A stretch of DNA of 64,000 bases. It comes from Octopus sinensis. Its lineage: Eukaryota. The position numbers and the translations under genes were made by a program. Every line of letters starts with the position of its first letter. Position 1 is the stretch's first letter. Under the pieces are notes generated by a model. It worked only from the letters and a program-made list of their open reading frames with translations. It did no database searches and had not been told where the DNA came from. Location: NCBI RefSeq assembly GCF_006345805.1, contig NW_021833065.1, positions 599,431-663,430 of the forward strand, written 5' to 3'. Below are positions 1 through 64,000 of this stretch, in pieces.

Positions 1-3000
1 ACTTTTTTAAAACTATTTCTAATACTTAAAGAAAACCTCTCTCATAGAGTGTTTGCTCAATTCAACTCACGCAAATATGGGGGTAGAGACATTAAAAAAT
101 CAAGTGCAAAGGTTATTTGAGAACGTACGTTTCAAGATTAGTCAAAATCGACATTTCTATCAACAGCTCAGAACTCCCTGGTTTGGATTTGAAAACACTG
201 AAAGTGGGAGCATACCCTTTCGGCTTCCTATCGCTTCTGAAGATCTGCTCGTAACTAACAGTGCCAACAAACTCAAAAATGCAAGCGAAGAATTTCTGCT
301 CTCCCCTTTCCACCAGCGTGGGTTAAAATCAGTAAACACTATGCTTTTTTCGGTAAAATCCGCGGCATTATATAGAGAGAGATGAATATAATTTCAACAA
401 TTGAGGGTAAAATTAATTAATTAATCAATTTCACCAAGTATTCAGTATACAAAGGGACCATTTAAGGCGAATTCAAATTATTACATTATATAAAAGGGCT
501 TAGTAAAATAAATTACTTTGCCGCATACTGAACTCATTAGAAATAGCAGCTAAAAAAACTTTTTTAAAACTATTTCTAATACTTAAAGAAAACCTCTCTC
601 ATATAGTGTTTGCTCAATTCAACTCACGCAAATATGGGGGTAGAGACATTAAAAAATCAAGTGCAAAGGTTATTTGAGAACGTACGTTTCAAGATTAGTC
701 AAAATCGACATTTCTATCATCAGCTCAGAACTCCCTGGTTTGGATTTGAAAACACTGAAAGTGGGAGCATACCCTTTCGGCTTCCTATCGCTTCTGAAGA
801 TCTGCTCGTAACTAACAGTGCCAAAAACTCAAAAATGCAAGCGAAAATTTCTGCTCTCCCCTTTCCACCAGCGTGGGTTAAAATCAGTAAACACTATGCT
901 TTTTTCGGTAAAATCCGCGCATTATATAGAGAGAGATGAATTATAATTTCAACAATTGAGGGTAAAATTAATTAATTAATCAATTTCACCAAGTATTCAG
1001 TATGCAAAGGGACCATTTAAGGCGAATTCAAATTATTACATTATATAAAAAGGCTTAGTAAAATAAATTACTTTGCCGCATACTGAACTCATTAGAAATA
1101 GCAGCTAAAAAAACTTTTTTAAAACTATTTCTAATACTTAAAGAAAACCTCTCTCATATAGTGTTTGCTCAATTCAACTCACGCAAATATGGGGGTAGAG
1201 ACATTAAAAAATCAAGTGCAAAGGTTATTTGAGAACGTACGTTTCAAGATTAGTCAAAATCGACATTTCTATCATCAGCTCAGAACTCCCTGGTTTGGAT
1301 TTGAAAACACTGAAAGTGGGAGCATACCCTTTCGGCTTCCTATCGCTTCTGAAGATCTGCTCGTAACTAACAGTGCCAACAAACTCAAAAATGCAAGCGA
1401 AGAATTTCTGCTCTCCCCTTTCCACCAGCGTGGGTTAAAATCAGTAAACACTATGCTTTTTTCGGTAAAATCCGCGGCATTTAATAGAGAGATATGAATT
1501 ATAATTTCAACAATTGAGGGTAAAATTAATTAATTAATCAATTTCACCAAGTATTCAGTATGCAAAGGGACCATTTAAGGCGAATTCAAATTATTACATT
1601 ATATAAAAGGGCTTAGTAAAATAAATTACTTTGCCGCATACTGAACTCATTAGAAATAGCAGCTAAAAAAACTTTTTTAAAACTATTTCTAATACTTAAA
1701 TAAAACCTCTCTCATATAGTGTTTGCTCAATTCAACTCACGCAAATATGGGGGTAGAGACATTAAAAAATCAAGTGCAAAGGTTATTTGAGAACGTACGT
1801 TTCAAGATTGTCAAATCGACATTTCTATCATCAGCTCAGAACTCCCTGGTTTGGATTTGAAAACACTGAAAGTGGGAGCATACCCTTTCGGCTTCCTATC
1901 GCTTCTGAAGATCTGCTCGTAACTAACAGTGCCAACAAACTAAAAATGCAAGCGAAGAATTTCTGCTCTCCCCTTTCCACCAGCGTGGGTTAAAATCAGT
2001 AAACACTATGCTTTTTTCGGTAAAATCCGCGGCATTATATAGAGAGAGATGAATTATAATTTCAACAATTGAGGGTAAAATTAATTAATTAATCAATTTC
2101 ACCAAGTATTCAGTATACAAAGGGACCATTTAAGGCGAATTCAAATTATTACATTATATAAAAGGGCTTAGTAAAATAAATTACTTTGCCGCATACTGAA
2201 CTCATTAGAAATAGCAGCTAAAAAAACTTTTTTAAAACTATTTCTAATACTTAAAGAAAACCTCTCTCGTATAGTGTTTGCTCAATTCAACTCACGCAAA
2301 TATGGGGGTAGAGACATTAAAAAATCAAGTGCAAAGGTTATTTGAGAACGTACGTTTCAAGATTAGTCAAAATCGACATTTCTATCATCAGCTCAGAACT
2401 CCCTGGTTTGGATTTGAAAACACTGAAAGTGGGAGCATACCCTTTCGGCTTCCTATCGCTTCTGAAGATCTGCTCGTAACTAACAGTGCCAACAAACTCA
2501 AAAATGCAAGCGAAGAATTTCTGCTCTCCCCTTTCCACCAGCGTGGGTTAAAATCAGTAAACACTATGCTTTTTTCGGTAAAATCCGCGGCATTATATAG
2601 AGAGAGATGAATTATAATTTCAACAATTGAGGGTAAAATTAATTAATTAATCAATTTCACCAAGTATTCAGTATGCAAAGGGACCATTTAAGGCGAATTC
2701 AAATTATTACATTATATAAAAGGGCTTAGTAAAATAAATTACTTTGCCGCTACTGAAATCATTAGAAATAGCAGCTAAAAAAACTTTTTTAAGACTATTT
2801 CTAATACTTAAAGAAAAACTCCTCTCTTATAGTGTTTGCTCAATTCAACTCACGCAAATATGGGGGTAGAGACATTAAAAAATCAGGTGCAAAGGTTATT
2901 TGAGAACGTACGTTTCAGAGAGTCAAAATCGACATTTCTATCATCAGCTCAGAACTCCCTGGTTTGGATTTGAAAACACTGAAAGTGGGAGCATACCCTT

Positions 3001-6000
3001 TCGGCTTCCTATCGCTTCTGAAGATCTGCTCGTAACTAACAGTGCCAACAAACTCAAAAATGCAAGCGAAGAATTTCTGCTCTCCCCTTTCCACCAGCGT
3101 GGGTTAAAATCAGTAAACACTATGCTTTTTTCGGTAAAATCCGCGGCATTATATAGAGAGATATGAATTATAATTTCAACAATTGAGGGTAAAATTAATT
3201 AATTAATCAATTTCACCAAGTATTCAGTATGCAAAGGGACCATTTAAGGCGAATTCAAATTATTACATTATATAAAAGGGCTTAGTAAAATAAATTACTT
3301 TGCCGCATACTGAACTCATTAGAAATAGCAGCTAAAAAAACTTTTCTAAAACTATTTCTAATACTTAAGAAAACCTCTCTCATATAGTGTTTGCTCAATT
3401 CAACTCACGCAAATATGGGGGTAGAGACATTAAAAAATCAAGTGCAAAGGTTATTTGAGAACGTACGTTTCAAGATTAGTCAAAATCGACATTTCTATCA
3501 TCAGCTCAGAACTCCCTGGTTTGGATTTGAAAACACTGAAAGTGGGAGCATACCCTTTCGGCTTCCTATCGCTTCTGAAGATCTGCTCGTAACTAACAGT
3601 GCCAACAAACTCAAAAATGCAAGCGAAGAATTTCTGCTCTCCCCTCTCCACCAGCGTGGGTTAAAATCAGTAAACACTATGCTTTTTTCGGTAAAATCCG
3701 TGGCATTATATAGAGAGAGATGAATTATAATTTCAACAATTGAGGGTAAAATTAATTAATTAATCAATTTCACCAGTTCAGTATGCAAAGGACCATTTAG
3801 GCGAATTCAAATTATTACATTATATAAAAGGGCTTAGTAAAATAAATTACTTTGCCGCATACTGAACTCATTAGAAATAGCAGCTAAAAAAACTTTTTTA
3901 AAACTATTCTAATACTTAAAGAAAACCTCTCTCATATAGTGTTTTCTCAATTCAACTCACGCAAATATGGGGGTAGAGACATTAAAAAATCAAGTGCAAA
4001 GGTTATTGAGAACGTACGTTTCAAGATTAGTCAAAATCGACATTTCTATCATCAGCTCAGAACTCCCTGGTTTGGATTTGAAAACACTGAAAGTGGGAGC
4101 ATACCCTTTCGGCTTCCTATCGCTTCTGAAGATCTGCTCGTAACTAACAGTGCCAACAAACTCAAAAATGCAAGCGAAGAATTTCTGCTCTCCCCTTTCC
4201 ACCAGCGTGGGTTAAAATCAGTAAACACTATGCTTTTTTCGGTAAAATCCGCGGCATTATATAGAGAGAGATGAATTATAATTTCAACAATTGAGGGTAA
4301 AATTAATTAATTAATCAATTTCACCAAGTATTCAGTATGCAAGGGACCATTTAAGGCGAATTCAAATTATTACATTATATAAAAGGGCTTAGTAAAATAA
4401 ATTACTTTGCCGCATACTGAACTCATTAGAAATAGCAGCTAAAAAAACTTTTTTAAAACTATTTCTAATACTTAAAGAAAACCTCTCTCGTATAGTGTTT
4501 TCTCAATTCAACTCACGCAAATATGGGGGTAGAGACATTAAAAAATCAAGTGCAAAGGTTATTTGAGAACGTACGTTTCAAGATTAGTCAAAATCGACAT
4601 TTCTATCATCAGCTCAGAACTCCCTGGTTTGGATTTGAAAACACTGAAAGTGGGAGCATACCCTTTCGGCTTCCTATCGCTTCTGAAGATCTGCTCGTAA
4701 CTAACAGTGCCAACAAACTCAAAAATGCAAGCGAAGAATTTCTGCTCTCCCCTTTCCACCAGCGTGGGTTAAAATCAGTAAACACTATGCTTTTTTCGGT
4801 AAAATCCGCGGCATTATATAGAGAGAGATGAATTATAATTTCAACAATTGAGGGTAAAATTAATTAATTAATCAATTTCACCAAGTATTCAGTATGCAAA
4901 GGGACCATTTAAGCGAATTCAATTATTACATTATATAAAAGGGCTTAGTAAAATAAATTACTTTGCCGCATACTGAACTCATTAGAAATAGCAGCTAAAA
5001 AAACTTTTTTAAAACTATTTCTAATACTTAAAGAAAACCTCTCTCATATAGTGTTTGCTCAATTCAACTCACGCAAATATGGGGGTAGAGACATTAAAAA
5101 ATCAAGTGCAAAGGTTATTTGAGAACGTACGTTTCAAGATTAGTCAAAATCGACATTTCTATCAACAGCTCAGAACTCCCTGGTTTGGATTTGAAAACAC
5201 TGAAAGTGGGAGCATACCCTTTCGGCTTCCTATCGCTTCTGAAGATCTGCTCGTAACTAACAGTGCCAACAAACTCAAAAATGCAAGCGAAGAATTCTGC
5301 TCTCCCCTTTCCACCAGCGTGGGTTAAAATCAGTAAACACTATGCTTTTTTCGGTAAAATCCGCGGCATTATATAGAGAGAGATGAATTATAATTTCAAC
5401 AATTGAGGGTAAAATTAATTAATTAATCAATTTCACCAAGTATTCAGTATGCAAAGGGACCATTTAAGGCGAATTCAAATTATTACATTATATAAAAGGG
5501 CTTAGTAAAATAAATTACTTTGCCGCATACTGAACTCATTAGAAATAGCAGCTAAAAAAACTTTTTTAAAACTATTTCTAATACTTAAAGAAAACCTCTC
5601 TCATATAGTGTTTGCTCAATTCAACTCACGCAAATATGGGGGTAGAGACATTAAAAAATCAAGTGCAAAGGTTATTTGAGAACGTACGTTTCAAGATTAG
5701 TCAAAATCGACATTTCTATCATCAGCTCAGAACTCCCTGGTTTGGATTTGAAAACACTGAAAGTGGGAGCATACCCTTTCGGCTTCCTATCGCTTCTGAA
5801 GATCTGCTCGTAACTAACAGTGCCAACAAACTCAAAAATGCAAGCGAAGAATTTCTGCTCTCCCCTTTCCACCAGCGTGGGTTAAAATCAGTAAACACTA
5901 TGCTTTTTTCGGTAAAATCCGCGGCATTATATAGAGAGAGATGAATTATAATTTCAACAATTGAGGGTAAAATTAATTAATTAATCAATTTCACCAAGTA

Positions 6001-7183
6001 TTCAGTATGCAAAGGGACCATTTAAGGCGAATTCAAATTATTACATTATATAAAAGGGCTTAGTAAAATAAATTACTTTGCCGCATACTGAACTCATTAG
6101 AAATAGCAGCTAAAAAAACTTTTTTAAAACTATTTCTAATACTTAAAGAAAACCTCTCTCATATAGTGTTTGCTCAATTCAACTCACGCAAATATGGGGG
6201 TAGAGACATTAAAAAATCAAGTGCAAAGGTTATTTGAGAACGTACGTTTCAAGATTAGTCAAAATCGACATTTCTATCATCAGCTCAGAACTCCCTGGTT
6301 TGGATTTGAAAACACTGAAAGTGGGAGCATACCCTTTCGGCTTCCTATCGCTTCTGAAGATCTGCTCGTAACTAACAGTGCCAACAAACTCAAAAATGCA
6401 AGCGAAGAATTTCTGCTCTCCCCTTTCCACCAGCGTGGGTTAAAATCAGTAAACACTATGCTTTTTTCGGTAAAATCCGCGGCATTATATAGAGAGAGAT
6501 GAATTATAATTTCAACAATTGAGGGTAAAATTAATTAATTAATCAATTTCACCAAGTATTCAGTATGCAAAGGGACCATTTAAGGCGAATTCAAATTATT
6601 ACATTATATAAAAGGGCTTAGTAAAATAAATTACTTTGCCGCATACTGAACTCATTAGAAATAGCAGCTAAAAAAACTTTTTTAAAACTATTTCTAATAC
6701 TTAAAGAAAACCTCTCTCATATAGTGTTTTCTCAATTCAACTCACGCAAATATGGGGGTAGAGACATTAAAAAATCAAGTGCAAAGGTTATTTGAGAACG
6801 TACGTTTCAAGATTAGTCAAAATCGACATTTCTATCATCAGCTCAGAACTCCCTGGTTTGGATTTGAAAACACTGAAAGTGGGAGCATACCCTTTCGGCT
6901 TCCTATCGCTTCTGAAGATCTGCTCGTAACTAACAGTGCCAACAAACTCAAAAATGCAAGCGAAGAATTTCTGCTCTCCCCTTTCCACCAGCGTGGGTTA
7001 AAATCAGTAAACACTATGCTTTTTTCGGTAAAATCCGCGGCATATATAGAGAGAGATGAATTATAATTTCAACAATTGAGGGTAAAATTAATTAATTAAT
7101 CAATTTCACCAAGTATTCAGTATGCAAAGGGACCATTTAAGGCGAATTCAAATTATTACATTATATAAAAGGGCTTAGTAAAA
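1..7183 (-). repeat. Tandem array of ~558-bp units (about 13 copies, truncated by window start), each carrying a hammerhead ribozyme motif on the minus strand; satellite / non-LTR retrozyme-like concatemer
   Basis: The same unit recurs with a ~552-558 bp period (equivalent positions 53, 610, 1165, ~1723, 2278, ~2836, 3391, ~3943, ~4499, 5055, 5612, 6170, 6728). Copies differ by only a few substitutions and 1-bp indels. Strand is given as the ribozyme-sense strand. Confidence 0.97.
118..6845 (-). ncRNA. 13 minus-strand copies of the same hammerhead motif, one per unit (118-170, 675-727, 1230-1282, ~1788-1838, 2343-2395, ~2901-2951, 3456-3508, 4007-4059, 4564-4616, 5120-5172, 5677-5729, 6235-6287, 6793-6845)
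   Basis: Plus strand reads tgagaacgtacgtttcaagattagtcaaaatcgacatttctatcatcagctca in most units. Copies 1 and 10 read CUGUUGA (A6U), and copies 4 and 6 have small stem II indels. Confidence 0.78.
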
Positions 7184-7191
7184 AAAAAAGT

Positions 7192-7925
7192 TTTTTAAAA
7201 AAGTTTTTTTAGCTGCTATTTCTAATGAGTTCAGTATGCGCCAAAGTAATTTATTTTACTAAGCCCTTTTATATAATGTAATAATTTGAATTCGCCTTAA
7301 ATGGTCCCTTTGCATACTGAATACTTGGTGAAATTGATTAATTAATTAATTTTACCCTCAATTGTTGAAATTATAATTCATCTCTCTCTATATAATGCCG
7401 CGGTATTTCCCGAAAAAAGCATAGTGTTTACTGATTTTAACCCACGCTGGTGGAAAGGGGAGAGCAGAAATTCTTCGCTTGCATTTTTGAGTTTGTTGGC
7501 ACTGTTAGTTACGAGCAGATCTTCAGAAGCGATAGGAAGCCGAAAGGGTATGCTCCCACTTTCAGTGTTTTCAAATCCAAACCAGGGAGTTCTGAGCTGA
7601 TGATAGAAATGTCGATTTTGACTAATCTTGAAACGTACGTTCTCAAATAACCTTTGCACTTGATTTTTTAATGTCTCTACCCCCATATTTGCGTGAGTTG
7701 AATTGAGCAAACACTATATGAGAGAGGTTTTCTTTAAGTATTAGAAATAGTTTAAAAAAAGTTTTTTTAGCTGCTATTTCTAATGAGTTCAGTATGCGGC
7801 AAAGTAATTTATTTTACTAAGCCCTTTTATATAATGTAATAATTTGAATTCGCCTTAAATGGTCCCTTTGCATACTGAATACTTGGTGAAATTGATTAAT
7901 TAATTAATTTTACCCTCAATTGTGG

Positions 7926-7932
<7 letters not shown>
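7192..7932 (+). repeat. Inverted ~1.3-unit copy of the 558-bp repeat (foldback end of the array), ending in (TA)n
   Basis: Reverse complement of the array unit. The junction at 7181-7210 has a duplicated aaaaaagtttttt, and the copy ends at ...ccctcaattgtggaaatt(at)n. Confidence 0.96.
7593..7645 (+). ncRNA. Type I hammerhead ribozyme motif in the repeat unit (inverted copy)
   Basis: tgag(7593-96) CTGATGA(7597-7603) stem II tagaaatgtcgattttgactaatctt GAAA(7630-33) cgtacg T T(7641) ctca(7642-45). Stem I is 4 bp (tgag/ctca), stem III ACGTACGT is self-complementary, the cleavage triplet is GUU, and the predicted cut is 7641/7642. Confidence 0.8.
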
Positions 7933-7980
<48 letters not shown>

Positions 7981-7988
<8 letters not shown>

Positions 7989-8284
7989 ATCACGTAACGA
8001 CCAGAGTACTGGATATTGTTATATATTTACTAGACACTATGGGGTTCTGTATCGTTTTAGCTTTTGAATGATGCCACCCCGCTGGCTAGGCGAGCAGGCC
8101 ACCATTCTTCTTGATCGGAAGATTGGTCCGTCGCAAGGTTACACACTCACATCTGAGTGGACGGGAGCAACGCGAAATTAAGTGTTTTGCTCAAGAACAC
8201 AAAGCACTGCTAGTCTGGTAATAGAAACCACTATCTCACGCTCATGAGTGCAACACGTCTAACCACTAGGCCACGCACCCTCAC
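7981..8284 (-). mobile_element. tRNA-derived CORE-type SINE
   Basis: Minus-strand head gtgcgtggcctagtggttag (A box) ... ggtttctatt (degenerate B box), then the CORE-like gtgttcttgagcaaaacactt. Related copies lie at ~11540-11995, 15002-15269, ~27800-28020, 61240-61360 and ~61720-61960. Confidence 0.8.
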
Positions 8285-8519
8285 ACACACGCGCGCGCGT
8301 GCACACACACATTTGTGTTTGTGTCTATATATGTATGTGTGTATTTGTGTTTGAGTCTGTTCCTCCACTGCTTGACAACCGTTGTTGCGGTTTGGCAAAA
8401 GAGACACAAATAAATATCAGGCTTAAGAAAAAGTACTGGGGCTGATTTGTTCGCTAAAAACATTTAAAGTGATACCCCAGTCTGGCTGCAGTTCAATGGC
8501 CGAAACAAATAAATGCCAA

Positions 8520-9021
8520 AAGATATGTACAAAATTTACGATGTTAATAACGTGGAAGATAAAGTGAAAGCAAGGTACAAATATCAATTCAATGCTCAAT
8601 GAAAGATTAAGAAAGTGAAAGCGTTTTTGACGTTTCGCACTAACTCTCTTCTTCGACAAATCAGATATAGAGAAGAAGCAAATGTAGATGAAGGAAAGAT
8701 AAATGTGAATATTGAAAAAAGCATGAGTTGTTCTTTGTGAAGTCATGTTGGAAATTGCGGACTTCGAATGACCGGTAATGACCCAGAGAAAACGAGGTTT
8801 CATTCGTACAAAAGTAGCAAGGTAGTGGAATTGTATGCCAGTTATGTATCATACTTGTGTATGTGTGTAGTTCTACTGTGTGCGTTCTGAGCCTATTCAT
8901 GTGGGGTAGTATGTATGGGCGTATAGTCATAACGTGTATGTGTGTCTTGTTAGCAACGTGTACCATTATTTGGATGTTATTTTCAGTGTTATGCATGTAT
9001 GTATGCATCTCGACGGACACA

Positions 9022-9054
<33 letters not shown>

Positions 9055-9064
9055 CACAGACACA

Positions 9065-9106
<42 letters not shown>

Positions 9107-9780
9107 TCTGCTGTTGTGTGCTTAAATATTTTTTGTCGTATTGCAGTAGCTGTAACTGTTGTTAGAACCTTCCGTATATGGATGCATATGTATGTTTTGT
9201 GTGTGTATGTGTGTATGCGTGTGTGTGTGTGTGTGTGCGTGCGTGTGTGTGTGTGTGTGTATGCTGGGGGTATACGTATGGATAAAAAGATTAGTGTTTT
9301 TGTGTGAGTGCATGATTGGTTTCATGAGTATTTAAGTGCTCGCAAATTTACATATAGTTGTATGCCACCTGTTGAGTCCATTAAGAGTGAAAGGTTGAAA
9401 AGTAAAACTGAGTTTCAGTTCGTGTCGGTGACGAAAATCTGGAGAACCACTGGGTGAAGTGATCCGCTTAGTTGAAATGGTGTGCAATAAAGGAATCCTT
9501 ACGAAGATGGAGGTCCTGTAAGTTTGCGGTGAAACGGTCAGACAAGTGTCGTCCAGTTTGTCTGATATATAAGGAGTTGCGGAGAGAGCATTTTAAACGG
9601 TAAATGAGATTGTCTGAGGTGCAGGTAAAGAAATCGGTTATATGGGAAGAACAATGGTTGGGTCTACTGAGTAGGATGGTGTTCGAGAGTAAAGGAGAGG
9701 TGTTGTAGCAGGAACGAGAGCAAGAGAGGAATCATGGTTGAGTACATGTGGTAGAGAAGAAGCTATGGACAAGAAGGGCG
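8520..9780 (-). pseudogene. Penelope-like element 3' remnant (GIY-YIG endonuclease plus 3' terminal region)
   Basis: Minus-strand translation around 9470-9650 gives HITDFFTCTSDNLIYRLKCSLRNSLYIRQTGRHLSDRF, matching the PLE GIY-YIG pattern (FTC.S.N.IY...C....YIG.T.R.L..RF). A degenerate HHR-like tcgaagaagag...cgaaacgtc lies at ~8625-8660. Confidence 0.75.
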
Positions 9781-10025
9781 CGTAGAATACAGGCACGTTA
9801 CAGAAAGGGGAGATGTGTTGGGGGGAAGATATAGGTAATGGGTAAAATTTGAGGATTTAGTATGTGTGTAGGATAGTTCACTAGAGGGGTGTATGGAGTG
9901 GTGGTTGGTGAGAGGGAAAATAAAAAAAAACAATTGTAAACGGGGCACACGCGAAAGAAGAGAGGGCTGAGGTGTGGTCGCCTTTATGGGTGCGGTCGAC
10001 TTTATGTGTTCGCATTTCTCTTTCC

Positions 10026-10910
10026 GGATCTTTTCTATTCTGAAGCCAGTTTTTTCAAATTTTTCCTACTGAACCAAACAATTTGAAACTTCGTATACTG
10101 GTAGAATGTGTCAAAAGTAAACTTAATTGTAAACCAGAATGAAAATGGAATTGTAACTTCTAAGTTTAACGTTGTTTAATAATTAGAATTTTAACCAATG
10201 ATATTCCGTCATTCGGCTTTATTTTATTTACTCGGTCTCGACCACCAATTTGGTGACGTATTAACATCTTAAATGTAAACAAGCCGCATGTCTCCGTGAA
10301 ATCTCCTTCTAATTATTAACGTACTCATGTTTCCAGGATCCTATAGTCAGCCACCTTCTAATAACAATATTTAAAACTAGTTAATAAGCCACATGTATTA
10401 AATTGAAAATGTTTCCATTCTGTTAGTACTTGCTTTCGTTTGCTATTAAGAAGTGGCATCTCAGTGACGAGGCTTCTAACAAGATTTCGTTTCTAAGCTA
10501 ATGCGTTTCATTTCACTTATTGTATTTATTTGTGCAAAAGGCAAGAATTTAATATTAAAAAAGCAAAGAGCTGGCAGACACGTTAGCACGCCGGGCGAAA
10601 TGCGTAGCCGTATTTCGTCTGCCGTTACGTTCTGTGTTTGTTTACAGTTTTCCGAACGTTAGTACGTCACAAAAGCGCTTTCTACGTCACACTAATAGAA
10701 TGCAGTCAAGTTTTACACATGAAAACAAACAATCTGATTGGTTAAAATTCGCAGTTTTAATCTACGATTAAAGTCATAAAATAGATTTTTCTCAAATAAA
10801 CTAGTTCCAACCTGTGTCTTGTTTTGCTAGACTCTATCAGCATACGAAGTTTCAGAATATTTAGTTAAGTAGAAAGATCTGTGGTCCTGGCTTCAGAATT
10901 GAAAAGATCC
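10026..10910. mobile_element. Merlin-like MITE (GG-starting TIRs, 8-bp TSD)
   Basis: TIRs ggatcttttctattctgaagccag / ctggcttcagaattgaaaagatcc, with a perfect 8-bp TSD ctctttcc at 10018-10025 and 10911-10918. Contains a SINE 5' fragment at ~10566-10635. Confidence 0.88.
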
Positions 10911-11319
10911 CTCTTTCCATCTAATAAAGTGTGTGTGTGTGTGTGTGAAATGTGTTGACGAAAGAGATGAAGGTGTTAGGTTTTCCTTTTTTTAATTTAC
11001 AGAAGTAGTCAGTCGCTTTAACTTGTCTAGGTTCACGATTGTAGGAATAATATGGTATAGATGAATCAACGAAGGTGCATTTGTCTGGTTGCTCGACCTG
11101 TTATAAATGACTGTCACGTCTCCCTGAAATCGCACCCTACTGTTTTAAACACGGGAAAGATACATTGGTTTATATAGTGCGATACAGACACTGAAAAAAG
11201 AAGAAATGGTCAAAGCGGGAGTGTCTTTGATCATAGATCTACTCGCTAAGAGTTGATAGAAACAATATGATAAACAGCAACGATAATGACAAATGATAAC
11301 GGCAATGATAGCAACAACA

Positions 11320-11460
11320 AGAACTGGGAGAAGATTCCAGAGATTTCTCGTGTTGGAGAAGAACGACCCGACAACATGCTTACTAGGGGATCTGTGAGGT
11401 GACATAATAGAGATGACGTGGGAAAGAAGAGGCAACATCAGGTTGTTTGGAATAGATCTG
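11320..11460 (-). pseudogene. CR1/Jockey-like LINE ORF2 C-terminal remnant
   Basis: Minus-strand peptide GSFFSNTRNLWNLLP resembles the LINE C-terminal motif SFF.RT..LWN.LP. Confidence 0.5.
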
Positions 11461-11539
11461 TTTTACCACTTATTTGTTTCAGATGTGTAGAGTGGCTGTA
11501 GAAATACAGGAGGTTTTAAAAAGATAACGATAAACGTCG

Positions 11540-11995
11540 CCCTTTTCAAGCCTAGCCAGGCTCATGGGCCCGGTTTCCCGGTTTCTGTGGCGTATGTGTT
11601 TCCCCCATTACAGCGTTACTCAAGAAACAGGAAGAGAGAGTGAGAGAAAGTCGTGGAGCCTCTTAGATGTTTTCGCTCAATAAACACACACAACGTCCGG
11701 TCTGAGAATCGAAACTGCGATCCTCCGACCGCGAGTCCGCTACCCTAACCACTGGGCCATTGCGCCTCTACTTCCCTTTTAAAGCCTAGCCAGGCTCATG
11801 GGTCCGGTTTCCCGGTTTCTATGGTGTATGTTTTCCCCAGCTGGGGAACACATTTTTGCCAGCTGAGTGGACTGGAGCAACGTGAAATGAAGTGTTTTGC
11901 TCAAGAACACAACGCGTCGCCCGGTCCAGGAATCGAAACCACAATCTTACGATCATGATGCTGACACACTAACCACTAAGCCACGCGCCTCCACG
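11540..11995 (-). mobile_element. Two adjacent tRNA-derived SINEs sharing the aagcctagccaggctcatggg 3' region
   Basis: Two heads, at ~11770 (ggcgcaatggcccagtggttagg) and ~11993 (ggaggcgcgtggcttagtggttag), each followed by the same 3' segment. Confidence 0.75.
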
Positions 11996-12820
11996 TTTAA
12001 AAAAAAAATACAGAATTTATATATGACACATTTAAAAGTATTGTATATAACCACCTTGCTGCAACATATTCAAATACTCTAGATCACACCCAAAAAGTTT
12101 CTATCGCTTGTTGGAATCGACTCACTCACTAACAATCCCCTACTACTTATCTATCAAATTTTCTAAGAGGAATATAAAAATAAAGGTACAGTCTGCCCAC
12201 CCATCTGCCTGCCTGTACGCCTGCTGTCTGCTTGTGTGCCTGTCTGATCTCTTCTATTCTTAATTATTTGAAGTCCTGTCAGGAAGGAGCTAGTTTCTAA
12301 TAAAGATACAAAGCTCCATCGTTGGAATGTAGATAAAAACGATGTCGCATGTTGAACTTGAGAAAAGTTTTGCATAATTTTACCGTTCCGTTTTACAGAT
12401 TGTATTTGTACTGTACGTGTTATCTAGTTGATTTCTTTTTCTAAAACCCAGCTTTTCCACATTGTCATTTTCGCATTTACTAGCAAAATCAAGTTAACCA
12501 ACTCTTATTTGTATAAATGTGAATTTAAATTCTGGGGATAGAAGCTGAAGATTTCGAAGCAGTTATCTGTAGTTATCCTCTTTCTCATTGATTTTCAAAG
12601 AGATATTCACATTAGCAGGGCAACTGATCTCTATGACTGTATATACTTTTCGTATCTGTCCCAAACAACTGTATGTGGTTTGTTATGATTGCGCTTGCTA
12701 GGAGTTCTGGTGGGAATGCTTTACAAATATTCTTTGCGCTGATGTTTTTATGTGTATTCAATAACTGGGTGATTCTCTATATTAATGAAAGAATAGTCTT
12801 TTTTCTCAGATGGCAATGTA

Positions 12821-13294
12821 CCGTAAATCCTCGAGTATAATCCGATTTTTTTCCCCCAAAATTTAAAGGTCAAAATCCCTAGTGCGTATTATATACGAGG
12901 TTAAAAATGAAAATTATTTTCTAAGCAATATCCGAGTCTCGATTTGCTGTCCGACAATGTTTATTCAGACGCATTTTGTGATGTCGGGCGTGAAAATACC
13001 TTAAGCTAAGCAATGCAGTAAGCAACATTTATTAAACGTTATTACTGTTATTTCTTTATTTTCTGCAAACAAAATGCACAAAAAAGCTACACGTTTGCAT
13101 TATGTTATATATACAATAATATAGGACGGTACCGTATACATTTTTACAAACCAAGGACGTTATATAGACCTCCTTGACTAAAGTTAGAGAAGGGGTGCGT
13201 ATTATAGACAAGGTTTAGGTTTTTCAGAGGTACAGCCCCCTAAAAATCCCCTGCGTATTATACTCAAGGGCGGACTATACTCGAGGATTTATGG
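12821..13294. mobile_element. pogo/Tigger-like MITE
   Basis: TIRs ccgtaaatcctcgagtataatccg / cggactatactcgaggatttatgg flanked by TA on both sides, with repeated subterminal tgcgtattata motifs. Confidence 0.88.
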
Positions 13295-13768
13295 TATATT
13301 GTTTTAGTGATAACGTGACGTCACATTGAGAGATATGTACCATGATGACATTTATGAACAGCTGCATATCATCCATGGAAATATCATCCATGGAAATATC
13401 ATCCATGGAAATATAACAATCTATATTTTCGGTTGCTTGTTGGGGCTCCAAAGGGCTTCACTGTCACTTTTGTTTATTGGGTATTTTGTGACCATCACGT
13501 GCTTTTGATTGCAAACGCGTAACTTCAAATTGTGATGTGATGTAGTAGTCTCGAGTTCAAGGAAGGCTGCACTTCATATCGACATAAGAATAATCTTCAA
13601 GTCTTTGGGAATCAAACCCGCGCATAGTCTTTTTTCAGTTGCTGAGTATTTTTCATCTAGGTCTTTTTGAGGTATGTTAGTCCAGTTGTTTTGGAGTTGT
13701 ATAGGAAGTCATCAGGAAGAGAGAGCTTTTGGATATTATTCTTTTCGCTTTTCATCACTAGGTTGGTT

Positions 13769-13834
13769 TATGTATGTATGTATGTATGTATGTATGTATG
13801 TATGTATGTATGTATGCATGCATGCATGCATGCA

Positions 13835-13881
<47 letters not shown>

Positions 13882-13943
13882 ATGTATGTATGTATGTATG
13901 TATGTATGTATGTATGTATGTATGTATGTATGTATGTATGTAT
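13769..13943. repeat. Compound microsatellite (TATG)n(CATG)n(TCTG)n(TATG)n
   Basis: Direct reading; source of the MYVC-type spurious ORFs. Confidence 0.97.
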
Positions 13944-14199
13944 CACCAACAAACGAATGAATGAACCTCTATGTAGCCACTCGACCTATTAGAAATAGCG
14001 GCCAAATTTCTCTTAAATCATAATCTACTGATATTTTTAAAGTAGGAAAGTATTAGCTAATGCAATCCAGGATAAAGTGCCTGAAAAAAAAACTGTATGG
14101 CGATAAATAGAATATCTTTGTTCATAACATTGCTTGGCCAGGTTCGACCTGGGACTAACCAATAACATACCGAATAGCGCTACAGTGTGCCCACCTCAC

Positions 14200-14990
14200 T
14201 ATTTCTCTTATACACCGACAACCTATTTGCTGTCACCTCATGCAATGCCCATGCCTCCGCAATTGACATCACTCTTCATTCTTCTTTAGCCTTCCGCAGC
14301 TAAACCTCTTCCATGTGCAATCTTGACACTTCATGCCAAATTCGCTCTGATTTACATGAAAAGAGACCGCAAACACATTCACAAGAGGGGACGCGCCAAA
14401 TTTTGTCTTCTTTAGCACATAAATACTTAATGCACAAATACACAATCACAGCACACATCCAAAAAATTATTAGCCCTCTCCATGCCAGTACGATCAATAA
14501 ACAATTAGAAACCTCTAATTCGCTACAGAACTTCTGCTGACTCTTCCGCCACAACTTTCTCTCACTCTTTTCTCCTGTATCTTGCAGCTCACCTGCGACG
14601 GATCGGTGTCCCGTCCAGGTGGGGGAAACCTATACGTCAAGGAAACCGGGAAACCGGCCCTATGAGCTAAGCGTGGCTCGAAAAGGAACAAACAATTCGC
14701 TACAGATGACAGACCTCACCAGCACTGAAGATCTTTTCTTATGGATGCATATCCTCAACATAACTAAAATTACTTTACAAAGACTAACCTTCTGTATCAA
14801 AACCAGAAAATACTTTATCCCTCAACATCTACAAACTCTCTACGATGTTCAGGTGAGACTTCCAGTGGGGTACTGCTTCCACGCTTGCATTGCTTTGGAA
14901 AAACAACAACAACAACAACAACAAAAAATAAACAAACACTAGACTGATTATAAAAAGTCGCTCATTAGCACATTCAACCTCTTTCTATTG
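14200..14990 (+). pseudogene. CR1/Jockey-like LINE RT remnant, interrupted by a SINE fragment
   Basis: Peptide KTRKYFIPQHLQTLYDVQVRLPVGYCFH resembles the post-RT motif R.YF....L.TLYK.QVRP.MEYC.H. A SINE 3' half lies at ~14545-14692. Confidence 0.6.
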
Positions 14991-15001
14991 CTACCACATT
15001 A

Positions 15002-15269
15002 ATAAAATAAAATAAAATAATGGCACCCTTTAAAAGCCTAGCCAGGATCATGGGCCCGGTTTCCCGGTTTCTATGGCGTATGTGTTCACCAGCTGGACGG
15101 GACGCCAGTCCATCGCAGTGTTACTCATTTTTGCCAGCTGAGTGGACTGGAGCAACGTGAAATGAAGTGTTTTGCTCAAGAACACAACGCGTCGCCCGGT
15201 CCAGGAATCGAAACCACAATCTTACGATCATGGTGCTGTCACCCTAACCACTAAGTCACGCGCCTCCAC
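15002..15269 (-). mobile_element. Full-length tRNA-derived CORE-type SINE with 15-bp TSD
   Basis: A box tggcttagtgg-like, B box ggtttcgattcc, (ttatt)n tail, and TSD attgctaccacatta at 14987-15001 and 15270-15284. Confidence 0.92.
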
Positions 15270-15645
15270 ATTGCTACCACATTAGCTTCTACTTAACGAA
15301 GTAAATGAAAACTATTGTAGTACAAACATCTAAATAGCGAAGAATATTTATTTCAAGGGAGCAAAATCGTTTAAAAGTTGATTCCCTTTACAAAATATTC
15401 TGAGTGATCGATACTATATTCTAGCAGTCATTTTTTGTAACGATACAGTATTTCTGTACAAGCAATTACGCGTCCATAACACAGCGACTAAGTTTACAAC
15501 TTGGTTGAAGCACCCAGTTGTAGCAATTTTAATTAATGTACATTAAAAATAAAAATCTCATTTGTAAACTCAAACGTATATACGCACACATGCGCATGTA
15601 CACTTGCACTTGCTTGCACATAAACAATAACACACACACACAGAG

Positions 15646-15729
<84 letters not shown>

Positions 15730-15955
15730 AAAACTAACAGACATCTTGAAAATGAAATACAGCTATGCATATTGTAATAATCATATATATCAAGTCGTTT
15801 ATGAGTTAGTTCCTGTTATGTAACAAGTTGCCGTTAAATTCAACCTATTAGATGCACTCCTCTGCTATCTTCAAAATCAAGTTTTTCCCCTTTTAGTAAA
15901 AAAAAAAAAAATAGAAAGAAAAAGAAAAATATACTGGAGCATAATAGTGTAATAA

Positions 15956-16935
15956 GGCTGCCAAAATCCTTAGAATGCAGGACAAAATGCTTAGCGGCAT
16001 TTCGTCTATCTGTTTGTTCTAAGTTCAAATTCCGACCAGGTCGACTTTGTCTTTCATCCTTTTAGGATCGATAAAATAAGTACCGTTCAAGTACTAGGGT
16101 CGATGAAATCGAATGACCCCCCCCTATCTCCCCTTATCAAAAAAAAAAAAAAAAAATTCTCGCCGTGTGCCTATAGTTAGAGGGAAGGCGGCGGCAAGCT
16201 AGTAGAGTCGGTAGCACACCGGACAAAATGCTCAGCGTCGTTTTTTCCAGCTTTACGTTCTGCGTTCAAATTCTGCTGAGGTCGACTTTTCGTTTCATCT
16301 TTTGGGGTCGATGTACTGGGATCACTCAAAATTTTAAGCCTTGTGTTTATACTGCTTAGTAGCATTTCGTCCATCTGTTCTAAGTTCAAATACCGCCCAG
16401 GTCGACTTTGTCTTTCATCCTTTTAGGATCGATAAAATAAGTACCGTTCAAGTACTAGGGTCGATGAAATCGAATGACCCCCACTATCTCCCCATATCAA
16501 AAAAAAAAGGGAAGGCGGCGGCGAGCTAGTAGAGTCGGTAGCACGCCGGACAAAATGCTCAGCGGTGTTTTTTTCCAGCTTTACGTTCTGTGTTCAAATT
16601 CTGCTGAGGTCGACTTTTCGTTTCATCTTTTGGGGTCGATAAAAATAAGTACCAGTTAAGGCCTAGGTTCGATGTACTGGGATCACTCAAAACTTTAAGA
16701 CTTGTGTTTATACTAGAAAGAATTAAAGGCGGCGAGCTGGGGGAATATTTAACACGTCGGGCAAAATGCTTAGCGGCATTTCGTCTGTCTACGTTCTGAG
16801 TTCAAATTCTGCCGAGGTCAGCTTTGCCTCTCATCCTTTCGGGGTCGATAAAATAAATATCATTTGAGCATTGACCTCGATGTAATCGCCTTACATTATT
16901 ACCATAAATCACTGGCCATGTGCCAATATTTAAAA
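15956..16935 (+). mobile_element. Cluster of five Nin-domain-type tRNA SINEs, including a local ~365-bp tandem duplication
   Basis: Repeated ggcggcgagct...gttcaaattc...gtcgactttgcctttcatcct...gtcgataaaataagtacc units. 15989-16352 and 16353-16715 share private variants such as gtaccgttcaagtactaggg. Confidence 0.85.
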
Positions 16936-16960
16936 CCATTGTAAATTTTTAATGTTAAGG

Positions 16961-17070
16961 CGTGATTGATCAATCATTCATGTATGTGTGTGTGTGTACA
17001 CGCGCACACGCGCATACACACACACACACACACACACGCGCACACACACATGAATGATTGATCAATCACG
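16961..17070. repeat. Short perfect inverted repeat enclosing (TG)n/(CA)n
   Basis: cgtgattgatcaatcattcatgt ... acatgaatgattgatcaatcacg (23-bp perfect arms, extended by TG/CA pairing). Confidence 0.9.
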
Positions 17071-17188
17071 GGCATTAGGTAGACTACGATACTTCTAGCT
17101 TCATGGACTTTACAACTGAATCAAAGGGAAATAACTAATCGATATAGCTCTTTCAGGAAGTTACTTCCATTGATCTCTCTCTCTCTCG

Positions 17189-17258
<70 letters not shown>

Positions 17259-18247
17259 TATGTCACCACACACATTACATATAACACCACGGCTTTGTCA
17301 CTGTTTTGCTTGCATACAGGAACCCATTACCGCATATTACACATATATATGCAAGAAATATAAAAGGGGAAATAACTCTTGAAAGGAAAAAGTTGTTTAA
17401 AATTTTAGCAGCTTGCATTAAAAAAAAATATGGGTAGGGGATTAGTCCATTACAACATCGCCCCTACTGCTATACTGGCACATTATTTCATCTACGCCGA
17501 AAGGATGAAAGGTAAAGTTGATCTTAGTGGGGTTTGAACTCAGAACATGAAGAGCCGGAAGAAATGCTGTTAAGCTTTTTGTTCGACGCACTGATAATTC
17601 TGAGCATTCGTTGTTTTTCGCAGAAAACGATATTAGCGAAATATACTACTCAATACTTTCACGGTAGACAAACGCAAATTCAACTTTTTATGGTAGAGAA
17701 ACGCACGTTTTGTTTCTTGCAAACTCTTCTTGATATCCACTGTCGATAGATTTTTTCACTTTCAAGGGACAGAACTCCGACAAACTCAAACACCGTTGAT
17801 ATTGATATATAAGAATAGAAAAAAAAGAATAAAACTTCAATGTTTGGGCTATAGTGCTATATATAAGAGGTATGACACACAGAAAATAAATTATTGGGGG
17901 ACTCTTTGTGCGGACAACGGAATGAGAACAATTTACTTTCGTAGATTTAATAAAATGTTCGGTTCGAAATTCCAAGGAAGTTACCTGATATGATAGCTAG
18001 AAATGTTCTGACTTTAACAATCAAGATGAAGATACTAGCCCCAATCTATCAGTGCATAGTATTTATTTCTAGCACAAGCGCAGGGCCGGAAATTTGTTTA
18101 TTTAGTACTTGTCTGGTACTTAATTCATCATTTTCGGAAAGATAACGAACAAGATTAACATGTGTGGTATTTGAATGCATAGTTCTAAAAGGACATTATT
18201 AGGTATCTCTTCTACCAACTCCGTCGTCTATCGTCTTTAAATTAGAA

Positions 18248-18663
18248 TATTGTTTCTCAACCATATTTTACATATGGACTCCTTGATTACTATTTCATTC
18301 CGCAGGATCCCCACGCCATTCAATGTTTCAAAAACTAGTTTTATAGGTACTTCTTCCAAGATTCCCATTTTGTTTTTTACATGTTCATTTACGTATGTAA
18401 AAAACAAAACAAAACAAAAACAAACAAACAAACAAACCCCAAAACAAACAAATGTTGAACTATGTTAAGCCTTAGAGAGAGAAAGAACCAAAAAACAAAA
18501 AAAAAACAACTGTTTATTGCAATAAATACATCTAAAACAAAACTTTTTCATAGATCCTTAAAATAATATTGTGGATCCCCCAAATACCATTTTGCTTGCG
18601 TAGATCCTTCGAAATCTTATATGGACACCCAGAGGACATATAAACCCTGGTTTAGAACAACTG
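18248..18663. mobile_element. hAT (Charlie-like) MITE with 8-bp TSD
   Basis: Degenerate TIRs tattgtttctcaacc / ggtttagaacaactg (hAT consensus cagtggttctcaacc), with perfect TSD aattagaa at 18240-18247 and 18664-18671. Confidence 0.8.
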
Positions 18664-18992
18664 AATTAGAATATTAAAATGTTATTCCCAGTTAGGTATG
18701 TCTGGAAAAAAATGCAATTGTGTCATATACACTTGTTCCTTTTTCGAAAGAGAGGAGAGAAAACTTTCTGATAAATTGGAATTATTTTAAGTGTTACAGA
18801 GTAAATAACGAGGATTGCAATAGAGAGCCCTTTGTATGAGAAAGGGTGTTATGTAAACACTGAAGAGAATTCGTTCCGTGTGTGTATGTACAGTAGGGGT
18901 GCAGTAATCTACTGAAAACTTGACTCAGCCGAGAGCTTCGACCACAGTTGAATGAAAGCAACCACATATAAAGAAGAGACATATCTAAATGT

Positions 18993-19027
<35 letters not shown>

Positions 19028-20354
19028 CCAGGCCAGCAATTTTAAGGCAAGTGGGTAATCTTAAGGTAAGTTGATTATACCAGTTGACCAGTGCTCACCT
19101 GGTATTTATTTCATCGACCTGAAAAGGATGAATGGCAAAGTCGACCTCGGCTTATTGTATTCAGTACTTGGATGCACTACAACTAACCAGAAAAATTCAA
19201 AAGAGGTGACAGAAAACAGATACAAGTCAAATAAAGACCGGTAGTAATGAAAGCTAGATGTACGTGTACAGTACTCAGAATAAAAATCAAAAACAAAAAC
19301 AGAAAGAAGTGACCGCTGAAAGAGTCATAAAGAGGTCTATAGGCACGTCAGAAGTAATGTCGGCGAATTTTAGGAAGGAAGGATTTTTGAAGGATGCAGT
19401 ATCCTGACAGCGAATAACTGAGACAAGTAATTTGTTCCATGATTCGACAATTCCTCCATGTTGACGTTTAAGTTGAAGTGTTTATTGCATAGCTGACAGA
19501 GACGAACAAATTATGAGAATTTGGTGGTAGGTATAGTAGATGTGGGATTAAAACAATAATCAAAATCAGACGGAAAAAAAAACCTTGATAAAAGTCGAAG
19601 GGAGGTAACTACGCAATACTCATAAACGGAATGTAGTCCTTCACAGACTGTTACGACAGATGTAGTAGAATATCTTCACAGATTAAGTCATAGCAATGCA
19701 ACGAAGCTTTAATAGTATATGATACAAAAAAGTGTACGAAATAATACAAAAGTGAATATAATGGTACATCTGCATTTTAAATGGTTATAATTATTCTATC
19801 ATTTTATCACAATTGTTGCGATGAAAGAGCTCTCCAGTTATCTCCCTTACAAACTCAGAATGTGAGAATGATAAAAATGACTTGCTTTAAAGTATCCATC
19901 CACCTCTCTCTCGCTATCTCCCTCCTTCTCTCTCTCTCTCTAAAAAATATGAATCAAGCAAAAATCTATTTGATTGAGGAGTACTGAACAAATAGTTTTT
20001 AGTTTCTGACGTTATCACTATGTCAGGCATTTTGGAAGAGGGAACCGTTTATCGACAGTACTTGCTTATTTTAATGATTCTCAAAAAATGAAAAGTACAG
20101 TTGAGCTCAGCGAAATTCGAACTCAGGAGACGAAACTAAACAACCAAAGTACTTTATCCAAAGCTCTACCGATGCTGACAATAAAAGATGTTGCGGACTG
20201 CTTCAATTTCTCTTGGAATATTTGTGTGCAATGCAAGGCAGAGGAATGACTTGATCGTTCGCCGGACAAAATAAGTACCAGTTAAGCACTGGGATCGATG
20301 TAATCGACTTATATCCCTCCCCCGAAATTGCTGGTCTTTATGCCAAAAATTTTG

Positions 20355-20813
20355 GGATCTTTTCGGTTTGAACGGCAGTTTTTTTAAATAATTTCCATAT
20401 AACTAAACACTTTTAAACATCGTATACTGGTAGAATGTGTTTATAGAACATCGTTTTCTCTTGGCTTTATTGAGAAAATTCTATAGTTTGTAAGATATTT
20501 GTTGTTTTTTTTCTTCAATTTCTTCAATTTCAACCAATCAGTGACGTCTATTGAGGTGAAAACATTCTGTGCCGTATAAATATGTCCCTCGTTTAAGAAA
20601 CAGATTGGGTTTATTTACATTTGCGAAAAAAAAAAGATACCCTCACCCCACCCCATACCCTAACCCTAACCCTAAACCCAACCCTAACTAACCCTAATTA
20701 ACCCTAACCCTAAAACAGATTGAAATGCAATAGATCGATACTAGGGTCATAATTATGGGTGACAATTTCATATGACACCGCTAGAAAAACTGCCGTTCAA
20801 ATCGAAAAGATCC
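20355..20813. mobile_element. Merlin-like MITE carrying internal (CCCTAA)n, inserted into a SINE tail
   Basis: 28-bp TIRs ggatcttttcggtttgaacggcagtttt / aaaactgccgttcaaatcgaaaagatcc and 8-bp TSD aaattttg/aaaatttg. The empty site gccaaaatttgaaacc is seen in other SINE copies (~21580, ~39300). Confidence 0.88.
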
Positions 20814-21601
20814 AAAATTTGAAACCAACATTTAACTGTTTCTCTAATCAAAAATATTATCTTCAGAAATATTCATGTTACACTTTTCTACTTTGAAAAT
20901 ACACTTCTAAAATACCTCTCATCTGAGTAATATGAAGCCATTTGACCACATATTGCAATCTCCCGGCCATAGACGGTCTCTCTTCTCTTTGCGATAATTG
21001 GAGCAAGTTAAAGTCGGGAGCTAGCTACTAGACTCATCTATCTGAGATTCGTATCTAATTCTTACGTCCCTCATATTTATTCTTCTAGACACCACTCTAT
21101 TCATTGCAACGAGTTCGTTCATACTGGCTCTCTGAAAATTGTCTTTCTCCCCATCTTTGGCATCATAAGACAGATGCGTTCATTATGGGTAGAACAAACA
21201 TAACATTCTAAAGTCCATGCCGTAAGTTAAGCTATTTACTCATATTCTGAGTATTATAAGAAGGGAAATAACTAAGAAAAGTAACTGGCCTTCAGGGAGG
21301 TAATTCAGTTGTTGCTTTCGTTGTCCCACATCACCCTTATATAAACTATGTATAGAAACATATCACACAAACCTTACTGAGTATATCTTCATCTTTAGAA
21401 TCGTTAGCACGCCGGGCAAAATGCTTAGTAGAATTTCTTCCGTCTTTATGTTCTGAGTTCAAATTCCACTGAGGTCGACTTTGCCATTCATCCTTTCAGA
21501 GTCGATAAAATAAATACCAGTTAAGCACTTGGGTTGATGTAATTGACTTACACTCTCACGGAACTTGCTGGCCGTGTACCAAAATTTGAAACCTATATAT
21601 A

Positions 21602-21979
21602 CACTACCGTCAGAAATTAATTAGCACCCTTGATTTGCTCTTCACTCAAGGTATGTGCTGTCACTTAGTGGCCATATTTCGAACTATTGCTTTGTTGCGA
21701 GTTCACTGTTGCGCAGAACGATGACGTAACTTTGTTTGCAGAGCAGTTTGAGAGTCTACAGCCTTATGATGTTGACATAGCAGTGCAACAACAACTTGGA
21801 GTGCGGATGCAGACAAATTCCTTTGTTTAATAGATATAGGTAGCGCCTCGCAAGGACCGAAATCACACCATACTAAGTTTTCTCATCGCGTAAGACGTTT
21901 TGAACAGCTCATAGGTTAATTGATTTAACCTATTTAATGTAGAAATTTGAGAAGTGCTAATTAATTTCTGACGCAAGTG
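21602..21979. mobile_element. Tc1/mariner-like MITE
   Basis: 26-bp TIRs cactaccgtcagaaattaattagcac / gtgctaattaatttctgacgcaagtg (2 mismatches) with TA flanks. Confidence 0.85.
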
Positions 21980-22002
21980 TATATATATGTATATATGGGT
22001 AA

Positions 22003-22325
22003 AGGACATCACCAGCTGTGTAAACAACATGAAGTACGAAAACAAGCAAGTTAAATACACAAACAACGAGAGAAAAAATGGAAAATAGGACAAGTGACAC
22101 GGAGGACGACCCTTCATCAGTTGTCGACTGTCTATTTACTCTTCATTTCGAGTATTGGACGACAGTATGAGTCTTCTGAATGCTCGAAATGAGGAGTAGA
22201 TAGACAGCCGACAGCTGATGAAGGATCGTTCTCCGTGTTACTTGTCCTGTTTTCCATTTTTTCTTTCGTTGTATTTAACTCCTTTGTTTTCGTACTTCGT
22301 GTTGTTCACACAGTTAGTGACGTCC
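22003..22325. repeat. Imperfect palindrome (~150-bp arms), Penelope-type terminal element
   Basis: 22003-22155 is the diverged reverse complement of 22180-22325 (ccttcatcagttgtc / gacagctgatgaagg). A single arm of the same family occurs at ~51195-51340. Confidence 0.8.
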
Positions 22326-22425
22326 TGTACGAAGGTATCGGCACTTCAAGCATGCTTGAGAAAGGTCGTGTTCGCCCGATATCCCTTGATATAATTATAT
22401 ACATATGTACATTATTATTAATTTA

Positions 22426-22636
22426 ATGTATTAATTGCCTATAAATTTTTATAGTATGCTACTACTATATACTTACTTGGAAATGGAGGCGTGGCGTTCA
22501 ATTAAATAATATTAATAATATATATCCATATATATATATATTAATTCATAAAAGAATATAAGGATAAAAATCACGTTAATGATTTTTATTTATGAAGTAG
22601 TAGCATACTATAAAAATTTATAGGCCATTAATACAT
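22426..22636. repeat. Inverted repeat with 41-bp arms
   Basis: atgtattaattgcctataaatttttatagtatgctactact / agtagtagcatactataaaaatttataggccattaatacat. Confidence 0.85.
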
Positions 22637-22669
22637 ACATACATACAAACACACACACACACACACACG

Positions 22670-22712
<43 letters not shown>

Positions 22713-22989
22713 CACACACACACACACAATATTAAGTAATTATACCCCTACCTTTGATTAAAAGATTATACATTCGCGCCTACACCCTGTCGCCCACAGG
22801 CGCACACGCACACACGCACACACGCACACACGCACGCACACACATACACCCACACATACACACAACACGTCAATTTTGTTAATAAGCTTTGCATTGGTGT
22901 TCGCTCGTACAATTAAGGACTGTGATTTAGGCCTTTTTTTTTGCCGTTATCGCACTACAAGTAAGCTGTTCCATTAGATTCATTTCAAA

Positions 22990-24000
22990 GTGAAATCAAA
23001 CTTATCTATAAATTTGTTTCGTGATTTGGTCGATGATGAAGACTGTGTTCTTGTGACTCACTTTGAACAAGATATTCAGAAAATAATGAATTTCTTCTTC
23101 AGTTTCTGAAATGCTTTCAAACTTACTATTAGTTTGAAGAGGATTAACCTAATGGCTACACATGCTGTGGGAGAGACCTGTGCGGAACCAAATATATTAC
23201 AAGACCATCCTTGATGCTGTAGGTCCTTTTGCGTATTTTGGCAATTCTTTCTCCAGTGATATATCTCAAGATTCCGATTTTAATTTAAGGGTTGAGAAGT
23301 GTTCATTTGTGTTTGGAACACTTGAGAAACAAGTCTGGTCAAACAGGGACTTGAAGCTGTCCACCAAGCTTTGCATTGATGATACTTATCACATCCCTAT
23401 TCTACTCATCTGAGACATGAATCCCGTATTGATGACAGATCAAAATACTCGAGTTATTTCACAAGAAATATTTTAGGCACTTGTGGGGGTAAGCTTTTAC
23501 ACCTGATACAGAAGTCCTAGAAAAAAAAAAAAGCGCGAGTTCTCAATATGGTAGCTCGCCTCGTCAAGTACAAAACACGGCGAATTGGTCATATCACCCG
23601 TTTTGAAGATTCCAGGTTTCTAACGCAATTAATTTATGGAGAATTAGCTTTAGGAAAGCTTCACCAATGCAAGCTGAAGAGAATTAGCTTTAGGAAAGCT
23701 TCACCAATGCAAGCTGAAAAAGAGATTTCATCATATCACAAAAAACAAACTTAAATTCTTGAACATTAGCACTATTCATTGGGAACATCTTGCATTGAAC
23801 GGAAGCGAATGGCGGTTTACAATGAGGAAATTTGAGAAAATTCGAATTGTTTATTAAAAAGTGAAACAGACTGCAAGGTCTACTGGCCATTTTGTACGAT
23901 TGAAAGTCACTAGATAATCTCACATATGCAGTGGTCGCATAATACTGTCACAAGCAGGACTGGTCATCCCTGAAAGGAGACGTATCGAGTGACCAACACG
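22990..24000 (+). pseudogene. RTE (BovB-like) LINE ORF2 3' remnant
   Basis: Peptides VGPFAYFGNSFSSD...RVEKCSFVFGTLEKQVWSNRDLKLSTKLCI and RRIGHITRFEDSRFLTQLIYGEL match the RTE C-terminal RT region. Multiple stops and frameshifts, and a 40-bp tandem duplication at 23639-23718. Confidence 0.85.
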
Positions 24001-24288
24001 AGGTTGTTATAGGCATACAGTTTCAACAGCAACAGCGGAACACTCCTTTATGTCCCAAGGTAGGTTCATATTCTGCTGGGCTGAAAATCCATTTTATACA
24101 AATGCTCAAGGGCAGAGCTGTCGTTGTGTCTTCAGTAAATTATGTGGTAAATTTGTCAGAAGTTTAAAACAAAGCGACGGCTAAGTATTTATCTGAGTGG
24201 TCACGGTAGTAACGCTGTGAAACCTGTTATAGATATATGCCTGCAATAAGAAAGTGACTATGCTGAAAATCGAACTGACCACCATATG

Positions 24289-24630
24289 CATACATACATA
24301 CATACATACATACATACATACATACATAATACATACACACACATACATACATACATACATACATACATACATACACACATACATACATACATACATACAT
24401 ACATACATACATACATACATACATACACACATACATACATACATACATACATACATACATACATACATACATACATACACATACATACATACATACATAC
24501 ATACATACATACATACATACATACATACATACATACATACATACATACATACATACATACATACATACATACATACATACATACATACATACATACATAC
24601 ATACATACGTACATACATACATACACACAC
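24289..24630. repeat. (TACA)n microsatellite
   Basis: Direct reading. Confidence 0.98.
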
Positions 24631-26169
24631 AATGTATGTGCGGTGTGTATGTACCACTAGTATTATAACAATAATAGTAGTAATATGTTCAGTGACAAAA
24701 AAACTTAGTTTATAGCGAGCCAGGAAACTGCGGGACAGCTATCTTTTCTTCGTTTGAAGGTCGGGATTAAGATGAAGATTAGATTATTACGTGTTTGTGT
24801 TTTTCCGGCCTTCTGTAACTTGCGACTTCTCTATATCACTGCACTTCTTTGCCCTTCCTCTCTCTCTGTTATACAACCACACCCACATGCACCTGTTTTT
24901 GTTAGCTTGCACAAACTCATTCCATGCAGAAACCCATCTCTACTACATGAGTGGTAGAATTCCCGTGGGACTCGACGATGAACTTTCATGTGTCCGATAC
25001 TCGTGATGTTCGCATGAATGCAGTTGAGTATTCCGACGATGCGTAAATCCTTGACGCAGTCCTCAGGCGAAATCAGCGCCACAAAATTGGACCTTTTAAT
25101 TATAAGTAAATTCCAGAGAGAGAAATATCTTTATCAACATGGTGCTATTCTAATGCAGTAACGATGGTGACAAGGTATTTTTTCCTATGCAATAACGATA
25201 CTACTAATTAACTGTCTTTCTGAAATACATTCTTATATACACGCCCACACGCCCGCCCGCCTGCCCGGACGCACGAATGCACGTACGCAACATCCTTCAG
25301 TACACACAAAGAAAGAGAGTGGGAAACAGAATAGAAAGGGAAATAACTCTTGAAGGGAAATAACAATATTCGTAAACTAAGATAAATTCGTGTACCGTGA
25401 GAAAAGATTTTGGAGACACGTTGACCGAACTAGCAAAAATGATATCTCCTTAACGATAATCGAATATGTATTTATTATTTACGAATTATAAGAAGTATCT
25501 TCGCGCCAGCTCAAATTATCATTTGTCTTCTCGACTCGATGATTTTCGTTTGCAAGGGACATAAATCTTATTAGCTCAAATTTCCTGTTCTGATTTACAA
25601 CATCAGAATGCCACTTATTTTGCAATAGAGATAGAAATCGTTATATCGACGTCAGCACTTGTGTGGTACTTATTTTATCGACTGTGAAAGGATAAAAGGC
25701 ATCATTTACATTGGCGAGATTTAAACTTAGAACGTGTAGGGATAAAGCGATGTACCACATCAACAAATTCCGTTCTGCTTTCTTTCGATCATAAATTAGA
25801 ATGTTAAAATATATTAAATTCTAATATAGATATAAGGGCTTACATTTTGGGAAAAAGATATAATCGATTCAACAGATACCAGTACGTGATTGATTATCTA
25901 TTTTATTGAATTCGGAAGGATAACGAAGAAAGTTGATAGCAGCATTTGAATACTTGAACATAAAGGGACATAACTAAGTACTGCTTATACCGAATCTACC
26001 ATCTCTCGTTCTGAACTCAATATTAAAATAGAATATTAAAATTAAAAATTCGTTTGATGACTGAATTGACATTCTGTTTCACTGTGTGTCGAAAGTTAGC
26101 TCTGGAGTGTGTTGACTTGCGCAGTTCCACCAGATCTACGCTTTATGTAATATATAGAAGAGAGAGGTG

Positions 26170-26865
26170 AGGTAATAAACTTCTATTCTCTAGGCCACTG
26201 ATTCATGTTGGATGCAGAAGGGACTCTCTGGATACACACACAACGTCACTATAATGTTGTGGTCTACCATGAAAATCGAGGCGGTTTCTATCGCATTAAT
26301 GTAATGGGGAACTCTGAAACCTGGTCACATCAGATAGATTGCTTGCAGCCGAGCACCTGGAAAGCTAAGTCCATGCTGGCCAAATTCGTGGGTCATTGGG
26401 CTGTAGGCTCCGTTACGAAATTTGGGCTCTAGTGGGGCCAGACTATTATATGGGGACGTGATTATGAGTAGTTTGGTCAGAAATAGTCTGGGAGAAAGTT
26501 ATCCCTGAAAGGACGGGCAGAAGTGGTGACCGCTTTCATCTATTTAGTTATTACCTCCTAGGGTCGTGATTTCCGCCAGTTTTCTTTTTTATTAGACTCA
26601 TCTGTAGCGTCTACTCTTTCACTTGTTGTGGACGGGAAATGCAAACAATTTTCCTCTGATTGCCAGCCATGGAAAAGAAAATGGAAAGGGCTGAAAGCAA
26701 ACACTTTCCTCTTCGGTCAAGCCCTCGGCGACAGTTTCGAGCTACACTTAGAGAGGAGGGTGAATGGAGAAATGCAGCGCAGTCGGTTTACATTTTGCAA
26801 CGAATTTACGAAACGTTGGGTAAGAGTGGCAGAAATAAAGCCATGTGAATGGGTTTACTGTTAGC
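26170..26865 (+). pseudogene. L1/Tx1-like LINE 3' remnant
   Basis: Peptide WKRKWKGLKANTFLFGQALGDSFELHLERRV...CNEFTKRWVRVAEI resembles the C-terminus of Tx1-clade ORF2 (W..R......F...W); heavily decayed. Confidence 0.55.
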
Positions 26866-26899
26866 ATGTATTTGTCGGTCGGAGAAGGAAGATGGAAGA

Positions 26900-28024
26900 A
26901 AGCAAATAAACTCATTTGTGACCACTATTTTTATTACCATCATGTTTCCAAAACATCTGTGTGAGTAGCTACTGCACTATGAAAAACTCCGCAGTGTTCC
27001 TGAGGTCTGTTTTTGCTGCAGAATTATACTTTTTCTTTAGTATAAATCTAGATCTGTTGAAATGCTCGATTACCTCCATATGGCCATCTCACTCTATTGT
27101 GACGTTTAATTATTTCTACACTAAATGAGTTTATTTGCTTCGCAACGAAATTTGTTTTGTTGTTTCTCGTGCTTTATTTTAGTGTTTCGTTCGTTGTGTA
27201 AAAATGTAAAATGTAAGCAGTGTTATTTTGTTGAGTAGTGTTTGTCTTTCGCATGTGCTGTTTCAGGGGAATTTTGAGTTTCAGCGTCAGATGGTGGTTA
27301 TATAGAGTATGTGCTGTGCAGGCTATGTTATATTTATGCGTGGTATCTGTATAGAATTGAGGTGAGTTGTGGTGTTATAGTGTTAGATATCGATTACGTA
27401 AGCGCATGTGAGGTATTAATTTATTAGATGGTAATTGGGCGGACTGTATTCCATGTTATATAGTTTTGTAGTGATTCTGTAGGGTCTGTGTTACTCTACA
27501 TGCTAATTACATTAATTTCAAGATCCTTGTAATTAAAATTTTAATTTAAAGATCCTTAAGCCATTGTTGAATTTCACTCTGGTTTTCATACGCTTTATCG
27601 AGTCTTGCGTGGTATCAGTAATGGAATGTTTTTCTATTAAATTTTCTACAGAATATTACGGATTCCGTTTTGATTTTTTCTTCCGTTAAAAAAACAAAAA
27701 ACTGTTTTGTCTTCATCTAAATCTTTATGCTCAGTGCAATCGGTTTCCATTTTGTTTCCTTGTGTGTTTATGTGTGTGTGTGTGTGTGTGTGTATGTTTC
27801 ACTGCATCGGCCGGACAATCGGATGTTGTTATACACCGCTGGTCACAATGTGTTTCCTTGCATTGTTCTAGCATTCGAACGATGCCACCCCACTGGTTAG
27901 GCAAGCAGGCCAACATTCCCCCTGAATGGAATACCGGTTTGTTAGTGGACAGGAGCAATGTGAAATGATGTGTCTTGCTCAAGAACACGACGCATCGCAA
28001 TACCTTTACCACCTGTACATTCGC

Positions 28025-28099
<75 letters not shown>

Positions 28100-28730
28100 A
28101 CACACACGTTTCATCATTGCTCCTATCAGCATCCTTTTACCTGCTTCTAGGTATTTTTGTCCTACTGTTGTGAGTTTGTAGTAGTTCTCTGTTTGTACTA
28201 AACCCCGTTTCAGTATGTGTTAGATAAGTATAATCAGTTGATATTAGCTCAAGTTGGTGACTTCGGAACTCTGTCAGTACTTTTTTGGTTTTTCTGTCAA
28301 AGATTTTCAATTCATTAAATTTCTTTTGTATCATTGCTAAGCTCTAGTTTACATCTCAGATGGATAGTTTATTCATACCTATTATCATACCTATTATCTT
28401 ATCACTGATTTCAGTTTTTAATATAAATTTGGCTCTTTTACAGTATTGTTTTTAATTTCCTGCTGTTTTTTTTTTAAAATTCTGTTTCATCTAATCCTTA
28501 ATATATTGATAGGAAGTTCTAACATAATTCTCTGATTTTGGTATCTAAATCTACCTGATTATTTCTAAGTTTGTCTAATCCCATAATCTTATATCTTGGC
28601 TGAATCTATATAGAATATTTGGTAGGTTTTCCAACTGGGGGTAGGCGTTTGTAAATATTTTAAATCCACAAATATAGAGGAGATGATTCAGAATTTGTTT
28701 CTAACAACTATAATCGTTGGTAGCTTCATT
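26900..28730 (-). pseudogene. R4/Dong-like LINE remnant, copy 1 (RT C-terminus to REL region), interrupted by a SINE and (CA)n
   Basis: Minus-strand fragments NELKIFDRKTKKVLTEFRSH and YHARLDK...IQQWL. Collinear homology with 29760-31230 (e.g. gagtcttgcgtggtatca vs gagtcttgcgaggtatca). Confidence 0.7.
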
Positions 28731-28748
28731 CGATATATATATATATAT

Positions 28749-28810
28749 ATATCGTTATATTTCGGAATGGTCATATTGCCAGTTTAGCCAATTCCGAAAT
28801 ATAACGATAT
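28749..28810. repeat. Small perfect hairpin next to (TA)n
   Basis: atatcgttatatttcggaat / attccgaaatataacgatat (20-bp arms). Confidence 0.85.
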
Positions 28811-28864
28811 CTGTTTCAACACACGACTTCACATAAAAAATCTTGCACAACAAATATTTAAACG

Positions 28865-28918
28865 TATATATATATATATATAATATATATATATATAATA
28901 TATATTATATATATATAT

Positions 28919-28952
<34 letters not shown>

Positions 28953-29164
28953 ATATATATAATATATAATATATATATGTATATATGTATATATGTGTGT
29001 GATTGTGTGGTAAGATGCTGGATTCCCAACACCATGGGTTCAGTCCTGCTGCGTGGCACCTTAGGCAAGCGTCTTCTACTATAGCCTCGGACCGACCAAA
29101 GCCTTGTGAATGGATTTGGTAGACAGAAACTGAAAGAAGTCTATCGTACACACACACACACACA

Positions 29165-29239
<75 letters not shown>

Positions 29240-29327
29240 ATAATATATATATATAACGTGTTTGATAAGTGGTAACGCACGAAATTCTCGGCCCTTGAGT
29301 CACTCAGTTGCTTCTGCTAAATATTGG

Positions 29328-29396
<69 letters not shown>

Positions 29397-29471
29397 ATAT
29401 ACGTGTTGATAAGTGGTAACGCACGAAATTCTCGGCCCTTGAGTCACTCAGTTGCTTCTGCTAAATATTGG

Positions 29472-29536
<65 letters not shown>

Positions 29537-29648
29537 ATATATATATACGTGTATACATATGTATATATATATATATATATATAATACATACATATATATA
29601 TATATATATAATATATATATATATATATTATATATATATATATATTAT

Positions 29649-29706
<58 letters not shown>

Positions 29707-29750
29707 ATTATATATATATATAATTATATATATATATATATATATACATA
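28865..29750. repeat. Long (TA)n-rich tract with an embedded CORE SINE 5' half (28997-29148) and a duplicated ~77-bp segment (29256-29333, 29401-29476)
   Basis: Direct reading; duplicated acgtgttgataagtggtaacgcacgaaattctcggcccttgagtcactcagttgcttctgctaaatattggttcat. Confidence 0.92.
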
Positions 29751-29759
29751 CTAGAGCAA

Positions 29760-30209
29760 AGAACAAGAGTGTAGAAAATAATTAATCTCTAGAAGATTCC
29801 TCTTTGCTTGTGAGAGACAAGGATGCTTTCCATTCTGACATGCTATGCTTGTTGCCTCAAACAGATTATTTTAATTCCACGATCCTTGTAATGAAAACTT
29901 AAGTTTCAAAATCCTTGGGCAATAATTGAATTTTTAACCTGGTTTATTTGACCTCTATTGAGTCTTGCGAGGTATCACTCATAAAGCGCATTTTTTTTTT
30001 TTGTCAATTTTCCTTCAGAATATTTCAGAATTCTATTTTGAATTTGTTTTTGGATTGCTGTAACATTTTCCCTTTGTTTTGTCATTATTTGAATCTTTTT
30101 ATTCATTAACTAAACCATATTATTCATATGAGTTAGCTTCCGCATTGTTTTCCCCTACACACACACACACACAACATTAGGGAGAGATAAATAGATAGAA
30201 ACGAGAGTG

Positions 30210-30281
<72 letters not shown>

Positions 30282-31230
30282 CAAGGGAGAAGGGATTCTT
30301 TTTGCTTTCTTCATGTCTCATTACTTTTGTCAGTTTCCATTTACATGTTTCCAAGTATTTTTCTTATCCCACAACTGCTATTTTGTAGTAATTTCCTTTG
30401 TATCTACCCCGGTTATGATGCGTGTTGGGTAAGTAATATTACATAGAGATTAGCTCAGGTGTGGTGGTTTCGGAATACTGTCAGATTTTCTTCTAAGCTT
30501 TTCAATTCATTCAATTTCCAGTTTATCACAACGAAGCTATAGTTTATAATTGAGATAGATAATATATTTATACCTATTATTTCATTTGTAGCACCGAGTT
30601 TAGATTTTATTATTAAGTTAAGCCTGCTGTTGTATTGTTTTTCTAATTCTCTCCTTCATTTCTTTGCATTGTTTCTTCTTAGCTTCACCTACTTTCCAGT
30701 ATTTGTATGGTTAGTTTTGCTATAATTCTCTGATTTTGGTGTTTGTATCTAGTTGATTATTCTTAATTTCAGTTAATTTGCCTAATCTTATAGTAGCTTT
30801 GGCGCATACATCTAATCCTATATTCCTTTTGTATCTTGACTAAATTTATAAAAACATTTAATGTTTTCCAACTGGGTATTGTTCTTGGTAAATGTCTTAA
30901 ATTTGTACAGGACAGACGGTTTATAATTTATTCGTTGCATTTGTAACCATTGATGGCTTCAGTCAACAAATGGATTCGTTAATGAGGTCGGGGCTAAGAA
31001 AAACAGTATAGAGAATAATTAATCTTTCTGGAAGATTTCTCTTCTTATAAGGCTTAAGGATAGCCTAAACTATCCTTCTTTACTGTAGCGTGATATGGTC
31101 GCTTTCTATTTGTTACATGGCTTGGTTGTTGTATTTTCCCAGTTGTAAGATGTATTTCTGTGGAGTGTATCCAGTATCAAAGAGTAAGCAGACTGGCAAA
31201 TGTTTTTATTTTTCTGTTGTCTTTTATGAT
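29760..31230 (-). pseudogene. R4/Dong-like LINE remnant, copy 2 (RT domain)
   Basis: Minus-strand peptides IFQKD*LFSILFFLA (RT motif IFQGDSLSPLLF) and IGLDVCAKATIRLGKL (R4-clade FGLDKCA...I.RGK); many stops. Confidence 0.8.
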
Positions 31231-31435
31231 ATTAGGGTACAGCTGTAGCTATTCCTTACTGCATACGTTTCGTCCATCTTTATTTTCTAAGTTCAATTTC
31301 GCCGAGGTCAGCTTTACCGTTCATCTTATCGGAGTCGATGAATTAAGTACCGGTGAAACACTGGGATCGATGTAATCGATTAGACCCTCCCCCAAAATTT
31401 CAGGCCTTTAGTAGAAAGGATTATTATTATTATTG

Positions 31436-31990
31436 AGTGAGAGAGCAGTGCATGCCATCAAAGTGACACTGGGGTAAAATATACGAATCCCAGTATACTC
31501 ATCATGACTACCTGTCTGATAAGGGTACACCAAGCACATACATCATTACCATATGTGCGCGACATGGTGATCTCATATCAAGATTAACAGCACATAACCT
31601 TGCAGGTGGGGCCCAGTTAGAATTTTCTTCTAGTCGAGTAGCCCATCCCGCTCAAAAGGTCCCTGAATAAGGGTTGTTTAAGGATGTTGGACGAAACACC
31701 CATGTTTCCAAAGATGAATTATCTAAACTTCCCTCCAAGAATTCCTTTCAACTCATGGCTATGATGCTCCCCCACTACTTCTGCTCGTGATCAGAGATGC
31801 ACATATCATCAGCCACTAAGGGACATACTCAACTGGTTAAGGTCAAACAACTGATAAGCAAATCTGTGGTATTGAGCAGGATATTTGCTATAGCCCATCT
31901 TTTATACCAAGACAAATGTACATGATAATACTTCCAATCAGTTAAGATCAGAAGCCATGAGAGCCACTGTCTGGCACTGCATCAGGGCAT
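31436..31990 (-). mobile_element. ~555-bp non-autonomous element inserted in a (TAA)n microsatellite
   Basis: A GC-richer, well-defined block with (tta)n on both sides. The minus strand ends ...gcactgctctctcactcaataataat. No ORF or TIR. Confidence 0.65.
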
Positions 31991-32015
31991 GTTATTATTA
32001 TTATTATTATTATTA

Positions 32016-32063
<48 letters not shown>

Positions 32064-32649
32064 CATCATCATCATTCGTAAAGCGGCGTGTTGACAGAAT
32101 CACTAGCACGTCGGACAAAACGTTTAGCAGCATTTCGTCCGCTTTACGCTCTGATTTGAAATTCCGCTGAGGTTGACTTCACCTTTCATCCTCTCGGTGT
32201 CGATAAAATAAATACCGGTTAAGCACTAAGGTCGATGAAATCGGCTTGCCTCTCCCCGCTAAAATTTCGGCCCTTGTGCATATGGTAGAAAGGATTATTG
32301 TTATTATTAGAAGGGCGGCGAGATGGTAAAATCATTAGCGCGTGGGAGAAAATTCTTAGCGGTAATTTTTGTGGCTTTTTACGTTCTGAGGTTAAATTTC
32401 GCCGAACTGCTTTTCATCCTTTTGGGGTGATAACACAAGTACCAGTTGAGCACTGGGGTCGATGTAATCAACTATCCCCCCCTCTAACACTGCTGGCCGT
32501 ATATCTATAGTTGAAATAATTTTTATCATTAGAACTGTTGTTGTAATTGCTAGCAGGACCCATGTAAAATTCCATATTTTATTAATTTTATTGCTTTAGT
32601 CCGATGTTCAAATTAGTGTTTCTTCATAACATTCTTTCAATAAAGACGC

Positions 32650-33420
32650 TAACACAATAGGGTCAAGGCAGCAAGAAAAATATGAAATCCTATCCGTGAT
32701 GCATTTCTTGGACGAGTTATGGTGTTCCTATTTTCTGAAATAACCCTATTTTCTCGAGTAAATATAGCGATGACTTCATATAGGAAAATTGTACTGCCTA
32801 ACATCAGCGCCTCATCTGAAATGCAGCTCATATTTGTTGGGAACTATATAATTACTCAGCGCACATGCCTGATCTTACTACTTTAACAAACACATATCTT
32901 TGCATTGTTTAACAAATGGATTGTGAAAAATCATAATTTCTTGTATTGTATACACCACATTAGGCAATATTTTAAATTTTCAGCTGTTCTTATCTGGTTT
33001 TGTAAAGCTTCATTAGCATCTATAATGTAAAGATCATTCTACAGAGTAGAAGTTGAATGGCATGTCTTTCCTTGAATTCTAAAACAATAATATCCATTTC
33101 CTTCAAGTGTAGTAATTTTTGCATCAAATGAAGCAAAGAAAAACCGTACAATCCGTATAATGTCATATTTTCCTTGAAATTATTAATTTCGTCGTTATAC
33201 GCATGAAAGAATAGCTTGAGTAATATGTTGCTGAGAAGGAATCATATTTTACTGTTGTGGCAATAGTTTAAAGGTTTATTTCTGAATCTTAAAGCACCAT
33301 TATAAGGACAAAAATCTTTCTAGTTCTCCAATGTAATGATCCAAATGCAATTTGTTCATTCTGATATTCATTTCATAGGAATACTGAATTGTCTCTTACA
33401 CAATCTTGTTTGAATATTTC
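32650..33420 (-). pseudogene. Helitron RepHel N-terminal remnant
   Basis: Minus-strand fragments FCPYNGALRFRNKPLNYCHNSKI, NFKEN, FFASFDAKITTLEGNGYYCFRIQGKTCHSTSTL, LYIIDANEALQ and RQYNFPIYEVIAIF follow the order of Helitron N-terminal motifs (C..C.A..F..E...CC..GK; F..NIR.YN..FAF.S; GPY.FRI.G..YH; QLYI.D; RRYN.P...EVAA). Confidence 0.85.
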
Positions 33421-34310
33421 TAAAAAAAAAAACGGCTACCATCGTTAATTTTTTTCTTGTAGTTGTCAATTCCTTTCTCGAAGTTCTCGTTGATATTCTG
33501 CCCACTATTCTTCATATTATTTTGTCATGCTTCTCTGTCTGTCTGTCTGCCTGCCTGCCTGCCTGCCTACCTGTCTGTCTGTCTCTCTGATACTCAGCTG
33601 TTCACTGCCCATGTTCGCTCTATATATCTGTTGACTTTCCTTTTGATACTGTAGGTATCTTCTTAATCGCTGTTTTTTTTCTTTAAAAAAAAAAAAAAAA
33701 AAACTTTCTCTTCTTTCCTATCATTGTTTTTCTCTCGCCTTTGCCTCTTACCATCTCATTCTTTTTATTGTTACTTGGAGTTCTCGAGTTCGTTCCACAG
33801 TGAAAGTTTTTGTTGTGTAAAAAATTTTCAAGAGTGTAAAAGGAAAATGTAAAATGAGAAGAAAATTTGTAGTCCAAAAAATTTGCAGAAGTGTGAAATG
33901 ATAATAAAAAATAGAAGATATTAAGATACTGGTATATTCTGCTGTCTTACTGTAGGCTGCCCTTTAAAAGCGAAAGTGTTTACCTTGTCAAGTGTGAAGA
34001 TAAAAAAAGTTTTTCCTTCGAAGAAAAGTGAATGTGTTTTCGTTGAAGATGAAATTATAAAGGAACGAGAAAGTATTCAATAATGGTAATTAAGTAAATA
34101 GTCGACACTAGAGTAACAGTTCGATCTCATGAAGTATTCAGAGTGATGAAAGCATGTTGAATCGTTGTGAATAGTGCAAGAAGGCACAAATGAGGCAATG
34201 ATACTCATTGCATACAATAAGATTCTTATTTACTCGCAATCTACTTTGCCATCAGTGTTCAACTTTGCCTTTCGTAATTTCAGAAGAAGCTTAGGGAAAA
34301 TAAGTACATA

Positions 34311-34702
34311 GGCGCAGGAGTGGGTGCGTGGTAAGTAGCTTGCTTCCCAACCACATTGTTCCGGGTTCATTCCCACTGCGTGGCACCTTGCGCAAGTATC
34401 TTCTACTATAGCCTCAGGCCGACCAAAGCCTTGTGAGTGGATTTTGGTAGACGGAAACTGAAGGAAGCCCGTCGTATATATGTATTTATATATATGTATG
34501 TATGTATATGTTTGTGTGTCTGTGTTTGTCGCTTGATGACCGATGGTGGTGTGTTTACGTCCCCGTAACTTAGCGATTCGGCAAAAGAGACCGATAGAAT
34601 AAGTACTAGGCTTACAAAGAATAAGTCCTGGGGTCGATTTGCTCAACTAAAGGCGGTGCTTCAGCATGGCCGCAGTCAAATGACTGAAACAAGTAAAAGA
34701 GA
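34311..34702 (+). mobile_element. Full-length tRNA-derived CORE SINE (OR-type) with 15-bp TSD, nested in a Nin-type SINE
   Basis: Head ggcgcaggagtgggtgcgtggtaag, B box gggttcattccc, CORE-like caccttgcgcaagt, and TSD gaaaataagtacata (34296-34310) / gaaaataagtatata (34703-34717). Confidence 0.9.
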
Positions 34703-35623
34703 GAAAATAAGTATATATACTGGGGTAGACTTAATTCACTACAGTTCTTTCTCCACCAATTTTGGCCTTGTGCCTATTTAGAAAACTCTATTATCAAGGA
34801 GCGTAGTGTTTTGGCAGTATCAGTAGAACAACGGACAAAATGTCACGCATTATTTAATTATGTACATTTATGTACAAGGTTCAAATCTTACCGACGTTGA
34901 CTGGGACCGATGAAATATAGCACCAGTCAAGTATGGGGGTTGATATAAGTAACTATACCTTCACTTTACAAATTTCTGGTATCATTATAATGAGGTCGAA
35001 AGAATGTCAAAATGGTTCGCACTAAACTAAATATTCTGAGATATTTACTTTTGTTTTTCTATGGTCTGAGTTGAAACCATGTTAGAGCTAACTTCGATTA
35101 TTTTTCACTCATTGCCGATAAAACAAGAGCGAGGTTTTTATTGGGTCGATTCAATCGACTATATCCCTCCAATATAAGTGTGTGACCTTGTGGTAATGCC
35201 AGAAATCAATAGTAATATTATCATAACGTTATACATCAATAATATCGTTGGAAACGTTTGAAATCAATATAAATGTATTCGGAAGGGATGGCGTCGGGCT
35301 TAATGCCTCACAGTATTTAGTTACGTACGTACTCTGGTTTCAGGTTTCGTATCACACACACACACACACACACACACACATTTATGTGTATGTATGTCTA
35401 TATATAAATGTGGGTGTCTGTGTTTGCGTTGAGTCTCTTTAATGCCTTGTAACTTAGAGGTCCAACAACTGGAGACAAAACGGTACCAGCTTGAAAGAAA
35501 CGATGAGTGCCACATGAAGAACTACACCCTTCGAAGTGGTGTTCCAGTACAACTGCAGTCTATAGAATGAAACTAGTAAAAATATAGTAAATATGGAACA
35601 TGGAAGATGAAGTCAAAATATTA

Positions 35624-35702
<79 letters not shown>

Positions 35703-36064
35703 CATAAGACAAATATAAATAATGGTCATATTTTGATTAGAGTAAATTTGGCTAACAACTGTTTCCAGTAGTCATTATAGGTACGTTACTAATAGTTTCA
35801 CTCAATTGGTCTATCGATCAGTTGAGAAGAATTGAACGATCTAAAAAAATAAAAACTAATACTACCTTCGTCAGAGTCATTTCTGGTTATAACCACAAAG
35901 TACCATTAATTGTTTTTAGATCGTTCAATTCTTAACTGATCAATAGACCAGTCTAGTAAACCTATCAATAACGTGACTATAATGAGTACTGGAAACAACT
36001 GTAAGCCAAATTTATTCTAATAAATGAAAAATATGTAATGATCATTATTTATACCTTGTCTTAT
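35703..36064. repeat. Imperfect palindrome next to (TA)n with a minus-strand hammerhead motif (~35748-35879)
   Basis: Arms ~35703-35850 and ~35912-36064. Minus strand reads tgact CTGACGA aggtagtatta...taatgactactg GAAA cagttg TT agcca. The opposite arm retains ggaaacaactgtaagcc. Confidence 0.72.
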
Positions 36065-36274
36065 AAACCACTATGTGTAAAAACTAGTTTGACTGGAGTC
36101 CTACCACGGATTTGCAACATAGAATTATGGTGAAGCATAGCCTCGGATCTTGTCATAAGAATACTTGGAGTTCCTCACTAATACAAACAGTATTGTTAGT
36201 CTGGTGTGCTAACAGAGGGCTTATGAAGTATTTTGGCCGCATTGATAATCTCTCACTATTAGCAATATATGTAT

Positions 36275-36429
36275 ATAGCTGATAGTGTTTATTTTCTTTT
36301 ATTCCTTTTTGTTGAAGAGCGTAGGCTCGAAACTTAAAAGACTTTTTCACTTTCCCGAGCGTCAAACTAATATACCTGCTTGTGGTTCATACACCTGTCT
36401 TCTTCATCTTCTGTTTTTCTGTAAATTTC

Positions 36430-36435
<6 letters not shown>
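36275..36435 (+). mobile_element. Short Penelope-type terminal repeat family (copies also at 37550-37710 + and 43075-43210 -)
   Basis: Shared tg(t/c)tgaagagcgtaggctcgaaac...aaagacttt...gagcgt(c/t)aaactaata...ttttctgtaaattt, always ending in a microsatellite. Confidence 0.7.
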
Positions 36436-36472
<37 letters not shown>

Positions 36473-36541
36473 GGAGTAAACACATAAATGTGAAACAAGG
36501 TGGAAAAAAGAGTACTCAAATACCAGTAGTAGAGTAATATG

Positions 36542-36678
36542 CTTTATTTAAAGCAGCAGAAAATTCAACAAAATCTGTTACTCTGAGTTTCTCGTTGCCG
36601 TTCATCAGACAGTTTTTGCTGGCAACGAGAAACTCAGAGTAACAGATTTTGTTGAATTTTCTGCTGCTTTAAATAAAG
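36542..36678. repeat. Perfect palindrome (58-bp arms, 21-nt loop) between (TA)n and (CA)n
   Basis: 36542-36599 is the exact reverse complement of 36621-36678. Confidence 0.95.
36571..36617 (-). ncRNA. Minimal type I hammerhead ribozyme motif
   Basis: aaaaactgt CTGATGA a-cg-gcaa-cg-a GAAA ctcaga GTA acagattt: stem I ctgt/acag, 2-bp stem II with GNRA loop, stem III actc/gagt, GUA triplet. Confidence 0.75.
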
Positions 36679-36702
36679 TATACACACACACACACACACA
36701 CA

Positions 36703-36744
<42 letters not shown>

Positions 36745-37075
36745 TCAACAGTATCACCACACATACCACTATACGAGCAGCCACACACATTGTTTAACTC
36801 AGTACACATACCATACACCATCATGCACACTCCCACACCCACACAAGCACATAATACATGAACACAGACAATACATACACACACGCAATACGCATAAACA
36901 CACACAGCACGCATAGACAAGGATAACTTTCGCCCACAAATATACACTATACACATGCACACTATTTGGTCACGGACACGCACACACACACACACATATA
37001 CATGTACACACACCACCTGAACAACCACACATCAACTGCTACGCACAACACACACATATACACGTTATATATACA

Positions 37076-37304
37076 AGGCGGCGAGCTGGCAGAAACGTTA
37101 GCACGCTGGGCGAAATGCGTAGCCGTATTTCGTCTGCCGCTACGTTCTGAGTTCAAATTCCGCCGAGATCGACTTTGCCTTTCATCCTTTCGGGGTCGAT
37201 TAAATAAGTACCAGTTACGCACTGGGGTCGATGTAATCGACTTAATTCGTTTGTGTGTCCTTGTTTGTCCCCTCTGTGTGTAGCCCCTTGTGGGCAATAA
37301 AGAA
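37076..37304 (+). mobile_element. Full-length Nin-domain-type tRNA SINE with 16-bp TSD
   Basis: A box tggcagaaacgttag, B box gagttcaaattc, central gcctttcatcctttcggggtcgattaaataagtacc, and TSD acacatatacacgtta at 37052-37067 and 37305-37320. More than 15 older copies are scattered through the window (e.g. 21395-21592, 31290-31425, 32082-32515, 39160-39315, 54651-54830). Confidence 0.92.
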
Positions 37305-37708
37305 ACACATATACACGTTAGTCCCACACGTACACACACGTCCATACGAAAGCTCACACACACACTCACATCCATTCACACATACACACTGTCACACACA
37401 CCATTCTCACATTCACACTTGCACACCTTAGTTCGTTGGGGGGGGGTCACCGTTACCATTATTTTTATCATTATTATCTCCCTTTCATTCAGCTTCTTTT
37501 TCCCAATCATCTCGCCATGTTGGACCGCTGAACTCTGTACATTTCTCTCTTTCTGCTTTTTTCATTCTCCATTTTTCCTTCTTAAAGTTTTCTGTCGAAT
37601 AGCGTAAGCTCGAAACGGAAAGGACTTTACCATTTTTCCTGAGCGTTAAACTAATACACCTTCTTGTTCCTATACCTGTCTTCGTCTTTCGTTTTCTGTA
37701 AATTTTAA

Positions 37709-37742
<34 letters not shown>

Positions 37743-38366
37743 GCACACATATAATTTCCTTGAACTTCTATATGTGTCACTTGAGCTGCTTCGGTGCGCA
37801 TTTTAACCCCTCTTACACCAGAATAAAATCTACCCTTTACTGAAGATTTAGTAACGCTACTTTTCATAATCGTAGAAGAGTTTCATTGAACACTTTTCTT
37901 TACAAACCATCTGTTTTTAATTTTAACCTTTACACACAAACGTTATTTTGTTATCATTCTCTGAGATATCATTCTCAATACTGACGGATGTATTATCTAA
38001 TTGTTTGGAATGTTTCAATCGTATACTTTATCATTCCTATATTTTAAAGCTTTTTTTAATTTTAATTCTTTTTGACTTAATGCTTTATTTGTGAGTGTTG
38101 TTTTTAAATTCCATTTCGAGGTGCATTAATCCCTTAATCCTTTACACGACTTCGTTCATTTCCGACTACTCTTACAGTTTTCCAAGTTACATAACTGAAT
38201 CCCTGCCTCCATACATTTCCTTTTGTTCCCTTATTAGTCATCTTGGTCCCCTTAAATCGGCTATCGTTATTGTTCCTCCTTGAGTCTTTATCGCTTACAC
38301 ATTTTCACATAATATATATTATGTACAGAGGTCTGTTTCATTTCGTCACACGTATCCATTATTACA

Positions 38367-38753
38367 GTGGAGGCGCAATGGCCCAGTGGTTAGGGCAGCG
38401 GACTCGCGGTCGTAGGATCGCGGTTTCGATTCCCAGACCGGGCATTGTGAGTGTTTATTGAGCGAAAACACCTAAAGCTTCACAAGGCTCCTGCAGGGGG
38501 TGGTGGTGAACCCTGCTGTACTCTTTCACCACAACTTTCTCTCACTCTTTCTTCTTGTTTCTGTTGTACCTGTATTTCAAAGGGCCAGCCTTGTCACACT
38601 CTGTGTCACGCTGAATCTCCTCGAGAACTACGTTAAGGGTACACGTGTCTGTGGAATGCTCAGCCACTTGCACGTTAATTCCACGAGCAAGCTGTTCTGT
38701 TGATCGTATCAGCTGGGACCCTCATCGTCGTAACCGACGGAGTGCTCCTACTA
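38367..38753 (+). mobile_element. Full-length tRNA-derived SINE with 11-bp TSD
   Basis: Head ggaggcgcaatggcccagtggttaggg...ggtttcgattccc, with TSD ccattattaca at 38356-38366 and 38754-38764. Confidence 0.9.
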
Positions 38754-39546
38754 CCATTATTACAATCTTGTTTAGTGTATTTCCATCAACCTTTAAGTTA
38801 TGCCTATAATTTGCCTTCTTTTTCTTTTCGCTTTTCTTCACTCCTCCCTCAACCCGATTAAAGGAACATCTGTCATCATCTAGAGCCCAGTCGTATCACA
38901 ATATAGCACTTCTTTTGTCAAACCTCATATACGTTTTATAAGAGCAGAGAAGGAAATCTTTCCTCATCATTTAATTGTTCAGTTTACACCTCGAACTAAT
39001 ATCGGATATAATTCTGTTGCACTATAGCCCATTATACTGGCCTCTTACCATTACCTCATTTCCTTTATTTCTACCATCCAAGTAGTTGTAGTGTTATTAA
39101 TATTTTCTTTTCTTACCACTTTTGTTCCCTGTTTTAATTATTATTATTATTATTGCTATTAAGGTGACGAACTGGAAGAAACGTTAGCTCATCAGAGAAA
39201 ATGTTTAGCGGCATTTCTTCCAACTCGTTACGTTCTGACTTCAAATTCCAGCGAAGAAAACGTTGTCTTTCATCCCTCTGGGGATTGATGGTTTTATGCC
39301 AAAATTTGAAACCATTATTATTATCGCTATGTTTTTTTTAAATATTATTCTTATCATATTCTTCATTCTTTATTTCAATTTTTAAATTTTTGCTTTATTT
39401 TTTAATCTGATGCTGTTCTTTTCAACTATTCAATACTTCCCTGATAATTCTGGCCGTGCCAAGGAGGCAACCCTTTAGAAACAATTCTACTGGGCACTCT
39501 ATTTCGATTTACTTATTATCATTATTATTATATGAAAACTCTTTAA

Positions 39547-39746
39547 GAGGTGTAAGTTCATAATCAGCCGGATATTATGGAAAGTGTCAGCTATCCTCAG
39601 CCAGTAGTTTAAGGTGACACTTGTTTATTGGTCATACTTCAAAAACCCTGTGAAGAATTCTTGCAGTTCGAAGCAATGCTGATTTTTGTAGGTGTTCTAC
39701 CTTCACACTTGCACCGATCTTTTCAGCCATGTTGGTAGTTGAGTGA

Positions 39747-39804
<58 letters not shown>

Positions 39805-40416
39805 GTTGTTGTTGTTGTTATTATTATTATTATTATGTATGCACCAGCCTACGTATGCATACCTTCCCTTCTTGGGACACAAAGCTCTACTTGTGAAGAC
39901 GTGTTGAGGCAAGTGAGGATCAGAATCGAAATCGATCAATGGAAATTGCGGATGTGCTACCAGTGCCGGTGGCATGTCGAAACTCTGCTTGTGAAGACCC
40001 ATTGAGGCAAGTGAGGATCAGAATCGAAATCGATCAATGGAAATCGATCAATGGAAATTGCAGATGTGTTACCAGTGCCGGTGGCATGTAAGAGAACTTT
40101 CCGTTTCGCGACCGTTGCCAGCACCGCCCCGTTTCGTGTCCGTTGCCAGCCTCGCCTGGCCCTCGTGCCGGTGGCACATAAAAAGCACCATCCGTTCGTG
40201 GCCGTTTGCCAGCTCTGTCTGGCACCAGTGCGGGTGGCACGTAAAAAGCACCCACTACACTCACGGAGTGGTTGGCGTTAGGAAGGGCATCCAGCCGTAG
40301 AAACACTGCCAGAGTTGACTGGGCCTGATGAAGCCTTCTGGCTTCACAGACCCCAGTAGAACCGTCCAACCCATGCTAGCATGGAAAACGGACGCTAAAT
40401 GATGATGATGATGATG

Positions 40417-40457
<41 letters not shown>

Positions 40458-41128
40458 CATCATCATCTTTTTTTCGATGTCAGACGCATATTTTTTGGAC
40501 AAATTAAGGCTCATTCGAAGTATTACTCCGACATATTCAAACAGATGTTGCGTCATTTTTTTTTAACAGAATCATTTACATGCAACGTTTCATTTACATG
40601 AAATGGAGTACCACAGAAACAATTGTTGTGTCAAATTGATCTTCGCCCTCTTATATATATATATGCATATACATACACGCATAAATTTATCCAACAAACA
40701 GCAAAAATTTAAAAGAAACGTAAATATAAGTTACAAAGTTATTCAATGAGTTTTTATGTTTCTTCATTTTTAAAAATAGATCTTCATAGATTGCTGAAGA
40801 TCCTTATTTTCCATATATATTCTAGTTAATCAAAAGTTTAGTTCAGTTATCGTCTGTTTTATGTACTGGTTTTCTTTTACTTTTTACCTGGAAATATTTG
40901 TGTAAAGATGTAACTTTATGAAGGTATCACTTGTTATATAATAAAATCATGATGGTGATTCAGTGTTGATAATATGAAGCGAAAGACAGACAGAAATTAT
41001 TGAGTTAATGTTTGAAGAGCGATATATAATTAAATTTACTAGAGTTTAAAGTCTATGTTCCTTTTGAAGAGTCAATTTCCCTGCCTGGAGAGAAAACACG
41101 ATCTAAGCTGATTATAAACTTACACCTC
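39547..41128. mobile_element. Putative Kolobok-like non-autonomous DNA transposon (TTAA-flanked, RR termini)
   Basis: TIRs gaggtgtaagttcataatcagc / gctgattataaacttacacctc (1 mismatch), each flanked by TTAA (39543-46, 41129-32). Confidence 0.7.
39840..40417 (+). mobile_element. RTE-associated non-autonomous retroelement with (TGA)n tail and internal duplications
   Basis: ggttggcgttaggaagggcatccagccgtagaaac motif, and 3' ccaacccatgctagcatggaaaacggacgctaaa(tga)n. Internal ~95-bp duplication and repeated gtgccggtggca units. Confidence 0.75.
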
Positions 41129-43024
41129 TTAAAGAAACTATTTCGGAAAATATCTGCTAGCTTATTTAACTTGGGTTAAAACCAACTTTTGTAGATCTGG
41201 ATTATAGGGGATCAACTCGACTCTACCTCACCAATATTTGCTATTTGATTAATTTTAAGTGAAAAAAAGGGACAATTGACCTTGGCGGAATGATTTGAAC
41301 ACAGAATAATGAATTACTGAATTAAATGATATAAATAACCCACTTTCTTGGTCACTAGGATAGTAGAAATGGTATTTAGTCATCTCTATCACTTTGCTTG
41401 GTTCAGACATCTTTACTATTTTGACCATGTTTAGACATCTTTATTTTTTGACCATGTAGAAAGATACCTTATGTTTTCCTGGTAATTATTTTATCTGTTT
41501 CAGTCTCTTATGGTTCTGAAGAGAGCACTTAAATATATATTGCTTCTAATTACTTATTTGTGCGGAATATGGATTAACCCGTTGTCTGATTTTAAATAGT
41601 TAACAAGCCATTGGGTTTTTTCAGTAGAGTTCACAGTGTTGCAGCATTCGTACCGAGTCCCCAGTTTATTTTTGTCTACCAGCCTCAGAGGTTCTCCAAA
41701 AAGGTCATGGACAAAAAGGTCATTCTTCTCTGACTAAACTATAAAATAAGCTTTCCATGGGAAGTTATCTGTCATACAATAGAGACACGTACAGTAGGTC
41801 TGGCTTTCATTCACCAAATGCAACAGAAACTGGAGTTGATAATCGGTTCTATGACTCCTTGTGATTCATAAAGGGATAACATGTTTGTTTTTCATTATAT
41901 CTAGCTAGGAGGATGAAAGGCATCGTCAACACACAGATACACATGAACACGTATGCACATACATTTTTTTATATTCATCAGCACACAAAATAGATATACA
42001 TGCACACGCATATATCTCTATATATAATGTATTTATGTGTATATGAACCTACATATATATTCTACCATTTCCTACACATATCACATTGCAATTCACACAT
42101 CACACCTACATAATACAATCAATGACACCTATATTCTTCATTGAAAACATCTATATAATTTATTAAGCATACACACACACCGACCATATTCTGTTTTATA
42201 CATTTCCAATGAAATATGTGCGTCATTGCTGCCATTATAAATCAATAGACAGCTTTATTCTTTATAGTTACTCTCACTGATCCTATAATAAATTCAAGCT
42301 TTCTATTATTTTCTCTCTCATACAGAATTCTTCAATCAAAGAAGTAGCATTTATTTTGTTGATCTTGACTCTTAAATCGATAATATATGAAGGTAAATAC
42401 CAAAATCCAGTATAGATCGATTTCATTGATAAACGTTCCATCTTAACACATGTTTTGTCAAAAATTTCTATCTTAACACTCGTTTTACACGATAGGAATC
42501 TTTGGATTAATAACAGTTTCGTTTGAGCAGTTCGTACTGTATTCACCCTTTTTTTTTCTGTTTAGATACAAAAATAGATGTCATTTCTCGGGTGTAGAAA
42601 AAAAGAGAAGAGAAAATGATGAAATATTTTTCGAAGTTTATATTATTTGTTTGTTTCCTGGTGAGTTCTGATCGTTGAAAGAAAACAAAATAAAAAAAGT
42701 AAAAACAAAAACGAACTCCGCCACAGCTACCACTGCTACCTAATACTACAATACAGGATTTATAAGCGAAGGAACGAAGATTCGTATCCTATTAATGGCA
42801 ATACGTTTGCACATCTAGCAAAGTCACTAAACAGACAGCATAGAAGTGGGAGCATTATTTATTTGACAAATGTTTCGTTTGCCTAATGTGTCAAGTTAAA
42901 TCCTCCATAATGTGAAGAGAGATGACCTGAGCCAGCCGAGACATTACATATGCAAACAAGTATGCATATGTACACAGGTATGTAAAAAAGTATGTAACCA
43001 TGTATATGTCTGCCTGCCTATCTG

Positions 43025-43064
<40 letters not shown>

Positions 43065-46000
43065 TGGTGGTGGGGTTTCAAATGTACAGAAAACAAAAGA
43101 CAAAGACAAGTAAGAGAACAGTAAGCAGGTTTATTAGTTTGATTATCGAGAAGAATGGAAAAGTCTTTGATGTTTCGAGCCTACATTCTTCTATAGAAAG
43201 AGATGATAAGAAAAAAAAATGGGGAGAGAACGAAAAAAAAAAAAAAAAACGGAGGAAAAATGTGTCTGAATTAACAGTTTAATATAATACGCACGCACGT
43301 ACACACACACACACACACACACATACACAGCATGAAGTTGATGATTTCGATAAGTGTTCCATTTTGAGTTGCCTACCTTCTAGTACTTAGCAACTCTCTT
43401 TAGTAGTTAGTCCATTCTTTTAGCAATACATAAGACAAAATACACAAGAGAAAAATCTTTAGCAGATTAGATATATTCGTAATATTTTTGTTTGGTTTGA
43501 ACGTTCACAAAGACAATTTAAAATAGTAATAAGATAAGACATCTATTGAATTTACTTGTATTTTTACTCTTTAAATTTGTTACAATGTGGCTGTGAATTC
43601 ATATTCTGTTGGGATCAAACTTGCCTTTCACCCCTCCAGGTTCGATAAAATAAATAGTATTTAATTTAATAGACTACAGCCTCTTCGCTTAAATTTCAGG
43701 TCTCATGGTTAAGTAAGAAACAATTATTCTTAATATATATTTATAAAGAACACAATGTAATTCAGAATATCTCGAACGTCTATTATGTAAATAAATCTAT
43801 ATTTATGTAAAAGCCTTATAACTCTGTAGATTAAGACGATGTAAAAGCATCGTATTGTTCACTTGAGTAATGTAAAAAAAAAAAAAAATCGAGACTTTTC
43901 TTATGGATCTGTTTCGGGATAACTATTCCTCTTCATAGGTGTACAACTATTCCTCGACAGCCACGTAACCTTTCATCAAAACCACTATATATAGCAAGAG
44001 TTTCAGGATACATTAACAAATGTTCCGATTTGCATGTAATACGTTGGTCGACTATCAGACAGAGATGAGTGTTGGCGGAATCAGTAGAGAGGAGTAAATA
44101 TATCTCTAATACATTCACTTGTTTTGATCATGCCCTAATCCAGTTAAAAAGGTAAACCTACAAATCTCTGGAGTTCATAGGAACAATATTTAATCTCTAT
44201 ATCTATAATATTCAACAGGTGAGAGACAAAAGATTTTCCTGTCACGTGGAAGGAACACCAGCTTATTAGAAGTAAGTTACTCAGTAGTTCTGGAAATCAT
44301 TTCTTGAGTTATATAAACGGGGGTGGGGTACGTAATATAATACTATTATACATAAAACTCATTTTTATATTTAACTCCGTGTACTTTCATAGCAAAAGAA
44401 ATATATTTATTGCTAATCAGGAGCCGCACCCATTTGCTATCTTCTGTATTGCGTCAGTGTATAACAGTTAGCCAACTGTTGAATACACCTATAAACTGAG
44501 CGAAGATATTCTATTTGTAGAGCACTACAATTACTTTAAGTCAGACCAGAATGAAAATGATGTCAGTATGCGTTACACGTAGAACAAATAAATAATTGAA
44601 TAGTTAGTACTTAAAGTGTGCGAGACAGACGAAGATCAGCAAGATTATTCTAATCGGAAAACCTTAAAAATGTTTTAAAATGTTTTAAAAAGGACAAACT
44701 TTTAAATTGTATTTATAATTCCAAAATCTGTCATGAATATTGGTGAGACTTTCAACGAAGTAGATTATAAATAACAACACATACCGATAATATGAAGACA
44801 GTTATATATCTTTTCATGACACCTATACAATTTGGAATGATATCCTCAAATGAATATTTTATCGGAAAAGTTTTGTATGACAGTATTTAACAATCTTTAA
44901 CGATCAGTAACATTCACACGACTTCGAATATAGAATTTAAGACGGATCGCAGTATTATGGGAACAATTTATTAATGTTTGACTTAATTATGCCACTATAC
45001 GAAACAAAATTCTGGTTTGGAATTAACCAAGAAATTCTCAATTACCCAAGGATACGAACATACGAATAGTTTTAGCTGCCCCTGAGGAAAAGAAAGCAAA
45101 TGTTTCAGATTTCAAATTGACACAGTTATTGAAACTCAGTATTGTTATTATTATTATTATTGTCGTGTTGCCAAAGACTAGGCCTTCGGATATGGTTGTG
45201 TCACATTCTTGGCAATAATGAATGTTAATTCTCATTAGGCCTTCCTTTAATTGCAGTTAAGTCTTAGAAAAATAGACATCTTTTTGGCTAAAACACGAGA
45301 AAACATTACGATAATGAGATGTCAACCGTTTCTATCACCCACACAGAAGTTCAATAGTAATTGTGATAGATTCCAAAATATTTTACATTATGGACGAAAC
45401 AAACTTTTATCAATTTTAGTAAAAACACCATAGGTGTGTAAAAAACATCGTAGAAAGACGTCTTCAGAAATTATTGTCAATTTTGTTTTAGATTAATTGA
45501 ATTTGAAGAGACAGGAATTCAACAATCTTTTTTCACCAGTGTGACACTTTCAAATGTTTTACCTGGCAAGTGACTTTGAAGAAAATGTGAACTACAGAAA
45601 GATCACTATGAGCAACTATATAGTAAGTATACTGAATATTAGAACGATTGGAGAAAATATCTAGAAATGCCTGCTGCACGAAAATGACTAATAAAGTGAG
45701 TGCTCACATATTTAATGTAGTGAGTAAAAAATAGTCATTATCTAAATACTAGCTTTAGTAAAGAAAGGCAAGAAAGACAATCTCAGAATATAAATTAATC
45801 TAATAAGAAATTAAATCTAATGATGAGTGATTCTAACCATCAACAACTTCAGATATGTTTCGGTCTTATGAAATCTCATCCAAACTCACTCACTACTGCA
45901 TTTTATTTTACTTAATTTTTAGTTAAAATTTCAGAGTTGTTACGAATGATTTTCCAACCAGGATTAGCCATTAACATAGTTATTTTTTTCAATCAATGGG

Positions 46001-47369
46001 ACTATTAAATTTATTAATTAAAATGTCACAGTTCTCTACATTAAGTCTGTTGTTGGTACAACTTTACAGATTGAATATAAGATGTGCAGAAGGATTCCAA
46101 ATAAGTTGTTATTTATTGACGGTTGACATATTGACGCGAAAATATACGAAGAGTTACACATGCCCAGATTGAGTAAACATATCAAGACGCAAATAAGATT
46201 TCAGAATGAAAAATAATGCTTGTTTTATTATTATTTTTTCTGAGATAGATATAGCAACTGCAGCAAATCTGATAGGATAAGCCTGCATACAAATCCATTA
46301 GTGTTAGTCAAGAAAATCTCCTTATACTTAATTTAGACGGAAAACCAGTAGGAAAAAGCTGGAAAATATTACTGAAGGCATTGTTTGAATTAATGAAAAG
46401 TAAAATTTTACCATCACTAGCACTTAAAATGATTCTCGTTTCATTTATTTTTGTCGGTAGAAATCAAAAGTATTAACAAACGAAAAGATTAACAACAACA
46501 ACAACAACAGTAGCAGCAACTATATCATCATCATCATCATCATCGTCGTCGTCGTCGTCGTCATCATCATCATCATCATCATCAACAACAACCACAACCA
46601 CAATTACCAGAACTACAATAATAAACACAGTAGTAACATCAATCAATAAAAAAGGCAATTCTGTTTTTGTTTTAATCACAGAAACGATTTTAATTTTAGA
46701 TGGAAGATTTAAAAAGTACACTATATTTGATGTTAGATAAATAGGTAAATAGAGGCTTTCTATTTATTATGCTAGATACAACTGTTGGAGAATATAAAGT
46801 TGGTGATAGAAGACATTACATAGGATGAAACATTGTAAACAACACTAAACCTCTCAATGTCATTGAAAATAACTTTGTCGTAGGTGGGGATAATGGATAC
46901 GCCATTATCTCCACATAAGCAATGGTTTTCGAAAACAAATATTTCACTCCTTTAATTTCTTCACTATAGTTTTCCAATGCATTTGCTGTATTTATACTTG
47001 TTGTATTCCTCACAAGATTGCACGACTAAGAGCCCAGAGAGTATGTACTTAAAAAAAAAATGATAGGATCTGATTGGAAAAAAGTCGTATAATTGACACT
47101 AGTAAAAGTAAGTGTTCTTGTCGTGTTTACACAATGGTTATTTAACCATAAAATATTAGAAGTAAACATAGTGATAGTGTACATAATCGGCCGCATGTGA
47201 AAAGACAACACAAAACAACTCCCATCCATAGTGCCTCGGTGCTGCTGTTCTTATAATTTCTCTTGTGACCTAGCAACTCTCTCGAGACTGATTCAAACTT
47301 CAGATTACAAAGTTGTAGTAATTCAGAATTCAGAATTGAAGAAAAAAAGTCACGTTACACTAAGGAATG

Positions 47370-47415
<46 letters not shown>

Positions 47416-47416
47416 G

Positions 47417-47456
<40 letters not shown>

Positions 47457-47904
47457 TATATATATATATATATATTATATGATGGTTGTTTTTATGTTCA
47501 GTTATGATAAAAATAATTTTACATCAATCTGGTGGGTAACTATACTTTTGTAGAGTACAAATTTATTATTCTTAAACAAGAATGTTGTGGACAATAACTT
47601 CCAAATTTCGGCCAGCTAGGTCATCATCGGACTGGCTGAGCTTGCCGAAACTTCGAAAACGTTCGTGTGTGTGTGTGTGTGATGGCTGATTTCCGTCGTT
47701 CGATGATGATGATTCAGTTGTTTGATTAATTGAATTGCCTGCCCTTGAATTAACACGAGCATTCCACAGATACATGTTCTTAATTTCATTCAAAAGGGTC
47801 GATCCAAGACTATAGAAAATGACATTTGCCCAAGATTCTACGCATTGGGATGAAACTCACAACCTCGGTTATGAAGTAAACGTGTCAGCCAACTGGCTAC
47901 GTAA

Positions 47905-48158
47905 TACATACATACATACATACATACATACATACATACATACATACATACATACATACATAATACATACGTACATACATAATACATACATACATACATA
48001 CATAATACATAATACATACATACATACATACATAATACATAATACATACATACATACATACATACATAATACATACATACATACATACATAATACATAAT
48101 ACATACATACATACATACATACATACATACATACATACATACATAGATACATACATAA

Positions 48159-48194
<36 letters not shown>

Positions 48195-48195
48195 T
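47905..48195. repeat. (TACA)n microsatellite with TAA interruptions
   Basis: Direct reading. Confidence 0.97.
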
Positions 48196-49287
48196 ATATG
48201 TGTGTGTGTGGAAAAACAAGAAGAAAATGGAGAATAAATAGTTGTAATTACTGATTTATTTGCATGTTGTAGAAAGATGACGTTTCTTTCGAAAAAACAT
48301 TACAAATGATTGGAAACTGAAAGCTCAAAAAAGTTAAGGAAAACGTAAGAACCTACATATATGTTTTTGTCGAGTAATTTAGTTGATGGGAATCTCGAAG
48401 CATGTTGTTTAATGCTAAGGAAGTTGCCACATTCATACTATATTATGATAGGACCTCTTTAGGGCTCAAAAAGAGCTAACGCAACTTAGGTGATCATTAT
48501 ATGTTTTGAGAGAAGTGTATAGTGTTAGCAGATTAAAGTTAAAAGCTATGTTTAGAGATTTTTTTATTTGATTGGTAGGTTTTGAATATTTGTGCATATA
48601 CTATATACTTATACAAAAATATCATAACTAGTAAACAGATAAATGAATAGAAAATGAATTAATAAATAAATAAGAGGAAATAAGTATGCAAATGTAATAA
48701 ATGTGAGTATAATAAATAAAAAAGGTGACAGAACATTAAGACATGAAGTAAAGTGAAATAAGAATAAAAAGTAATGTAATGTAGAATAAATTAAACATAA
48801 GAAGAAACTAAATTCTATGGATGATTCTTATTGGTTTAGTGAGAGACACATATGTGCCATGATTCAGAATGGATAGACATTTGAAAAAAAGGTGTTGTAA
48901 TGCTTGACCAAAGGTGCATATTTTAATGCACTTAAGAGGTTAACGAAAATAGGAGAGGAAATTTCAAATATATATTGGCTCATACATATTTTAATTGAGC
49001 ATATATGGGCAGAAAATAAACATGCATTTCAACTTCCAATAAGTTTACTTAATCATTTGTTTTCTTCAAAAGAAAAAAAAACGTCGTCTTTCTACTACAT
49101 GCAAATGGATTAGTAATTACATCCATTTATTCTCTATTTTCTTCTTGTTTTACCCTCAATATTAAGAATTCCAATGATCCTAAACATATACCAATGACTT
49201 TACTATTATATGATACGGATTAAACCAGTGGAATACCTTGGACTATATAATCCTTAATGAGGACTTAACTTCCTCGAATCAACTATA

Positions 49288-49524
49288 TATATATTAGAAA
49301 AATTGAGGTAATCAGATCAGATGGTTCATATTTGTAGATATTTATTTATATATTACATTTTTTACATATATATCATATCATATCATTCGGATTTCGGATT
49401 AGCGCTTGCTCCCATTCTAGTGGGCTTTTCAAATCAAATCAGTTGTGGGAAGTTTGAACATTTTATAGTTTTGTAGTAGTGGCTGAGGAGGAAGTGAGAC
49501 AGAGAAAAAATGTGTGTATGTGTA

Positions 49525-49555
<31 letters not shown>

Positions 49556-50111
49556 GTGTGTGCGTGTGTGTGTGCGCGTTTATATCTGAGAGTGAAGAAG
49601 TGTTATTTCCGTTGGTCTGCTGGACCGCCTGTGGTTTTATAAGAACTTTGGCTGTCCATTTCGATGTCACTGAGTGTGTGTTGTGCGTAGGTTGGCGTGG
49701 AAAATGTCATTTGGGGTCACACTTTCTATGATCATTCTGTGGAGGTGTGTGTGTGTGTGTGTGTCCAGGCGGTCCAGCAGACCAACGGAAATAACACTTC
49801 TTCACTCTCAGATATAAACGCGCGCGCACACACACACACACACACGCACACACACATACACACACACACACACATACACATACACACATTTTTTCTCTGT
49901 CTCACTTCCTCCTCAGCCACTACTACAAAACTATAAAATGTTCAAACTTCCCACAACTGATTTGATTTGAAAAGCCCACTAGAATGGGAGCAAGCGCTAA
50001 TCCGAAATCCGAATGATATGATATGATATATATGTAAAAAATGTAATATATAAATAAATATCTACAAATATGAACCATCTGATCTGATTACCTCAATTTT
50101 TCTAATATATA
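49288..50111. repeat. Near-perfect long inverted repeat (~345-bp arms, 134-bp spacer)
   Basis: 49288-49631 is the reverse complement of 49766-50111; by eye they differ only in the internal (TG)/(CA) tract. Confidence 0.96.
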
Positions 50112-50138
50112 ATACCTGTACATCATCTCCAAACCTTC

Positions 50139-50216
<78 letters not shown>

Positions 50217-50409
50217 ATACAAATAAGAAAATGGAGAAACAATTTAGTTTGTTCATCAACTTTCGGATATTAGAATGTTGAATTATTTATTCATTTAACA
50301 AAATGAGAACCTTAATAGCATACATATATATATCTTATAATTCAATACATATAAGATAAGAATACAAATTATAAAAATCATATTATAAATTCTTGAAATC
50401 ATTAAAATC

Positions 50410-50548
50410 ACTCCTTACAGCTGTTTCAGCCTATGGTTAAAAGTAGTTATTTTTATTTTCATTGCCTATAGTTGTCAATTATTTTGAGGTTGTAGGCATT
50501 TAAAAATAGGGTACTCATATACATAACCATTGGCCTCGTCAGAGATTA
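50410..50548 (-). ncRNA. Type I hammerhead ribozyme motif with long stem II insert
   Basis: tct CTGACGA ggccaatggtt...aaccataggct GAAA cagct GTA agg: stem II 10/11 paired, palindromic stem III ACAGCTGT, 3-bp stem I, GUA triplet. Confidence 0.75.
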
Positions 50549-51049
50549 TAATATTAATACATGAAACAGAATACACTTATAATTTAATATTTATAAAAAT
50601 ATGAACAAGTATCCATATAGACTTATACATATACATATATACACATATACATATATAAGCAGAGTGTATATACTTTTACAAGTGTAAAAATACATAAATA
50701 AACACAATTGAACAATAGGTTCAAGTAAATATACCATTCGTCATATACATAAATATATATATACATATATACTGGAACGTACAAACACGTCTATGCTCAT
50801 GAGACATAAACAATAATCAATTATTAATATTATTATTATTATTATAAAATGCTATCTCTTACTTGTTTCAGTCATTAGACTGCGACCATGCTGGGGCACT
50901 GCCTTGAAGAATTTGCAGTCGAACGAATCGACCCAAGTGCTCATTTGTTTTAAAAGCCTGGTACTTATTCCAAGTTTGGGGGACGAACAGAAACATAAAG
51001 ACACACAGAAAATCACACACACACACACTCACGCACACGTACACATACT

Positions 51050-51082
<33 letters not shown>

Positions 51083-51189
51083 CACACACACACACACATA
51101 TATATAATATAAATTATATATATGCATATATACATACATATATGTACATACTTACATATATATGTATATACATATGCATATGTGGGCAC

Positions 51190-52100
51190 AGAACGTCACA
51201 GAATAAGAAAACACGGAATATGAACTTTTTTGCGAACAACGAAAGAAACAAATGGAAAACAAAACAAGCAACATAAAGAACGACCTTGCATCAGTTATCG
51301 GCTGTTTTTCTACTCCGTATTTCGAGCAATTCACAACGAGATACGTATTCGACAAAACAGTTGCTCCTGCAAAACAAATTAAATAAAATTTGGGATTTTG
51401 CGGAGGGTCAAATTTGGTAATAAAAACAGGACAGTGAAAACAAACGGGAAGGGCTGCTAAGCCTAAACGAAGTGAGGTGTGGCGAACGCTGGTGGAACAA
51501 GCTTGGACAGGAGACAGATAAGAATGCGTCTTATCCCTGCGGCTGATCAGAAAGAAAGAAACTCAAGTTAGGAAAAGAAAGAAAGATGGTCGATGGTCAC
51601 GTGCGAGCAGCGAGAGATCAAAGGAAGAAGAGTGAGGGAGAGAGAGGGACAGAGAACGGTGAAGGGGAAAGGAAAAGAATTAGAGAAAGAATGAGAGAGA
51701 AAAACAAAAGGGGAGAAGGGGAGATTAAAAGAATTAGAGAAAGGAAGAGAGAGGAAACGAAAGAATAGAATAGTGTCGCATCAAAATTATTAAGATAAAA
51801 CTTACTTGGAAATGGATGCGTATATATATAAAATTGGAGTGTATAAAGGAAATTTTTTCCAGTGCTAATTAATAAAGTAGGGTTAAAATTAAATATGAAT
51901 GTTGCTTTTGCATTTTAGTCATGCGAGGACGGCATTTGAGCCTGATAGTTAAAGGGGAAGAGAAGAAAGTGTCCTCAGACCAGAGGTCTGGCTCGAAAAT
52001 TTTTAACTGTGCGTGTCGGTTCTACTTTAAAGACACCCAAAGGGCAAACGGTCGTGTTGAATTGAGAAACAGATTAAGTCTACCACTCTCTTAGGCTACT
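51190..52100 (-). mobile_element. Penelope-like element 3' remnant
   Basis: Terminal segment homologous to the 22003-22325 arms; 51930-52070 resembles the end of the PLE remnant at ~9370-9480. Confidence 0.5.
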
Positions 52101-53227
52101 ATGGGATTTGATCTCACAAGGCAAACAATCAGAATAAATAATTCCTGGCATCGTCTCCAACATTTAAAATTTTTATACTAGTCTTTTACCCCTCGACCCC
52201 CTCGACTGGTACTGTCTATATAGATCCTGGAAGGATAAAAATCGAAGTTGAACTTGGTAGGTTTTGAATTCAGAACGCAGTGTGTCGGAATTTAATACTA
52301 TAAGATATTTCATCCAACGCTCTAATGTTGGATGGAGTATCTTACAGAACGAAATGTTTTTAAACTGTGTTGTACTTGGTGTTGCTGCAGCTACTCCTAA
52401 TAAGGCAAGCCCTTATTAAGTGGAGTTATGGTATGTGGGTAGTTAACTATGTGTAATATACAATACCAAAGCTATCGATACGCCATACTTCAAATGAAAA
52501 AGCTTGTACGGAGTCATTGGACTTACTAGAAGCCATTGCCAAAACGCAACCAAACTTTATTCTACCGTTTTATAAATAGCTGACTATACTGTATTGTGCA
52601 GTTCTGTATAACTTAATCCTGCGTATAATACTCCAGTAAAGAAAGCAAGTTGATTACAGATAGAACGCTTTGGATGATGAAATTGACCATTTGGTATGAA
52701 GGGTAAATGTGTAAATATGTAACTGCTGAAGCGGTAACTACTCCGAAGTGTTAACGAAGGAGTTGTAGGTTCGATTCCCTGTCATTGATCAAATTCATTT
52801 AACAATCAATGACTTAATTCACTTAGCTCTGAGAAGTTATTTACTGAAGAGCGGTAAAATCTTTCGCATTTAAAATACAACTGAATATTATAAACCTTTC
52901 GCTTTTAAAATTGTTTACAGTGTCTCTCTAACTGTGACTTCAACCTTAAAAATGGTTTGAAAGTAGCAATAAATATGTTTTCGTTAACAGAAAGAATTAA
53001 ATCTATTTCTGTATGGTTTGAACAAAGTTCTACTGTACATATATAATTATACATTTAATAAATCGATTTATTTCTCGCCCGCCTCCACCATTCTCTCTGT
53101 TCGGGATTATAAGGTCACCTTAATATATAATTCTGTCTTCCAATGCACAATTTCTATTTGATATTCTGAAGTTGCAGTGGGCTATTTTATGAAATAGAAA
53201 CACACACACACATACACACACACACAC

Positions 53228-53287
<60 letters not shown>

Positions 53288-54960
53288 CGCATAATTAATT
53301 CGACACACACATAAATACACACACACACATATATATATATAAACGTACACTGGAATATATAATTTTGTTTAAATGTGCTTACAAATGAAAATCACTTACA
53401 AATGAAAACCACACACATATACACACACACGCACATACCACACAAACACGCACAAAAACCAAAAAACCGCAAAACCCTTGGTTATTGAAACTGACGTTAA
53501 TACACACACTGGAGCAGAGGTTCAAGCTCATACGATACACAAACATATAATCACATGTGTTTACATTTACTCACGCACACTCTTAGATTATAGAAAATGC
53601 CATTATCAAGGAACACATTTTAAACAATATTTGATAAATTCATACGCACGAGGTTCATGCATCTTTAAGAAATTATATATCAATCAATCACTAATATTTA
53701 TTTATCTCACGTAAGTCTGATAACTAGACTCAATTACATGACTGTTCCTAATCAGATGCGTCCATTAATGAATGATTAGTTCTGAGATGGGAAAAACGCC
53801 CCTTTAAATCACACGCCTTGCAAAGATAAGATGATTCTGAGACGACGTGTGCATGATAAACAGTAGGTAAGTGGGCGTCAGCATATTACATGCAAGGAAT
53901 ATTGAAAACCTAAAACAGAATCAAGTACTCTGTAAGAGGAAAACAATATTAATTGTTAATTAAAATTATTTTCCACTTTCCTTTTGGTACGTACAGGAGA
54001 CAACTCTAAATGCGTTTCTGTTTAAATCAACGTCATTAGTCAAATGATTAGAGATCTGCTCGGCAAGTAAGCGAAACTTTCATCGTTCACATAAATCTTT
54101 CATACTTATACCAGTAAGCTGCGCCTACTTCCCCTTAAGATAACTCTGCGACTGGGTGGATTACGAAAGAATTAAATTTATAAACATTATTGATAAAAAT
54201 ACTCTTGAAAAGTTTCAGAGAGAGAGAGAGAGAACTTCCAAGATTTCAGTTGAGCAAAAATTAAATGTAGATATGTAAGGGTAGAGTCAGTCTGATATTT
54301 TGCAGCTAAGGTATAACTCCTAAAATGCTTCGGTATTATGATATCTCTTCAGCAAACAGAGTTAATAAAATGTGTTGCAAGACTGCTAACGACTTGGACA
54401 AGAATTAAAATAAACGAAACGTGTACGGTGTACAGATTGGTTGCTCACATATCTCTAATTTTTGGTCACTAATAATTTTGTAAGTTCTCTCTTATCTCTT
54501 AAAAGTGTAATTATCAATTAATAATGTCAATAAGTTTTTGTTTCATTACGATTAGAATTCCTATAGATTCAAATTTATTTTCGGATCACCACATATGATT
54601 GTCTGTATTTAACTATAGGGTTTTCTTGTTGAAGGCAACTTGGAAGAAAAGGGCGGCGAGGTGGCAGAGTCGTTAGATTCTTTAATTTCTCACTTCAAAC
54701 CCCACTGTGGCGAGTTTTGCCCATCATCTTCCAGGGTAGATAAAACAAAGTACTAGTCAAAAACTGGACTCGTTGTAATCGACTAACCACTCTCTTCAAA
54801 ATGTCAGGCCTTGTTCATAAATTAGAAACAATTTAAATTACCTAATCTGCAATTATTTTTACACTAAATCTATGTAAATTCTGTGCTCAGAGAACCACAT
54901 ATTATCCCTGCTTTGCCGAGGAAATGTAATATGGGATATTTTTACTTTTGTTATTTTAAG

Positions 54961-55026
<66 letters not shown>

Positions 55027-55542
55027 ATATATATCGATCATAACATGCGAATTAGTTTTTGATTCCCTGGACATTCTAAACCTCTTCAAATTTTTATTAC
55101 GAGAGAAGAAAAAACATTTTAACAAAGAAATAACTCAGTTTTTTTTTGGCATCTAGGAATATGCCTGTGACCGTGTGTTCGAGAGTGGGAAACCATGATA
55201 GATGATTCTGCTAACTGAATGGTGGCGGACAATGTTGACCATTAACTCAAGATAACACACAGCAGTCTCAAATTACATAGTAGATACGGAATTGCGCGTC
55301 GAGCTTCCTTAATAACACCAAAGAAGACACTGACTATTAATAGACAGATAGTTCTGGAGGCAGAAAAATGTCTTAACTTATATCTAATCGGTCATTTATT
55401 TTTTTACCTTTTATTCTTTTTTTATTCTCTTTGATTCATCTTGTTTCTTGATCGCTTGATTTATATTTGCGGTTAATTATGTATTTGTTTTTGCTTTATC
55501 TATGATATACAAATGAAATGAAAAGAATATCTTAAACGAAGG

Positions 55543-55587
<45 letters not shown>

Positions 55588-55649
55588 TACACACACACAC
55601 ACATCTTCTTGAAACTACAAGTTTATCTAGCTAATGTATTTTATACATA

Positions 55650-55778
55650 AGACTGAGGAGTCGATATTTTTGCGGCAATAATATAATAATACTGATGCAA
55701 TGTATTGTTACACATATTATATAATAATAATATAGCTATACTCACCTGATAAAATATCGATGAAGCAATTGTAAACTA
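55650..55778 (+). ncRNA. Degenerate hammerhead motif
   Basis: CTGAGGA gtcgatatttt...aaaatatcgat GAAG caatt GTA: 11-bp stem II, but A15.1 has changed to G and stem I is weak. Confidence 0.5.
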
Positions 55779-56228
55779 TGCAATAAAAAGAATTGCTTAT
55801 TCCCTCCTCCTCGTTGATAATTATATATGTGTGTGTGTCTGCGTTTGTATGTGTGTGTGTGTGAGTGTGTGAGTGTGTGTGTGCGTATGTATATATAGGC
55901 GTGGTTTTGTTTTGTTAGGATATCTTCGATCTACTAAAACTGGGAGAACTGGAGTAATTATAGTGACTAGGCTGGTGGGTAGAAAGTGTTACTAATCGTG
56001 CTTGGTGTAGGTTTGTTTGTTTTCTTAAGTTACTACGGTTTTGTTCAATGTATTCAAATAACAGCGAATATATATTAGGTAGTAAAGTCAAAACACACAC
56101 CATCCAATGTGCATTATCCATCCGTTACTAACACTAAGAATCAAACCCTTCTTTTAGGCTTTGCAAGATGCCACAATTCTAAATAAACTAAATTCCAATA
56201 CTAGTTGTATCTATCAATACCATATACT

Positions 56229-56282
<54 letters not shown>

Positions 56283-56646
56283 TCACATTAGCACATAGAC
56301 AACCTGTCCAATTCTCATCTTTGAAAACTGCAACTCCAGTCTTACATTCTAAAGACAATGCATAGACAGCGTACATGAAAATACGCACTCACAACCATAA
56401 ACTTTCCTCCCAAAAGATTCACTCACTTCTGTACTTGACCCCGAGGTCTCCTGCTGTCAGGTTTTGACCTTCCTACCAAATATATATTCCGTTATTCATT
56501 TTATCCATTCAAATTCTATTTTCCCTAATTCCTAATTTCCCATTGTCCAAGTGCACGTACACGAATGCACTCACTCACTCACTCACTCACTCACTCACTC
56601 ACTCACTCACTCACTCACTTACCCACTCGCTTACTCACTCTCTTTA

Positions 56647-56677
<31 letters not shown>

Positions 56678-56888
56678 TACACATACATTCATACGCACAC
56701 TGAACTCGTCCTTATAAGTTTTCAAACCTTTCCTGTTAATAAATCAATTATTGATTTGAGATACATTGCAACACACACACACACACGCACGCACACACAC
56801 ACACGCACACACACACACACACACGCACACATACACACACACAAATAGACACACACATATAGAGACATACATATAGACATACATACAA

Positions 56889-56938
<50 letters not shown>

Positions 56939-57503
56939 ATGGATGCAAACGTACAAACAAGATATTAACAAACCCACAACTGGATACACAATTAAACACT
57001 CAAATTCTCCGTTCCAAACATAAAAGACAAATCAAACAATACCGAAACAAGATAAGACCAAACAAACCAACACCCACACACCCAATTAATAAAATCTTTA
57101 AACTAAACACACCACCCTGATTACTATATAATTACAGCAGTTCTCCAATGTTGCACAAGTTCGAAGATTCCCTACAGAGATCAAATTACGGTTCCCTGTG
57201 AACCGTCCAACTTCTTCGATAAAATTATCGTTCTACAATTAGTGTATACAATTAGCGTGTAGTGAGCTCTCAGTCCGAGAAGCTGTTGTAACAAGAAGAA
57301 CCCACAACGTTATGCGTACACCCACGCACACCCACACCCAAACCCACCCAAACCCACCCACAAACCCACCCACACCCACCCAACCACAAACCCACCCACC
57401 CAAGACCCACCCACCCACCCACAAATAATTTCAGCGTGGAAGGTGTTTATAAACCATTAAAAGACACACAAAAACCGTTAGATTCACTTCAACATTTAAA
57501 TTT

Positions 57504-57559
57504 AATTTGCCAAAATATTTCCGTCGCTTTGAGACCACGATCTGATCACTGACAAAATT
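57504..57559 (-). ncRNA. Degenerate G3-C8 variant hammerhead motif
   Basis: tttgtca GTGATCA gatcgtggtctcaaagcgac GGAA atat TT tggcaaa: stem I tttgtca/tggcaaa, tcg/cga stem II, palindromic aatatt stem III; the GAAA is mutated. Confidence 0.5.
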
Positions 57560-57622
57560 CCGTGCTGCATCTGAGAAAGTAATAGTTAGTTCACGATATA
57601 TATGTACGTATGTATATGTGTG

Positions 57623-57654
<32 letters not shown>

Positions 57655-57848
57655 TGTATGTATGTATGTATGTATGTATGTATGTATGTATGCATGTACG
57701 TATGTATGTATGTACATATATATATGTATGTACATGTATGTGTGTATGCATATGTGTACATGCGTATGCATATGTGAATGCCTATGCGCATGTATGTATG
57801 TATGTATGTATATATATATGTATGTATATATATATGTATGTATGTATG

Positions 57849-57897
<49 letters not shown>

Positions 57898-57961
57898 TAT
57901 TATATATATATATATATATCAGAAATTAAAGAAGGAAAATGCACATAGTTTTAATAGTCCT

Positions 57962-57994
57962 TGTTGACCGGTTTCGCTTTCGCTAATCATGACA
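57962..57994 (-). ncRNA. Minimal A3-U8 variant hammerhead in the PLE 5' inverted pLTR
   Basis: tgtc ATGATTA gc-gaaa-gc GAAA ccg GTC aaca: core intact, palindromic stem III ACCGGT, one stem I mismatch. Confidence 0.7.
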
Positions 57995-58449
57995 TTAAAA
58001 TTTATTTAAATACATATTTTCTTAAGAAAAAAATTTTGTCCATGTTGAGTGTGGAGTTTAAGAATAAATGATTCAACAAGTAGGAAAATCTAAGGGGAGG
58101 TAATTGGCTATCGTTATTATTGTGGACAGAGGAGATAATTGTTCATCTTTCGGTGGGGTGGGGTATATATATAAATACAAAAATTCAAAAACTAGAGTAG
58201 TGGGAAGATATATGTACAGCGATGGGTATGTAATCGTGTCCAAGAGACTTCCTCTTCTCCTCAACGAAGAAACTCAACCTACGGATTCTTACCATATTTA
58301 CCTAGACAGCACAACCAACTCCTCAACATTCCAAACACAATTAAGCACTCCTACAATTTATTCCAACGAAGAAACCCGAACTACGTACTTCCAACCAATT
58401 TACCCAGACAGCAACACCAACCTCTCAGCAATCTCAATACAATAAATAA

Positions 58450-60770
58450 TAACAATAATAATACCGTCTACCAATCAAATTACTGTAAGCATTTTTTAGA
58501 CCGAGTGGAGAGAAACAGAGATATACGTTGGAACAAAACTTACAGGAAAAACCCAAAGTAATAAATTTATCAAAGAAAACTCTCTGCAACAAAAATCAGT
58601 ATACTAGCTAAAGGATTAACGTTTACTCCACCCCACGAAGATCTAACCATAATGGAATTAAAGACAATATTTCGGAATTCTGCAGAAAACTATGACTCAC
58701 AGAAGCACTAATTGACAACAACGAAGATGAGTCACTGGTTAAAAACTGAAGTAATTACTTTCCACATAAAGGTAGGAATAAAACACTAGATGACTTCTGC
58801 GACTGTATCCAAAATTTCCCCTACACATCCAATAAACGAAAATTTATTTCAAACCTCATCAATCTAGGGTGGAAAAATCTAATTGAACTACAAAGCGACA
58901 AAGACCTGACAATTAAAGAGGCAGACAAAAGAAGTGCTGTAGTTCTGATGGACACAATACTATTAAAACCTAGTATTATCTATGCTAGAAAACGATGGCT
59001 TCTATGAAGAAGTTGTAAAATATAGCTAACAAAAAACAGTGAAAACTCTTGCATCCTTAATACTTTTACATGGAAAAGGCCTGACAGAAAAAGAAACCGA
59101 CTACAACACGAACGTCAAATGTAAACCTAGTCTTTCTTACGGCCTACCTAAAATACACAAGTGCAAGATAGTTAATGAAGCCTTCAAACAATCACCAGGT
59201 AAATACATAAATATCCAAGCGCCAGAAGACATAAAGTTAAGGCCCTTTATAGCTGGCCCAGCCTGTGAAACCCATTGCCTAAGCAATTTTCTAGACATCC
59301 TACTGAAACATTAAAAGTTCCATTAGAGACGATTTAGACATGCTAGATCACCTAGCAAAAACAAAGAAGAGGCATTATTGGTTTCCTTCGATGTTATCAA
59401 TCTTTACACCAACATCCCACATGACTATGGAATAAAAGCAATCAAATTCTGGTTGGAAAAGTACCCCCAAAGTACTTCCGGAACGCATAAATCGGGTCTT
59501 TATTATTGAATCTTTAAAATTTATACTTCAGAACAATTAATTCCTATTTGATGACACTTACTATCGTCAAAAATGCGGAATTGCGATGAGAACGAAGGCA
59601 GCCCCTGTTCTTGCGAACCTAATAATGGGTTATTTTGAATTCACCATATATGAAGTATCACTGCAAAAACATGGTTATCTATTTCACCATTACATAAGAG
59701 AAAACTGGAAAAGATACCTGGATGACTGTTTTATTATTTGGAAGGAGACCATTGATAAACTTTTGGAATTTAAATCAACACTAAATCACATAAACTGTAG
59801 CATTCAATTCACAATGGAATATAGCAAACAAGAGCTCCCATTTTCGGATATTATCATAAAAAAGTCAACAACCAAATTATAACTGACATCTATCATAAAC
59901 CAACCGACTCGAAACAATATCTCCTTTTTAACTCATGCCACCCGAAACACATCAAAATAAATATCCCCTTTAATTTGGCAAACAGGATTTGCAAAATAGT
60001 GTCTGATAGAACTACTCGGGACCTTCGTCTTCAAGACCTCAGAACAACACTAACTGAAAGACAATATCCACCCTCACTTATAGACGATGGAATTAAGCGT
60101 GCCAAGAAATTAGACATAAAAACACCAAGGACAACAAAACATAACACCATACCTCATCTCAAAATACTACTGTATATATATCAATTCACAACTCAATGAA
60201 GCATACAACACTATTGTGCAAAATCTCCCTTTACAAACTAGAGGCCCCAAAATGAACAACATCCTAAAAGCACATAAATTCATCAAATTCAAAAAGCAAC
60301 ACAAATCGCTAAAGTGACTTCTAACAAATGCGAGGCTTTACACAACAACCACGAAACCAACGGTTAAAAAATGTGGACGCCTAAACTGTGGAACATATCC
60401 CAACCTACTTGAAGGCTCAGAGTTCCTTTTAAAACAAGGAGAAAGATTCACAATTAAAACCAACTTCACTTGTGCCTCTGAGAACCTAATTTATATAATA
60501 ACCTGATCGGGTTGTGGGCATCACTATATAGGACAGACAAGTATGATATTGAGGCGGAGAACCACTCTACATAAAGAGCAGATCCGGTTCTCGCAATACA
60601 GACAGATTCCTTTAAGTGAACATATAGAGAGATGTACAGGTAACATTAAACCAAATTTCACAGTTTTCTCCTTCTACCGAGCAAAGATACAATTTATTTA
60701 TAAGAACGTTTAAATAAAGAAAATTTATTCACCGTAAAAGACAGAACACGTCTAAATATGCACGCATAAC
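58450..60770 (+). pseudogene. Penelope-like reverse transcriptase + GIY-YIG endonuclease, disrupted
   Basis: Ordered motifs IKEADKRSAVVLMD, YGLPKIHK, LRPFIAGP, LVSFDVINLYTNIPH, GIAMRTKAAPVLANLIMG, WKRYLDDCF, ELPFSDI, TDIYHKPTDSKQYLLFNSCHP, L.ERQYP, NFTCASENLIYIIT*SGCGHHYIGQT; many stops and frameshifts. Confidence 0.95.
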
Positions 60771-60976
60771 CAGCTTTGATCTTTAATACATATTTTAATT
60801 CACGATTACATACCCTTCACTGTACATATGTCCCCACTACTCTAGTTTTTGAATTTTTGTGCCTGTAGTATATATATTATATATAGTAATATATATAGAT
60901 ATAAGATATATATATCTATGTATATATATATATATATATCTGTATGATGTATCATATGTAGCATGTATGTACTGGA

Positions 60977-61007
<31 letters not shown>

Positions 61008-61034
61008 ATGTTGTATGTATGGTAAACGTATGCT

Positions 61035-61175
61035 GCATGCATGTTACCCCAACCACATAGTTCCGGGTTTAGTTTCACTGCGTGGAACTTTGGGCAAGTG
61101 CTATATACCATATCCTCGGGACGACTAAACCCTTGTGAGTGGATTTGGTAGACGCAAGTTGAAAGACCGTCGTGC
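61035..61175 (+). mobile_element. CORE SINE 5' half; inverted near-identical partner at 61998-62140
   Basis: Both copies read ccccaaccacatagttccgggtttagtttcactgcgtggaactttgggcaagt...ccatatcctcgggacgactaaacccttgtgag. Confidence 0.85.
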
Positions 61176-61182
61176 GCGTGCG

Positions 61183-61239
<57 letters not shown>

Positions 61240-61534
61240 AGGTACGTCGCTTAGTGGTTAGGGTATTAGATTCAAGATAGTAAGATTGTGGTTTCGATTT
61301 CTGGACCGGGTGATGCGTTGTGTTCTTGCCCAAAACATTTCATTTCATCTTACTCCAGTCCATATATATATATATCTCCCCACCGAAAGAAGAACAATTA
61401 TCTCCCCTGTCCACAATAATAACGATAACCAATTACCTCCCCTTAGATTGTTGAATCATTCATTCATAAAAGCCATACACAACATGGACAAAAAATCTTT
61501 TTCTTAAGAAAATACATATTTAAATAAATGTTAA

Positions 61535-61567
61535 TGTCATGATTAGCGAAAGCAAAACCGGTCGACA
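61535..61567 (+). ncRNA. Minimal A3-U8 variant hammerhead in the PLE 3' pLTR
   Basis: tgtc ATGATTA gc-gaaa-gc AAAA ccg GTC gaca: perfect 4-bp stem I, but G12 has changed to A. Confidence 0.65.
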
Positions 61568-62225
61568 AACACAATATAATATATATTAAAACTATGTAAA
61601 GTGTGTGCATTTTCCTTCTTTAATTTCTTATATATATATTACAACGCACAATGTGGGGATAATCGAAATTCTTCCCCTTCTGTTACTATTATATATATAT
61701 ATATAATTATATACAGTAAAAGTTTCTCCCCGAGTCGTATAGACACATAAGGCCTATTTCCCGGTTTCCGTGGCGTATATATTCCCCACCTGGACGGGAC
61801 GCCGGTCCGTCGCAGGATTACTCACCTTTTTACCAGCTGAGTGGACTGGAGTAACATGAAATGAAGTGTTTTGCGCAAGAACACAACGCATCACCTGGTC
61901 CAGAAATCGAAGCCACAATCTTACTATCTTAAATCTAATACCCTAACCACTAAGTGATGTACCTACACACACACACACACGCGCGCGCACACACACACAC
62001 GACGGTCTTCTTTCAACTTCCGTCTACCAAATCCACTCACAAGGGTTTAGTCGTCCCGAGGATATGGTATATAGTACTTGCCCAAAGTTCCACGCAGTGA
62101 AACTAAACCCGGAACTATGTGGTTGGGGTGTACATGCATGCATGCGTACATACATACATACATACATACATACATACATACATACATGCATACATACATA
62201 CATACATGCATACATACATACATAC

Positions 62226-62778
62226 ATGGTGGCTGCCCCCTCGTTGTCGAGTATGGCCATTGCACAAAGCTTAATCAATGTTGTTATCGTGCAATGCCTG
62301 TGCAAGAAAATTTTTTTTTAAAGTGAGGAAAGGCTATGCACTGAGTCAACCCCACTCACTAAGCAACAGCAGCCATAATCCGAAAAGAAGAACAAGTCAA
62401 CATCATCGGTAACCACTGAGCCGCAGGTTTTATGTCGGAGATATCCCAGTTACCTGAGTTACTTTCTCCTAGAAGGATGCCTTAACAAAGGCTAGGAGTC
62501 CTTCACTCCCAAAGGTTTAACCGCGCGATCGGGTATTCAGTCGGATTATTTCTATGTCCCTGCGCATAATAAAACCTTAAGACATTTATTGGATGGCCGT
62601 TGACTCTCAAGAGTTCCTCCGCCCTTTGACGGGTTTTGTTTTTCATCCCACAGGGTGTGCAATAAACACCCTCCTCACCAAGCAAGCTTGGTGGGGTTGC
62701 CGGTTTAGTCGCCGACGACCCGACCATGCAACAGGTTGTACTGGGTTACATGTTACCAGTAGCACTCGAAAGTGATCT
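62226..62778 (-). mobile_element. RTE-derived non-autonomous element within (TACA)n
   Basis: GC-rich block flanked by catacata repeats. The minus-strand 3' end atggccatactcgacaacgagggggcagccaccat resembles the stem-loop tail of RTE elements. No RT ORF. Confidence 0.55.
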
Positions 62779-63024
62779 TACATACATACATACATACATG
62801 TGTTAGCTACATCCCAAGCGTGGAGCCTTGTATCTTTGTTGGAAAGATTTATAATAATTAAAAAATAGAAGAGACAAACATAAATGCATGCCTGCATACA
62901 CAGATACACCACAAACATACATACCATACATACATACATACAATATTACATACATACATACATAATACATACATACATACATGCAACATACATACATACA
63001 CATACAATATACACATACATACAT

Positions 63025-63064
<40 letters not shown>

Positions 63065-64000
63065 ATATATATATATATATAAGTTTATGTACGTAGTGTG
63101 TGTGTGTAGTTTTAAACGGAACTCTGGGCCCTTGAGTTACTGATGTGGCTTCCCAGCTGTAAAATTATATGAAGATAATATTTATGTACTATGTTCTATT
63201 TCTCTCGTTTGTATAAACAATCCTATGCATTTATACATACATACTATATACTTATATATGTGTGTGTGTGTGTGTCTGTGTGTGTGTGTATGTATAATTA
63301 TACATGTATATATATACATGTTTAATATATATGTGCGAGTGAGTGCGTATGTGTAAGTTTATATTTGTATTTATACATCCGTACTCACACAAACACACAC
63401 ACACTCTCTCTCCTTCCCCCTCTCTCTCTCTCCCATACATTTGTACACACAACAAATGAGGCAAGTTTGATAGATGTCAGACCACAATTCACGTAGTTCT
63501 CATATTCGATGAGATCTATCTTCCAAACCTTCAACCTCCTCAGTAACTGTCACATCTAGCTGGTATATATATTGAAAGCTAGAAATTATTTTATTCCGAC
63601 TAGAAACAAGACGCATTACACTAGACACGTGATGTGTCGTTGACTGAAGAGGCGGACAACTGCAATGGCATTTAAGATAGATAGTATCGACAGCTTTACA
63701 TATATACATATACATATACATACATATACACATACATACATATATGCATGTATTACATATATATGCATGCACATTATTGATATACATATGTGTGTGTATG
63801 TGTGAGCGTTTGCTTATATATATGTATGTATGTACATATATATCTATAACTCAATCTGTAAATGTATTTCACCTGTTCTCTCTCTCTTTGTTTCTCTCTA
63901 TCTCTTTCTCCATATATAACCACGCATATATTTATGCACGTATACTTACATGCGTACATACATACATATATATAAGTACACACACACAGACGTATACATT

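What the first reader, a model, noticed from the sequence alone, without database searches (positions are those of the whole stretch)
7633..7640. Self-complementary stem III (ACGUACGU) predicts dimer-dependent cleavage between neighbouring units
Seen: in a monomer, stem III is only 2 bp plus a 4-nt loop, but two copies can form an 8-bp duplex. Known: minimal type I HHRs of newt satellite 2 and Penelope-like elements cleave efficiently as double-hammerhead dimers through palindromic stem III. Inference: tandem organisation is functionally required, so only multimeric transcripts would be processed. The same design recurs in the other HHRs here (ACAGCTGT, ACCGGT, AGCGCT, AATATT).
Basis: partly seen in the sequence, partly recalled or inferred. 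Interest (0 to 1): 0.75.

Follow-up and report, generated by a model that had tools for sequence, protein, structure and literature searches.

The report
Pair-cutting hammerhead in a young retrozyme
The palindrome is one arm of a hammerhead (self-cutting RNA) motif in a 558-base protein-free repeat with over 2,600 copies in this animal genome; two copies are predicted to pair through it before cutting, a design already known in such jumping elements, and the natural variants of the palindrome fit that.

Summary
ACGTACGT at 7633-7640 is real. It is stem III of a type I hammerhead (core 7597-7603, predicted cut after GUU at 7641) in a 558-bp non-coding unit, with 2,620 matches keeping the exact palindrome. 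Copies sit in (TA)n as tail-out inverted tandem arrays; 31 of 34 have one long and one short fixed end, a Penelope-like signature. Dimer pairing is supported: predicted inter-copy duplex P about 1.0 against 0.10 for the monomer pair. Duplex-breaking loop variants were fixed in 0 of 16 multi-copy arrays, wobble-preserving ones in 2 of 7 (p 0.08). A 65%-identical sister family keeps a different near-palindrome. 'Only multimers are processed' is overstated: a similar axolotl ribozyme cuts 22% as a monomer, and the flagged copy is the lone + strand hammerhead of its arm, predicted to be buried in dsRNA. Cleavage and expression were not shown. It is a new member of a known kind (non-LTR retrozyme), and the scan noted the same design on other DNA.

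The parts
7633..7640 (+). Palindromic stem III / loop 3 (A15.1 C15.2 GUAC G16.2 U16.1)
7593..7645 (+). Type I hammerhead: stem I 7593-7596/7642-7645, core 7597-7603, stem II 7604-7629 (U.U base, 3 bp, 3x3 internal loop, 3-4 bp, loop 2), GAA 7630-7632, predicted cut after U7641; the only + strand hammerhead of this locus
1..7187 (-). Left arm of the array: head-to-tail 558-bp units, 13 hammerheads in the window (cores at 166, 723, 1278, 1834, 2391, 2947, 3504, 4055, 4612, 5168, 5725, 6283, 6841; those at 166 and 5168 have A6 changed). The arm is 8,938 bp (16 hammerheads) and ends left of the window at unit position 204 in (TA)n
7188..7192 (.). Inversion junction joining the 5'-truncated ends of the two arms (unit positions 167 and 110, 5-bp gap)
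7193..7933 (+). Right arm: unit positions 110-558, then 1-292 (the long end)
7930..7982 (.). (TA)n target microsatellite
50413..50545 (-). Other family: CTGACGA hammerhead-like motif with long stem II (-24.2 kcal/mol) and ACAGCTGT stem III
61535..61567 (+). Other family: A3-U8 hammerhead with ACCGGT (AAA in place of GAA)
57962..57994 (-). Inverted partner of the 61539 hammerhead, GAA intact, stem I mismatch
59541..60199 (+). Broken Penelope-type reverse transcriptase remnant between those two hammerheads (56% identity over 95 aa to the RT in L097)
57506..57556 (-). Other family: G3-C8 hammerhead-like motif with AATATT (GGA in place of GAA)
49964..50002 (+). Other family: U3-A8 hammerhead-like motif with AGCGCT (GCA in place of GAA); inverted twin at 49397-49435 in a 346-bp inverted repeat
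36575..36612 (-). Other family: hammerhead with near-palindrome ACTC-A-GAGT

Best explanation
The palindrome is stem III of a type I hammerhead motif in a 558-bp non-coding tandem repeat that is likely a non-LTR retrozyme spread by Penelope-type enzymes, and two hammerheads on one transcript likely pair through it so that tandem RNA would be cut much faster than a single copy. Inferred cycle: read-through transcription of an arm with two or more sense copies; the rod-like fold of the unit brings neighbouring hammerheads together; the double hammerhead releases a 558-nt monomer; a host ligase would circularise it; the circle, with one hammerhead, would be largely spared; a Penelope-like RT/GIY-YIG protein would nick (TA)n and start copying at two fixed internal sites (unit positions about 292 and 190-210), one per target strand, giving tail-out inverted arrays. 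The dependence is probably quantitative, not absolute. The flagged copy itself is unlikely to be cut in cis.
For: Shown in sequence: complete core; 2,620 exact-palindrome matches against 36 family copies with a loop-3 change (16+3+3+14). Duplex-breaking variants were fixed in 0 of 16 multi-hammerhead loci; variants that keep all 8 pairs through G.U wobbles were fixed in 2 of 7, one across both arms. In 40 loci, 0 of 26 core, stem I and stem III positions had an array-fixed alternative, against 89 of 505 elsewhere and 9 of 26 in stem II. The sister family (317 pattern matches, 65% identity, about 560 bp, same two ends) has ACAG[A/G]CTGT, varying at the centre. 70 of the first 100 of 3,501 other-family matches are palindromic, with three different palindromes (hand count). 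31 of 34 inverted insertions have one long and one short end, and arrays share one haplotype on both arms. Predicted: cis double hammerhead -170.6 against -158.5 for two monomers; inter-copy pairing 0.72-1.00 in 5 of 5 intact family pairs, 0.00 with a natural broken copy, monomer pair 0.10; circle -146.7 against -111.6 +/- 6.4 in 40 shuffles. Literature: PMC4209133, PMC7229834, PMC11167929, PMC8557442, 10.64898/2026.07.22.740005.
Against: No cleavage, circle or transcript was observed; no holder run is on record as RNA. 0/16 against 2/7 gives only p = 0.083 (one-sided Fisher, by hand). Conservation of the palindrome alone in 40 loci is not significant (P 0.21; 0.46 for the loop). No fully compensatory change was found within the family. 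In the GUU subfamilies the predicted duplex extends over A14-U17 (P 0.49-0.90), and the unconstrained fold (-175.1) is not the active one. In a three-unit stretch the model paired copies 1 and 3, not neighbours, and sister-family pairing was only 0.34. Invertebrate retrozyme hammerheads mostly cut as monomers (PMC7761336 passage). An anole Penelope hammerhead needed protein, and its cleavage was dispensable for insertion in vitro (PMC11167929). No autonomous partner was identified.
Confidence: 0.68

Rival explanations
1. The hammerhead cuts adequately as a monomer (helped by stem I/stem II contacts or a protein); the palindrome only adds speed or allows pairing in trans, so tandem layout is not required.
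For: Monomeric coral and mussel clones cut well and axolotl HHR_Amex2 cut 22% (PMC7229834). The active-like circle fold costs only 3.7 kcal/mol. 44 of 67 arms carry a single match.
Against: Loop 3 should then be free to vary, yet duplex-breaking variants were fixed in 0 of 16 arrays while loop 2 varies between arrays. Monomer pair probability is 0.10.
Confidence: 0.17
2. Cleavage is marginal; uncut linear multimers are the template, and the palindrome serves mainly to pair RNA copies or bind the Penelope protein.
For: Unprocessed RNA was the dominant substrate for an anole Penelope element, with no reads ending at its cut site (PMC11167929). Penelope hammerheads cut poorly even as dimers (PMC4209133). 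GUU site, U.U base and predicted A14-U17 pairing. Variants shared by subsets of units within arrays could come from a multimeric template.
Against: Core, stem I and NUH are conserved across subfamilies and in the 65%-identical sister family, where N17 is U, A or C. Insertion ends do not lie at the cut site, and arms reach 16 units.
Confidence: 0.12
3. An ordinary satellite amplified at DNA level, with a chance or relic hammerhead.
For: Some variants recur at 2-4 unit spacing within arrays, so some DNA-level expansion or assembly error exists.
Against: Dispersed short arrays on many chromosomes, (TA)n targets, two fixed ends in 31 of 34 and a conserved fold (126 of 162 pairs kept in the sister family against a null of 106 +/- 4.7).
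Confidence: 0.03

Closest known systems
Metazoan non-LTR retrozymes, especially axolotl Rtz_353 / HHR_Amex2 (Cervera and de la Pena 2020, PMC7229834)
   Same: Non-coding tandem repeat, GC under 50%, one type I hammerhead per unit, 2-bp helix III with tetraloop, U.U at the base of helix II, predicted self-paired circle
   Different: Unit is 558 bp (150-450 in that paper; 51-972 in the 2026 preprint), GUU site, stem II with a 3x3 internal loop, tail-out inverted arrays in (TA)n; RNA not demonstrated here
Minimal / short-palindromic-helix-III hammerheads in Penelope-like element pseudo-LTRs (PMC4209133; Lunse et al., known only through citing passages in PMC6765202 and PMC7761336)
   Same: Short helix I (4 bp), long helix II, palindromic 15.2-16.2 plus loop 3, dimer model
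   Different: No G10.1-C11.1 pair; no ORF between hammerheads; no sequence match to the two Penelope elements compared
Penelope-like insertion geometry (PMC8557442; PMC11167929)
   Same: Partial tandems, inverted 5'-truncated arm, (TA)n or AT-rich target, 'tail' at one end corresponding to two internal RT start sites
   Different: Tail is about 85-100 bp rather than 30-40; arms are many units long
Retrozymes as non-autonomous PLE derivatives (Li et al. preprint 10.64898/2026.07.22.740005)
   Same: Co-occurrence with RT + GIY-YIG elements in this genome
   Different: That study is vertebrate-centred; the parent pseudo-LTR of this family was not found

Membership tests
Type I hammerhead with short palindromic helix III | Core CUGANGA...GAAA...UH with stems I and II | tested here: met
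   H17 = U here, A in one subfamily, C in the sister family
Type I hammerhead with short palindromic helix III | Palindromic 15.2-16.2 and loop 3 | tested here: met
Type I hammerhead with short palindromic helix III | G10.1-C11.1 pair | tested here: not met
   U.U here; G.U, U-A, A.A in subfamilies; U.U also described for HHR_Amex2 (PMC7229834)
Type I hammerhead with short palindromic helix III | Match to an Rfam hammerhead model at gathering score | tested here: not met
   0 matches in the window
Type I hammerhead with short palindromic helix III | Self-cleavage, faster as dimer | not testable with these tools
   folding predictions and variant fates only
Metazoan non-LTR retrozyme | [quoted passage not shown] | tested here: met
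Metazoan non-LTR retrozyme | Non-coding, GC below 50% | tested here: met
   longest stop-to-stop frames in the array 110-128 aa, antisense to the hammerhead (not scanned against Pfam); GC 0.33-0.35
Metazoan non-LTR retrozyme | Highly self-paired unit fold | tested here: met
   predicted z -5.5; fold kept in the sister family
Metazoan non-LTR retrozyme | Expressed as unit-length linear and circular RNA | not testable with these tools
   only assembled contigs of runs of uncertain type
Metazoan non-LTR retrozyme | No LTR, PBS or PPT; long target duplications when present | not tested
   ends run into (TA)n, so duplications cannot be read; PBS/PPT not searched
Penelope-mobilised element | Tandem plus inverted 5'-truncated arms, microsatellite target, tail at one end | tested here: met
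   31 of 34; 19 of 19 two-strand loci tail-out
Penelope-mobilised element | Homology to the pseudo-LTR of an autonomous element | tested here: inconclusive
   no match better than E 0.16 to the 2 elements compared; no genome-wide search
Autonomous Penelope-like element | RT + GIY-YIG ORF within the unit | tested here: not met

The most novel reading that the evidence does not exclude
These arrays are direct footprints of rolling-circle reverse transcription of one 558-nt RNA circle, primed twice at two fixed internal sites (one per target strand). The dimer-dependent hammerhead is the switch that cuts multimers but spares circles, and its natural variants record that selection: only wobble-preserving palindromes founded new arrays.
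Probability: 0.4. Interest if true: 0.55.

Novelty: new member of a known kind. Interest (0 to 1): 0.3.

Why it matters
The dimer mechanism is known in vitro, but its role in the life cycle of retrozymes and Penelope-like elements is unsettled. This young, abundant family supplies ready-made natural alleles (broken against wobble-preserving palindromes, GUU/GUA/GUC sites) and precise insertion ends. These make the dimer requirement, the circle template and two-site priming testable. By itself the finding is ordinary.

Tried and rejected
Rfam: no match. An alternative register using the first GAAA with a 2-nt stem II was rejected, because subfamily and sister-family changes keep the 26-nt stem II. 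Expression: no RNA holder listed; contigs of guessed-RNA runs cover the unit but cannot show ends, strand or circles, so they are not used as evidence. The single ACAGCTGT copy first looked like a compensatory palindrome; one search showed that family's usual form is 9 nt, so it is a one-base deletion. The Penelope element in L097 lies between two arrays but has its own ends and hammerhead and no match to the unit, so it was not taken as the parent. Pfam gave no relevant hit for the three window frames tested. Compensatory pair counts between the families did not exceed the null (14-15 against about 10 +/- 2.7); only total retained pairing did. The AGCGCT at 10679 had no core in the scan. Lunse et al. 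was not held; Forster 1988 was not looked up. No supplements were read; they may hold this family or more monomer/dimer rates.

Full report
Observation. ACGTACGT lies at 7633-7640. A descriptor scan places it as stem III of a type I hammerhead: stem I TGAG/CTCA (4 bp), CTGATGA at 7597-7603, a 26-nt stem II region, GAA at 7630-7632 and a GUU site with the predicted cut after 7641. Stem II folds as U.U, 3 bp, a 3x3 internal loop and an inner hairpin. Rfam found 0 matches in the window, and the 71-nt motif alone folds no better than shuffles (z 0.45). Monomer stem III is predicted at +2.4 kcal/mol, the self-duplex at -9.8, and a 10-pair extension over A14/U17 at -11.6.

Surroundings. The motif is in a 558-bp unit. 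The window holds 13 minus-strand hammerheads (2 with A6 changed), an inversion at 7188-7192 and a short plus arm ending in (TA)n. The left arm is 8,938 bp with 16 hammerheads and ends left of the window, also in (TA)n. The flagged copy is the only plus-strand hammerhead. In a plus-strand transcript of 6441-7940 it is predicted to pair with 6798-6805 inside a perfect hairpin, so 'neighbouring units' applies to the minus arm and not to this copy. Frames in the array are 110-128 aa and antisense to the hammerhead.

The family. The genome is 2.72 Gb; that it is a cephalopod is my guess from recall, and no call names it. The family pattern has 2,629 matches, control 0; 2,620 keep the exact palindrome under slightly shorter flanks. 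The first 100 matches form 48 loci and 67 arms; 44 arms have one match, 21 loci have an arm with two or more, and 19 of 19 two-strand loci are tail-out (mutated copies are missed, so solos are overcounted). Among inverted insertions in fetched loci, 31 of 34 have one end at unit position 283-292 and the other at 188-210, with arbitrary 5' truncation at the junction (L092, L093 and L066 skipped, one edge locus dropped; the loci were picked from search lists, not at random). Each of 20 arrays has its own fixed variants, shared by both arms where both exist; divergence is 0.83% within and 1.85% between arrays over 76 full units. This matches Penelope-type geometry: tandem and inverted arms, a tail at one end, (TA)n bias (PMC8557442, passages), and two internal RT start sites that define the tail (PMC11167929, part 2 of 4). 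An element with RVT_1 and GIY-YIG domains exists in the genome, but neither it nor the remnant in the window matches the unit.

Unit structure. As a circle the unit folds to -146.7 against -111.6 +/- 6.4 in 40 shuffles; the antisense strand gives z -3.7. A sister family (317 pattern matches, at least one from another family) is 65% identical and about 560 bp, with the same two ends. 126 of 162 pairs of the family-only fold still pair in it, against a null of 106 +/- 4.7 (maximum 123 of 2,000); compensatory pairs alone (14-15) do not exceed the null. That null ignores clustering of conserved sites.

Test of the dimer idea. (i) Folding: on a real two-hammerhead stretch the cis double hammerhead is -170.6, two monomers -158.5, and the unconstrained fold -175.1. 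Inter-copy stem III pairing was 0.72-1.00 in 5 of 5 intact family pairs (two of them identical window stretches), 0.00 with a naturally broken copy, and 0.34 in the sister family; a lone copy forms its own pair at 0.10; in a three-unit stretch copies 1 and 3 paired. These are equilibrium models without tertiary contacts. (ii) Natural variants: genome-wide patterns gave 16, 3, 3 and 14 family copies changed at loop positions 1-4, after dropping 4, 4, 2 and 2 rows of other families; none is compensatory. I examined the loci of all of them (those mostly over +/-1.5 kb only). Duplex-breaking variants (self-duplex -2.1 to -3.1) were fixed in 0 of 16 multi-hammerhead loci, with 5 more loci single-copy and uninformative. 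Wobble-preserving variants (-6.2, -8.8) were fixed in 2 of 7 (2/2 copies in L145; 3/3 on both arms in L147), with 4 single-copy. One-sided Fisher p = 0.083 (by hand): the predicted direction, not proof. (iii) In 40 loci, 0 of 26 core, stem I and stem III positions had an array-fixed alternative against 89 of 505 elsewhere (P 0.006); for the palindrome alone P is 0.21 (loci found by the pattern are biased towards intact flanks). (iv) The sister family's stem III is ACAG[A/G]CTGT, differing between subfamilies at the centre. (v) Other families: 3,501 matches (control 102); 70 of the first 100 are palindromic (63 ACAGCTGT, 4 ACTGCAGT, 3 ACAATTGT; hand count), dominated by one family.

Against strict dependence. 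In PMC7229834 (parts 2-4 of 6) axolotl HHR_Amex2, with a 2-bp helix III and U.U at the base of helix II, cut 22% in an hour from a monomeric clone and much better as a dimer; coral and mussel monomeric clones cut at about 0.8 and 0.1 per min. PMC4209133 (parts 1-2 of 4) found no activity for a single minimal motif and low activity for dimers. PMC11167929 found a Penelope hammerhead that needed protein and was dispensable for insertion in vitro. No RNA evidence could be obtained here.

Mechanism. Shown: motif, copy number, array geometry, haplotypes, variant fates. Predicted: folds and dimer preference. Inferred: cleavage, circularisation, circle-templated two-site copying by a Penelope enzyme. 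Arms of up to 16 near-identical units starting away from the cut site fit a circle, but uncut multimers are not excluded, and variants recurring at 2-4 unit spacing are unexplained.

Known context. The dimer model and its regulatory reading are stated in PMC4209133 and in a review (PMC6765202, passages; PMC7761336, passages). The Penelope origin of retrozymes is argued in a preprint (10.64898/2026.07.22.740005; abstract, first part of Results, Discussion). Searches for this family (listings only) showed no description, which does not prove absence. Lunse et al. and Forster et al. were seen only as citations. The scan has no note near this place or for this sequence, but several unreviewed notes on the same design elsewhere; my end-geometry result preceded that look-up.

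Verdict. Observation confirmed; interpretation partly supported; new member of a known kind; interest 0.3.

Noticed in passing
window 7270-7389 and 7560-7700, laid contigs: Contigs from guessed-RNA runs of organism A carry runs of A>G or T>C changes (9 of the 10 listed substitutions under one contig are T>C; A>G at 7633 and 7637). This resembles A-to-I hyper-editing of both strands, as expected of dsRNA from inverted arrays; no matched DNA, so it is not shown.
   Followed up: no
window 57910-61639: Decayed Penelope-type element with inverted ends, each carrying an A3-U8 hammerhead with ACCGGT, around an RT remnant.
   Followed up: partly
L097 4815-9145 (G000:C1:29143800-29148150): Near-complete broken RT + GIY-YIG element with inverted ends carrying U3-A8 hammerheads with ACCGGT, in the same TA-rich region as two 558-bp arrays; one end also has U.U at the stem II base.
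   Followed up: partly
window 50413-50545 (-): Hammerhead-like motif with a stem II of about 108 nt.
   Followed up: partly
window 1-7187; L042-L046: Variants shared by subsets of units at 2-4 unit spacing (e.g. unit position 299 in units 3, 6, 9): multimeric template, DNA-level expansion or assembly error.
   Followed up: no
L092, L093, L101-L112: Sister retrozyme-like family of about 560 bp with a 9-nt imperfect palindrome and GUC site; weaker hits (72-82%) nearby hint at a third family.
   Followed up: partly
G000 genome-wide: Large older family with ACAGCTGT/GUA hammerheads, mostly single or in inverted pairs rather than tandem.
   Followed up: no
window 49288-50111: 346-bp inverted repeat at 97% identity carrying the AGCGCT motif with GCA in place of GAA in both copies.
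   Followed up: partly
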